Assembly (NCBI GenBank): GCA_036785375.1
Contig: JAWMAR010000217.1
Location: 3,038,001 to 3,102,000, forward strand
Length of the DNA stretch: 64,000 nt
Source: Leucoraja ocellata
Lineage: Eukaryota
Direction: 5' to 3'
Positions within the stretch are counted from its first letter, which is position 1; each line of letters begins with the position of its first letter. The notes below the pieces were generated by a model. The model had not been told where the DNA came from. It made no database searches and saw only the letters and a program-made list of their open reading frames with translations. The position numbers and the translations under genes are program-made. Positions 1 to 64,000 of this stretch are shown piece after piece.

Positions 1-327
1 CAAGTGGAACGTATTCCATCATGCTCCAGAGTTTTGCCTTCTAGATAGTGGAAAGGATTTGAAGCTTCAACCTAGATTACTTGCTCCAACCTTTCACATT
101 TGACTACAACTGACAACCTCTATGGCAGCATGCTAATATTAATCAAGGCTAGCATTGCACCTGCACTCGGTGTTACGGTAAGGGTTGCAGCCAGAGCGCT
201 CTGGAGATCTTAGTGTAATCTTTACATTAATTATTGTTAATATTTCCCAGTCTTAGAATGCTTTCTAATTTGGTGACAAGTGCAATGAATGGATTTGGTA
301 GTTAATGTTCCCAGTTAACATCTATAG

Positions 328-451
328 ATGTGTAGGAAGGAACTGCAGATGCTGGTTTACACCCAAGATAGAGACAAAATGCTGGAATAACTCTGGGTCA
401 GGTAGCATCTCTGGAGATAAAATGTTTCGGGTTGAGTCCCTTCTTCAGACA
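328..451 (-). mobile_element. Penelope-derived short repeat with hammerhead-like core
   Basis: Matches the dispersed 'ggaactgcagatgctgg...cccttcttcagac' family; the minus strand at 421-450 reads gtCTGAAGAagggactcaaccCGAAAcatt. Confidence 0.7.
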
Positions 452-1254
452 CTGTCTATCATCTATAGTTGTTGTGGTTTAAGCTGTAGAACATCCGTAT
501 CTTTTTCAGTCTTTCCTTCCTTCTGGAATCTTTTAAAAACTTTGCTCTGGTATTTCATCGTCAGATTTTGATTTGCATTCATAGAGTCATGGGGTCACGC
601 AGTTCAGAAACAGGAACTTCTGCTGATCATATCTAATATTTTGCCCATCAACACATCTCAATTAACTACATCAGGTCCCTATCCTTCTATGCCTTGATTA
701 TTTAATAGTCTGATAATGCTGAATAGTGATTGTATCTGATTCCACCACTACCTCAGGCAGCATGTTCCAGATATCAACAACTCTTTGGGTAAACAAACTT
801 ACCCCTGAGATCACTTGAAAATTCCTTCCTCTCGCGTTTAGCCCATGCCCTCTTCTTTTTAATTCCCTTACCATGGGAAAATGATTTTGACCATCTGTCT
901 TATAAAAGCCTCTCATAATCTTATATTTCTCTTTCAGGTCATGCTTCAACCTCCTTTGCTTCGTAGTAAATGAGCCCAGTCTATCCAATCTCTCTCCAAA
1001 CCTAAAGTCCTCCAATCCATAGTGAATCTTCTCTGCACTCACTCCATCTCAACCTCCCTATGTTTTAACAATCAGAACTGCACACAGTAGTCCAAGTACA
1101 ACTTAATCTGTGCTTTATAAAGTTATAACTTCCCACTCTTAGATTCTTGTCTTGACCTATGAAGACAAGTATGACCTATCCTTTCTGCACCATTCAATTT
1201 ACCTGTAGTGCCACTTTCAGGAAAATATAGGCGTGAACCTCAAGGTTTCTCTCA

Positions 1255-1470
1255 ACAAAAATGAAACAAGCTGCTGGAGAAACTCGGTGGGTGAGCAAAG
1301 GGATAGTCAACATTTTGGGTCAAGATCCTGCACCAGTCCTGATGCAGGATCTGATCCCCAAATATATCAACCATCTCTTTGCCTCCATAGATGCTGACTG
1401 ACCCACTGAATTCCCCCCGCAGTTTTTTTTTTTTTGCTGCACATCCCAGCATCTGCAGTCTCTTGTGTAC
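1255..1470. mobile_element. Degenerate palindromic Penelope-derived repeat
   Basis: gctggagaaactc...ttttgggtcaagatcctgcaccag/ctgatgcaggatctg...ccagcatctgcagtc, inverted arms of the same family. Confidence 0.55.
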
Positions 1471-1806
1471 CCTCTCTCTCATCAACATTCCTTAAATGTT
1501 GTGCCGTTTGCTGGATATGTCTTACCACTGTTTGCATTCCCAAAATGCACCATCTCGCACTTGCCAGAATTAATTCCATTTTCAAATGCTCAGTTAAATT
1601 TTCCATCTGATCTTTGTCCTGCTGTCGACTCAGACAACCTTATTCACTTGCAAAAGTACTTCCAATTTATATGTCATCTGCTAACTTACTTATCATACAT
1701 TCTCATCCAAGTCATTCATATATCACAGAAAAACATGATCCAAAGCTAGTCCCTACAATACACCATTGGTCACAGACTTCCAAGCAGAAAAATATCTCCA
1801 CCATTA

Positions 1807-2127
1807 CATAGAAACATAGAAAAATAGAAATTAGGTGCAGGAGTAGGCCATTCGGCCCTTCGAGCCTGCACCGCCATTCAATATGATCATGGCTGATCAT
1901 CCAACTCAGTATCCCGTACCTGCCTTCTCCCCATACCTTCTGATCCCCTTAGCCACAAGGGCCACATCTAACTCCCTCTTAAATATAGCCAATGAACTGG
2001 CCTCGACTACCCTCTGTGGCAGAGAGTTCCAGAGATTCACCACTCTCTGTGTGAAAAAAGTTCTTCTCATCTCGGTTTTAAAGGATTTCCCCCTTATCCT
2101 TAAGCTGTGACCCCTTGTCCAGGACTT
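1807..2127 (-). mobile_element. Young CR1 family A 3' fragment
   Basis: (catagaaa)n tail; nearly identical to 15485-15802; inserted in the older CR1 with a short ttac duplication/microhomology. Confidence 0.9.
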
Positions 2128-2727
2128 ACCTTCTGTCTCCTATTACCAAGCCAATTTGGATCCAAATCACCAGGTTTACTTGGAAGTCCTGTGTTCTAAC
2201 TTTCTGGACTGGCCTACTATGCAGGACCTTGTTGAATGCCTCGTTAAAGTCCATGTAGATAACATCTGCAAACTGAACTTTTATCAGCCTCCTTCATTGC
2301 TCCTCGAAACTCAATCAAATTAGTGAGAGGAAATTTCCTCAACCCAAAACTAAGCTTTCAGTCCCATATCATATTCTATCTTTCCAAATATATCCGTTAG
2401 AATTTCCCTACCAATCACATAATGCTCACTGGCCTTTGGTTGCTGGCATATCCTTTGCTGCTCTTCTTAACCAAAGGAACAATGATTCTGGGGGAAATAA
2501 AATTCTGGCACGAAGGGAACCTTTCGTACTGCTGAAAATTTGTGGTGTTGCAGATATAACTTAAGCAAAGATGCCTTCACAGAGCTTTTCACTGTGCCTT
2601 GGTACACGTGACAATTATAAACCTAAACCTTTGTTTAGCACCATTGTTAATCTTGTATGTACTGTATTACTTTGCAATATTGATGAATTTTGTGCAGTAA
2701 TAAATACCGATTTGTGTGTGGTTACAG

Positions 2728-3333
2728 GTTGGTGAAATGAAGGCTCATGCTGCTGAATGGAAAGCAAATGTGACAGCAGAGTTCAGGGAGACACGGAGAC
2801 GACTAAGTGTGGAGATACACGACAAACTTCAGAGAGCAGCAACCATCCGAAACATGGAGCGAAGGCGGCTTGGCTTGGACCAGCGAGCACATTCCCTGGA
2901 CATGCTCTCCCCTGAGAAGCGGTTAGCATTTGCAGGTCCGGAGACCGGCCAATTCAAAGCATCATCTCAGGAAAGTATAAATGGCAATGCTAACAATCTA
3001 CAGCAGAAAGAAACAAGGCAATATGACAAGCACATGCAGGGAGCGTCGGAGGACAACATCATCAATAAATTTGGATCTTCGTCAAGAGGAATCAAGAGAT
3101 ACAAAAATAAAGAACTTAAAAAAGAAATACCAGAGGATGTTAGAAAAATATATGAAACATTTGGGAATTGTGCTCTGGACCAAGAGAAAAAGGATCTTGA
3201 AAAAGAGAAAGAAAATAGCCCAGTTGTCCCAGCTATAACTAGTTATGTTCAACACGCAGAAATAGAGGATGATGGTATACCCAATGAAACTAAAAATCCA
3301 GAAAATAGGAACTTACTTGAAAAAAAGATTTAA
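2728..3333 (+). CDS. KCNK10: Last coding exon of potassium channel subfamily K member 10 (TREK-2), cytoplasmic C-terminus
   Basis: After acceptor gttacag| the frame reads [65 protein letters not shown]...KASSQESI...[13 protein letters not shown], the TREK-2 C-tail with the RRRLS PKA motif; stop TAA at 3331-3333. Confidence 0.95.
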
Positions 3334-4704
3334 AGTGGTACGGAGAACAATGTAAGAAGTTTGAAGGTTTTTAAAATTCCTGACATGTGCCTTATCATTT
3401 TCAAAATGTGAGAAGATTATGTTACACATGCATGGTCCACACAACCTGTGGACAGATTTATTGTGCCACTGTGATATAAGGGTTTGACTACCAAATATCA
3501 ACCATCAGCTGAATTAACCCATTGAAACTTTGTGGATGTGTTTTGCGATGGACAATACAAACTTGTGAAATTTTTAAGAGGACCTCGTGCCCATTACCAA
3601 TGCAGTATACCTTAGGAAAGAAGTGAATGCCTCTGTACGTTGTTATCGGAGGTCCCACTTGATCTCTGTATATGTTTACTACTGAGAGGATTCACCTTTG
3701 GAATATTTATTTCCTTTAATTTATTAGAACGGTTCTACAATTTTTAACTAAACATCAGTTTGTGCAAACATCTTGGGCATCTGCTTGGCGTGTGCTGTTT
3801 GACCCTTTGAAGATGTTACATTTGTGATAACGGTACGACTTCTGCAGCAGACCAACACAGCAAAGTTTCATTGTTACAATATCCTTGTGTAATTGCTAAA
3901 GACTAAGCACTCAACAAAAAAGTCTGCATGTTATATCTTTGTAATTTAATATGCAATATCTAAGACTGATCTTGACAAATGTTAATTTCTCAGAGCTCTC
4001 TTGCCCTGCTGTTACAAAGTTTTCTATATTACTGTAGGTCTACGATATGGTGTTGGGAATAATATTACACAGAGTAATAATTCAGAGAAAGCATGTTGAT
4101 TATATTGATCTATGGTAATTCTCTTGTCTGTGATTCTTCTGCAATTGATGCAATTCATTGGTATTGGTTCTTGAAAATTAATATCAATAAAATGAAGACA
4201 GAGCCTGATAAAGTTAAGCAGGTATTTTTAATCACTGTTTTACTTATTTTTTCCTTTTCTTTTGTATGAAGGCTACACCCTTGATCCAGCCTTCTATCAT
4301 GGAGGCTGGTAAAACAGGTTAGACATCCTGAAGCTGCTTTGAGTGCAGGTGCTGCAGTTCACAAAGATCAAAAGGATAATCTTCCAGGGTCAGATATTTC
4401 TTCTCTGTAGAACTCTGATCTATGGTTGATTAGGAACAGACAGGTAAATTCACAGGATACTTAATATATTTATGTCAGAAATGGTCCAGTCTGAAATCTG
4501 CAACCTCAGGAATTTACAAGTGGTTTTAAAGATGCAGAAGACAACAACTTTGGAAATGCATGCACCTTGATCTGCAATCTGGTTTAAATTGGGATTCCTA
4601 ATCACACCAAATTCCAAAGGGTTTTAGCAATTAAACCCTCAATTAAATCTGGAAACTTTCCTAATTGGGCTACTATGTTTGCTATTTATTTCCTTTAACC
4701 CTGT

Positions 4705-4761
4705 CCCTGACATTTCACTGCACATCTCGTATATGTATGTGACGAATAAACTTGACTTGAC
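4705..4761 (+). mobile_element. Rex1/Babar-type LINE extreme 3' tail
   Basis: tttcactgcacatctcgta...aataaacttgacttgac, same tail as 27490-27550 and 41860-41933. Confidence 0.7.
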
Positions 4762-6174
4762 ACCTCGCCATGTCTGGCACCACCTGCAATCTAGTGGAAC
4801 CTATATGGCCCTCATTAATAGGATCCTATGTCTCAAGCTCCGGGTTATCCGCTATCACTTAATGCAAATATCCCTGAGGTTCTGTACTGACTCAACATTG
4901 GATCAATACTAAGAGCTGGCCTTTGGAAATTTATAACTGAGGGGCATCTGGTTGATTTTGTCACAGATCCAACAGACTCGCAGATAAAGTTACGCAAGGC
5001 ATCTGTTGACGTAGTCAACAAATTTGGAGAGCAAATTGTGGCCATGCATTTAAGCAAAAACAAAATCTCAGAATAGTATATTTTAAACAGTTCTGGAGTG
5101 ATGTAAACAAACAGTAAATGAAAGTGCAGATGCTGGCTATCAGAATCAAAACTGAAACATGCTGGAGACACAGACGATCAGGCAGCATTGAGAAAAAGAA
5201 AACCTAGTTAATATTTCAGATCAAAAACCAGATTGGATGAATGTAAGATTATTTACAACTGGTTCATTGAAAATCCAATTTTCATATTTTTTATATTTCT
5301 TTCTTTCTGTAAAGTTGTATAATTTTTGAACTAAAGAATTAATAATTTTCAACTGTTTTCTTTCTGTGATTATTTTTTTGCCAGCATTGATGACTGTGTT
5401 CCATCCTATTTCATTTCCTGAAGTTGAAAAAGTAAATAATATTCCTAACCTGTTTAAATTTCAAATTTAACTTGCAACTTGAACTCCTCAGGAGAGTAAC
5501 ATTTGTGTTGGTATTGTATCATTGTGTGATATCACTTCAACACTATAGTGCAATGCAATGCTGCCGAGCTATAAATAAACCCCAGGAAATTACAGCTCAC
5601 ACAAGAATTTCCAATGGTGATTTGTCACTTTACATTTAATATTTTCAATTATTTTCCAAAATGGGAGATTGGCACACGTAATATGTTTCTGACAAAGAGA
5701 AGATGAATGATCACTTAAAGAGTATGACAGTATTTTGAATTAAATGATTGAGCACAAAGGTATTATTAATCACAAAGCTATTTGTCTTTGTTGTCTACAA
5801 AACTGGGTTGATTTCTGTGCACGTGTACAATGGTAAATGTTTATCTTTCTCAAATTATTCTCTTATCTTTTCTCAAGTGAAATTCAAACTAATCTTGTAC
5901 ACAAAGTTCCCCTGCTCCCCCAATGAGCACAATCCTACAATCCCTTGCTCCCACAATCCTTCAGCAACATAACCCTCTAAAAGCCTACTCATCCATGAAT
6001 TAAATCACTTCACTATTAGATGCCATGAACCAAGGCTCAGAATTCTCTTCAGCCTTTCCGTCTCTCTATATGTGATCCCATGCTTTGACCAAATGTTTAG
6101 CTAGCTGTCCTAATATGATTTGCTTCAACACTGTCATTGTTAGATAACCCTCCCTCAAATTGCAGAGGGCTCCT

Positions 6175-6750
6175 TTTTAGTTTATTGTCACATGTGCCAA
6201 GGTACAGTGCAAAAGCTTTTCTTCATGTTGCGTACCATCCAGTCAGTGGAAAGACTATACATGATTACAATCAAGCCATCCATAATATAGAGTTAAAGGA
6301 TAAAGGGAATAACATTTTGTGCCAGATAAAATCCAGTAAAGTCTGATTAAAGACATTCCGAGGTCTCCAATGAGGTAGATGGTAGCTCAGGGTGGCTCTG
6401 TTGCTTGATAACAGCTGGGGAGAAACTGTTCCTGAATGTGGAGGTGAGCGTTTTCACACTTCTGTCTCTCTTGCCGGATGGGGGAGGGGAAATGAGGGCG
6501 CGTGCGGGGTTAGACTTGACAATGATTATGCTGATGGCCTTGCCGAGGCAACTTGGTTGTAGATGGGGTCAATGGAAAGAAGGTTGTTTTGTGTGATGGT
6601 TTGGGCTGCATTCACAATTCTCTGCAATTTATTGTGGTCTTAGATGGAGCTGATCCAAAATCATGCAGTGATTCATTGTGATAAAATGCTTTCTACGGTG
6701 CATCTGTAGAAATTGGTGAGAGTTGTTTGGGACATGCCGAACTTCCTAAG
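6175..6750 (-). mobile_element. Rex1/Babar-type LINE 3' fragment
   Basis: Tail ttttagtttattgtcacatgtgccaaggtacagtg plus degenerate C-terminal coding region; reverse complement of the 33290-33595 family. Confidence 0.65.
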
Positions 6751-6905
6751 CAATGTCAGCACCAGAAGACAAGAAAATAGAACCAGGTCAGGGCCACTTG
6801 GCCTCATAAACCATTGAACATCATCGCCTTTTCTGTGCCAATTCCACATTTAATTCAATTTACTTTCAAAAAATGATATGCCTTTTTAAATATCGACAAT
6901 GATTT

Positions 6906-7184
6906 GGTTTAGAGATACAGCGTGGAAACAGGAACTTTAGCCCACCAAGTCCGTGCTGACCAGCGATCCCATACGTTGGCACTATCCTAAACATTAGAGG
7001 CAATTTACAATTTTTACTGAAGCCAATCAACCTACAAACCTGTACGTCTGAAGTGTGGGAAGAACCCGGAGCAGCCTGGGTAAACCCATGCGGTCATGGG
7101 TAGAACGTACAATCTCCGTACAGACTGCAGTCAGGATTGAACCCGGGTCTCTGGCACTATAAGGCAGCGACTCTACCGCTGCGC
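6906..7184 (-). mobile_element. tRNA-derived SINE (HE1/V-SINE-like)
   Basis: Minus strand gcgcagcggtagagtcgctgcc...gacccgggttcaatcctgac (A/B-box-like), core caggtttgtaggttgattggc, tail ctgtatctctaaac. Confidence 0.8.
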
Positions 7185-9454
7185 ATACATATCGTACTTC
7201 AAATGGTCTAGCCATTTGAAGCACGATAAAAGAAGTTCGTAATTTACACTAGAATTTGTTGTCAGCAATTTGTCACTGGCAATATCATGAATTTAATCTC
7301 TGGCAATACAGACTCACTGAAAAATACCAAAGTTTAAATAGATGGATTCATTAAAAATATTACAGATGTTTAAATATGTATTTAATATATGTACCTTAAT
7401 CGTATCTGGATGTTACATTCTTTAGCACCCTGTGCAATATTTAATGAATGTTTTTGTGTTCCAAGGCATGCTGTTTGTGAAAACTTATTAACGCGATAGG
7501 TTGCTCAATGAGCTTGAAGATATAGAGCGAACTGATGAACCTGACAAATGAAGGCATTTGGGTTGAAGGCGTTGCTTTGTCAGTGGCATTACATTTTGGG
7601 GCAAATTTATTTTTATTGCGTTTGTTCATCATTGGTCTTAAAAAAGATAAAATAGAGCCATCAATTATGTCATCAACTATGGTATCATGATTTTGGAGTG
7701 GATTTAATTTTATTCATAATAATATCAGTGTGTAAGAGAAACCACAGCACAAGCATTTGTTGAACAAAGTGATGAAGCAGAAAAAGGGGCATCACGGTTT
7801 TCTATTTTTCTAACAAATCACATTCTAATAAATTATTCATGATATCAAGGTAAACAGATCACCTTTGAATAAAGCTAAAATCTTCAAAAGATATATTAAT
7901 AAAATTACTGAATTTGAGAGAGACTGATATGATTTAATTGAAGAGGTTTGATAGGAAAACAAATCACTGCCATGTGAGCTAGCCTGAATATACTTAAATG
8001 CTCCCTAAAGAAAGTGAAATGAATCAGGTTTTTGATGGAAACAATCATTAAATATGTGTGGCTGGTACTTTAAACATATCCAATGCGCAAACCAAATGTG
8101 TTGCAAGCCCTCATACTTCTCGTGTCACATTATTCTATTTTCACATGTTGCCTCTGCCATTATTTTGTATTCAAATAAACCCAATCTTTCACAAATATTG
8201 AAGTTGCCTTGATTACTGTTTCCTAACCCAACACAATATTCAAAGATATTTGTGGTGGTCCTTTGCGGATTCCTTTGATAGGACCTTAATCTTGAGACAC
8301 CACATTAATTTTATACCCTCAGTATGAGTGGTGGTGAGAGTAAAACAGAGACTAAAACATGAGAGATTTGTGTCTGAAAATATCCAGCCCTTAACATTGA
8401 ACTTTACTGATCAGGAGCTATTATCTTTTTTATCTGTGGAAAACATGTGTATTTTTTGATTTCTCATCTTATTAATGCAACAACCACCTAATATTGGGAA
8501 TGTTAGTTAATCATCAAACCAACAAGATGAAGCCAATGTTGTTCCCAGCAGTTAACCAGAGAAGAAACCTTGAGCATCAGTTCACTGTAAAGTTAGTACC
8601 AAACCTTGACTACGTTCTCAATGGGATCAACTAGGAGAGGAGATGTTGAGAAGGGCATCATCCAGATCAGGGTGAGATAGGGTGGGTGGGGGTATATTGT
8701 GTTGGTGACCAGAGTGGACCAAGGTCATAGTTAGCAATATATGTCTGTGGTTTTACTAACTGGTCAGAAGGAGCATTCCTGCCATGTCCAAATTTGCAGT
8801 TAAATATTTGAGCACATTCACCATTGTGAAGCAGCCTGCAGCAGTTATTGTCTCTTTTTCTCACAGTAGGGGTATCTAAAATGTAGTTGGGTAGAAAGGT
8901 CCATGTGGATGTGGTGGCTGAAAGGGGTGTGGTGTATCAGTGCTGTATGACTATGATCCAATGACAATTCCCTAGAGACCTGGAAGTATGTGGCAATCTG
9001 ATAGAATGACATCAATAATGTTGTGACATTTTATTTTCCATTAACTTCTGACTCATAAGGTATCTTCTCCCAAAGGCATCCGTTTGTTTTGATGCTGAAG
9101 TGCTGTGGAAAATATTGTGATGCCATCAGATATGATGCAGATCAGGACAGCAAATGGGTCTTAATTAAAGCCTGGGGTTAAAATTATTTGGCAGCCAGAG
9201 TGGGATCAAGATTCATTGATATTCAGGACAAACGGAGAATGCGAGACTCACAGTGGTGGGGTTTGTTCGGGTGGTGATGGTGGGCTGGGGGGGTTTGTGT
9301 TCATTATTGCAGAAGGTCCAGGGAGAAGCACAGGGTTAGTGGGACAAGCTCTTTGCCATAACCATGGACATTACAATAAAACAATGTTGAAATGGGACAA
9401 GAGGGCAACAGAAATATTATCTTGTAACTGCCATCGACCTGTTCCTGAAGTTGA

Positions 9455-9685
9455 AACAAAGAACTGCAGATGCTGGTTAATACACAAAAGGATATAAAGT
9501 GTTGGAATAACTCAGCAGGTGAGGCAGCATCTCTGGAGAACATGGATAGGCAAAGTTTTGGGTCGAGATCCTTCTTCAAGTGTCCCGATCCAGTCTGAAG
9601 AAAGGTCTCGACCCAAAACATCACCTATCCATGTTTTCCAGGGATGCTGTCTGATATGCTGAGTTACCTTAGCACTTTGTGACCT
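9455..9685. mobile_element. Inverted pair of Penelope-derived hammerhead repeats
   Basis: Left arm ends gggtcgagatccttcttca; right arm starts gtctgaagaaaggtctcgaccc; the arms are reverse complements. Confidence 0.75.
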
Positions 9686-9932
9686 ATTCTTGAAATCTGT
9701 TCTATGTTCTATGTTTGATATCCGAAGCTAGTTTTTCACATTGTCCTCCTTCCTCTCAGAATCATTTATTTTTCCCTCCCAAACCCATTTTCCAGCCTTC
9801 TCCCCGTAACCCTTAATGCCTTTACAAATCAAGAATCTATCTCCAGTTTAATGTCTTAGCTTCCACAGCGGCAATGAATTCCACAGATTGACCACCCTCT
9901 GGCTATTAGTTGGGCCCCAATATTTAAAACTA

Positions 9933-10180
9933 GCAATAATTTTGTTCAAGACCTCGAACACAGCCACAGTCCCGCAGATGAGTATGTCCAAATAATGGAA
10001 ATAGTGCGAAAAATCTGGAACGATGTTTGGAGGTACCGTATGTCTGATGTTTATGAGTACCTCTCTCATGAAAGTGATCTTTGTAGGATTTTCACAGATG
10101 ACACAAATGAACAAACACATACAAAACATCAAGGAGCAGTACAACGTGGCAGCCATCGTCGGCACTAGTCCGACATACAT
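9933..10180 (-). mobile_element. 5' end of a Rex1/Babar-type LINE
   Basis: gatggctgcc start-like motif and ITFMREVLINIR peptide resembling the N-terminal leader of Rex1-like ORFs. Confidence 0.5.
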
Positions 10181-10382
10181 TCATATAATATAACCGTATA
10201 ACAATTACAGCACAGAAACAGGCCATCTCGACCCTTCTAGTCTGCGCCGAACACGTATTCTCCCCTAGTCCCATATACCTGCGCTCAGACCATAACCCTC
10301 CATTCCTTTCCCGTCCATATAACTATCCAATTTATTTTTAAATGATAAAAACAAACCTGCCTCCACCACCTTCACTGGAAGC

Positions 10383-13251
10383 TCATTCCACACAGCCACC
10401 ACTCTCTGAGTAAAGGTTCCCCCTCATGTTACCCCTAAACTTCTGTCCCTTAATTCTCAAGTCATGTCCCCTTGTTTGAATCTTCCCTACTCTCAGTGGG
10501 AAAAGCTTAACCACGCCAACTCTGTCTATCCCTCTCATCATTTTAAAGACCTCTATCAAGTCCCCCCTTAACCTTCTGCGCTCCAAAGAATAAAGCCCCA
10601 ACTTGTTCAACCTTTCTCTGTAACTTAGTTGCTGAAACCCAGGCAACATTCTAGTAAATCTCCTCTGTACTCTCTCTATTTTGATGACATCCTTCCTATA
10701 ATTAGGCGACCAAAATTGTACACCATACTCCAGAATTGGCCTCACCAATGCCTTGTACAATTTTAACATTACATCCCAACTTCTATACCCAATGCTCTGA
10801 TTTATAAAGGCCAGCACACCAAAAGCTTTCTTTACCACCCTATCTACATGAGATTCCACTTTCAGGGAACTGTGCACAGTTATTCCCAGATCCCTCTGTT
10901 CACCTGCATTCTTCAATTCCCTACCATTTACCATGTACGTCCTATTTTGATTTGCCTGCCAAGATGTAGCACCTCACATTTATCAGCATTAAACCCCATC
11001 TGCCATCTTTCAGCCCACTCTTCCAACTGACATAAATCTCTCTGTAGACTTTGAAAATCTACTTCATTATCCACAACCCCACCTATCTTAGTATCATCTG
11101 CATACTTACTAATCCAATTTACCACACCATCATCCAGATCATTGATGTACATGACAAACAACAGTGGACCCAACACAGATCCCTGTGGCACCCCACTAGT
11201 CACTGGCCTCCAACCTGACAAACAACCATCCACCATTACTCTCTGGCATCTCCCATTCAGCCACTGTTGAATCCATCTTGCTACTCCACCATTAATACCC
11301 AACAATTGAACCTTCTTAACCAACCTTCCGCGAGGAACCTTGTCAAAGGCCATATTGAAGTCCATATATACAGCATCCACTGCTTTACCTTCATCAATTT
11401 CCCGAGTAACCTCTTCAAAAAATTCAAGAAGATTAGTCAAACATGACCTTCCAGGCACAAATCCATGTTGACTGTTCCTAATCAGACCCTGTTTATCCAG
11501 ATGCTTATATATATTATCTCTAAGTATCCTTTCCATTAATTTGCCCACCACTGACGTCAAACTAACAGGTCTATAATTGCTAGGTTTACTCTTAGACCCC
11601 TTTTTAAACAATGGAACACCATGTGCAGTACACCAATCCTCCGGCACCATTCCCGTTTCAAATGACATCTGAAATATTTCTGTCATAGCCCCTGCTATTT
11701 CTACACTAACTTCCCTCAATGTCCTAGGGAATATCCTGTCCGGACCTGGAGACTTATCCACTTTTATATTTCTCAAAAGTGTCAGTACTTCCTCTTCTTT
11801 GAATCTCATAGTTTCCATAGCTACTCTACTTGTTTCCCTTACCTCACATTATTCATTATCCTTCTCCTTGGTGAATACCGAAGAAAAGAAATTGTTCAAT
11901 ATCTCCCCCATCTCTTTTGGCTCTGCAGATAGCTGTCCACTCTGACTCTCTAATGGACCAATTTTATCCCTCGTTATCCTTTTGCTATTAATATAGCTGT
12001 AGAAACCCTTTGGATTTACTTTCACCTTACTTGCCAAAGCAACCTCATATCTTCTTTTAGCTTTTCTAATTTCTTTCCTAAGATTCTTTTTACATTCTTT
12101 ATACTCCTCAAGCACCTCATTTACTCCATGCTGCCTATAATTATTGTAGATCTCTCTCTTTTTCCGAACCGTGTCCAATTTCCCTTGAAAACCATGGCTC
12201 TTTCCAATTTTTACTATTTCCTTTAGACCGAACAGGGACATAAAGATTCTGTACTCTTAAAATGTCACCTTTAAATGTCCTCCATTTCTCTTCCATATCT
12301 TTCCCATAAAACAAACTGTCCCAATTTACTCATTTTAAATCCTTTCGCATCTCCTCAAAGTTAGCCTTTCTCCAATCAAAAATCTCAACCCTAGGTCCAG
12401 TTCTGACCCTCTCCATAATTATATTGAAACTAATGGTATTGTGATCACTAGTCCCGAACTGTTCCCCAACGCATACTTCTGCTACCTGACCCGTCTCATT
12501 TCCTAACAGGAGGTCCAGCACCGCACCTTCTCTAGTAGGTACTTCTATGTATTGCTGCAAAAAACTATCCTGCACACATTTTACAAACTCCAAATATCCT
12601 GCACACATTTTACAACTTACAAACCCCATCCAGCCCATTTACAAAATGTGTTTCCCAGTCTATGTGTGGAAAATTGATATCTCCCACAATCACTACCTTG
12701 TGCTTACTACGAATATCTGCAATCTCCTTACATATTTGATCTTCCAATTCTCGCTCCCCATTTGGCGGTCTATAATACACCCCTATAAGTGTTGCTACCC
12801 CTTTACCATTTCTCAGTTCCACCCAAATAGCCTCCCTAGATGAGCCCTCTAATCTATCCTGCCAAAGCACTGCTGTAATATCTTCCCTGATAAGCAATGC
12901 AACACCTCCACCTCTTGCCCCTCCAATTCTATCACACCTGAAGCAACGAAATCCTGGAATATTTAGTTTCCAATCACAGCCCTCCTGCAACCATGTTTCA
13001 CTGATCGCCACAACATCATACTTCCAGGTGTCAATCCAGGCTCCAAGTTCATCCACATTTCTTACAATGCTCCTAGCATTAAAATATACACATTTAAGAA
13101 ACCCACCCTCTCTTATTCTCTGTTTATTGTCTTTTTCTTCTCTCTCCCCTACATTTTGGGTCAGAGTGCTACCATTCTCTACCTCCTGCCTTGCACACTG
13201 ACTGCTAGCTTTCCCAATTTGAGTCCCTCCCCCCAACCATACTAGTTTAAA
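10383..13251 (-). pseudogene. CR1 family B ORF2 (APE endonuclease-RT), frameshifted
   Basis: Split across ORFs 12610-13410, 12330-12638, 11849-12241, 10928-11818 and 10383-10934; a small tandem duplication lies near 12566-12617. Confidence 0.9.
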
Positions 13252-14177
13252 GTCTCCCCAGTAGCCTTTGCAAATCTCCCCGACAGGATATTGGTCCCCC
13301 TCGAGTTCAAGTGCAACCCGTCCTTTCTGTACAGGTCGCACCTTCCCCAAAAGAGGTCCCAATGATCCAGAAACTTGAATCCATACCCACTGCACCAGTC
13401 CCTCATCCACTCATTTATCCTCCACCTCGCTCCATTCCTACTCTCACTGTCGCGTGGCACAGGCAGTAATCCTGAGATTGTTACCTTTGCAGTCCTTCTC
13501 CTTAACTCTCTACCTAACTCCCTAAATTCTTCTTTCAGGACCTCTTCTCTTTTTTTACCTATGTCGTTGGTACCTATATGTACCACATCCTCAGGCTCCT
13601 CTCCCTCCCATTTCAGGATTTCTTGGACACGTTCAGACACATCCCTGACCCTGGCACCAGGGAGGCAAACTACCATCCGGGTCTCCTGTCTGCGTCCACA
13701 GAATCGCCTATCCGACCCCCTGACTATAGAGTCCCCTATTACAATCGCCCTCCTCTTCTTTTCCTTACCCTTCTGAGCAACAGGACCGGTCTTTGTGCCA
13801 GAGGCCTGGCCGCTGTCGCTGCCCCCAGATAGGCTGTCTCCCCCACCCTTACTCAAACATGAGTACTTATTTTCAAGGTGTACAGCCACCGGGGTACTCA
13901 CCAGTCCCTGCCTCTGCCCATTGCCCTTCCTAACTGTGACCCAGTTTTCTGTCTCCCGTGGTCTTGGAGTGACCACCTCCCTGTAACTCCTTTCCATGAC
14001 CTCCTCGCTCTCCCTGAGCAGACAGAGGTCATCGAGTTGCTGTTCCAGGTTCCTGACACGGTCCCTTAAGAGCCCCATCTCGACGCACCTGGCGCAGATG
14101 TGGACGTCTGGAAGGCACTCAGACTCCATGACCTCCCACATCTGATATCCAGAACAGTAAACTGCCCTGGCCCTCAT
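13242..14177 (-). CDS. CR1 ORF1p (zinc-finger/coiled-coil plus SGNH/GDSL esterase), 311 aa, uninterrupted
   Basis: MRARAVYCSGY...CARC, coiled coil, GDSIVR, HIGTND and DGLHLN motifs. Confidence 0.85.
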   Translation of the reverse strand: MRARAVYCSGYQMWEVMESECLPDVHICARCVEMGLLRDRVRNLEQQLDDLCLLRESEEVMERSYREVVTPRPRETENWVTVRKGNGQRQGLVSTPVAVHLENKYSCLSKGGGDSLSGGSDSGQASGTKTGPVAQKGKEKKRRAIVIGDSIVRGSDRRFCGRRQETRMVVCLPGARVRDVSERVQEILKWEGEEPEDVVHIGTNDIGKKREEVLKEEFRELGRELRRRTAKVTISGLLPVPRDSESRNGARWRINEWMRDWCSGYGFKFLDHWDLFWGRCDLYRKDGLHLNSRGTNILSGRFAKATGETLN

Positions 14178-14711
14178 TCTCCCCCTTATCCTGAACACAA
14201 TACAAAGCCTTACCCGGGATACAAGCCAATCAGCTGCTTCCTCTAGTCCGTTCGACCAATCAGAGGCTTCCACCAGCCCCCTTAATTTGAAGTGTGATCT
14301 GCGAATGGAATGTTGCAGAATTTGGCTCCTCCCTCTGTAACAGCTCCTGGGCCTCTGTTGAAACAAGCCCCGCGATGGGTTTTTGAACTCACCACACGGA
14401 CGTCGCTCCTCCCTCTGTAACGGCTCCTGGGCCTTAACTCCCAGAATCCTTAACTCCCAGAATCCTTAACCTGAAAGCAGAAATGTAAACCCGGGGTTGC
14501 ACCCAATCAGCTGCTTCCTCTGGGCCTCTTCCACCAAGCAGAGGCTTCCACCAGACTCCTTCTCTGGAAGCGAGATGGAACGTTGCAGATTTGGGTAACT
14601 CCTCCTCGCACCAACGGCTCCCCGGGCCTCTGTAGAAGCAAGCCCCGCACTGTTTTTATACTCACAGCTCCAGGTAACTCCTCCTCTCACCAAAGGCTCC
14701 CCGGGCCTCTC

Positions 14712-15066
14712 ATGAACTGTACACTGCAAGGGCCAGGAAGCGAGCGGGTAAGATCATCTCTGACCCCTCTCAGCCTGATCACAAACTCTTTAAAGCACTT
14801 CACTCTGGAAGGAGATTCCAGACTGTCAAAGCCGCCACAGCCAGACATAAAAACAGACAAGCAGTAGCTCTACTCAATAACCAAAAATCTGTAGCCTCCT
14901 TTTGCTCTGGTCTTTTATTTCATTCACATGTTTAAATTATAATGTTTTTTCTTAATGTTTTATTCTTAATTGTTTACTGTATGTCGTGTTGTTACTTGCG
15001 AGTGGAGCACCAAGGCAAATTACTTGTATGTATACATACTTGGCCAATAAACTTATTCATTCAATT
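14712..15066 (+). mobile_element. Rex1/Babar-type LINE 3' fragment
   Basis: ELYTARARKRAGKIISDPSQP...SGRRFQTVKAATARHKN, then 3' UTR with aataaacttattcattca. Confidence 0.75.
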
Positions 15067-15358
15067 TCATAAAGAGAAAGCAAATATTGATTGCCAGAGT
15101 TGCTGGGACAATTGATATAGTACTCTGAATTCGTCAAAGTTTCACAATCTTGTATCAGGATAGAGTCTTCGTGGAAGAGATGAAAAGCAGGAGAGAATTA
15201 AGATGGGTAATGAGATTGGGGGCTCTCTAAACAGACGGAGAGATACCAAGAGGAATTTATACTCCAGGAGGTCATTGCCAAGAGTTTTATCTAATCTCAG
15301 AAACTGGATGCAATGCTGCAAAAAAATATAATCACTTAATACAAATAGCCAAGGTAAA

Positions 15359-18300
15359 GCACAGATTTACTAGAATGTTGCCTGGGTTTCAGCAACTAAG
15401 TTACAGAGAAAGGTTGAATAAGTTAGGGCTTTATTCTTTGGAGCGCAGAAGTTTAAGGGGGGACTTGATAGAGGTTTTTAAAATAGAAACATAGAAACAT
15501 AGAAATTAGGTGCAGGAGTAGGCCATTCGGCCCTTCGAGCCTGCACCGCCATTCAATATGATCATGGCTGATCATCCAACTCAGTATCCCGTACCTGCCT
15601 TTCCTCCATACCCCCTGATCCCCTTAGCCACAAGGGCCACATCTAACTCCCTCTTAAATATAGCCAATGAACTGGCCTCAACTACCCTCTGTGGCAGAGA
15701 GTTCCAGAGATTCACCACTCTCTGTGTGAAAAAAGTTCTTCTCATCTCGGTTTTAAAGGATTTCCCCTTTATCCTTAAGCTGTGACCCCTTGTCCTGGAC
15801 TTCCCTAACATCGGGAACAATCTTCCTGCATCTAGCCTGTCCAACCCCTTAAGAATTTTGTAAGTTTCTATAAGATCCCCTCTCAATCTTCTAAATTCTA
15901 GAGAGTATAAACCAAGTCTATCCAGTCTTTCTTCATAAGACAGTCCTGACATCCCAGGAATCAGTCTGGTGAACCGTCTCTGCACTCCCTCTATGGCAAT
16001 AATGTCCTTCCTCAGATTTGGAGACCAAAACTGTACGCAATACTCCAGGTGTGGTCTCACCAAGACCCTGTACAACTGCAGTAGAACCTCTCTGCTCCTA
16101 TACTCAAATCCTTTTGCAATGAAAGCTAACATACCATTCGCTTTCTTTACTGCCTGCTGCACCTGCATGCCTACCTTCAATGACTGGTTTACCATGACAC
16201 CCAGGTCTCGCTGCATCTCCCCCTTTCCCAATCGGCCACCATTTAGATAATAGTCTGCTTTCCTGTTTTTGCCACCAAAATGGATAACCTCACATTTATC
16301 CACATTATACTGCATCTGCCAAACATTTGCCCACTCACCCAGCCTATCCAAGTCACCCTGCAGTCTCCTAGCATCCTCCTCACAGCTAACACTGCCCCCC
16401 AGCTTAGTGTCATCCGCAAACTTGGAGATATTGCCTTCAATTCCCTCATCCAGATCATTAATATATATTGTAAATAGCTGGGGTCCCAGTACTGAGCCTT
16501 GGGGTACCCCACTAGTCACTGCCTGCCATTGTGAAAAGGACCCGTTTACTCCTACTCTTTGCTTCCTGTTTGCCAGCCAGTTCTCTATCCACATCAATAC
16601 TGAACCCCCAATGCCATGTGCTTTAAGTTTGTATACTAATCTCTTATGTGGGACCTTGTCGAAAGCCTTCTGGAAGTCCAGATACACCACATCCACTGGT
16701 TCTCCCCTATCCACGCTACTAGTTACATCCTCGAAAAATTCTATAAGATTCGTCAGACATGATTTACCTTTCGTAAATCCATGCTGACTTTGTCCAATGA
16801 TTTCACCACTTTCCAAATGTGCTGCTATCCCATCTTTAATAACTGACTCTAGCAGTTTCCCCACTACCGATGTTAGACTAACTGGTCTGTAATTCCCCAT
16901 TTTCTCTCTCCCTCCCTTCTTAAAAAGTGGGGTTACGTTTGCTACCCGCCAATCTTCAGGAACTACTCCAGAATCTAAAGAGTTTTGAAAGATTATTACT
17001 AATGCATCCACTATTTCTGGAGCTACTTCCTTAAGTACTCTGGGATGCAGCCTATCTGGCCCTGGGGATTTATCGGCCTTTAATCCATTCAATTTACCCA
17101 AAACCACTTCCCGGCTAACCTGGATTTCACTCAATTCCTCCAACTCCTTTGACCCGCGGTCCCCTGCTATTTCCGGCAAATTATTTATGTCTTCCTTAGT
17201 GAAGACGGAACCAAAGTAGTTATTCAATCAGTCCGCCATATCCTTGTTCCCCATGATCAACTCACCTGTTTCTGACTGCAAGGGACCTACATTTGTTTTA
17301 ACTAATCTCTTTCTTTTCACATATCTATAAAAACTTTTTATCAGTTTTTATGTTCCCTGCCAGTTTTCTTTCATAATCTATTTTCCCTTTCCTAATTAAG
17401 CCCTTTGTCCTCCTCTGCTGGTCTTTGAATTTCTCCCAGTCCTCCGGTATGCTGCTTTTTCTGGCTAATTTGTACGCATCAACCTTCGCTTTGATACTAT
17501 CCCTGATTTCCCTTGTTATCCATGGATGTACTACCTTCCCTGATTTATTCTTTTGCCAAACTGGGATGAACAATTTTTGTAGTTCATCCATGCAGTCTTT
17601 AAATGTCTTCCATTGCATATCCACCATCAACCCTTTTAGAATTAATTGCCAGTCAATCTTGGCCAATTCACGTCTCATACCCTCAAAGTTACCTTTCTTT
17701 AAGTTCAGAACCATTGTTTCTGAATTAACAATGTCACTCTCCATCCTAATGAAGAACTCAACCATATTATGGTCACTCTTGCCCAAGGGGGCAAGTACAA
17801 CAAGATTGCTAACTAACCCTTCCTCATTACTCAATACCCAGTCTAAAATAGCCTGCTCTCTCGTTGGTTCCTCTACATGTTGATTTAGATAACTATCCCG
17901 CATACATTCCAAGAAATCCTCTTCCTCAGCACCCCTGCCAATTTGATTCACCCAATCTATATGTTGATTGAAGTCACCCATTATAACCGTTTTGCCTTTG
18001 TCACACGCATTTCTAATTTCCTGTTTGATACCATCTCCAACTTCACTACTACTGTTAGGTGGCCTGTACACAACACCCACCAGCGTTTTCTGCCCCTTAG
18101 TGTTTTGCAGCTCTACCCATACCGATTCCACATCCTCCAAACTAATGTCCTTCCTTTCCATTGCATTAATCCCCTCTCTAATCAGTAACGCTACCCCACC
18201 TCCTTTTCCTTTCTGTCTATCCCTCCTGAATATTGAATATCCCTGGATGTTCAGCTCCCAGCCTTGGTCACCCTGGAGCCATGTCTCCGTGATCCCAACT

Positions 18301-19308
18301 ATATCATAGTCATTAATAGCTATCTGCACATTCAACTCATCCACCTTATTACGAATGCTCCTTGCATTGAGACACAAAGCCTTCAGGCTTGTTTTTACAA
18401 CACTCTTACCCCTTATACAATTATGTTGAAAAGTGGCCCTTTTTGATTTTTGCCCTGGTTTTGTCTGCCTGCCACTTTTACTTTTCACCTTGCTACCTAT
18501 TTCTTCTATCCTCATTTTACACCCTTCGGTCTCTACGCTCACACATTTAAGAAATCCTTTCCCTTTAACTCCATCCTCCACTGTCCCATACAACACCCCA
18601 CCCCCCTTATTCAGTTTAAAGCCACCCGTGTAGCAGTGGCAAACCTGCCTGCCAGAATGCTGGTCCCACACCTGTTAAGATGCAATCCGTCCCTTTTGTA
18701 CAGTTCCCCCTTACCCCAAAACAGATCCCAGTGATCTAAGAATCTAAATCCCTGCCCCGTGCACCAGTTCCTCAGCCACACGTTCAGGTCCCGTATCTCC
18801 CTGTTCCTGCTCTCGCCAGCACAGGGAACTGGAAGCAAACCGGAGATAACAACCCTGGAGGTCCTGCTTTTCAACATTTTTCCGAGCTCTCTAAAGTCAC
18901 GCTGCAGAATATTCATCCCCTTCTTTCCGACATTCCAAAATGATGAGAGGGATAGACAGAGTTGACGTGGAAAAGCTTTTCCCACTGAGAGTAGGGAAGT
19001 TTCAAACAAGGGGACATGACTTGAGAATTAAGGGACTGAAGTTTAGGGGTAACATGAGGGGGAACTTCTTTACTCAGAGAGTGTTGGCTGTGTGGAATGA
19101 GCTTCCAGTGAAGGTGGTGGAGGCAGGTTCATTTTTATCATTTAAAAATAAATTGGATAGTTATATGGATGGGAAGGGAATGGAGGGTTATGGTCTGAGC
19201 GCAGGTATTTGGGACTAGGGGAGATTATGTGTTCGGCACGGACTAGAAGGGTCGAGATGGCCTGTTTCCGTGCTGTAATTGTTATATGGTTATATGGTTA
19301 TATGGTTA
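15359..19308 (+). mobile_element. CR1 family B 3' fragment (15359-15484 joined to 18937-19308), host of a nested insertion
   Basis: RFTRMLPGFQQLSYRERLNKLG...EVFK|MMRGIDRV...; (ggttatat)3 tail. Confidence 0.9.
15485..18936 (-). mobile_element. Young 5'-truncated CR1 family A with near-intact ORF2
   Basis: ORF1 SGNH C-terminus 18611-18936, APE ORF 17325-18671, 548-aa RT ORF 15581-17227, (catagaaa)n tail; TSD aaaat at 15480-15484 and 18937-18941. Confidence 0.95.
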
Positions 19309-20004
19309 ACTTATGAACACAGTAAATGGTTGAAGTAAATATGTTGAGGCATTTAAGGAGAATTTGACAAGGATATGGGTGAAAAGGGAGTTGTGAGTTC
19401 ACGTTTAGATTCAGGTAAGAAAACAAGGGATTAGGGTTGAGAGGGACATCAATGTTAGCATTGGGCAAATGGTCTCTTTTGGTACAGTATATGTAATCCT
19501 ATGTTAATTCAATATTTTACCATGTGCCACCATCAATCCTAAACTCTCCTCAATTCAATTCACACCAGTTATTCACGTACCAACAATCTTTATCAATCAG
19601 CACTCATACCGAACATTCATGTACTTTACCACACCCTCATGTACTTAGCTCTGCTGCTGGCCTCACACCCACATCGTTCAGTTTGCACACAATGTCAGCT
19701 ATTTCACCAGAATACCTACGCAATCCATATAACCTCAATAACAAACTTGCCTCTCCCTAGCAAGAGAAGGAGATGCACCAACGGAGATGTCAGGAACTAA
19801 TAAGAGGGAAAGTGTGCACCTGGGACCCAGAATCCCCCTGGATGAGGTGGAACTGGTTAATATAGGAACACCACTCCTGAGGCTGTGACCAGTGGTGTTG
19901 ATGAATCAACTAAAGGCCACACTCTCCTTATTCCCCACAGTCCTCTGCCAACCCACTTCCCTTGATCATGATCTCCATCTCTTCTAACTCACAATATGTT
20001 CATA

Positions 20005-20297
20005 AATTTATAAGTCATAGGAGCAGAATTAGGCCGTTCGGCCTATTGAGTCTACTCCACCATTCGATCATGGCTGATCTATCTTTACCTCTCAACCCTA
20101 TTCTCCTGCCTTCTCCCCATAACCCTTGATACCCTCCCAGATCAAGAATCTTGTCTGAAAATCTCCAATGACTTGGCCTCTACAGCCATCAATGGGGATG
20201 AACTCCACAGATTCACCACCCTCTGACTAAAAAAAATTCCTCCTCAACTCCTTTCCAAAGGTATGTCCTTTTATTCTGAGGCTGTGCCCTCTGGTCT
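20005..20297 (-). mobile_element. CR1 3' fragment
   Basis: ataagtcataggagcagaattaggcc...ccacagattcaccaccctctg, typical CR1 3' end. Confidence 0.75.
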
Positions 20298-21026
20298 TGC
20301 TGTTACTTTAATTCCCTTCACCAAAATGTTACTCTTAATCTTTCAGAAATCGTTCACACATGTTTACCTCCAACTTTAGTGGAAGAAAAGTTTCAGCAAG
20401 AAGGCAGCAAGGGCAACTGTAAGCTGGCACTGTCCTGTCCATTTAGTACTGAAAACAAAAAACATTGCCAATACACAGCAGGTCAGGCAGCATTCATGGA
20501 AAGAGAAACAGATAGTATTTCAGGTTGTAAACTTTTCATCCAAACAGGCAAGCAATATGATAAGTTATAAATTCCACCTACTTAGTACCAGTTACATAAA
20601 ATAAATTTCTCCCCAAGCTCTCTCATCCCATATATTAATTTGCTTTCCCCATAATATATGGAAAATGTGCGAGAGATTGGTGCCATCAGTGATGTCAGGA
20701 ATTGAAGATGGTTTATTTTCATATTTCCTTACAAAAGGAAGTAATTCAGCCCACCAAATATGTACAGTCTCTCAGAGCAATCCCGTCAATCCCACTTAGA
20801 TCTCTTTTGTTTTCTTCCTTGCGAATGGTCCTCATTTGGCCAATGGCATGGGTTATTGCAAGAGATTCAGTAAATGAGCATCTACTAGTTCCTTGCCATT
20901 TGCTGTGCATGACCCATGATGATATGTGTTGTCTCCTGGGGCAGTATTAAGGATTTTCATTATCCAAGAACATTCAATAAAACAATAGAGAACCAGGTAT
21001 TTAGAGTGAAATGCAGGTTCTATATA

Positions 21027-22041
21027 CAGTGCCTTCAGAAAGTATTTAGGCCCCTTCACCTTTTCCACATTTTGTTACGTTACAGCCTTATTCTAAAATG
21101 GGTTAAATTATTTTTTTTTAGCATCAATCTACACACAATACCCCATAATAAAAAAGCGAAAACCGGTGTTTAGAAAATTTGGCATTCAGGTCAAAGAGTT
21201 CAATCTTGGTTTCATCAGACCAGAGAATCTTGTTTGGGTGCCTTTTGGCAAACTCCAAGTGGGCTGTCATGTGCCTTTTACTGAGGAGGTGCTTCAGTCT
21301 GGCCACTCTACCATACAGGCCTGATTGGTAGAGTGCTGCAGATATAGTTGTCCTTCTGGAAGGTTCTCCCATCTCCACAGAGTAACTCTGGAGCTCTGTC
21401 AGAGTGACCATCGGGTTGTTGGTCATCTCCCTGACCAAGGCTCTTCTCCCCCGATTGCTCAGTTTGCCGGGCGGACAGCTCTATGAAGAGTCCCGGTGGT
21501 TCCAAAGTTCTTCCATTTAAGAATGACGGAGGCTACTGTGCTCTCGGGACCTGCAATGCTGCAGAAATTGTTTTATACCCTTCCCCAGATCTGTGTCTCG
21601 ACACAATCCTGTCTCGGAGGTCTACAGACAATTCCTTCGTCTTCATGGCTTGGTTTTGGCTGTGACATACACTGTCAACTGCGGGACCTTATATAGACAG
21701 GTGTGTGCCTTTCCAAATCATGTCCAAACAATTTAATTTACCACTGGTGGACTCCAATCAAGTTGTAGAAACATCTCAAGCATAATCAATGGAAACAGGA
21801 TGCACGGAAGCTCAATTTTGAGTGTCATAGCAAAGGATCGGAATGCTTATATAAATGCGATATTTCAGTTATTTATTTTTAGTTACTTTGCAAAACATTC
21901 TAAACACCTGTTTTTGCTTTTTTTTAATATGTATTGTGTGTAGATTAATGATTAAAAATGATTTTAATCAATTTTAGAGTAGGCTGTAATGAAACAAAAT
22001 GTGGAAAAATGACGGGGTCTGAATACTTTCTGAATGCACTG
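21027..22041 (-). mobile_element. Internally deleted Tc1 DNA transposon
   Basis: TA|cagtgccttcagaaagtatt ... aatactttctgaatgcactg|TA; long TIRs; transposase from ATG at 21646 (MKTKELSVDLRDRIV...) to WSDETKIELF, with the rest of the DDE domain deleted. Confidence 0.92.
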
Positions 22042-22804
22042 TAAATAAAATAGACAGAGGTGTTGCCTTTAGTAGATTCATCACCACCACTGGCCATAGC
22101 ATAGGCCCATCACCTGCAATTGCTATCTACAGTTCCCCTCACCAAAGCAGACCTGATCCAAATACAGAGATGTTATCATAAAGCTTCACTAGCAAGTGCT
22201 GAGCTGGGTTTCAAGCACTGCATTGGAAAAATCTTTACCCCAAAGTTCCACAGGAAGCTTTGATTGATAGGCAGAGAGCTCCAGCCTCCAGTTTTGCCAG
22301 CTGTCAAATTCATCAGAGATGTTTGGATGTGTTTGAATGCTGCTGTGAATCAGAAACACTTAAAGATACTAAAACTGAAATAAATATTGACAACTTTTAA
22401 AAATCCTTACATTGAAATGAAACGAAATAAAAACGTATAAAAATGTAAGTCATTAAATAAAATCAAAATAATTTAATAAAATAACCTACCTTCCAATGTT
22501 ATTTGTTCCCTACAACTCTGCACTCCCTTTAAATTTACTGTGAACCTTCATTAGTACAGCACCAGAGTGTATTGAAACATACAGCAGTCACGATTGCTCG
22601 AGGTCTTGGATTCTTCCGTATAAATTGATATGTTAGGAAGTCTGTGATCTGCTGAGAATGAAAAGAATAAATGCTGTTGGAACCATTGACATTCACTCGC
22701 AAAATTCAAACCTTTTATTTCTATTTGTGTACAGTTGGTTGTTATTAAAATCCTGAAATATTTGAACAAAGTGCTGTGCAGCTTCTCTAGGAATTAGTCA
22801 TATA

Positions 22805-23600
22805 CCGTATTTCATGGCAATGAAGTCGCACCTGCGTCGAAGACGCATCCCCATTTTGAGTCGCAAAATATTGACAAATAAAAAACAGACATTCGCCGTG
22901 GTGGTCATTTCCATTCGCCATGTTGGCAGTTATTTCCATTCGCCATGTTGGCGGTTATTTCCATTTGCGGCCATTTCCAGTGCAAAACACAGATATGTAT
23001 ACACCGGTGCAGTAATTAAAAAAATACAGCGTTTGGAATAAAATAACATTTAGTTGTGCACAGAACAAAGATTACAGAGATCACAAAAACGAAAAGCATT
23101 CTAATCTTCAAATCCAAAAATGTCACTATTGTCATCCGAATTTTCAAAGCATAATAACGGTAATTCATCAGGGTCATCACTGCTGTTCGAAGCATCACTA
23201 TCATCAAAGAGACAGTCGTCTTAAACAACTTAAACAGAATTTACACAGCTCCTACCTAGACCAAGTGTTTGAAATGGCAAAAATCCCCACGTGAATGCAT
23301 GTCGCTTCTGATTGGATTGCTGTTTTGTACTGAAACGCTTCCTATCGGCCAGGGGTGTCAAACTCGCGGACTGCGGGGCGCATCTGATCCGCGAAGGAGT
23401 CCGATCCGGCCCGCGGGATGATTTCCTCGATGCCAGAGCGGGCATGAAGTCGCATTTTGCCCGTGACCTAAAATGAGGTAAAATGAGTTTGACACTCCTT
23501 CTATAGGCCTATGAACAGCCTAGCCTTCGGCCTCGAAGACGCAGGTAATTTTTCTGGCCTATTTTAGGGTAAAATTTAGCGTCTTCATTGCCGGGAAATT
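22805..23600. mobile_element. Non-autonomous TcMar-Tc2-type element
   Basis: TA|ccgtatttcatggcaatgaagtcgc ... gcgtcttcattgccgggaaat inverted termini; internal ttccattcgccatgttggc tandem repeat. Confidence 0.7.
23350..23500. mobile_element. hAT (Charlie-type) MITE nested in the Tc2 element
   Basis: caggggtgtcaaactc ... gagtttgacactcct TIRs; 8-bp TSD ctatcggc/ctataggc. Confidence 0.85.
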
Positions 23601-23601
23601 T

Positions 23602-23900
23602 GGGCAGCACTGTGGCACAGCTGTAGAGTTGCCGCGTTACAGCGCTAGAGACCCATGTTTGACCCTGACTACAGGTCAATCTGTATGAGTTTGTAAGTTC
23701 TCCCTGTGAACGCATGGGTTTCTCAGGGTGCTCTGGTTTCTTCCACATTCCAAGGACGTTCAGGGTTGTCAGTGAATTGGCTTTTTTCAATTGTCTGTCG
23801 TGTTTAGGATAGAACTAGTGTAAGGGTGATTGCTGGTCGGTCAGTCAAAGATCCTGTTTCCACACTTTATCGTTGAATTAAACTGAACTGAATTGAATTT
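23602..23900 (+). mobile_element. tRNA-derived SINE
   Basis: gggcagcactgtggcacagctgtagagttgccg... same family as 6906-7184. Confidence 0.75.
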
Positions 23901-24063
23901 GGACAAGGGAAAGCAGATAATTAAAACAGAGGTTCAGTGGAAGGACCATGGGAAGGCTGAAAGTTAAAAATTATAATATGACATCAGGAACGGACTTAAT
24001 AAAAGAGCATAATGAGATCAATTTAGCTAAATCATAATGAAAGAAGTGCTGGTGGACACAAAA

Positions 24064-24193
24064 TGTGAAGAAGGGTCTCGACCCGAAACATCACCAATTC
24101 CTTCTCTCCATAGATGCTGCCTCGCCTGCTGAGTTTCTCCAGCATTTTGTGTCTACCTTCGATTTTACCAGGATCTGCAGTTCTTTCTTAAAC
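24064..24193 (+). mobile_element. Penelope-derived hammerhead repeat
   Basis: tgaagaagggtctcgacccgaaacatcacc...ctgcagttctttcttaaac. Confidence 0.75.
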
Positions 24194-26659
24194 ATGAAAG
24201 AAGTGCTAATGGTTCAAAATAGAATTGTTTGGACATGAAACCACTGCTTCATTCAACCTTACTTTTAAAGACCCTTTTATATGAGGGTTTTTAATTTGTA
24301 TCTGGTTTTCTTGCAGTGATCCTTTTACCAAGGGGCATTGGATATTTTTTTTGTAAGAGTATTTTGGCTATTCATTTATTGATTGTTTTGTTTATTTATT
24401 ATCTATAATCTGTGTGTATTGCATTTACAAGCCTAAAGCAAGTATGAATTTCACTGTTCTGTTGTCGGTATGTTTAGCAATTAAGCACTCTTGCCTTGTT
24501 AAACATGAGTAAGGCACAATCTGTGCTACGCCAGAGCCCAGGTACATAGGAAGGAATGTTACATGATGCACAGGCAACAAAGACATATTCCCACAACTTG
24601 TTGCCTGCTTTAAGCTGATGCAAGGTAGAGTCATCGGGCTTACCAGGCCAGGAAGAGGGAGATTGATGATGATATAACGACAGCTTGTGGCAGCAGCAAT
24701 GCGTGCATATGTGTTTGGGCCCAGATGGCACATCTGTTCATCTTGGCACCATGAGAATAATTTAAAAATATGTTTATGGTCACTTTGTGTGCATCATCTG
24801 TGAAACTGGATGAGAGATTGGGACAGATGTTGATAACTATTTTGTCATGTTTAGTAGAGAGTGGCAGGTGAGAGACAAGAAAGGAAGGGTTTGGAATATC
24901 TGTTTTGAAGGCACATAAGCATCGATTGGTGTTTCCATGGAGATGGAGCTAGTGCATAGCAGATTGGGCAACATTGCACAGGCTGAAATAGCTTGTTTTT
25001 TTGTATTGATTCGAGATCTGTATCGTTAGGTTCATTCCAAATGCTTGGCCAAGAAGGGGAATGAAATCAAAGTTTAAGCTGGGGACTGAAAATGATGATG
25101 CAACTTTTTGATATAAGTTGACAAAGCTGTGACTTCATAGCAGGCATCTAGTCTGACACAATGGAGCTGATAGTGTTGAGGAGGTGAAACAACTGGTTGG
25201 GATCATTGAACATATGGAAGTTGACTGTATTTCTGTTGATAAGGTCCCTTTACCAGAATGCTGTATGTCAGCAAACGCTGTGACCACAACTCTACATGCA
25301 TTGATTTTGATTGATTGGTGAAATTATCTATAAATTCCCACAAACTAACTTCAATATCTTATCTAAAATGGCAGATTTTATAAAGAGCACACAAAAAAAT
25401 CCATAAAAACTAGTTCTGCTGTGTAGCTATCCAAGATCTTTTGACTAAATTTCTAAGTGTAGTTTGTTCTTTGTTAAGTACTAAGAGCTATAATGTAATG
25501 GAAATGCTGTAAAGGAATGGAGCTGCAAATTGCATTGCAGCCATCCTCTTCATTAAGCTGAAATTGTTCATGTTTCAGTGTAGCAGCCACCTTTTGTTTC
25601 AATATGTAGAACATTTTAAGGAACAAAATACAATTGTGGTCCTAATAATGTGCCTCCCTGTTCTCCCCTCACATCAAATTTCATAACGTTTACGGCACTT
25701 AGGTGGGCCATTTAACACAAATGTCCTTGCTAGTGTCAGACAAGCATCCTCCAAAGCCATTTCTATTAACTTACTTCATGTTAAAGCATGAAACAACTTG
25801 GTTACTAGATTTGGCGGCAATTCGAGAACACGGTGCAAGATGCTTCGGGAAACCATTAGCCTAAGTGCAAACTTTTGATGCCAGCTGTTTTTCAATGGAG
25901 GTTGATCATTCCTAAAGTAATTCTGCCTCTAAGGTGATTGGACTACGGCTGAAATGGGGGGCTAGAAATTGATGAAAGGATTAATTATTCCTCATATTGA
26001 GAAGAATGATGAAATGTCTTTGTCTCCATGAGGTTTCATAGTATGCTCATACGTTTCCTCATTTTATAATGTCAATGACCATGCATGATAGTATCATTTA
26101 AACAAACTTCACACAGAGAGTGAATGCTAAACCATTATTCAATGTATTTTCAACCATGTTCAAATATTTTGAATATGGGCCATTAAATGACAGAAGTGAA
26201 AACATTAGATTAACAATGAGTTGCAAAAGCTTTGAGCATGAGAAGAAAAGGAATCTATGGTATTTTTGCATCATGAACTAGGATTAAGAGCATTGATGCT
26301 GTTTTTTTGCTTCTGTATTGAGTGCTTGTATGGAAGGTGGTTTTGTACATGCTGGCCCTTCAATCAGAAACAGTCCTTTGGGCATGTCTTCTATCTCTAC
26401 GTGGTCCACAGGAAAACATTTAAAAAAAAATTAAAGGTCCAATTTCCCTACCTCAACTGTGACCAGAACCCTTGTTGCTGGATTTGACACTGCATGTGGG
26501 CTGAGATGTGGCTTTGGCCATTAAATTAGCCATCTGTGTCTCTGAAAAATGCATCCATCCCATTTCTCAGTTCACAAGGTCTATGCTACATCTGCTGGTA
26601 CAAACACCTATTCCTCTCCACCGGGGCATGCTACCACAGAGGTAAGTTAGGTATTTACT

Positions 26660-27550
26660 TGTTTGCTGATGACACTGTGGTGGTGGGCCTGATCTCAGAC
26701 AATGATGAGAAGGCCTACCGGGAGGAGGTGGCTGATCTAGCACTCTGGTGCCAGGAGAACAGCCTCCTCTTGAACATCAAAAAAACGAAGGAGCTGATCA
26801 TGGACTTTAGGAGGGCACATCATCCGAGGACGTACACTCCATTGAGGATAAATGGGGATCCTGTGGATAGGGTGAACTGTTTTAAATATTTGGGAGTCCA
26901 CATCTCTGAGGATATGACATGGTCATCACACGCCTCAGCACTGGTGAGTAAGGCAAGGCAGCGCCTTTACCACCTCAGGCAATTGAGGAAATTCAGAGTG
27001 TCTCCAAGGATCCTACAGTGCTTCTACCCAGCGGCGGTGGAAAGCATCTTGTCCGGGAACATTACCATCTGGTTCGGGAATTGCTCTGCCAAGGACAAGA
27101 AGGCTCTGCAGAGAGTAGTGCGTTCGGCCGAACGCACTATGGGAACTTCACTCACCCCCCTGCAGGAACTATACAACAGGAGGTGCAACTCCAGAGCAAA
27201 CAAAATCATGAGAGACCTCTTCCACCCCTGCAACGGACTGTTCCAGCCGCTACGGTCAGGCAAACGCCTCCGTTGCCATGCAGTGAGATCGGAGAGGTTG
27301 AGAAGGAGTTTCTTCCCAGAGGCAATTCGGATTGTAAACGCCTTTCTCACCAGGGACTAACTCTACAGAACATTTTTCCTTCTATTATTTATTATGTAAA
27401 AGAATATGTGTGTTATGATTGTGTTTATAATTTGTTTGGTTGTTTTGTTGTTTGTCTTTTGCACAAAAGTCCGCGAGCATTGCCACTTTCATTTCACTGC
27501 ACATCTCGTATGTGTATGTGACAAATAAACTTGACTTGACTTGACTTGAC
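26660..27550 (+). mobile_element. 5'-truncated Rex1/Babar-type LINE (RT C-terminal half, open frame)
   Basis: FADDTVVVGLI...KTKELIMDFR...FKYLGVHI...SFFPEAIR; (acttg)n tail. Confidence 0.9.
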
Positions 27551-29262
27551 TACAATCAAATCTGGAATGTGAAAACAAAGGATGTGAGTGTGGGGTGCTT
27601 GGTTTCCATGTACAGTTGCTAGATAAATGCAACTTGTTGTACCCATTCACTTTTACAGAGGCTGAAAATAAAGGTCATTCTGTTTTGCAAACTGTACATT
27701 TCCATTTTGTTGATAGCATCCTCCTGAAAGTCTGATGTTCATTAGAGAATATAATGAACTTTAGCATTTTTCTGGAAAGTACAGTTTTAATGTTAATCAG
27801 CTTGCAGTCCATATCATTATCAGGAAATCGTTGCTGAAATAAGAAAACTTCACAAGCTAAATGAGGCATGGAGATAGTCATAAATAAGAGGATTATGGTA
27901 GTAATGATGTAAAATACGATATCGCAAACTGCAATAACAGAATTTTATTGATTGTTTTCATCTTCTATTTTCTCTAGTAAAATTAATATAGATTAAGAAG
28001 TCACGATGATTGAATTTCCTCCCTATAATGAAAACCATAGATACTACAGATGCTGAACTAATTCAAGAAAGAACCAGAAATACTCGGCAGTCATGTAGCG
28101 TCTGAGAAAAGAGAAACCCGAGTTAATGCTAAAGTTTGAAGACCTGTTAGAGATGGATAAGACAAAGAGAATACCTCTGAGAAGGTGAGCGCAGGTTTTC
28201 TGTGGTGATAAGTTGTTGATGAAGCCATTTATTTGTTAGGTAATTAGAGAGGAAAATTAGGTACATTTTAGAGAGAACACAAACAGAGAAAGTGCAGAAG
28301 TTGTGACATTCAAAGAGGTAAGGAATGGCCAGCAGATCAAGCTGTGCTGGTGGAGAGGAAAACTGAATCACTCACAACTGGATGATATACAGGAAATCTG
28401 GCCAGTTCTAGTAACAAACTAGGGTGTATTAGCATTTAATTTCAATTGATGAAACAAGAATTTCGGACACATACGATTTAATTTATTTATAGATGTTGTT
28501 TATGACTGTATAAATATTCTTGTTTTGTTTTTTTGTATGCTGTTTCACACTTGCTTTTTATTCTTTTATTCTGTTCGAAACAACAAATTAAATAAATAAA
28601 TAAATAAATAAATAATGTGTCTAAGACATCTATTTTAAATATGAATAATGTTAATTTTCTTAAAGATTTTCTTAAATGTGTGCAGCGACATCTTGATTGA
28701 TGATCCCTTAACCTTGCCAGTTCATCTCAACTAACTCTGCTTTTGTGCATTCATAATTAATCTTATTCATATTTAAATTAGTAGTACTCGGTCCTTTCTT
28801 CTTTCCCTGAAACAAAATGCAATGTGAAATTAAATTATGATACAATTCTAAACTATCCCTAAAACATCCTACGACTGCATTTGTCCATATGGTTTTTCTA
28901 CCCATTTTTGTAGATTAAAATCACCCACAGTTATTGCTGTACCTTTTTGACAAGCTCCTTTTATTTATTTCTGTTTACTTTGTCCTATCGCATAAACCAT
29001 CAGATTGGAAATAATGTAGTGTCATAAGCATGCAAGATGAATTTTAGATTATTTTTTCAATTGATTTTCATTGGAAGTAATGCATTTCGTTGTCTCTGTA
29101 CTGTACACTGACAATGACAATTAAATTAAATCTGAATCTGAATTGGTGCTAAATCAGTTGAGAAAATGGGACATCATGAATGATGGATCAAATATTTTTT
29201 GTTCTAAACCAATGATATTTAAAGTTAAAGACATAAATAATTATTGGCAATAAAGTAGGGCT

Positions 29263-29696
29263 CAGTGCCGGATTTAGATGAAGAGAGGCCCTAAGCTGTT
29301 CCACTTGTGAGGCCCACAACGACCGGACAGCCATGGCAGCCAAATCTCCCACAATTCAAAGCGAGGGAGAAAGTGCCCAGCGCCGACCAGTTGCCGTTGC
29401 AATGCGCATGCGCAGGGCGGTCGATGATGTGCTGGCCGTGGTTGTGCGCATGTGCAAGGCGGCCTGCCGTGCCGGCGGATGAGGAGCGAGCGGAGCCCGG
29501 CGGCCCGGACACGGATAGCGGGGGGAGATGGAGAGAGAGAGATAGAGAGGGGGGCTGCCCAGAGTTGAACGGTAGGTGTTCTGCCTTGGCCGGAGGCCCC
29601 CCTAGACCTCGAGGCCCATTAATTTTTTCGGGGGCCCCCTAGAAATTGGGGGCCCTAAGCTATAGCTTGTTTAGCTTATACGTAAATCGGGCACTG
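29263..29696. mobile_element. GC-rich non-autonomous hAT element
   Basis: TIR cagtgccggattta / taaatcgggcactg; perfect 8-bp TSD gtagggct. Confidence 0.92.
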
Positions 29697-30589
29697 GTAG
29701 GGCTGAATTAGAATCAAACTTGAAATAATGAGTGTCAATGAAGGGACTATTATATGAAGAAAGAGAAGAAAAGGAAGGTAATTATTTTAAATCATTATAA
29801 GGAGTCCCTGGGCGTAGCATTGATGGACAGCAAAAGGATGACTCCAGAGCACCTTTGCATAAAGAACATACCTCGATCAGTTACTGTGGTTCACCAGTGA
29901 GTCTAGGTCCATCTACCCCTTTATGGGAGCAATCTCCTATTCACTCCCATCATTGCAATATCTTACACAAGTAAAAGAATGAAATGATTAATAAATCCTC
30001 ATCTGGTACAGCACACACAGAGTCTCCACATTCTGCTACCATCAGGAAACTTTCAGGTCTCAAGCCTCTGAAAAGCCTGATCTTTGCCTTAGGAGCTATG
30101 CAGTTTCTTATTTTCTCACTTTAAGGTCCCGGTGCCCTGGTTGCTCGGGACCGATGCAGAGGTCGGCCTGGCCCAGTGCTCCCACAGTGCTTTCGGCTAC
30201 TTTCGCCATCGCTCCGTGCAGCTGCTGCAGGCTGCACTCACCCTGCTTGTTCACCCGGCTGCTGCAGGGCCTCCAGCACTGCATTCACCAACACAGTAGC
30301 ATCACTTCCCTATAGCTGAAACGTGCTTGTGTTATGCAATATCCCTTTAACAATTGGTTGTTATGTACAAGCACAAAACTAAATGTTGGCAGCTGCTAGT
30401 AAATGTAGAAGATCAATAGAGAACACTAAGCTGAATCTGACACCTTGTGGTTTTAGCCCAGGAAACCCAAAGGACAACTGAATTCCCACAAAGTGTTTTA
30501 AAAGATAGAAATTTGAAGCAGCTCTAGGAGAATTTACCACCTTGGCTGCAAGGCACCACAGTTTAAATTGATTGATTGTTGAAATTACA

Positions 30590-30737
30590 GCATAGAAACA
30601 GGCCATTTGACCCACTGAGTCCACTCCGACCATCGATTACCCACTCACACTCGTTCCACATTATCCCGCCTATGCCTCCAATCGCTACACACTCGGTGCA
30701 TTTTAAGAGGCCAATTAACCTACAAACCCACATGTCT
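30590..30737 (-). mobile_element. SINE 3' fragment
   Basis: acagcatagaaacaggcc...ggccaattaacctacaaacc. Confidence 0.6.
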
Positions 30738-31114
30738 TTGTTCCCCTTCTGGGTCCCTGAATTTGCATTCCATGTCAGGATGATAAATTACCTGGTTAAT
30801 GAAGTGCGAACATTGAAATTGCAGCTTTAAATTCCTGCAGCAAGAGTCATGTTCATTTCTGGCATCAATCCAGCAACCTTTTCATTTCCATTGGAAGCTG
30901 AGGTTAATAACTCTAATAGCAGGGTGGTGCAAATCATTCAGACCATGTGACAACTGGCAACTTATAGGACAGGTCTTCCACACAACAATTGGTTGGATTT
31001 ATTTGTAAACAGGGATTGTTTCCCTTCAATTATTGGACTGTTATATCTGCCATGTGCCATTTCTTAATCAACAAATAATAGAGCTTTTTCTGGTCAAGCA
31101 AAACAAGAAAGTTT

Positions 31115-31262
31115 ATGCAGGAAGGAACTGCTGATTCTGGTTTTCACCAAAGATAGAAACAAAAAGCTGGAGTAGCTCAGCAGGTCAAGCTGCATTTCTG
31201 GAGAAAAAGCATAGGCGACATTTTGGGTCGAGACCTTTAAGAAGGGTCTTATTCCTTCGTTC
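31115..31262. mobile_element. Penelope-derived repeat
   Basis: gcaggaaggaactgctg...gggtcgagacctttaagaagggtc. Confidence 0.65.
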
Positions 31263-32006
31263 CAGGGAAAATAAACCTAGCCTATAAATCTCCCCTAATA
31301 ATTCAAGCCTTCGAAACCAGACAGCATTATCTTCAATCCTGTTGAGCTTAAATAGAACATTAAATAGAAAACAACAAAAAAAATTATCATATCTAAAAGT
31401 ACAGTTGGAATCTTTATTATCAAAATATTGATTTCAAAATGGGATTCAAGAGTGGCATTAACTTTTGCTTGGGTTTACATAGTACTGGTGTTTGCTATAT
31501 CTGCCTACACTCAAATATAATTCACATACATTAACTAAATGCACATATTTATTGTAGACATTTTAAACTTCCAGATTCGTCTTTAGTGGCTACAATCATT
31601 ACATAAAATCAAAAACATTATGTAATAATTCAATCCTACTTGATGCATCATTGAATATTTTTGCTGAAATTTGTAATTTTAGACATAGAAATAGCCTTAA
31701 TTAATAACAAGCAGTTTATGCACCCGAATGCTCTTCTATCAATGGGCAGAACATTTATTGGACTCTAATTTTCAACACATCCTAAGCAATTATTCATCCA
31801 ACTCAGTATCCTGTACCTGCCTTCTCTCCATACCTCCTGATCCCTTTAGCCACAAGGGCCACAAGGTCACCAGAGGTTGCTGTTTAGATCTCCTAAGTGG
31901 GACAGGCCCTTTAGGATGGCTACCGGGGTGAAAATAATTGCCATCCTCTTCCATTACTCATGATTTCTCTTTAGAGCACCACTGAAGTTGTAGACAAAAA
32001 TATTTA

Positions 32007-32580
32007 ACATAGAAACATAGAAACATAGAAAATAGGTGCAGAAATAGGCCATTCGGCACTTCGAGCCTGCACTGCCATTCAATATGATCGTGGCTGATCA
32101 TCCAACTCAGTATCTGTATCTGCCTTCTCTCCATACCCCCTGATCCCTTTAGCCACAAGGGCCACATCTAACTCCCTCTTAAATATAGCCAATGAACTGG
32201 CCTCAACTACCTTCTGTGGCAGAGAGTTCCAGAGATTCACCATTCTCTGTGTAAAAAATGTTTTTCTCATCTCGGTCCTAAAAGATTTCCCCCTTATCCT
32301 TAAACTGTGACCCCTTGTTCTGGACTTCCCCAACATCGGGAACAATCTTCCTGCATCTAGCCTGTCCAACCCCTTAAGAATTTTGTAAGTTTCTATAAGA
32401 TCCCCCCTCAATCTTATAAATTCTAGCGAGTACAAGCCAGTCTTTCTTCATATTAAAGTCTTGACATCCCAGGAATCAGTCTGGTGAACCTTCTCTGTAC
32501 TCCCTCTTTGGCAAGAATGTATTTCCTCAGATTTGGAGACCAAAACTGTATGCAATACTCCAGGTGTGGTCTCACCAAGA
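32007..32580 (-). mobile_element. CR1 family A-like 3' fragment
   Basis: (catagaaa)3 tail; YSLEFIRLRGDLIETYKIL...NLWNSLP. Confidence 0.9.
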
Positions 32581-33289
32581 ATGTCACGGAGCAGATCAGA
32601 AGTAAGTTGCATCTGTCTACTCTGATACTCTGGGTTCAAGTTCCAATCCTGGGACTTGAATGCAGAAGTATAAATGGATATTCCTGCATGGTATTGGTGG
32701 AGCCCTGCCTACTCTCTCATGTGGAAACATAGTTATCCATGGCATTGGTTTGAAGAAGAGCACAGGAAGTATTAACAGTGTCCCAGATAAAATGTATCTC
32801 TCAAATAATATTACAGAAACTGGTTATATGGTCTTTATCACATTTAGAAACAGAAATACTTAGTATCAGTAAATGGTGAATGATTGCAAAATGTTAATGT
32901 TCAGAGTGTACCCTTGTACTGAGAGCTAACATGTACATTCAGTAGGCAGGTCAAATGGCAAGCAGTATGATTGGTCTTTGTTGCTGCAAGACTAAAAACA
33001 GAATATACTTGTTTTAAAAGGAGTACAGCATATTGTTTAAGACTCATTCTTAAGATGGCAGGCTTGTCCTATGGTTCGATTTGGCTAGGCCTTTATTCTT
33101 TGAAGTTTAAAATAATGAACACATAGAAAACGACACATTTCTTCTGGAGCCTGACAAGGTAGATACACAGAGATTCCCTGAGCTGAGGCATCTGGAAACT
33201 TATAAATGTATGTGTTAAAATAAGTGGACATCACTGTATTTATGCATAATGACAATAAATTGAATTTGACGAGTAGGCAATCAATGATA

Positions 33290-33595
33290 GGTTCCTCCCC
33301 CCAGCTGTTATCCCAGATCCAACTGAACCATCCTATTATCAACTAGAGAGCAGTCCTGAGTTACATCCACCTCATTGGAGACCCTCGGATTAACTTTCAT
33401 CAGACTTAACAATATTCCCATTATCCTTTGCACTAAACATTATTCTCTTTATCCTTTATCTGTACCCTGTGGACAGCTTGATTGCAATCATATATGGTCT
33501 TTCCGTTGACTGGATAGCACGCAACAAAAAAGCTTTTTACTGTACCTCAGTACACGTGACAAAAAAAACTAAACTAAACTACAATAAAACTAAAC
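33290..33595 (+). mobile_element. Rex1/Babar-type LINE 3' UTR
   Basis: cacctcattggagacc...gctttttactgtacctcagtacacgtgaca...(aaact)n. Confidence 0.65.
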
Positions 33596-34639
33596 CATCA
33601 GGAGGTTGCTTGGTTGTCAAACAAAGCGCTGCTTGTTTAGTAGCACATTTGGGCCACGTGGACTTGGGTTTATAAAACATTCAAATCTGATATATACCTC
33701 TAATAGTTTAGTGGGCCCAGCCCAAAGCAGTTTGGCAATATAATTTGCATATAAAAAGAGGCTAACAATAACTAGATCATAGTTTTGCAACTGCATCAAA
33801 AGCTCAGAAAGAATTTGCTCTGATCATTTTTGGTGGAGTATTTGGATGCCAAACATTTCTGTGAAGAAATATTACTCGTGCTAATATATATGAATCGTTG
33901 GAAACAGAGATTTAAACCCATGCTCAGACGAAGAGCTTCCCAGAATGAAACTGGCAGATATGTTTTGTTGCCACATAATTAAACCCCCTTTACAATTTTG
34001 TGTTCCACATGAGTTATAGTCTGTAAACAATTGATTGAATTAAACATTTAAACTCATAAACGGACACATTGTGATCTAATTAATCAAACAGCTCAGCAAT
34101 TACAATGAATAGGCAGGTAGCAAAATACAAGGCAGTTGTTTTACTTCAAAAAACATGGGAAATACTTTTGACACAAATTATGTTTATATTCACATTTTAA
34201 TTTGGTGATTTAATTGGTATCACCGGAAGATGCAAGAATGTCCGTTTCCAAAGGTTTTACTTTTACCTAGGCTCAACCCCACAATACTGCATTTTTTCTT
34301 ATAGGACTCATCACAAAATAACATTCAGAAACAGGACACCATGGTTTGACTCCATGGATAATTCAATTTTTGAAAGCAAATAGCACAATGGGATATTAAA
34401 ATTTAGAGATGATTAATGCATCTGCAATACAAGAGCAATTAAAATTACATAGATAATGGGGAAAGGATACAATAGCAATAGAAACATTATCATTCCAGTG
34501 ACAGTTTATTAACAGTTGTGGAAAGACAGGAATTGCAGAGCAAATTTAGTTTTATTTGCAATTTATTAGCAGAACATTTGCACAGAGATAAAATATGACA
34601 ACCAGCAAAATGATATTTCATAAAAAGCAAAATTCAAAC

Positions 34640-35167
34640 TGAATCCAATTCCTTCAGCACAACTGTGGTTGCAAGTGTTATATTCTACGCTGTTGTCTGC
34701 TGGGGCAACATAATTAGTGCAAAAAGCAACAAGAAGCTGGAAAACTGGTTAAACGAGCTAGCTCAGTGCTGGAGGGGAGAGTGGACTCTGGGATGGATGT
34801 GCTTGAGAGGCGTATGAGGCCTCCTGAACAACCCCGGGCATCCCCTCCATGTAATTCTGGAGAGTTAAAAGAGCACTCGGAACAACAACCGGCTCCTTTC
34901 CCTGCCCTGTAGAACGGAGCGGTTCAGGAGATCCTTCACCCCTGCAGCCATTAGATTTTATAATACTGACCGCTAGGCTGTAGGGGGATGCATTTTTGCA
35001 TTTTAAAATTTTTAATTGTTAATTATTGGTCTTTTTAAGTATTTATAGCTCTCAGGTAGAGTCCACAATGTATTTGATGTATTTTCTGGCTGCGTTCGTT
35101 TTGAATGTGTGGGTTTGTTGGTTGGGGGCTTCTGGCCATCTGAATTTCCCTGAGGAGATCAATAAAG

Positions 35168-35216
<49 letters not shown>
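34640..35216 (+). mobile_element. Rex1 LINE 3' fragment with (ATT)n tail
   Basis: VVASVIFYAVVCWG...HPLH...CRTERFRRSF; gatcaataaagta then (att)n at 35172-35216. Confidence 0.8.
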
Positions 35217-35419
35217 CTGCCTAACTGCTGCATTCTCTCGTGTACATGCTATGATGGTAATATCTTTATAAACATAAATGATCAGAAGATATAATCCCCC
35301 CATACCATGGTACCTCATTTAGAGCTTTTCCCGCACAGAATTAATTCATTCGGACACTCTTGGTGCTCCAATCTGAACACTTACAGATTATATTTACTGT
35401 CTTGTGTTAAAGAAGCTGT

Positions 35420-35698
35420 CTTGTGCACAGCAGTAGAGCTGCTGCCTTACAGCGTGAGAGACGCAGGTATGATCCTGACTACGGATGCTGTCTGTATGGA
35501 GTTCTCCCTGGGGTTTTTCCGGGTGCTTTGGTTTCCTCCCACACTCCAAAGACCTACAGGTTTGTAGGTTAATTGGATTTGGTAACAAATGGTCCAGGGT
35601 GTTATACTGTTAGTGTATGGGTGAATTGCTGATCGCCGTGGGTGATGGGCTGAAGGGCCTGCTTCCAATCTGTATCTCTAAAGTCTTAAGTCTAAATT
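35420..35698 (+). mobile_element. tRNA-derived SINE
   Basis: gcacagcagtagagctgctgccttacagcg...caggtttgtaggttaattgg...ctgtatctctaaag. Confidence 0.75.
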
Positions 35699-36008
35699 CT
35701 AAGCAACCTCCACTCAGGCTGCACTTTGTTGAACCCCTGCCCTCCACACTGCTACACTCTGCTGTGCGAAGAGTCTGGCACAAACGCCTACCCTCCACTG
35801 CAGCTCCCAGCAATGAATTGCCCCCTGGCTTGGTGCGGAGAAGCTGCTTGTGGGGGGAAATATCAGATGGGTCAGATTGAGTGGTGTGTGCAGGTCAGTG
35901 CTATGTATGTTGATAAACCACCTGGATCTGATATGGTCTCTCATATTGCATCATATTTGATGGAAGCTGACTTCTCCCTCTCTCATTATTTAGCTGTAAC
36001 CTATAGCT

Positions 36009-36893
36009 CAGGGGCCTACAAACTTTTCAGCATGAGGGCCACATTATATATTTGGTACATTTTTGCGGGCCANNNNNNNNNNNNNNNNNNNNNNNNNNNN
36101 NNNNNNNNNNNNNNNNNNNNNNNNNNNNNNNNNNNNNNNNNNNNNNNNNNNNNNNNNNNNNNNNNNNNNNNNNNNNNNNNNNNNNNNNNNNNNNNNNNNN
36201 NNNNNNNNNNNNNNNNNNNNNNNNNNNNNNNNNNNNNNNNNNNNNNCACACTCACCCACCCACACACACTCACACACCCACCCAAACACCCACACACAGA
36301 CACCCACACACACACACCCACCCACACACCCACCCACACAGCCCCATACACACACCCACACACACTCACACACCCACACACACACTCACTCACCCACCCA
36401 CANNNNNNNNNNNNNNNNNNNNNNNNNNNNNNNNNNNNNNNNNNNNNNNNNNNNNNNNNNNNNNNNNNNNNNNNNNNNNNNNNNNNNNNNNNNNNNNNNN
36501 NNNNNNNNNNNNNNNNNNNNNNNNNNNNNNNNNNNNNNNNNNNNNNNNNNNNNNNNNNNNNNNNNNNNNNNNNNNNNNNNNNNNNNNNNNNNNNNNNNNN
36601 NNNNNNNNNNNNNNNNNNNNNNNNNNNNNNNNNNNNNNNNNNNNNNCTCACTCACTGGGGCCACTGCCGCCGATCTTCACTGTCTCCCCAGGGCCATCGA
36701 CGGTAACCTGTCAGCAACTGCACACAAACCCTCAACTTGATAGCCTACGGCAAACTGACGTGTAAGTTCCCACGCTACCACAGAACCCGCTAAATAGCCC
36801 GCCGCACAGAAGATGTTAAGAGTTTGCAGCGGGCCGGATAAAATCTCGTGGTGGGCCGGATGTGGCCCGTGGGCCATTGTTTAGAGACCTCTG
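36009..36893. mobile_element. hAT (Charlie-type) non-autonomous element with internal CA-rich repeat and N gaps
   Basis: caggggcctacaaactttt...gagggccaca start; gcgggccgga...tggcccgtgggcc...tttagagacctctg end; TSD degenerate. Confidence 0.75.
36247..36402. repeat. (CA/CCA)-rich simple repeat between gaps 36073-36246 and 36403-36646
   Basis: Directly visible. Confidence 0.95.
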
Positions 36894-37209
36894 CTTTATC
36901 CAGTCCAGAGATTTACCCAGCTCGGTAACAACCTCAACAATGATTGCAGACCATTTTTGAGAGGAGTTTCCTGTGCCTAATCATTTCATCGACTTGTTCA
37001 ATGACATTCCATCATAAGGTACAAGAAGAGATGTTTACTGAAGAATGCACTTTCGTAAATTCCAATTCCAACTCCTCCATAAATGAAGTAATCCATGCCT
37101 GCAAGCATGTTAGACATGGAAAACATTCAGCTGTAGACTGGTTAGTCACCAGTAACTTCCCAACAATAGACAGTTTCTGATCATTAAATTAGCTGACAGG
37201 ATGTTGACA

Positions 37210-38016
37210 CAAAAGGACAAAGGACAAAAGACAAAGGACTTTTATTGTCACATACACCAATTGGTGCAGTGAAATTTGAGTTGCTATTGCAGCACACAAT
37301 AAAATAAACATAACACTATGGAATTAAACATTAAACATAAAAAACATCCCCCCACAGCGGGATCAACGTTTCCCACTGTGATGGAAGGCAGCAAAGTTCA
37401 GTCCACTTCCTCTATGTTCACCCGTGGCCGGGGCCTATTTGAGGTCTCCGCAGTTGCCGCTACGGCATGCCTGATGTTTCAGGCCGGGATGATAGAACTC
37501 CGGCGTCGGAAGAACGCTCTCAGCAGCTTGGAGTTCCGAAACGGCCGCTTCCTCCTGGAGACTGCGGCTCCCGAAGTCCACAGGCCACGCTGGGCAGAGC
37601 TCCAACACTGGCGACCTCAGCAAAAGATCCCAGGCTCCGCGATGATAAATTCAGCGCCGCCGCGGCTGGAAGCTCAGCAGACCACAGCTCCATGATGTTA
37701 AAGTCGGTGGTCTCAGCACTCTGGAGCTCCAACACGGCGACCCGGGTAAGGCATTGCCCACTCCGTGATGGTATCTCAGTGCTATACTGCAGCTCGAACC
37801 TCTGGCCGGTCTCCGACAGGAAAGGCCGCTCCAATCCAGGTAGTAGGCAGTGAGGAGGGGGCGAAGATGCATCCTCGACCCAGGTAGGGACTGGAAAAAA
37901 TAGTTTTGCCCCTTCCCCCATAAAAAAAGACTAAAAGGCCTCCAAAACAAAATTTTTTGACAAACTAAACATTTTTTAAAAGGTGAAGGATGAACAGCTG
38001 CAGGCGAGGCTGCCAC
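37210..38016 (-). mobile_element. GC-rich non-autonomous retroelement with LINE-type tail
   Basis: Minus-strand tail atttcactgcacc...gtgacaataaaagtc(ctttgtc)n; CpG-rich non-coding body; 5' gtggcagcctcgcc. Confidence 0.55.
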
Positions 38017-38619
38017 AAAGCAAAGCAACCAGCTTATTTGGTATCCCATTCATCACAGCAAACATTCATTCCTTGCGTATACCCTCTGAAACGCTTTGCA
38101 GCTACTTCTCAAGGTATTGTAACAGTATCAACTGCACATCTTCTGCATCAAGAACACGTGGCTTCAGACCATGAGAACATCGTTATCTACACATTTCTCG
38201 CTGGGCTTGGTTCCCTCACGAACAGCATCATGGGAGTGGTGTTAGCAACAGGAATGTCATTTTCACATTGTTGACAAGTGGAGGTCCTTAAATATAGTAC
38301 TGGGATGAAAGTTTTTCTTAATATACATTAATGATTTGGACTTGGGTGATTAGACCACAATTTCCAAATCTGCAGATGGCACAAAATTAAGGAGCCAGAG
38401 GACTATGTGGAGAATTGTAATAAACTTCAAATGCTTGTAAGCAGGGTCTTAGAACGACCAAACACATTTGTTCAAGAATTGTTACAATGAGAAAGAGTAG
38501 AAGAGTGCAAATGTCTGGAATACTCATGCATAGAACTAGCAAGGATTCAATGGGCAGAATGCTCTCTGCCTGTGTTGTATTCACTGTGTCTCTCTGAATT
38601 TGCAATGAGAGAACATTTC

Positions 38620-39253
38620 AATTTCAAGTTCAAGTTCAAGTGAGTTTATTGTCACGTGTCCCTGTATAGGACAATGAAATTCTTGCTTTGCTTCAGCACA
38701 CAGAACATAGTAGGCATTTACTACAAAACAGATAAGTGTGTCCATATACCATAATATAAATATATATACACATGAATAAATAAACTGATAAAGTGCAAAT
38801 AACAGAAAATGGGTTATTAATAATCAGAGTTTTGTCCGAGCCAGGTTTAATAACCTGATGGCTGTGGGGAAGTAGCTATTCCTGAACCTGGACGTTGCAG
38901 TCTTCAGGCTCCTGTACCTTCTACCTGAAGGTAGCAGGGAGATGAGTGTGTGGCCAGGATGGTGTGGGTCTTTGATGATACTGCCAGCCTTTTTGAGGCA
39001 GCGACTGCGATAAATCCCCTCGATGGAAGGAAGGTCAGAGCCGATGATGGACTGGGCAGTGTTTACTACTTTTTGTAGTCTTTTCTTCTCCAGGGCGTTC
39101 AAATTGCCGAACCAAGCCACGATGCAACCGGTCAGCATGCTCTCTACTGTGCACCTGTAGAAGTTAGAGAGAGTCCTCCTTGACAAACCAACTCTCCGTA
39201 ATCTTCTCAGGAAGTAGAGGCGCTGATGAGCTTTCTTGATAATTGCATTAGTG
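38620..39253 (-). mobile_element. Rex1/Babar-type LINE 3' fragment
   Basis: KKAHQRLYFLRRLRR...FYRCTVES...DPHHPGH...PSGRRYRS; (ttgaac)n tail. Confidence 0.9.
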
Positions 39254-40407
39254 CAATTATTAAGATTATGCATTTTAATGCATTGCTCCTATCCATTTGG
39301 AAAACGACACCCAGAAAATACCTGGCAATGTTAGATTGCAGTGACAGGTCAGGGCGATTCATTAAGGTGCCGAAACACCAAACTGCTTCATATTGATTGA
39401 GGAAGAGCTTGGCAATGCAGCGCAGTCACTGAGGCAACAAAAGAGGTGTTATATGAACATTTTGGAAGTCTGCATTGTGAGTAAACTTGTATGCCTGCGA
39501 TATCTGATGATCACTATTTCAGGAAGCAGGTGAATTATTTTTGTTTCGAGAGTAATTGCATTGTTCAGCACTGAGAAGTCCTGGTATAGATGCACGACTA
39601 GATCTGGCTGCAGAAGATGACTGATCTTGCTTAGAAAATTACATTCAATTGAATCGAGATGGATATCAGTTGGGTATTGTGGGTGTGGATTTCTAGACCA
39701 TCATCATTTCGATGAGATTTTAAACAATCAAAGATAATAGAATCAATGACGTTGTGGATTTGCGTAAGAATTACAAAATCAAATAAATAGCAATGATTTT
39801 TTATAAAGTGGTAATATCACAGCAGGAATATGGTCATCACCTTTCGAGTCTTGCAATGGAGATTTATTAGATTAATTCCGGTGACATACTGCAAAAAGAA
39901 AAACTGGGAATGTTCATTTTAAACAAAGAAGTTTAATGCATCATAACATAAATATATTCATAATATTAAATGAATTAGGAGAGTGAAGGTAGGAAGAATC
40001 TAAATCACAAGCAGGAAAGGGAACCAGAAAGAGTCACCAATGAAATTTCATTGAATTACGATAAGCTGCAAGAAACCATGAAGGATATAATTCTTATTCT
40101 CCTATATTTTTCCATTTTTTTGCATCATAGCAGGAGGCATATATCATGGTCGTGTCATTAGCAGATGTAATAACCCATTCATGAACACAAATCACTTGGA
40201 TGACACGATCGTATAACACCTCAGCAAACAACAAATTTACATGACATTCACATATCGATGCTAGTTATTTGCAATCTAATTTAATTTTTTTCCATCATCA
40301 ACCGAATTAATGCATTAATTTTGACCCTTGTGGATTGTCGTGGTCAAGGAACTATCTTAATGCGACATATATTAATACGAGAAATTTGGCATTAAATAGA
40401 AATATTG

Positions 40408-40886
40408 NNNNNNNNNNNNNNNNNNNNNNNNNNNNNNNNNNNNNNNNNNNNNNNNNNNNNNNNNNNNNNNNNNNNNNNNNNNNNNNNNNNNNNNNNNNNN
40501 NNNNNNNNNNNNNNNNNNNNNNNNNNNNNNNNNNNNNNNNNNNNNNNNNNNNNNNNNNNNNNNNNNNNNNNNNNNNNNNNNNNGTGTAGGAAAGAACTGC
40601 AGATACTGGTTTAAATCGAAGGTAGACACAAAATGCTGCAGTAACTCAGCGGGGCAGGCAGCATCTCTGGAGAGAAGGAATGGGTGACATTTTCGGNNNN
40701 NNNNNNNNNNNNNNNNNNNNNNNNNNNNNNNNNNNNNNNNNNNNNNNNNNNNNNNNNNNNNNNNNNNNNNNNNNNNNNNNNNNNNNNNNNNNNNNNNNNN
40801 NNNNNNNNNNNNNNNNNNNNNNNNNNNNNNNNNNNNNNNNNNNNNNNNNNNNNNNNNNNNNNNNNNNNNNNNNNNNNNNNNNNNNN
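40408..40886. other. Assembly gaps/masked runs (40408-40583, 40697-40886) flanking a Penelope-derived repeat piece
   Basis: N runs. Confidence 0.95.
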
Positions 40887-41510
40887 ATTCAGATTTTGAT
40901 ACTAATTCATTACAGTATTTGTGAAGTTTAAAGGAGATGTTAAAGGAGATATTTGTGGCAAGTCTTTAATCCAGAGGGTGGTGAGTGCCTGGAACGCGCT
41001 GCGGGGGGTGGTGCTGGAGGCAGATATGATAATGAAATTTAGGAGATTTTTGAATAGCATAGAGATATGGAGGGAATGGAGGGATGTAAATTATGTGTAG
41101 GCAGATAAAGGCTGGTCTTGGCATCATTGTGCCGAACTTTGTGGGCCAACGAGCCTGTTCTTGTGCTGTACTGTTCTAAGTTCTATGCTCTACATTTATT
41201 AACAATTTCAATTTAAAAGCACTTGATGATTTTCTGGTTGAAATATCTCGACAGCCGCTTTTGATCTCTCAGTTTATGTTTCATGGAGATCTATTTCTTA
41301 GATATAAAATAGGATTTGTGTTGAATTAGTATAAGTGGGTGCAAGACCAATGGCACAGGCATGGCCGCCAAGTCTGTCTTTGGACGCACTGATGCAGAGG
41401 AGGCTACATTGATAGCAACTAATGTAAGTTAATTAGATGTCTGCCACTTTCCTGACAGGGGTCACTTGAGTCATATCACTGCAAAACATTTTCCAAAAAA
41501 CTACCATAGA
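40887..41510 (+). repeat. Copy 1 of a ~620-bp diverged direct duplication (copy 2 at 46609-47223)
   Basis: Both copies run attcagattttgatactaat...ctgatgcagaggaggctacattgata...caaaacattt..caaaaaactacca. Confidence 0.9.
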
Positions 41511-41511
41511 T

Positions 41512-41513
<2 letters not shown>

Positions 41514-41553
<40 letters not shown>
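41514..41553. repeat. (TA)n microsatellite
   Basis: Directly visible. Confidence 0.95.
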
Positions 41554-41556
<3 letters not shown>

Positions 41557-41622
41557 AAGCCTAAGTAAATGAATCTATAAATTCCCTTGATTGATTATTT
41601 ATAATGTCCATTTGAATACAAT

Positions 41623-41933
41623 ACGGTCAGGCAAACGCCTCCGTTGCCATGCTGTGAGAACGGAGAGGTTGAGAAGGAGTTTCTTCCCAGAGGCCATTCG
41701 GACTGTAAACTCCTATCTCACCAGGGACTAACTTTACTGAATGTTTTTCCTTCCAATATTTAATATGTAAAATAATATGTGTGTTTATGATTGTGTTTAT
41801 AGTTTGTTTGGTTGTTTGTTTGTTCGTCTTTTTGCACAAAGTCTGCGAGCATTGCCACTTTTCATTTCACTGCACATCTCGTATGTGTATGTGACAAATA
41901 AACTTGACTTGACTTGACTTGACTTGACTTGAC
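41623..41933 (+). mobile_element. Rex1/Babar-type LINE 3' end
   Basis: Near-identical to 27251-27550; (acttg)n tail. Confidence 0.9.
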
Positions 41934-43339
41934 GTACTTTACCTCCTTTAATTTCAATGCCTTTCTCAAATGTATTCAGAAGTTATCCTTTCTTCCCATC
42001 ACCTGCTTATGGGATCCGGGCATCACTGGCAACAGTTACATGCCTCGACCTAAATGACTTTGAGAATGTGGTGCTAAGCCACCATCGCAGGTCTCTGCAG
42101 TCCTTCTGGCTAAGGTAGTCGAGGTGTAATTAGATAGCCACGTGGTACTAAGTAAAACATTCCAGGATTTAGGCCTAGTGATGTTAAAGAGCAGGGATGT
42201 ATTTCAGTGATGTGGGGATGCTATGTTATGGAAGGGAGCCTGCTGGTAATGGTATTTCTGTGAACCTGTTACCCTTGCAGATTTAGAGGTGACGCTGAAA
42301 GGTCCTTGGCAATGAGATGGTCCATGCTGCAGCCACAGTGCAGCAGTGGCATCTAGGACTTGTTCTGTACAGTGTATAGCATATTGTGAATCCAACAGAA
42401 ATCCTGTGAAATCAGACTTAGCCATGCTTCGGACCGAACACCTGGCCAAAATGATCAAAGAATTTGAATGTTGGGAAATATTTCTTATATTCTAAACTTG
42501 AGCTCCAAAACTGCAGTTATATGGCTGCTTCAGTAACATTTCTGTTCAATGGTGTTCCTTAGGTTGTTAATGGTGAGGGGCCAGTTGAGGGTAATGTTAT
42601 AGAATATCGAGAGTAGGTGGTTAGTCAATCTTTTGTTGAAGATGGCCATTCCCCCTCATTGCATGATGTCATTGTTATTTGTCACTTTGCTGTCTATGCA
42701 TGAATGCTACATAGGTCTACTTACATGCAGGCATGAACTTTTTTTTTTGAGGAACTACAAATGTGCAACCAGCTCCACTTCCACTGGTTACTGACCTAGC
42801 CCAGGATACTGTCAGCACTGACAAGCAGTAATATAAACTCAGCTATCAGCTTGTATTAGAGTATATAAGTGAGTTCATCACCTTACTGTAAAGTCCTTAT
42901 TTCTGTTTCATATTAATAAGTGTGCATATGTGAACATTGGCAGTAATTCACCACTATATTCACGTTAGAGAATTCCTAATGGAGGTTGGACACAGCATCT
43001 TGGAATATGGCATTTTGTTATTCAATTCCTGAGGAAGGATGGGTTGTAAATGAACATTTTGTTTAAAGCAACCTTTACTGTTACCACGATTTATGGGTTC
43101 TTCATTAGATGCGAGGATCTAGGTTTTACAAAGACTGACCTAAAATTTCCACAAAGCTGCTTGCCACACCTGCACAGCTGAAATCAGGGATGATGACATT
43201 TAGGGTTTCCACATTCATAAGCCTACAAAGAGAAGAAGGTAAAAAAAAAGCAGTTTCATGCAGAGATGCTTACGCTTTTGTGGATTTTTTGGGAATGTAA
43301 AAATGGCATTAGGATTCCAAGGAATCTCAATTTTATAAC

Positions 43340-43552
43340 AAAGGAATTGCAGATGTTGGTTTATTTAAAAAAAAGACACAAAGTGCTAGAGTACTTCAGC
43401 AGGTCAGGCGGTATCTTTGGAGAACATGAATAAATAACATTTTAGGTAAGGAGAAGGGTCTAAAGAAGGGTCCCAATCTGAAGCACCACCTATCCATGTT
43501 CTCCAGAGATGCTGCATTACCTGCTGAGTCACTCCAGTACTCTGAGTCTTTT
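43340..43552. mobile_element. Degenerate inverted Penelope-derived repeat pair
   Basis: aaggaattgcagatgttgg ... gtctaaagaagggtcccaatctgaagcaccacctatccatg. Confidence 0.6.
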
Positions 43553-43569
43553 CTTCCCATTATAATATA

Positions 43570-45727
43570 CTAGACTAAGTGGGACCTGGTGGGTCCCAGC
43601 ATCACATGGGAGGGCTGGTCCCCCAACGCAATATTCCATCTCTCCAGCAATTACAATATTGGTGGCCAGTGGGGGGGGGGGAGCGCTAGTACGGGTGTTG
43701 TGGGCTGAAGGGATTGGTTTCCAGAGGGCTTTGTGGGCCGAATGGATTCTTGGGCTGGCAGCTCAGTCACTCAAGCCTATTGTGCTGGCAGCTCACTCAC
43801 TCACCGCTGGTGGGCTGGCAGTTGACACGGCTCTTCCTTGAAATTCGATTTCAAACAGGGTGCAAGGCCACCAAATTCAGGTGCAGTTTCTTACCACCTC
43901 AAGCAGGTGCAAGGCCAACAAATTCAAGTGCAGTTTCATACCATTTCAAGCAGGGTGCAAGGCCACAAAAGACAGCGAGTCGTGACCTCTCCCTCCTCCA
44001 TCTTGCAGAGACTGAACCATGTCCACACTTCTGGGTTTTATAGTCCCTCCCCCACCCACCAGAAGGGGCATGGCCTTCATGGCATGATTGACAGGAGAGA
44101 GAATCTCGACATTTTTTAAACACTAAAAACTCTTTTATTTGTCATCAATTGGAACATTCCTCGACGCCTGATGAGCGGAGGGGGACTCTAAGTAGTATGG
44201 TCAAAATCACAGCTGTACATGGTAGTGGTTTTTCTAAAATCAATATAAAGCGCAAACAGGAAGTGGTCAAGTTTAGACTTTTAATTATATAGTAGGCAAG
44301 GCAACTTTAATTAGGCAAGGCAACTTTAATTAGGCAAAGCAACTTTAACTAGGCAACACAGCTTTAGCATTTCCAAACCAAAGACAACACAGCTGTAGCA
44401 TTTCCAAACAAAAGGCAACACAGTTTTAGCATTTCCAAACTATATTTTCAAACCGCATTAAGGGCACTGACAGGTCAGTAAAACCACTCACAGTTTAGTA
44501 GACATTTGTTCAGTGTTATTTACAGCTCAGACTGAGAGAAGTGAACCATTCACGCCCCCATCTTGCAGAGACTGACTGAGGCACTCAAAACATCCGGGTT
44601 TGGTCTTCAGGAGAGAGAATCTCAACATTTTTTAAACACTAATAATAGACAATAGACAATAGACAATAGACAATAGACAATAGACAATAGGTGCAGGAGT
44701 AGGCCATTTGGCCCTTCCAGCCAGCACCGCCATTCAATGTGATCATGGCTGATCATCCCCAATCAGTACCCCGTCCGGCCTTCTCCACATATCCCCTGAC
44801 TCCGCTATTTATAAGAGCCCTATCTAGCTCTCTCTTGAAAGCATCCAGAGAACCTGCCTCCACTGCCCTCTGAGGCAGAGAATTTCGCAGCCTCACCACT
44901 CTCCGTTCTAAATGGCTTACTCCGTATTCTTAAACTGTGGCCCCTGGTTCTGGACTCCCCCAACATCGGGAACATGTTTTCTGCCTCTAGTGTCTAAGCC
45001 CTTAACAATCTTATATGTTTCAATGAGATCCCTTCTCATGCTTCTAAACTCCAGAGTGTACAAGCCCAGCTGGTCCATTCTCCCAGCATCTGACAGTCCC
45101 CCCATCCCGGGAATTAACCTTGTAAACCTACGCTGCACTCCCTCAATAGCAAGAATGTCCTTCCTCAAATTAGGGGACCAAAACTGCACACAATACTCCA
45201 GATGTGGTCTCACTAGTGCTCTGTACAACTGCAGAAGGACCTCTTTGACCCTATATTCAATTCCTCTTGTTATAAAGGCCAACATGCCATTCGCTTTCTT
45301 CACTGCCTGCTGTACCTGCATGCTTACTTTCATAGACTGATGTACGAGGACCCCCAGATCCCGTTGTGCTTCTCCTTTTCCCAACTTGACGCCATTTAGA
45401 TAGTAATCTGCCTTCCTGTTTTTGCTACCAAAGTGGATAACCTCACATCTATCCGCATTAAACTTCATCTGCCATGCATCTGCCCACTCCCCCAACCTGT
45501 CCAAGTCACCCTGCATTCTCACAGCATCCTCCTCACAGTTCACACTGTCACCCAGCTTTGTGTCATCTGCATCTTTTATCGATGGGAAAAATCCTCTTGT
45601 CCTGCGTAGCGGAGGGGGACTCTGAGTATGATGGTCAAAAATCACAGCCGTAAGTGGCAGCGTTTTTTCTAAAATCAATATACAGAGCAGCAGGAAGTGG
45701 CCAAGATCAGCCTTTTAGTAATATAGA
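43570..45727 (-). mobile_element. Non-autonomous Helitron
   Basis: Minus strand starts A|TCtatattactaaaa and ends with hairpin tgggacc-cacca-ggtccca then cttagtCTAG|T; no TSD; internal minisatellites. Confidence 0.85.
44645..45571 (-). mobile_element. CR1 family C 3' fragment inserted in the Helitron
   Basis: (aatagac)6 tail; ADDTKLG...RPHLEYCVQFWSP. Confidence 0.9.
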
Positions 45728-46608
45728 TGATTATGTTATATATGTTATAAATATAATTGTATTTGTTGACATCTTATGTCATCTGCTCCACGTAAGTCAT
45801 TTACTGCCATCGAAGGAATGAAGTAGGTAGGGTCTGGAATGGGATGGATGTCTGTTTTAGAAGAGCTACCAGCCAGGAGCCAAAGCAGCAAGACAAGTCT
45901 GTGACCTTCCTTTCATCAATTTGACACCACCTGTCCTTCAGCAAAAGTGAACAAGAGTGCACGACAAAGAGCTATTATGGAATAATGTACAGTCGGCACA
46001 ATGCATCTTGCAGTATTTAAAATTAGCTTGCTGTCTTGGATTTGTTTGCCACTTCACCATCAGAGACCCAAAAGACATTTTCATATAATTCAATATTTAA
46101 TTTAACAAACTTATGTATATAACATTGTCTACATCCTCTGACTCCTCGTCTCTCACTCTTGCTGCAGAATATTTTATTTCAATCTGTTTTTCTTTTGATG
46201 TGAAGTTGAACTCCAGTGGGTTAAATGCTAATGGCAGTGTTCCAGTTTTAGGAACACAGAAAGATTAAGAACACAGCGCCATTCAGCCCCTGGGTCTGCT
46301 GCACGATTCAATTAGATTAGAGTATATCCTACTGTGGTTCAGACAATATAATTACAGTACAAATCAATTGCTGTAAATAACATTAGGAATGTTAAATTAA
46401 GTCTTAGATGGGAAATAAAGAAATATAAATGCTGTTGCTTACCACTGGTGAAACAACAGATCCTCCCATCAGTATCAGTGCTAATCATGTAAATGCCCTA
46501 ATTTTCTTATTTCATCATTATTTTCTTAAAGTAGTTTTAAATTTTAATTTGTTTCTTTCATATTTTATAATTTATTGTAGGGTTTTCACTCGATCACTTG
46601 AACAAAAA

Positions 46609-47223
46609 TTCAGATTTTGATACTAATCCATTACAGTATTAGGGAGATGTTTAAAGGAGACATGTGGGGCTAGTCTTTAACCCAGAGGGTGGTGAGTGCC
46701 TGGAATGTGTTGCAGGGGGTGGTGGTGGAGACGGATATGGTAATGACCTTTAGGACACTTTTGAATAGGCATATAAGGCTGGAATGAATGGAGGGATGGA
46801 GATTATGTGCAGGCAGATAAAGGCTGGTTTTAGCATCATTGTGTCGAACCTTGTGGGCCAAAGAGCCTGTTCTTGTGCTGTACTGTTCTAAGTTATTTGT
46901 TCTATGCTCTACATTTGTTAACAATTTAAATTTAAAAGCATTTGCTGGTTTTCTGGTTGAAATATCTCGATAGCCAATTTTGATCTCCCAGTTTATAATC
47001 CATGGGAATGTATTTCTTAAATATAAAATAGGATTCAGGTTGGATTAGTATAAGTGGGTTCTTGACCGATGGCACAGACTTGGTCACCTAGTCTGTCTTT
47101 GGACGCACTGATGCAGAGGAGGCTACATTGATACAACTAATGTAAGTTAATTCAGTGGCACTTTCTAGCCAAGAATCACTGAGTCATCTCACTGCAAAAC
47201 ATTTTTCAAAAAACTACCAAAGA
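46609..47223 (+). repeat. Copy 2 of the ~620-bp duplication
   Basis: Collinear with 40887-41510, including a CR1 3' fragment and non-repeat flank. Confidence 0.9.
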
Positions 47224-47921
47224 TTAAAATTGAACCTGACTGAAAACAGGTACATGTATTAAAATGCATGTTTAACCATAAGCAGCATAATACATTTGTG
47301 CTGCCTGTACAATTTGGTGTGCAGGGCTGCAGCCCACTGCTCTCTGCAATAGTTAATCACCTCAGCAGGGTGCCTATTTCTTGAGTGTATGAGTAGCAAT
47401 TAGAGATATCTGGCAGCTCCTAAAGGGCAAGTATGCAGTGTCTGGCTCCACAGTCCATTTGAGTTACTTGCAGACCTCCCACCCCAACCTTACCAATTTT
47501 GGGCTTTTAATATAGGACATGGGTTAAATCTCTGTGGTTTGGGACTGCTGAAGGAAGATTACTTGTCTGCCAAATAAACGTAACAAAGCCTTATTCTGCA
47601 AACAATGTCTGCTCCTAATGTGGATTTATGAAAGCTAAAAACAAATCAAAAGAGAGGAGGAGAATTGTTGCCATTTTGTTTTTGCAGTTATGTAGGAGAT
47701 TTTGGAAATTATAAGAACATTGGGTAAATTTGTAATAAGCTTTGAATAAAAGCTTACATACTAGAGAAGAATGTTAGGAAACAAGGCCAAAATAGTCCAA
47801 CTTTAAGGTCAAAATAGGAAAGGCAAGGTTTAGGAAGTGCTTAGATTACAATGCTGGAGTAAAAAATAAATATAGGAGATTGTAAACCAGGCTGAGGAAA
47901 ATAAAACTGATCAGGAAATCA

Positions 47922-48015
47922 GAGGTACACAAAAATGCTGGAGAAACTCAGCGGGTGCAGCAGCATCTAAGGAGTGAAGGAAATAGGCGACGTTTCGGGC
48001 CAAAACCCTTCTTCA
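47922..48015 (-). mobile_element. Penelope-derived repeat
   Basis: ggtacacaaaaatgctggagaaactcagcgggtgcagc...gacgtttcgggccaaaacccttcttca. Confidence 0.75.
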
Positions 48016-48644
48016 TTCCTTTATTATGAGAGTGGTTTTATAAATGACATGGAAAAGAAAGTTTAAGATAACTATGGGGAGAAAAACTACACTGGATGAA
48101 AGACTGCAAAGAAATGTTAATCACTGATGACATTTCAAAAATTAAAAATCCACATGTAACCGTTGTGTCATAGGAATAAAAAGCCTGTAGGTGCTGCGAA
48201 TCATTGACCAATTGGGTTCTCTCAAGAGTGTTTCCTGGTGTACATTGTCAAGGCTTTGCATAAACCAACTTGTTTGAGAAGCTCAGCACTGTTGTATGAG
48301 ATCATCTTTGTGTGCTGCCCCGATCCAAGTCAAACACGCAATTCCCTCCAACACAATGATTCTTAGAAAATGATCGGTGTGAATCAAAGAGAAAAGTGCT
48401 TTGTTCTCTGCCCAGATGCTAGCTTTAGAATGTTCCTTTCTTACTGCCAATTCAGACCTGCAATGACCCTCCTTTCACAAAGCAAAGAGCTACAGCCTGG
48501 CCAGTGCATACATATGGGTGTGGCGGGGGTGAATATAAAGTGCTTAATTATTACACTAAATCTCACTGACCACAGCCATCCTGAGCCAACCCATGCTCAA
48601 GAACTCAAGAAGTTTTCCATTGTGGACCTAGCTATCGCTATAAG

Positions 48645-50682
48645 TAGAGCCAGGATGTTTAGGCGCTAAAAAACTCTGAAATAGGCAGGCAAAAAGCCAT
48701 GATAAAATTACAAAAAAGGCACGAAGAAGGCATTTATTGGCATAAAAAGGCATTTATTTCCACCAAACTATGGTTTAAAATGATAATATATGGGTATACT
48801 ACATTAAATGACCAGAGTTACCTGGTTGCACACAATTACCAGCATTTTTTTCAAAATATCTGGTGTTAAACTGCCGTTTGTCAGACAGAATACGCTTCAG
48901 TTGTGAAAAACTTATTTCTACCTCAGCTGAGGTCACTGGTGCATACCTGAAACAAGCTACAGACTCTATATTCAAGTTGATATCTTGTGCATTACAACTA
49001 CCTTTGAGAACTTTAGCTATGGTTTTTATTTCTTCAAGATCTTTGTTAGCTAAAATCACTCTCTCACGTTATCCAAAAATGTCTTCACCTACATCGCCAC
49101 GAACTTTACGAATGACATCAGTTACTTTGTTGGAAACCTGTAATTTATTGACTAATGTTTTTCAACGTTTCTCAAGGGAAGTGATAGCTTGTGGGAAGTT
49201 TGCAAAATTGGAAGCAATAAACACAAGATCGCAGTGTTGGGACTTTTTCTGCATGATTTCACTAACAATGCTAACTGCAGCAGATTCTTCTTCTTCAAAA
49301 CAGTTGACGATTTATTTTATCTTTTCAAAATTTGCAGCATAGTAGAGAACAGCAGAGAGCCATGTACCCCACCTAGTCAAAACGACCTTCGGAGGTAGCG
49401 GTATCTCGGGTGCCATTTCCTTGAACAACTGCACGCGTAACAGTGCTTTGAGGGAGATTTTCTTGACATTGGAAACTAGGCGATCAACATTTGGAAACAA
49501 ACTACGTATGTGCTTGGCAATTCTATAAAGTCCTTGAGCTAAACATGTCAAATGCAACATTTTGGGGAATAAAACTGTCACAATCAGAAGAACATTCTCG
49601 TGTTTTATACCTTCTGGCCAAAGTACAGCAAGTGAAGATGTAAACAACGGAGCAATAGTTGAGCTGTTTGACTTCTCCAATACTTCCGATGTCAACAAAT
49701 ACTCCTTTGATGGTTGACCTGCCTCCAGTATACCAATGACCACATTGGCAACATATCTCCCCACAGCATCGGTTGTCTCATCTATTGAGATCCATATTTT
49801 ATTGCATGCAACTTCATCTCTAATTTTCTGCACAACAATGTTGAAGTTGCTGTCAACATAATGTTTCCATAATGTTGACTCGCTTGGTATATATTAATCT
49901 GGTTATTTCTCTAAAAAACCTCTGAGAGATTTGTTTTCCAATTTCCACAGTGGAATTCCAGCATCAATGAATGCCTTGCACAGATCACTGGAAAACTCAG
50001 ATTTGTGACTGGAGCCAGCAGTAAATGTAGTGAGGAGCCAAGCTTGGGTATTTTGCTTGGGTAGTCAACACCCCAGCGGTATCAACATTGACTTCTCTAA
50101 TTTTAGATAGCCCTTGTCTTCTCCCTCCCCACCCCCCCTCCCCTTCCCAGCTCTCCTTCTAGTGCCTACTGTCTCCACCTCTTCCTTTCTTCTTCCCCCC
50201 CCCCCCCCCCCCCCACCACCCCACATCAGTCTGAAAAAGGGTCTTGGCCCGAAACATCGCCTATTCCTTCTCTCCATAGATGCTGCCTCACCCACTGAGT
50301 TTCTCCAGCTTTTGTCTACCTTTGATTTTTCCAGCATCTGCAGTTCTTTCTTAACTAGATCTTGGAGAAGACTAAACCAGCGGGCAGCGGCACGAACGAA
50401 TGAATGACCGATGGTGGCGCCCTGGTTTCACCCCCGTGGACGAAGGTTTTTTGTAAGTTATACTATGTTAACACGTTAATAATAACATTAATATTAATGT
50501 GTTAATATAGAAAATGTCATTGTTATCATGGTACAACTAGAAAAAATAGCATGACCTTTTAGCAAAACGGCAAAAAAAGGCTGTTTTAGGCATTCAATCG
50601 TGAAAAAGGCATTATCCTGGTGAAATCATCAAAAAAGGCATGAAAATACACTTATGGCATTTATGGCAAAATCCTGGCCCTA
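48645..50682 (-). mobile_element. Decayed hAT transposon with DUF659/CGGBP1-like-group transposase
   Basis: TIR tagagccaggat / atcctggcccta; TSD gctataag/gttataag; subterminal aaaaaggca repeats; IWISIDETTD...HLTCLA...TRWGTWL...APVTSAEVEISFS in ORFs 49312-49833 and 48799-49059. Confidence 0.9.
50051..50355 (+). mobile_element. Penelope-like element 3' end (GIY-YIG C-terminus, 3' UTR, hammerhead) inserted in the hAT
   Basis: FCLGSQHPSGINIDFSNFR* at 50051-50110, pyrimidine tract, gtctgaaaaagggtcttggcccgaaacatcg. Confidence 0.8.
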
Positions 50683-50714
50683 GTTATAAGTAAAATCATT
50701 TGCAAGAACATTGA

Positions 50715-51332
50715 GCATAGATCATAGAACAGTACAGCACAGGAACTGGTCCTTCAGCCCACAATGTTTCTGCCAAACATGATGCCTAGCTGAACCAATC
50801 TCCTCAACCTGCACATGATCCATATCCCTCTATTCTCTGCACTTCCATGTGGCCTCTCTATAAGCCTCTTAAAAGCAACTATTGCATCTGCCTCTACTAC
50901 CACCGCTGGCAAAACTTGCCCCACACATCTCCATTAAACTTTCCCCTCCTCACCTTATAACTATGCCCTCTAGTCTTAGATATTTTCCCCATGAGAATAA
51001 GATTCTGACTGTCTACCCTATCTATCCCTCTTGTAATTTTATATCTTTCTATCAAGTCTGTCCTCAGCTTCTGACGTTCCAGAGAATATAATCCAAGTAT
51101 ATCCAACCTCTCCCTGCAACTGAGACCCTCTACTCCAGGCAGCATTCTGGTAAATCTCCTCTGCACCCTCTGCAAAACCTCCACATCTTTCCTGTAATAG
51201 GGCAACCAGAACGGCAAGCAATACTCCAAATGCACCCTAACCAAAGTCCTATAAAGTTACGTTATGACTTCCTGACTCTTATACTCAATGTCCTAGCAAT
51301 GAAGGCAAGCATACCAGATACCTTCTTTGCCA
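50715..51332 (-). mobile_element. CR1 3' fragment
   Basis: VRVHLEYCLPFWLPYYRKDV...VQRRFTRMLPG. Confidence 0.85.
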
Positions 51333-52147
51333 TATAGTATTGGTACTGGACTAAGCATCATCCTGAGATGGAAGAATATTTAATCAGAATGTGTACCCCT
51401 GTGACCTCACAACAATGCATGGTCAGAGCCTGTGTCAGAGAGCTATCACTCAACATCTACAGCCACCAGCCCAGATATGACACTGCGAGTCATTTAGAGG
51501 AGATTTTAGAGGCACATGGCCAGTAAATGTGCAAGGCTGCACTGGTGATAGAGCAGGGGGAAGGGTTATCCCAAGGGGAAGGCCAATGGGTCATAAAACA
51601 TTGAATATTTGCATGCACTAGGCTTCTCCCTTCATCCATATCTCAGTTATAACTGAAACAACATTCACACCATATAACCATATAACCATATAACCACACA
51701 ACTTCTAATTGTAACTTGGCAATCAATGTGAGGATCCAGGTGGTCATAAAGCATCATAAAGTGTTGCAGCCAGCAAACTGTGAAGAAAGTGGCATAAAAA
51801 GGAAAAGCAATACTTTTACCTAATTAGAGAAAAAAAAGACACCTGCCGCTTTCCAGGCATGGTGGTAACACAGATTGGAGAAGTGAGTTCATTGATTCGT
51901 CAATAAAATCCATACACATACACTTAAACATGAGTCTTATATACATTAGTCTGTATGGGTTTTTTTAGATTAATATTTAGACAATAATAAAAAAGTGAAA
52001 GAACATTAATTCTTGTTTTATCCAGCAATCTATACAGCTGAGGACACATTGTATACTGCAATTTTTCTAAATATTTTTGCTTCTCTTTACTTTAGTTGTC
52101 CTTCCTTGCAATGGAAATGATTGGGATCTGGATAAGTATGAACACCG

Positions 52148-52240
52148 CAGTCTGAAGAAGGGTCTCAACCCGAAATGTAACCTATTCCTTTTCCCCAGAG
52201 ATGCTGTCTGACCCGCTGTGTTATTCCAACTTTTTGTGTC
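52148..52240 (+). mobile_element. Penelope-derived hammerhead repeat
   Basis: cagtCTGAAGAagggtctcaaccCGAAAtgtaacc. Confidence 0.75.
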
Positions 52241-52982
52241 AAGCCCACTTGAATGTTCCACGTGAGAATATTCAAATTGACTGCATCAATTATTTTAAGA
52301 TTGTCTCGTTGTTTCATGATGGTTTCACTTCTGGACGATGTGATACCATCTCATCTAAAAAAACGTTCCAACTGGGCTAAATAACATTTGTCAAAGAACA
52401 AACTGGAATTTGAGTTCATTCATTTCATTTTGTGATCAAAGTACCAGAATCATTGGGGAAAGCAAAAAAGTTACAAAAACCTCTGCCTGTAAGGGGCATA
52501 TTTAAAGGGAAATTCTTTCTTCATTAATACTTTTTATCATTGGGTTGTTGGCGTCACTGGAAAGGTTGACATTTATTGACTATTCCAAGTTGTCCTGGAT
52601 ACAACTGAATGGCTTGCTGGGCAACTTCATAAGGTTATTAAAAGTAAATCAATTTGACCTGGGAACAGAATAATGAAAACAACATGTCTTATTCACCAAA
52701 GAGCCCTCATGAATCTGTTTGGTTATTAAGCTAAATTAATATCTCCTGCATCATTTTCCTGATATCATGTTTTTAATTTTTGGATCTATTTTATATAACT
52801 GACTTAAAATTCTCAGACTGCCATGGTGGGATTAAAATTATGAAAAAATAAATAAAAATGAGATAAATGTTCACCAGTGAAGTGGTTAATAATTTGAGCA
52901 AAACGGTAAGAATTAAGTTAAGCATCACAACTGGACAGATTATTAAGGACGTTTAAAGGGCCCTTTAAATATGGCCCCTTAC

Positions 52983-53850
52983 AGTAGCAATGTTACAAAA
53001 TTTTGAGATTTTAAAAATCAAGTCTGCAATTTATCCCATCAGATAAAGCATAACAATAAGTTTAATTTGACACCAAATTCACTTTCATATCTCAAGTATT
53101 AAAAAAGGTATGGCCATTTTCATACTAGGAAATTAGCATCTTGTTCCCTATTGATTTTCAATGGACATTACAAAAAAGCTGTGATCTTGGATAGCCAAAA
53201 GCCAATTTCTTAAGGAAAGATTAACATTTTTAAATAGCCTAAGTGTCCAAAGATTATTCACAAATAATTCACAATATAACATGATTTTTATATCTAATTT
53301 ACATTAATTTATAGGCCAAATGGAAGGAATTTAGTGTTCAATTGCTGTAAATAAATGCCCATTTAAATCGGCTTTCTAGTAGGTTCATGTGAACGCGCTG
53401 GTTTAGAACGTTGACATCGCGCTGGATCAGTGCCCTCAAATGCCGAGAAAAATACTGCGGGATATAAAAAGCCCAAAATGAACTACTCGTTATAGATAAC
53501 TTGATATACAGGGTTATATATATATGCCCCATTTAATGTAAAAATAAGGTACATACCTTTAATTGTTTGCTTTATAAAACCCTGGGGCTGCGAGAGGTTG
53601 CGGAATGAGACAGTAATTTTAAAACTATTATAACTATATTATCGAGGCCTATAAAACTAATAATACCTTTTGCGACCGGGTCTTGCAGCGATTTTTCGTT
53701 AATGATTTACTAGGCTGAACATCTGCGATTAGTACAGCCTAGTAAAAATCGCGTTTTAAACCCGCCCCCTCCAAACAGCGCCAAAATCGCGGACATGGCT
53801 GTGGGCAGATTCCCAATGACGATTCAGGTAGGTTTTGTAACATACCTACT
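52983..53850. mobile_element. Unclassified non-autonomous TIR DNA transposon
   Basis: TIR agtagcaatgttacaaaa / ttttgtaacatacctact; tac on both flanks (3-bp TSD). Confidence 0.75.
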
Positions 53851-54287
53851 TACAGGCAGAGGTTTTTGGAACTGTTTTGCTTTCCGAATGATTTTGGTAC
53901 TTGGATCACAAACTGAATGAACTTAAATTCCAATTTGTTCTTTGACAAATGTTATTTAGCCCAGTTGGAAAGTTTTTTTTAGGTGAGATGGTATTACTTT
54001 AGAATGGGGCAAATTATTTGCTGCTTGCCTTGTAATATTGATTTCAGAATGTCTTTTAGTAACCATAGAAACTGAGGAACCAATGGCTACGATGAACTGT
54101 AAACAATAGGAAACCAAGGTCTCTTCGCAGAATTGATTGGTGTTTGTCTGGCTTTTACTGTGATCGGTGCATGCCATCCCTAGTAAACCTTCAGCAGTTA
54201 TTGTCAATCAAGGTATCTCCATAAACCCAATAATTATATCAGGAAACAACGGATAGTGACAGAAGGGCAAGCAAACCAGTGCAAAAT

Positions 54288-54468
54288 AAGACACAAAGCG
54301 CTGAGTAACTCAGTGGGTTAAACAGCATCCCTGGAGAACATGGATAGCTTATGTTTTGGGTCAGGACACTTCTTCCAAAGAAGGGTCCCCACCCAAGCAT
54401 CACCTATCCATGTTCTCCAGGGATCGTGGTGCCTGACCCATTCAGTTATTAGTGCACTTTGTGTCTTT
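54288..54468. mobile_element. Degenerate inverted Penelope-derived repeat pair
   Basis: aagacacaaagcgctgagtaactc ... cactttgtgtctt, inverted arms around cttcttccaaagaaggg. Confidence 0.65.
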
Positions 54469-55071
54469 TTTTTAAATTAAAGTGGTATTCATTAAAAATA
54501 AATTTCCATTCATCTTTATTTCAAGTGAACTGCAGCAAAAGTAAAATATATGTTTCAAGTTAAAACACATACTGGAGCATTGTGCAGAAAGATGTACAGT
54601 GAAATGGAGTGATTACCAGAAGCCAGGCCACAAGCTTTGAAACTTACTGAGGATATTCCAAACAGCTCAGGTATCCTGCACTCTAGCCCTTCAATAGATG
54701 AATAGTAGGAAGTTATACCCTCTTGCAGCCTTCAAGAAATTGAACTCTTGCCAGAAGTGGATTTGGACTCATTTAATGCTTCACCATTGCACAAACCCAT
54801 ATGATTTCCATACAGGGCTCAATTCAAATCTCATTAGTAAAATAGAAAATGTGATGTCAGCCAGCACCTGAGAAGTGAAAACAGAGTTATCATCTCAGAT
54901 TGTTGATCTTACTCTCTTCCCATAAGTGGTGTCTGCCCTTCTGAATACTTGTAACATTTCAGTTTTTTTCCAGATTTATATTATTTGCATTTTTAAAAAA
55001 CTTTTGAACTGTTTCATTGTTTTAAAGTTGACAAGAACCTACAAGGAAGAGAAAAATTCGAAATTCATTTA

Positions 55072-55392
55072 GGGGTGGCAAAGCAGCACAGCCAATAGAA
55101 CTGCTGCCGCAAAGCGTCAGAGACCGGGTTAGATCCTGACCTTAGGTGCCGTGCTTATGGAGTTTGCACATTCTCTCTGTGACTGCGTGCATTGGTTCCT
55201 GGTGCTTTGGTTTTCTCCCACATCCTGAAGATGTACAGATTTGTAGGTTAATTTTCCTCTGTAAAATCACCCCTAGCGTGTAGAGAGTGGATGAGAAAGT
55301 GAGATAACATAGAACTAGTAGGAGCAGGTAATCAATGGTCGGTGTGGACCTGGTGGACCGAAGGGCTTTGTTACATGCTGTATCTTTCAATC
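55072..55392 (+). mobile_element. tRNA-derived SINE
   Basis: ggggtggcaaagcagcacagcc...gttagatcctgacc...gatttgtaggttaatt...gctgtatct. Confidence 0.7.
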
Positions 55393-55854
55393 AGTTTTGT
55401 CACAAATGTGTTTTCTTTCTGTCAGCGATCAACGGCAACACCCATTCACTCAAGCCACCTGGTCCTCCCTCGTCTTATTATTATGCAGCATTTTGCGTGA
55501 CAGAAAGAGAAGATGAATGACTAATTGAGGAGACCATTCAGATGTCATATGGTCTGTGGTTGATTTTCCATGAATTTGCATGTTGTCTTTGCATGAGACT
55601 ATGCTAATTCATTCTGTTCTGCATCATTTCTGCTGGCTATAAGGCGAAGCAGCAATCAATGGAAAATAACTGGTACATTTATTATTGTGTTACAAAAGGC
55701 AGGATCCCTTTGCTCCTATTAAACATGCTAAAACTGGGTGGTTAGAAGAGAAGAAGACTTAAGAATCAATACTAGATATTAATGGTGTGTGTCCCTGTTT
55801 TTGGTGCTGAAAGAGGAGCTGCACATGATAAGGATAACAACTTAAAACAACTGC

Positions 55855-56930
55855 ATGGAGTCACAGAATCATACAGCATGAAAAGAGGCCCTTCGGCCCA
55901 ACTTGTCCATGCCGACCAGGATGTCTCATCCAGACTGTTTCCTTTTGCCTGCATTTGTTGCATATACTTCCAAACCTTTCCTATACATGTACCTGTCCAT
56001 TTGGCTTTTAAATGCCATTACAGTGCTTGTCTCAACTAATTCCTCTCTCAGCTGGTTCCCACCACCCTCTGTGTGAAAAGGTTGCCACTCAGGTACCTAT
56101 AAATCTCTCCCCTTTCACTCTAAACCTATGTCCTTTAGTTCTTGATTCCATAACCATGAGAAAAGCATGCATTCACCCTTCTATTCCCCATCTTGATTGT
56201 ATACACCTTTATAAGATCACCCCTCCTGCGTTCCAAGGAATAAAGCCCTAGAATGCCCAATTTCTCGAGTTCTGGCATCATCCTCAAATCATCTCTGCAT
56301 CCTCTCCAGCTTAATGGCATTTTTCCTATAGCAGGGTGACCAACACTGTATACAATAATTCACGTGCCTCACTAACATATTGTATAACTAATATAATGCT
56401 CCAATTTCTATACTTTATTGACAGCTAACTATGCCAAAAGTCTTCTTAGCCTATTTACCTGCGACGCCAGTTTCAGGGAAGTACTGTATGTACTTGTATT
56501 CCTAGATCCCTCTGCAGTGCAACACACCCCAGGCCCTACCTTTCACTTCGAAAGTTCTGTACTATTTAGACCACCCAAAATATACTTAACTGAATTAAAT
56601 TCCATAAGCCATTCCTTGGCCCACACAAAATCAAAATCCTGCTATAATTCTTCACAACCATCCTCACTGCCTACTACATTTTAGTGTAATTTGTAAACTT
56701 ACTAATCATTCCTTATACATTCCTATCCAAATCATTTATATAGATGATGAACAGCAATAGGCCCAGCACTGATTCCTGAGGCATACCATTAGTCACAAGC
56801 CACTAGACCGAAAATCAACCTTCTACCACCACTTTCTGCATCCTACCATGAAGACAATTCTGTATCCAGTTGGCTAGCTCTCCTTGGATCCATGTGTTGC
56901 CTACCACGCAGAATCTTATCAAAGACTTTG
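55855..56930 (-). mobile_element. Degraded CR1 fragment
   Basis: LGLYSLERRRGDLIK; degenerate GMPQESVLG; CR1 3' UTR. Confidence 0.75.
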
Positions 56931-57707
56931 CTGCCCCACATGCTGCTTCCTGCCTGTCAGGAAGTTGGTGATCCACTGACAGAAGGGTTCAGGCACAGTC
57001 AACTGGGGGAGCTTGGAGTGTAGTAGCTCTGGCATAATGGTGTTGAATGCAGAGCTAAAATCCACAAACAAAATCCTGGCATAGGTCCCCTGGCGGTCTA
57101 GGTGCTGGAGGACGAAGTGCAGGCCTAGGTTGACTTAGGTCCACCAATCGATCGTATGCAAACTGCAGAGGGTCCAGCAGGGGGTTTGTGATATTTTTCA
57201 GCTGGGCCAGCACAAGTCTTTCAAGGGTTTTCATAACAACAGAGGTCAATGCGACAGGCCTGTAGTCATTAAGACCAGTAATTCTTGTCTTTTTGGGTAC
57301 AGGGACAATAGTGGAGACTTTGACGCAGGCAGGGACAGTACAGGTTTGCAGGGACAGGTTGAAAATATCTGTGTAGACTGGTGCCACTTGTTTGGCACAG
57401 AGCTTGAGGGTAGAGGGGGAAACATTGGCCAGTCCTGGCGATTTCTGGCTTTTCTGACTTCTGAACAGCCTCTTCACTTCCTCAATTTCTATTGTTAGTG
57501 ATGGAGAAGTGGCCAGACTAATGTTGGGCAGCAAGGAGGGGGTGGGTAGTGGACGAAGGCCCAGTCTTTGCAGACGTGTGTCAGGCTGTGAGTGGGTGTT
57601 GTGGTGATTGGAGAGGGGTGGATGGGAAAGGGCCCAGTCTTTGCACACTGGAGTCAGGCTGTAAGTAGGTGTGGTGGGTGGGGAATGGTCCAGTCTTTGC
57701 AGACTGG

Positions 57708-58240
57708 TACACAAAAATGCTGGAGAAACTCAGCGGGTGCAGCAGCCAGTGACGTAGGGTGGGTTTTGAGCGCCCGGGGCAGTTTAAAGTTTTGCGCCTC
57801 CTCATTAGCGGGGGGGGAGGGGGGGGGCGGGGGCAGAGGCGGGGGCAGAGGCAGAGGCGGGGGCGGGGGCGGGCGAGGCCGGGGCGGGGGCGGGGCCGGG
57901 CGGGGGCGGGGGGGGCAGAGGTGGGGGCGGGGGGGGGGGGCAGAGGCAGCGGCGGCTGGGACAGCGGCAGCGGCGACCAGAACTCGGAGCTGGGGCGGCG
58001 GCAGCGGCGGCCTGCCCGCGCTGTTTTTATACTCACAGCTCCTCGCTCCAACGGCTCCCCGGGCCTCTTAATTTTATTTAAAAAATTTATTCAACAATTT
58101 TTTTGCGCCCCTCAAAATTTAGCGCCCGGGGCAACCGCCCCACTGCCCCCCCCCCCCCCCCCCACGCTACGCTACTGGCAGCAGCATCTATGGAGCGAAG
58201 GAAATAGGCAACGTTTCAGGCCGAAACCCTTCTTCAGACC
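57708..58240 (-). mobile_element. Penelope-derived hammerhead repeat inserted in the LINE
   Basis: Flanked by 13-bp ctttgcagactgg duplication; minus strand gtCTGAAGAagggtttcggccTGAAAcgttgc. Confidence 0.85.
57747..58177. mobile_element. GC-rich non-autonomous hAT element
   Basis: TIR cagtgacgtagggtggg / cccacgctacgctactg; perfect 8-bp TSD gcagcagc. Confidence 0.9.
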
Positions 58241-59551
58241 CTTTGCAGACTGGAATCAGGCTGTGAGTAGGTGTGAAGTGGTAATTGGAGAGGGAGGGAG
58301 GGAGGGGGTGCCAGGGTTAAGTTTCTGTTTATCAAACCTGCAGTAGAGCACGTTCAGGTCATTGGTCAGCTGACGATTGTCCAAGGAGCGGAGGGGGGTG
58401 GGGTTTCCTCTTGTAACAGGTGATTTCTTGCAAGGCCTTCCAAACTGAAGAAGAGTCACTAGCTGAGAACTTGCTCCTTAACTTCTCAGAGTACCTTTCC
58501 TCGGCAGCTCTGATTCCTCTTCTCAGCTTGTACTTGGCCTGCCTGTAGAGGTGTGCATCCCCACTTCTATAGACCTCCTATTTAGACTGGCGGAACTGTC
58601 TTGAGTCCTGCTGTACACCAGGTCTTGTTGTTGTTGAACCAGATCCGGGTCCTGGTTGGAATGCAACTGTCCTCACAAAAGCTGACATATGATGATACAG
58701 TGTCCGTATATTCATCGAGGCTTGCGGTTGCTTCCCTGAACACATTCCAATCAGTGCAATCAAAGCAGGATTGTAGGTTTTCAATGCCCTCGCTTGTCCA
58801 CCTTTTCATTGTGCTGACCACAGGCTTAGCAGATTTTAGGTAAGAATAAGGTGAACTAAACAATGATCAGGGAGACCCAGAGCCACCCGGGGAACAGAGC
58901 GATATGCGTTCTTGATTGTTGTCCAACAGCGATTGAGTGTTCTCTCCCATCTGGTGGGGCATGTAACATGAAGTCTGTACTTTGGAAGCTCTCGGCTGAG
59001 GTTAGCCTTGTTAAAGTCCCCCAAAACAAAGACCATGGAGTCCTGGAAGTCACTCTCTACCCTCATTACCTGGTCAGCGAGTTGCGATTGCGCCTCACAT
59101 ATACGCAGGCTTGGGGGGAATGTAAACTCCAGCGAGAAAATAAGAGGTAAATTCCCACGGAGAATAAAAGGGTTTGCAGTTTATAAAGAAAGATTCTAGA
59201 TTGAGAGAAGAGAAGTTTGACATTACCGTGATGTCGCTGCACCAGTCCTGGTTAGTATAGAATAATATTCCACAGCCTCTTGATTTTCATGCTGCCTCTG
59301 CTTCGCGGTCCGTTCTATGTAGTTGAAAGTCAGTCAGTTGCAGCGCATTGTCCGGGATCGACCCATACAGCCAGGTCTCGGTGAAGCACAGGGCAGCGGC
59401 TCAAGAGAAGTCCTTGTTTGTCTGGCGTAGGAGTTGCAGTTCGTCCACTTTGTTGTTGCGAGAACGTAGATTTGCAAGGAATATACTCGGGAGTGGAAGG
59501 GCTGACCTCAGTAGCAGTGCCAAATGGAAGTGCCATGCACAAGTACAGGAC

Positions 59552-59778
59552 TAGACACAAAATTCTGGAGTAACTCAGCAGGACAGGCAGCAGCTCTGGA
59601 GAGAAGGAAAGGGTGACATTTCAGGTCGAGACCCTTCATCAGAAGTCTGAGGAAGGGTCTCGACCAAAAATGTCACCGATTCCTTCTCTCCAGAAATGCT
59701 GCTTGTTGCGCTGAGTTACTCCAGCATTTTGTGTCCATCTTTGGTGTAAACCAGCATTTACAGTTCCTTCCTACATGT
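59552..59778. mobile_element. Inverted pair of Penelope-derived hammerhead repeats
   Basis: Arms 59552-59642 and 59646-59740 are reverse complements. Confidence 0.85.
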
Positions 59779-60788
59779 GTGGGTCTAATGGATAGAGTCA
59801 CACAGCACAGGAACTGGCCATCTGCCACAGTGTCCACATCAACCAGCAAGCACCCATCTATACTCATGCCATTTAACAGCACTTGGTCTATAGCTTTCTA
59901 TGCCTTGACAGTTTATGTGTTCATTGCAGTTAAACCACCGCAACCCCCACCCTACCCTACCCCTCCTCCCCCTAATTACTGTGTGTTGGCATCCCTGCAG
60001 CATGCTCATTACAAGTCTTGTTTTTGATAAGAAATTATGCTTCCATGCTCAAAGGGTTGTAGTGAGGTGACAAGATTGCAAATATAGTTGTCCTTTAACC
60101 CCAGCAATTACCCTGCTACATTATTAGAAGAATCGAATACTGCAGGAATGACGGAATGATCTCTAATAGCTATGTTATAATGACTGACGGGGACAACTAG
60201 CACAAACGCACATGACCTGGTACCAAGGATTGCACTGATGCTGCTCATTAATGGAATAGAAACAGGTTGCATTAGTGAGTTATCTTGCCCTGTTAGCAAA
60301 ATGTGGCCAATCAAAGGCGACCTAAGCATCAGACCTTCATCATCTCTCATGATGACCTTTGAGGTCAGTGGGAAAGGCTGCATTTCCCGATAAATGAGCA
60401 CCTCTTTTGAAAACCAAATAAATCATAGGCCTCAGTTTTTAATATACAGGTACTAACAAAGCCATCCCTGCTTACAATATGTCACTGGACCACTTCCAAC
60501 AACAGTGGCAACAACTGGAAGTGCATCAGAAATGCAACAGTAACTATAGTTTGCTCCAATCAAAGTAACTTTTTACTTCAATCGAGTCATAGAGTTATAT
60601 AGCACCGAAAGCAGGCCCTTTGACCAATCTTGCCCTTCTCATGTGTTTGAAAATATCTGGTCCTCTTTTATGAGCTAATTTAATTCACGAAAAATAATAC
60701 TGATATCAAAATTTGAAGCAAACGTTTTTGAAGTTATGTGCAAAAGGGATGCCATTTTTAATGTGCATAGAATCGGCACACGGGCAAA

Positions 60789-61007
60789 GGGGCAGCACGG
60801 TGCGTAGCGGTAGAGCTGCTGCTTTACAGTGCCAGAGATCCAGGTTTGATCCTGGGTGCTCCAGTTTCCTTCCATACTCCAAAGGCGTACAGGTTTGTAG
60901 GTTAATTGATTTTGGTAAAATTGTAAATTGGCCCCAGTGTGTAGAATAGTGTTAGTACACGGGGTGATCACTGGTCGGCACAGGTGCTGTATCCCTGAAG
61001 TCTAAAG
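60789..61007 (+). mobile_element. tRNA-derived SINE
   Basis: ggggcagcacggtgcgtagcggtagagctgctgc...caggtttgatcctg. Confidence 0.8.
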
Positions 61008-61530
61008 TCATACAGTATGGAAACGGGCCCTTCAGTCCAATGTCTATGCCGACCAAAATGCCTTACTTAAATTAGTCCCATTTGTTCGCATTTGCCCCAT
61101 ATTCCTCTAAACCTTTCCTATCCATGTATCTGTCCAAATGTATTTAAAATGTTGCCATAGTACAGTTGCTATAGCTCGTTCCATATACCCACCACCCTCT
61201 GTGTGAAAAAGTTGCCTTTCAGGTACCTGTTAAATATTCTGACCCTGGAATTAAGAACCAGATGACAATGTTTTAAGGTGAGGGAGAAAAAAAATTGTAA
61301 TCTGAGGGGCAACTTTTTAAACTCAGAAGATGGTGGGAATACTGAATGAACTGCCAGCGAAGGTAGTTGAGGCTGGTACTATAACAATATTTAAAATACA
61401 CCAGGACAGGTGCACGGATAGGAAAATGTATAGGAATATGGACTAAACACAGGCAAAAGGGGCTAGATTAAATGGGGAATCGGTATGGGTGAGATGGACC
61501 AAAGGGCGTGTTTCCGTGCTGTGTGACTCT
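61008..61530. mobile_element. Two CR1 3' ends in opposite orientation (61008-61237 minus, 61250-61530 plus)
   Basis: ccaccctctgtgtgaaaaagttgcc mirrored by ggcaactttttaaactcagaagatggtggg. Confidence 0.65.
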
Positions 61531-62330
61531 AAGCACATTATAAATGGTATCCCTTGCACAGACCCTAGATAGCGTTTGCTTTAACTTTTGTTATCAATAA
61601 TATTTTTCCTGAATCAGCTCATAAAAGAGGATGTGATATTGTTAAAGGCATTAGATAAACTGCTGCTCCACTAAGGATCAAGCAGCTCTTCAAATCACTG
61701 CGGCATGATGGTGTTCAGTTTCATAGAATGCGCAAGACCCAAGAACAAAAACAATTGTCAGCATGAAGTTAGTAAATAACTAAATATAGACTGGCATCAT
61801 CTCTCAATGGAATAGGTGAAAATTTGCAAACCTAGCGAAGTGCTAACAGAAATAAACTTGCAAATTATAATTTAGTAATGCAGTAATACTAATATTTACT
61901 GGTAATAGAGACTAATTTGTTAGCATTAGAAACAATTGTATAGTAGAGGAAAGTCTATCAAGCTATGTTGAAAAGCATCCAATGTAAAGGAAGTGAACAG
62001 AGACACACTTAGGAAAATAAACAAGTTGAATAAAATATGAATCAGTATCCAAACAGAATTCATCAACCCCTGGGGAACAGGGGTGAAAAGTGGAGACAAA
62101 AGGAATTTACTACCACGTGCACACGATTCTGACCTGATAGACTCTCACATTTTATGACTGCACAGACTGATAATACATTTGTTGATGTTTGTTATCATCA
62201 TACCATGAAATTGCCAGCAATTTCTGCTTTACTAGTTAAAGGTGGAAATTCCAAACAGGCTGTCAACTTTAGGGGTGTGGATTAGAATTCCCTCCTGAAG
62301 AGCAAACGGGTAATAATGTGGCATAGTGAA

Positions 62331-62793
62331 TCAAGTCAAGTCAAGTTTATTCGTCACATAGACATACGAGTTGTGCAGTGAAATGAAAAGTGACAATGCT
62401 TGCGGACTTTGTGCAAAAAGACAAACAAACAAACAACCAAACAAACTACAAACAGAATGGAACAGAATCACATATTCTTTTACATATTGAATATTGTGGG
62501 CGGAAGGAAAAAGGGAAAAAACAGCAATTTAAAAAAAGCCAAAAAAAAAAGCAGTAGAATGGTACAGTAAACTTAGTCCCTGGTGAGATAGGAGTTTACA
62601 GTCCTAATGGCCTCTGGGAAGAAACTCCTTCTCAACCTCTCCATTCTCACAGCATGGCAACGGAGGTGTTTGCCTGATCGTAGCATCTGGAACAGTCCGT
62701 TGCAGGGGTGGAAGGGGTCTCCCATGATTTTATTGCACCTCCTGATGTATAGTTCCTGCACGGGGGCGAGTGAAGTTCCCATAGTGCGTTCGG
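62331..62793 (-). mobile_element. Rex1/Babar-type LINE 3' fragment, running into gap 62794-62993
   Basis: MGTSLAPVQELY...SFFPEAIRTVNSYLTRD; (caagt)n tail; same family as 26660-27550. Confidence 0.9.
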
Positions 62794-63014
62794 NNNNNNN
62801 NNNNNNNNNNNNNNNNNNNNNNNNNNNNNNNNNNNNNNNNNNNNNNNNNNNNNNNNNNNNNNNNNNNNNNNNNNNNNNNNNNNNNNNNNNNNNNNNNNNN
62901 NNNNNNNNNNNNNNNNNNNNNNNNNNNNNNNNNNNNNNNNNNNNNNNNNNNNNNNNNNNNNNNNNNNNNNNNNNNNNNNNNNNNNNNNNNNNNAAAGTTG
63001 CCTATTTCTTGTGC

Positions 63015-63196
63015 ATGTGTCGGAAGGAACAGCAGATGTCGGTTTAAAGAGAATGAGTAACTCGACGGCAGGCAGCATCTTTTGGGAGAAGGAATGGGTG
63101 ACATTTTGGGTCGAGATCCTTCTGATATGCTGCTTGTCCCGCTGAGCTACATGTTGTGTCTATCTTCGTTTAATCCAGCATCTGCAGTTCCTTCCT
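63015..63196. mobile_element. Penelope-derived inverted repeat
   Basis: ggaaggaacagcagatg ... ccagcatctgcagttccttcc. Confidence 0.65.
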
Positions 63197-63653
63197 GGCC
63201 GAACCCGATTGAAAGATGAGAGGCTGGGCGATAGAAATCATTAATTGAATTAAATAACTAGATACCTGTCTAATCGTATCTACAGGATTGGACAAGCTAG
63301 ATGGAGGAAGAATGTTCCCGATGTTGGGGAGTCCAAAACCAGGGTCCCAGTTTTACAGTCTACCGTGGGAACTCTTTAATTACAGCGGGAAACCTTCAGT
63401 TTCCCAGGGGGTTGGGACGGGACTGGAGTTGGGAGGGAAAGGTGGGGGAGTCGAGGGAGAGGAGGGGGAGACAGATGGGGGTGTCTTCATTTAGTGGCGG
63501 TGGGTGTCTGTCACTGAAACAGGCAGGTGAGATTTCACATTCACCTTGTGTGTGCCTCTCTCTCTCTCTCTCTCCCTCCCTCCCTCCCTCCCTCTCACAC
63601 AGGCATGAATGGATGAACTCCGCGGGGCCAGGCAGCATCTACAGAGGGAAATG

Positions 63654-63887
63654 GACAGGCGACCCATTCTTCAGGCTACCTTATGTCTCTCTCCCCCCCC
63701 CCCAACTCCTACCCACACACGCGAATGCTGGAGAAACTCAACGGGTGCAGCAGCATCTATGGAACGAAGGAAATAGACAACGTTTCGGCCCCGCTGCACC
63801 CGCTGATTTTTTCCAGCATTCGTGTGTGTGGGTGGGAGTGGGGGGGAGAGAGACATAAGGCAGCCTGAAGAATGGGTCGCACCTGTC
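63654..63887. repeat. ~95-bp-arm fold-back inverted repeat built from Penelope-type sequence
   Basis: gacaggcgacccattcttcaggc...cgggtgcagc / gctgcacccg...gcctgaagaatgggtcgcacctgtc. Confidence 0.85.
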
Positions 63888-64000
63888 TGCAGGGTGAGCG
63901 CCGATGCCCCCATGTGTGGATGATTGATTGCCTCAGTAAATTCCAGAATTTTCCTTGTGGGGGGTAGTTGACTGGCGCCGACGGTGTGCCCCAACCCCCA

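Follow-up and report, generated by a model that had tools for sequence, protein, structure and literature searches.

A probable -1 frameshift site at the ORF1/ORF2 junction of CR1 retrotransposons

Background

CR1 retrotransposons are abundant in reptiles and sharks. They also constitute the dominant repeat of birds (PMC2734521). The manner in which bicistronic LINE RNAs make ORF2 has been called unclear (PMC3708506). The 64-kb window considered in the current analysis (the whole stretch of DNA that was analysed, contig positions 3038001-3102000) encodes a CR1-type LINE in which ORF1 ends in U_UUA_AAC and ORF2 continues in the -1 frame. This locus raises the question of whether ORF2 of CR1 is reached by ribosomes that slip back one base at the end of ORF1.

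Results

CR1 copies and their ORF1/ORF2 junction

The CR1-type LINE, referred to as family B, occupies approximately 14712-10183 of the window, on the minus strand (Table 1). An earlier note on this DNA had described it as a full-length CR1, which is correct as to length and incorrect as to intactness, since a stop at 12612-12610 breaks the copy. A 31-nt stretch at 12593-12625 is skipped in the reads of relatives. ORF1 contains an SGNH esterase domain (PF13472, E 4e-14; PDB 4C1B, E 5e-30) and its best named match is from Leucoraja erinacea (91%). The -1 frame of family B encodes an APE domain (PF03372, E 1e-11), and ORF2 has the order APE followed by RT (PF03372, PF00078). The 3' ends of A, B, B2 and C copies have a short 3' UTR with short tandem repeats and without poly(A). 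The second copy of the window, belonging to family A, shares an amino-acid identity of 52-59% with family B. The CR1 label, taken over from the earlier note, fits the architecture.

Re-reading of the minus strand confirmed the junction as the earlier note had given it. ORF1 ends ACT TTA AAC TAG with the heptamer in the X_XXY_YYZ phase. The -1 frame, which spans 13410-12610, reads FKLVWLGGG and is open without Met to the APE motif LKCVYFNARS at 13098-13069, and the G-rich tract follows the heptamer after a spacer of 10 nt. The heptamer of family A (18620-18614) has the equivalent place and phase. The ATG situated directly after the ORF1 stop of family B belongs to the +1 frame. TTTAAAC as such is a common sequence that occurs at 30 sites in the window, and the case therefore rests on conservation.

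Table 1. Features of the two CR1 copies, given as positions in the window
Feature	Position	Strand	Remarks
Slippery heptamer U_UUA_AAC, family B copy	13245..13251	-	X_XXY_YYZ phase, ACT TTA AAC
ORF1 stop TAG, abutting the heptamer	13242..13244	-	falls within CTA (Leu) of the -1 frame
G-run element G6-A-G3-N9-G3, candidate stimulator	13213..13234	-	10-nt spacer
ORF1, 311 aa	13242..14177	-	N-terminal Cys motif region and SGNH esterase; Leu-Asn-stop end
Met-free linker in the -1 frame	13099..13251	-	heptamer to APE start
ORF2 body (APE, RT)	10265..13098	-	stops and frameshifts in this copy; TAG 10267-10265
3' UTR with short tandem-repeat tail (GGTTATAT-like)	10183..10264	-	end approximate
5' UTR with ~100-nt tandem repeats	14178..14712	-	direct sequence reading; 5' end approximate
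Family A heptamer and TGA	18611..18620	-	G6-T-G4 from 18606
Family A CR1 copy	15480..18938	-	5'-truncated, esterase remnant
Family A -1 frame, open into APE	17325..18674	-	
Family A RT frame	15581..17227	-	

Prevalence of the junction in the genome

The genome (3.44 Gb) was searched with an anchor pattern made of the codons of LY..DGLHL, which is blind to the junction itself. The pattern identified 10,640 copies, as against 25 for a reversed-pattern control. Codons for Leu/Phe-Asn are present at the expected end of ORF1 in 8,540 of these copies, and in 8,250 the sequence at this place is precisely T TTA AAC, in phase (8,250/8,540 of the copies with Leu/Phe-Asn end codons; none in the reversed-pattern control), counts which are weighted by copy number and dominated by a few families, and so show prevalence and not selection. 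The loci fall by their junctions into groups A, B, B2, C, D, E and F. A search of this genome for a family with G_GGA_AAC or A_AAA_AAC matched 14 places (control 4), none of which is an intact family end.

Codon-level conservation of the heptamer

The codons at the end of ORF1 were compared among natural copies and not among consensus sequences. In addition, two collections were scanned with Leu/Phe-Asn-stop fixed and the synonymous positions left free, and 8 records matched. Three of them look CR1-like and all three have T TTA AAC: L094 and L096, with APE downstream, and L092, a record of only 257 bp assigned to CR1 by likeness. The other five (L091, L093, L095, L097 and L098), each with non-slippery codons, show no sign of CR1 around the match and are not counted among the lineages. 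Six lineages, A, B, D, L094, L092 and L096, thus keep T TTA AAC.

Synonymous sites among A, B, D and L094 are near saturation. Four-fold third positions match in 8/38, 9/30, 10/28, 9/28, 7/24 and 6/25 cases in the six pairs (21-36%). Among six long representatives the codon is kept in 3 of 20 columns with an invariant residue, and these are the Leu and the Asn at the end of ORF1 plus one further Asn. With the pooled codon usage (TTA in 48 of 267 Leu, AAC in 61 of 156 Asn) the heptamer is expected with a probability of 0.007-0.043 per lineage, 1.4e-10 jointly for the six, or about 9e-9 once conditioned on family B. The codon preceding Leu is GCT, ACT, TCT, CAT, TTT or TAT, encoding Ala, Thr, Ser, His, Phe or Tyr, and always ends in T. 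The ORF1 stop itself varies among TAA, TAG and TGA.

The earlier note had proposed comparing the junctions with synonymous expectation, and on this comparison the lineages have retained the heptamer together with its phase and the -1 relation. Free variation of the Leu-Asn codons, named there as evidence against the proposal, is not what is seen: the codons are fixed amid nearly saturated synonymous sites.

ORF1 ends in other animals

At the protein level, 85 of the 120 homologs listed have the DGLHL motif, 70 of these 85 end in LN, and 61 do so at exactly 26 residues. Their named sources are sharks, rays, coelacanth, frogs, turtles and squamates. A more distant set was taken from the best 150 representatives at 50% identity, of which 104 with the motif and a tail of 20-45 residues were kept and 46 dropped. 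The 104 comprise 48 ending in LN, 12 in GN and 3 in KN, 10 with an internal KN, 3 with an internal LN, 9 with FF/GF/FL-like ends (a loose pattern) and 19 that fit no heptamer class; the profile, built from 23 LN-ending and 2 GN-ending proteins, favours those two ends in these counts and contains no KN or FF.

The LN, GN, KN and GF/FF ends match what the four shiftiest heptamers would encode, the heptamers other than that for LN being predicted from protein. The preceding residue covaries with the end in the way that the heptamers predict. Residues with only NNY codons stand before LN (18 against 1), and residues with only NNR codons stand before GN/KN (10 against 0; Fisher 5e-7, a value inflated by kinship). 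A quick tree made without the tails, many forks of which are weak, has 9 changes among end states; on it SGN adjoins SKN, and QGN adjoins both FF/GF and LN. The 10 proteins with internal KN suggest that the adjacent stop is not universal.

Naturally frame-fused copies with F-K-L at the junction have been identified in a stingray (P0034), in a distant lineage (P0275) and in a turtle-like protein (P0146), and those of P0034 and P0275 run on into APE. A search of longer proteins for fused forms gave one unrelated match and 11 of ORF2 type, none of them reaching back to the junction. DNA for the proteins ending in GN, KN or FF was not found in viral contigs, plasmids or phages.

The -1 frame and the start codons of ORF2

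The linker from the heptamer to the APE motif is readable in 7 of the 12 representatives, with lengths of 82, 55, 53, 68, 64, 33 and 73 codons. In all seven the -1 frame is free of stops, and the other frames have 1-16. Upstream of the heptamer the -1 frame is closed at 5 codons in C, D, E, F and L094, at 6 in L092 and at 2 in L096, and none of the 12 representatives has an upstream ATG in this frame. In L094 and L096, too, the downstream ORF can be read in the -1 frame from the heptamer onwards without a stop.

A survey of 132 unique junctions out of 192, partly picked by the heptamer or by identity to family B, considered the copies with the heptamer and the APE motif within 400 nt. The -1 frame relation is present in 29/37 copies of A, 20/24 of B, 7/10 of B2 and 4/4 of D, and is kept in only 1/8 of C, which are old copies with indels in the G-run. 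L164, L163, L166 and L168 can be read without interruption over 1,013 or 996 aa, starting at the heptamer. Counts of synonymous and non-synonymous variants within families gave no sign of coding constraint in the linker.

The start codons differ among the families. Of nine copies of B with a long open frame, seven reach a first Met, at codons 12, 77, 187, 214, 243, 269 and 269; the other two have no Met through 213 and 234 codons. The two copies with first Met at codon 269, L040 and L051, have it behind the APE motifs ETW (85), GDFN (190) and SDH (258), past the whole endonuclease. The first Met is inside APE in L094 (codon 44) and L096 (codon 115). In-frame AUGs are found in the linkers of A (codon 36, in 27/27 open linkers), D (codon 39, 4/4) and B2 (codon 26, 5/7). 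The families thus divide: ORF2 has no start codon of its own in B, L094 and L096, and has an AUG in the linker in A, D and five of the seven open B2 linkers. Between B and B2 the Met-free APE has a dN of 0.02-0.03 and a dS of 0.13-0.20, as compared with 0.17-0.22 and 0.34-0.38 in the linker (three pairs). The Met-free APE of family B is under purifying selection, and it is therefore very probably translated without an AUG of its own.

These data bear on an alternative route to ORF2, termination followed by reinitiation at a linker AUG or a non-AUG codon, with the heptamer being kept for some other reason. Reinitiation dependent on ORF1 has been described for SART1 and L1 (PMC2881922, PMC3708506) and AUG-independent initiation for L1 (PMC5009743), and linker AUGs are indeed present in A, D and some B2 copies. 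However, a stop-start of the UAAUG type is absent from all 12 representatives, in which the nearest in-frame Met is at codon 10 or later, and the family B ATG just past the stop would lead into the +1 frame. Reinitiation moreover needs no fixed -1 relation, no synonymous invariance of T TTA AAC and no exchange with GN, KN or GF ends. It is considered unlikely as the explanation of the junction.

RNA reads over the junction

Raw RNA reads from a related species, in runs chosen by species label, were examined over the junction and cover it. In a single-cell run the junction reads are mostly on the strand of the element, with a depth of 3,500 against 122 at 13242-13249; the reads pool many copies and may represent passive intronic transcription, so that expression of the full-length element is not implied. 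No indel at a level of at least 5% is listed at the junction and no skipping joint was found in the RNA runs. None of the 40 variants listed out of 53 is in 13242-13261, and the flanks vary. The lack of indels, joints and variants at the junction argues against splicing or repair at the level of the transcript.

The hexamer TTTAAA is also a weak poly(A) signal and is TATA-like. It is conceivable that with the G-run it forms a signal at the level of RNA processing or DNA (weak poly(A), internal promoter or splice site) that gives a separate message for ORF1 or ORF2. Two libraries from a single study do show accumulations of template-switch-adapter 5' ends, at 13271 and 13281, which lie 20-30 nt upstream. 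The end at 13281, however, is situated at a GGGG run, a type of site at which adapter invasion is a known artefact. The RNA depth is continuous through the junction and no end or joint is listed there. A processing signal would leave the codon phase, the open -1 linkers and the GN/KN variants unexplained, and a message with ORF2 alone would still have no AUG in family B. This explanation is therefore considered very improbable.

The least probable explanation is that Leu-Asn is a protein constraint on the C-terminus of the esterase with its codons inherited by descent: although 68 of the 104 distant homologs have Asn at their very end, the codon comparison largely refutes it, as only 1 of the 18 other invariant columns keeps its codon at nearly saturated synonymous sites and Leu and Asn both do, the esterase match to ZfL2-1 (PDB 4C1B) stops short of Leu-Asn, teleost homologs end otherwise, and Leu, Gly and Lys are dissimilar residues with nothing in common but XXA codons (chance 0.0035).

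Downstream stimulator

A run of at least 4 G starts 8-11 nt past the heptamer in five of the six lineages (background frequency 1-6% per 4-nt window); the usual spacing of a 3' stimulator, used as the criterion here, is 5-9 nt downstream. L096 has no G-run and has instead a hairpin from +10. No conserved stem or pseudoknot was found 3' of the heptamer, with z values of -1.7 to +2.3 for folding against shuffles, and the four Rfam matches are all under the gathering score.

Stimulation by a G-quadruplex, raised earlier for the family B tract, is not supported, as the G-run is all that the families have in common. G-quadruplexes are predicted in B, E and F copies (two-tier) and in a single C copy whose G-runs are expanded, and are not predicted in A, B2, D, the second C copy (L080b), L092, L094 and L096. 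A long-range interaction between the G-run and the 3' UTR was also considered. Duplex scans of 10 copies gave matches in D and weaker ones in A; this pairing was rejected because C-rich stretches appear by eye to be paired in local 3' stems and because family B has no good partner. The favoured stimulator is the adjacent stop together with a G-run element that may be bound or transient.

Discussion

Proposed mechanism

The heptamer is likely to be a programmed -1 frameshift site through which an ORF1-ORF2 fusion would be made. The gag-pol-like fusion put forward in the earlier note is supported, at the level of sequence, by the conserved heptamer, its phase, the -1 relation and the AUG-less family B. 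With a slippery end of ORF1 and an ORF2 situated one base back, often without a usable start, ribosomes are likely to slip back by one base. Some of the ribosomes ending ORF1 would thus read through the variable linker into ORF2, and a minor fusion of about 1,300 aa with esterase, APE and RT would be made beside abundant ORF1p.

The tRNA-Leu and tRNA-Asn would slip in tandem, from UUA AAC to UUU AAA, in which case the product would read Leu-Asn followed by the Leu of the -1 frame. The pause may be provided by the adjacent stop codon and by the G-run 8-11 nt downstream. The G-run would act most likely through the binding of a protein or a fold of the RNA rather than as a classical G-quadruplex. 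Reinitiation may operate in addition in those families whose linker has an AUG.

A wider reading is proposed tentatively. According to it, CR1 elements with an esterase ORF1 would make a Gag-Pol-like fusion throughout animals by means of an ancient -1 cassette that has been swapped among all four of the shiftiest heptamers, and that in vertebrates is driven by an unstructured G-run (protein-bound or an otherwise undescribed stimulator) instead of a pseudoknot. We consider this reading slightly more doubtful than probable.

Comparison with known systems

Retroviral gag-pol and coronavirus ORF1a/1b, with U_UUA_AAC in IBV (PMC5009743), resemble CR1 in having an in-phase X_XXY_YYZ at the end of the upstream ORF, a polymerase ORF in the -1 frame and heptamers from the same shiftiest set. 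CR1 differs from them in that the host is a non-LTR retrotransposon, in having only a G-run with no pseudoknot or stem found, and, in the vertebrate families, in the stop directly following the heptamer.

Among APE-type non-LTR elements, TRE5-A and TRE3-A of Dictyostelium are stated in a review to require a -1 frameshift for ORF2 (PMC5911963). They are the stated LINE precedent and belong to a different clade with a different ORF1. Set beside them, CR1 has a defined heptamer that is conserved among vertebrate classes and whose swaps appear compensatory. SART1, with its UAAUG, and L1, both using reinitiation (PMC2881922, PMC3708506), have in common with CR1 a bicistronic LINE RNA in which ORF2 depends, or in CR1 would depend, on the translation of ORF1. 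In contrast to SART1 and L1, CR1 has no stop-start overlap; its ORF2 overlaps the end of ORF1 in the -1 frame, and the product would be a fusion and not a separate protein.

ORF1p of ZfL2-1 (PDB 4C1B; PMC3905857) and ORF1 of CR1 have a common SGNH esterase domain, and the match ends 7 residues before the end of the CR1 ORF1. The excerpts of the ZfL2-1 paper (PMC3905857) do not contain the word 'frameshift', and those of a review on frameshifting (PMC5009743) do not contain 'CR1'. No report of a CR1 frameshift was found in the full-text literature searched, a body outside which most subscription papers lie, and a prior remark in an early CR1 paper is possible, though rather unlikely. The -1 frameshift would thus be a known mechanism in a host, CR1, for which we found no report of it.

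Implications

If the proposed frameshift is true, it would be a second, retrovirus-like solution for the expression of ORF2 in LINEs. The frameshift would set the ratio of ORF1p to ORF2p and tie the esterase and multimerising domains of ORF1 to the RT. The G-run, for its part, may represent a new type of stimulator for frameshifting. CR1 ORF2 annotations that begin at the first AUG would be truncated, and those of family B would lose the whole endonuclease.

Sequence around the ORF1/ORF2 junction

The CR1 copies of families B and B2 have an ATG in the +1 frame that lies one base past the ORF1 stop codon and opens a frame of 11 codons; families A, C and D lack this ATG. An additional TTTAAAC has been identified in the foreign record L096 (851-845, minus strand), which is situated about 20 nt past the first heptamer, is in the ORF2 frame and falls within a predicted hairpin.

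Features of the B copy and ends of RNA reads mapped to it
Feature	Position	Strand	Description
5' UTR	14712-14230	(-)	~100-nt tandem repeats with CTGATTGG motifs (CCAAT-box-like)
Poly(T) loose ends	13550	(-)	328 and 278 reads; A-rich stretch within ORF1
Template-switch-adapter ends	13271 and 13281	(-)	143-172 reads each; 20-30 nt 5' of the heptamer
Post-stop ATG	13240-13238	(-)	+1 frame
31-nt stretch	12593-12625		disrupts ORF2; absent from (skipped in) reads of relatives

The template-switch-adapter ends accumulate in two libraries, both single-cell and from the same study, and represent either adapter invasion at G-runs or true 5' ends. The poly(T) ends are likely to have arisen by internal priming.

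Chimeric copies and the 3' UTR of family D

Two loci of the skate genome, L200 and L201 (G000:C2:24712700-24714700), are chimeras in which a B-type ORF1 and linker are followed by an A-type linker and APE domain, the joint being the GFLKC motif that is common to both types. The chimeric linker of L201 comprises 110 codons, with the -1 frame open throughout. The A linker includes a stretch resembling the start of the B APE domain. In the D copies (L163, L166, L168 and L169), the 3' UTR is longer than that of families A, B and C, differs from it and carries a C-rich/G-rich stem of its own.

ORF1 homologs in other records

CR1 ORF1 sequences have been identified in records filed as Pseudomonas aeruginosa (P0020), Protopolystoma (P0076) and a 257-bp contig of Jeotgalibacillus (L092), and their occurrence under these names is probably due to host contamination. 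A group of esterase ORF1s (P0107, P0114, P0117, P0119 and P0120), two of which are named from teleosts, ends without Leu-Asn, Gly-Asn or Lys-Asn. These proteins form a natural control group, in which ORF2 may be expressed by other means.

What the first reader, a model, noticed from the sequence alone, without database searches (positions are those of the whole stretch)
18580..18622. The same slippery heptamer and G-tract layout recurs in a second, divergent CR1 family (A)
Seen: ORF1 ends gcT TTA AAC TGA (18620-18614), ORF2 is again in the -1 frame (FKLNKGGG...), and 7 nt downstream lies GGGGGG-T-GGGG-tgttgtat-GGG. The following linker is unalignable with family B, yet the heptamer, its phase, the adjacent stop and the G6-N-G3/4-N8/9-G3 pattern are retained. 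The nearest AUG (tgtATGgga) is not in the ORF2 frame. Inference: retention points to selection on an RNA-level recoding signal. Caveat: this copy has an in-frame Met further down (KMRIEE).
Basis: partly seen in the sequence, partly recalled or inferred. Interest (0 to 1): 0.75.

Follow-up and report, generated by a model that had tools for sequence, protein, structure and literature searches.

The report
Ribosomal slip site in CR1 LINEs
This abundant jumping gene (a CR1 LINE) ends its first gene with the same seven-letter slippery sequence in every subfamily examined in this genome, with the second gene continuing one base back, so its copying enzyme is likely made by ribosomes slipping back one base, as in retroviruses.

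Summary
Observation confirmed. A 5'-truncated CR1 LINE ends its esterase ORF1 with U_UUA_AAC-stop, and ORF2 (endonuclease, reverse transcriptase) is open in the -1 frame from the heptamer. Genome-wide, 8,501 copies carry this heptamer plus stop. Only 95 change the preceding wobble base and 77 change the Leu codon's third base; these are almost all scattered point mutants of the same families. All 7 subfamilies examined keep it. The downstream Met is fixed in family A but sits elsewhere in three subfamilies and is missing before the endonuclease motif in three. A distant clade uses another canonical slip site, A_AAA_AAC, with an AUG-less -1 ORF2 (3 of 3 loci). ORF1 homologues from sharks to turtles end in Leu-Asn. 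Best reading: programmed -1 frameshifting makes an ORF1-ORF2 fusion (0.8, untested at the bench). The G-quadruplex part is weaker (about 0.3). A G-run 7-10 nt downstream is kept, but the exact layout is lost in subfamilies B2 and G, and the A_AAA_AAC clade has no G-tract. My paper searches found no CR1 frameshift report; -1 frameshifting is stated for Dictyostelium TRE LINEs. This scan noted the same site earlier in two other genomes.

The parts
18611..18933 (-). 3' part of ORF1 (SGNH/GDSL esterase) of a 5'-truncated CR1 family A copy, ending DGLHLN...ATRVALN-stop
   Evidence: Lipase_GDSL_2 E=2e-6, below the curated cut-off for this fragment; full ORF1 in sister copy L008
18614..18620 (-). slippery heptamer U_UUA_AAC in -1 phase
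18611..18613 (-). ORF1 stop codon UGA directly after the heptamer
18585..18606 (-). G-rich tract G6-U-G4-N8-G3, 7 nt after the heptamer; highest G4Hunter window of the element (2.04); candidate stimulator
18375..18620 (-). 82-codon linker open in the -1 frame between heptamer and endonuclease motif CLNARSI
18513..18515 (-). first in-frame AUG of ORF2 in family A (codon 36); not conserved in other subfamilies
17325..18374 (-). ORF2 endonuclease (APE) block; this copy's frame breaks near 17340
15581..17227 (-). ORF2 reverse transcriptase block
   Evidence: RVT_1 E=2e-33; bird, turtle, coelacanth relatives mostly 45-56% identical
15478..15545 (-). 3' tail ending in TTTCTATG repeats
13242..14177 (-). 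ORF1 of the family B copy (esterase), ending ATGETLN-stop
   Evidence: Lipase_GDSL_2 E=4e-14
13242..13251 (-). family B heptamer U_UUA_AAC plus UAG
13213..13234 (-). family B G-tract G6-A-G3-N9-G3, 10 nt after the heptamer; highest G4Hunter window of that element (1.68)
12610..13251 (-). family B ORF2 start in the -1 frame, with no Met before or within the first endonuclease block

Best explanation
The junction is likely a programmed -1 ribosomal frameshift site of CR1 LINEs: ORF1 ends U_UUA_AAC-stop and ORF2 is open one base back from that heptamer. Most ribosomes would stop and release the esterase ORF1 protein. A minority, with tRNA-Leu and tRNA-Asn on UUA and AAC, would slip back one base and read through a variable 50-80 codon linker into endonuclease and reverse transcriptase, giving an ORF1-ORF2 fusion at a low fixed ratio, like gag-pol. 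Shown: the sequence layout, its conservation, and the lack of a shared AUG. Inferred: the slip and the fusion protein. Least certain: the stimulator. The G-run 7-10 nt downstream is the only conserved 3' feature in this genome's families and probably helps, but whether as a G-quadruplex (about 0.3), a protein-binding site or a glycine linker is open.
For: (1) Copies with the DGLHLN anchor, 53 nt, then TTTAAAC-TRR: 8,501. Same protein ending with a non-T base before Leu-Asn: 95. Leu codon with a non-A third base: 77, none of the 77 listed starting with C. By eye these are scattered point mutants of the same families, some duplicated locally. (2) Internal control: the Leu of DGLHLN uses CTT, TTG, CTG or CTA by family while the terminal Leu is always TTA; the codon before varies (GCT, GTT, ACT, GGT, TCT) but ends in T. 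Background in ORF1: TTA is 11 of 101 Leu codons, and 25% of four-fold codons end in T. (3) All 7 subfamilies (A, A3, B1, B2, C, D, G) are open in -1 from heptamer to endonuclease. Modal offsets 159, 165, 192 and 246 nt are multiples of 3; D and G were read from column majorities. (4) First Met lies at codon 36 (A), 26 (A3), 39 (C), 24 (G), inside the endonuclease motif (D), or is absent (B1, 18 of 19 copies; B2). The -1 frame upstream has no AUG in 7 of 7 representatives and is only 5 codons long in C, D and G. (5) A separate clade (FastTree support 0.97) has Lys-Asn at the same place in 13 proteins. All 3 such DNA loci among 82 examined have in-phase A_AAA_AAC, a -1 frame endonuclease and no Met before it. 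Both heptamers are among the most shifty for mammalian ribosomes (PMC5009743, passage). (6) 59 of 85 ORF1 homologues with a short tail end in Leu-Asn, among them named Latimeria, Paramormyrops, Pelodiscus and Hyla proteins (the 59 include the query and one truncated record). Pelusios, Natator and Varanus proteins end the same way. (7) RNA reads from a related species cross both junctions with no listed indels and no spanning joint above 4 reads.
Against: No translation experiment, ribosome profile or peptide was seen. No base-paired stimulator: 7 of 7 downstream regions fold no better than shuffles (z -1.6 to +1.2). Families A, A3, C and G have an in-frame AUG that could serve reinitiation. 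The openness of the pre-Met linker is weak evidence per family in A, A3, C and G (chance 0.08-0.22), and the G representative in that call carries a stop. Outside this genome the vertebrate evidence is protein-level only; I could not fetch that DNA. Copies within a family are not independent, so the real sample is about four deep lineages here plus the Lys-Asn clade. L1 makes ORF2 without needing its AUG and without a fusion (PMC5009743, passage), so the lack of an AUG alone does not prove a frameshift.
Confidence: 0.8

Rival explanations
1. ORF2 is made as a separate protein by termination-reinitiation or scanning after the ORF1 stop, at the downstream AUG where one exists and at a non-AUG codon elsewhere, as in L1 or SART1. 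The conserved bases would then be a termination or reinitiation context.
For: Met is present in 35 of 35 family A and 6 of 6 family C full-length linkers. SART1 uses an overlapping stop-start (PMC3708506, passage) and L1 initiation is independent of its AUG (PMC5009743, passage). The stop is fixed directly after the heptamer in the vertebrate group.
Against: Met position is not shared and is absent in B1 and B2. There is no AUG at the stop in the ORF2 frame in 7 of 7 representatives. In the A_AAA_AAC clade the stop lies 30-33 nt after the heptamer, so the motif is tied to the -1 frame, not to the stop. It does not explain why two different X_XXY_YYZ heptamers are used.
Confidence: 0.12
2. The frameshift is real and is stimulated specifically by an intramolecular RNA G-quadruplex formed by the G-tract.
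For: The tract is the top G4Hunter window of both window elements (2.04 and 1.68). Majority or median scores are 1.96 (A3), 2.2 (C), 1.84 (D) and 1.48 (G). Spacing of 7-8 nt in A, C and D matches the 6-8 nt optimum measured for G4 behind UUUAAAC, about 7% shifting (PMC3919603, passages). No base-paired alternative was found.
Against: Four separate G3 runs within 50 nt occur in only 2 of 24 representatives (C and D). B2 has G4-C-G-A-G3 and no third run (score 1.12), G has none either. B2-type letters dominate the RNA reads of the related species (1,721 of 2,567 and 1,958 of 2,341 reads). The A_AAA_AAC clade has no G-tract. The tract also encodes Gly-Gly in the ORF2 frame.
Confidence: 0.3
3. Leu-Asn is conserved for the esterase fold, and the codons and -1 overlap are shared only by descent.
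For: Leu-Asn sits at a fixed distance (26 residues from DGLH) at the end of the last helix in most vertebrate homologues.
Against: Synonymous positions are fixed here while the Leu-Asn of DGLHLN, 18 codons earlier, varies freely. Families A and B share only 160 of 240 nt just upstream. Leu-Asn is kept when the tail is 31-32 residues long, and is replaced by Lys-Asn encoded by A_AAA_AAC.
Confidence: 0.04
4. The two frames are joined at the RNA level, by splicing or by polymerase slippage on the U/A or G runs.
For: G-tract length is unstable among genomic copies (for example L111, L140, L324).
Against: RNA reads (depth about 850-930 over junction A and about 2,800 over B) list no insertions or deletions. 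The only RNA joint spanning a heptamer has 4 reads. The G-tract lies after the stop, so slippage there could not extend ORF1. Caveat: the reads come from a related species and probably mostly from decayed copies.
Confidence: 0.04

Closest known systems
CR1 clade LINEs with esterase ORF1 (chicken CR1; ZfL2-1 esterase, PMC3905857)
   Same: Two ORFs; SGNH esterase ORF1; endonuclease plus RT ORF2; closest named RTs are from birds, turtles and coelacanth.
   Different: The passages I saw describe the two ORFs but give no mechanism for ORF2 translation. Here the junction carries a conserved slip site.
Retroviral and LTR gag-pol -1 frameshift; coronavirus (IBV) U_UUA_AAC site
   Same: X_XXY_YYZ heptamer in -1 phase at the end of a structural ORF, with the enzyme ORF in -1 (PMC5009743, passages).
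   Different: Non-LTR element; no pseudoknot or hairpin predicted; G-rich tract instead; no protease seen, so the fusion would not be cut by an element-encoded enzyme (inference).
Dictyostelium TRE5-A and TRE3-A (L1-clade non-LTR elements)
   Same: A review states that both need a -1 frameshift to translate ORF2 (PMC5911963, passage).
   Different: Different clade and ORF1; the passage gives no heptamer or assay; I did not see the primary papers.
Paramecium LINE groups 1-3
   Same: ORF2 is suggested to depend on +1 frameshift, reinitiation or readthrough (PMC5405496, passage).
   Different: Other direction or mechanism, a ciliate-specific clade, and suggested from consensus sequences only.
Synthetic G-quadruplex-stimulated -1 frameshift (PMC3919603)
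   Same: Same UUUAAAC heptamer; best spacer 6-8 nt.
   Different: Those used four clean G3 runs in reporters. The 2016 review says natural use was not known. The tract here usually has only three runs.

Membership tests
CR1 clade LINE | ORF2 with APE endonuclease and RT | tested here: met
   Pfam Exo_endo_phos and RVT_1
CR1 clade LINE | ORF1 with SGNH esterase | tested here: met
   Lipase_GDSL_2; class described in PMC3905857
CR1 clade LINE | RT groups with CR1 in a phylogeny with reference clades | tested here: inconclusive
   No reference tree built. Best hits are bird, turtle and coelacanth RTs, none named CR1; CR1 is the dominant bird LINE (PMC11835228).
CR1 clade LINE | 5' truncation and 3' short tandem repeat (feature recalled) | tested here: met
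   Copy starts inside ORF1 near 18933 and ends in TTTCTATG repeats
Programmed -1 ribosomal frameshift | X_XXY_YYZ heptamer in the correct phase | tested here: met
Programmed -1 ribosomal frameshift | Downstream ORF open in -1 from the heptamer with no upstream start | tested here: met
   family A has an internal Met at codon 36
Programmed -1 ribosomal frameshift | Heptamer conserved at synonymous positions | tested here: met
Programmed -1 ribosomal frameshift | 3' stimulator 5-9 nt downstream | tested here: inconclusive
   No base-paired structure; G-tract at 7-10 nt in this genome's subfamilies; none in the A_AAA_AAC clade. Pseudoknots and long-range pairing were not modelled.
Programmed -1 ribosomal frameshift | Trans-frame protein produced | not testable with these tools
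   needs a reporter, ribosome profiling or mass spectrometry
Canonical three-tier RNA G-quadruplex stimulator | Four G3 runs with loops, conserved across families | tested here: not met
   2 of 24 representatives match; absent in A, B1, B2 and G. Two-tier or intermolecular forms are not excluded.

The most novel reading that the evidence does not exclude
Esterase-bearing LINEs across animals make their reverse transcriptase as a gag-pol-like ORF1-ORF2 fusion by recoding: U_UUA_AAC frameshifting in jawed-vertebrate CR1, A_AAA_AAC in another clade and UGA-CUA readthrough in others. In vertebrate CR1 the shift is driven by the downstream G-tract folding as a quadruplex, which would be a natural G-quadruplex-stimulated frameshift.
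Probability: 0.25. Interest if true: 0.9.

Novelty: new variant of a known kind. Interest (0 to 1): 0.72.

Why it matters
How two-ORF LINEs translate ORF2 is described as unclear (PMC3708506, passage). CR1 is the main LINE of birds (PMC11835228) and has thousands of copies here. A defined heptamer makes the question testable with one synonymous mutation. It predicts that CR1 ORF2 protein begins with the ORF1 esterase rather than at the annotated Met, which changes annotation and the design of retrotransposition assays. It also offers a natural candidate for G-rich stimulation of frameshifting.

Tried and rejected
Folding of 94 nt after the heptamer in 7 sequences found no structure beyond shuffles. 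Searches for vertebrate CR1 DNA from other species: viral contigs gave no relative in two scans and 2 weak loci with no endonuclease hit in a third; prokaryote genome contigs gave 52 weak hits in prokaryote records, not analysed further; plasmids gave no match; the metagenome scan gave 80 loci, none ending in the vertebrate Leu-Asn pattern. My first pattern used too short a gap and returned only deletion variants. A first clustering on upstream DNA was too noisy to use for family counts. The run search listed no holder on record as RNA. A search for longer proteins gave 14 hits, mostly chimeric gene models; no intact esterase-endonuclease-RT fusion. The esterase tree does not resolve deep branches, so I make no claim on which mechanism came first. 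Paper searches that found no CR1 frameshift report; one more search timed out. Long-range pairing of the G-tract and pseudoknots were considered but not computed.

Full report
What is there. The finding lies in a 5'-truncated LINE on the minus strand (about 18933 to 15478). ORF1 is an SGNH esterase ending DGLHLN...ATRVALN-stop; ORF2 has endonuclease and RT domains. The junction reads GCT TTA AAC TGA and the -1 frame is open from TTT AAA CTG into the endonuclease. A second LINE in the window (family B, heptamer 13251-13245) has the same layout and no Met before its endonuclease. The genome has 3.44 Gb. The closest named ORF1 is from Leucoraja erinacea at 97%, and RT relatives include birds, turtles and coelacanth. 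I call it CR1 on these grounds, without a reference tree.

Is the heptamer selected? The DGLHLN anchor matches 11,137 places (reversed control 209; that pattern also demands a non-C base further on, so it is not an exact denominator). Of the 30 unselected loci from that call, 24 have TTTAAAC 53 nt after the anchor, 1 at 51 nt, and 5 lack it. Genome-wide, anchor+53+TTTAAAC+TRR gives 8,501. Allowing any Leu-Asn-stop with a non-T base before it gives 95. Changing the Leu codon's third base gives 77, and none of the 77 listed uses a CTN codon. By eye these rows are point mutants of the same families. Copies are not independent, so I grouped 181 loci by their upstream sequence (the set includes 20 loci chosen for a broken heptamer and leaves out the deletion-selected loci L061-L090 and L124-L137). 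The Leu of DGLHLN is CTT, TTG, CTG or CTA by family; the terminal Leu is TTA in all, and the preceding codon (GCT, GTT, ACT, GGT, TCT) ends in T. In ORF1 of five copies TTA is 11 of 101 Leu codons. Families A and B share only 160 of 240 nt just upstream.

Is there a start codon instead? Family A has Met at codon 36 in 35 of 35 full-length linkers, and C at codon 39 in 6 of 6. A3 has it at 26 and G at 24; D has its first Met inside the endonuclease motif; B2 has none (column majorities of 13, 26, 15 and 13 copies); B1 lacks one in 18 of 19. All seven subfamilies are open in -1 from the heptamer although linker lengths differ (modal offsets 159, 165, 192, 246 nt). Single old copies are often broken: in D, 1 of 4 measurable offsets is a multiple of 3, and in G 4 of 9. 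The -1 frame upstream of the heptamer has no AUG in 7 of 7 representatives. Chance that the linker is open after shuffling is 0.01-0.04 in B1, B2 and D and 0.08-0.22 in A, A3, C and G.

Other species. 59 of 85 ORF1 homologues with a short tail end in Leu-Asn, including named shark, ray, coelacanth, teleost, frog and turtle proteins; three more reptile proteins do too. This is protein-level only. Thirteen unnamed proteins have Lys-Asn at the same place. The metagenome scan returned 3 loci of that clade among 82 examined. All 3 have in-phase A_AAA_AAC 30-33 nt before the ORF1 stop, an endonuclease in -1 and no Met before it. The clade is well supported and distinct, but deep branches are unresolved. 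A switch between two heptamers that a review lists among the most shifty (PMC5009743, passage) is the strongest argument that the X_XXY_YYZ form is what is kept. Of the same 82 loci I picked 27 whose ORF1 ends in UGA: 17 are followed by CUA and 5 by CCA; in 15 the endonuclease hit is in frame, 6 are out of frame and 6 have no hit. These look like readthrough candidates and were not followed further.

The G-tract. No region folds better than shuffles (7 of 7). The tract is the top G4Hunter window in both window elements, and a G4-G7 run starts 7-10 nt after the heptamer in all seven subfamilies. In RNA of a related species B2-type letters dominate. The A_AAA_AAC clade has no such tract. A synthetic quadruplex 6-8 nt behind UUUAAAC gives about 7% shifting (PMC3919603, abstract and passages), so the idea is plausible and testable but not established. 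The tract also encodes Gly-Gly.

RNA. Two raw single-cell RNA runs of a related species cover junction A (depth 843 and 928 on the element's strand) and B (about 2,800). No indels are listed, and the only RNA joint spanning a heptamer has 4 reads (tables were cut, with 72 and 33 variant rows not shown). This argues against splicing or polymerase slippage but says nothing about translation.

Known work. Papers seen: PMC5009743 (passages), PMC3708506 (passages), PMC11835228 (passages), PMC4255032 (passages), PMC3905857 (first sixth), PMC5911963, PMC5006619 and PMC5405496 (passages), PMC3919603 (abstract and passages). No supplements were read. A -1 frameshift is stated for Dictyostelium TRE5-A and TRE3-A, and +1 shift or readthrough is suggested for Paramecium LINEs. 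Searches showed no CR1 frameshift report. The library lacks most subscription papers, and the 1990s CR1 papers that I recall may have noted the overlap. Earlier notes of this scan report the same site in two other genomes and the UGA junction in a third; these are AI notes and not independent evidence.

Verdict. Programmed -1 frameshifting to an ORF1-ORF2 fusion is the best explanation (0.8). The quadruplex stimulator is possible but is the weak part (about 0.3). Novelty: new variant of a known kind. Interest 0.72.

Noticed in passing
L163, L167, L168 and L175-L238 (metagenome contigs), ORF1 stop: Other esterase LINE clades end ORF1 in UGA followed mostly by CUA or CCA (22 of 27 picked loci), with the endonuclease in frame in 15; candidate stop-codon readthrough.
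   Followed up: partly
proteins P0195 and P0042 (Hypanus sabinus): Annotated proteins that run from the esterase through ...GFKL... into the endonuclease in one frame, probably copies with a one-base indel just before the heptamer; they show the same -1 frame entry in another ray.
   Followed up: partly
window 18556-18541 and about 13100-13087 (- strand); L103: Family A's linker contains the stretch encoding FLKCV that in family B lies directly before the endonuclease, and L103 switches from B to A there; this suggests recombination between subfamilies.
   Followed up: no
L111, L140, L304, L306, L324: The G-tract is length-unstable, with long poly-G expansions in some genomic copies.
   Followed up: no
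proteins P0092, P0095, P0097, P0101: Unnamed esterase ORF1 clusters (169 and 223 members) end in Leu-Asn or Phe-Asn at 31-32 residues, and P0092 carries an SH3-like insert; their DNA was not seen.
   Followed up: no
proteins P0022 and P0305: Records labelled Pseudomonas aeruginosa and Klebsiella pneumoniae are 54% and 62% identical to these LINE proteins and lie on short contigs; probably host contamination.
   Followed up: no
L008:836-950 (ORF1 N-terminus): ORF1 begins with a CxxC...CxxC motif that is nearly invariant among homologues, followed by a likely coiled coil.
   Followed up: no
window 26530-27521, 35696-36765, 44912-45714, 57055-58346: Other open frames of 170-336 codons in the window were listed but not examined.
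   Followed up: no
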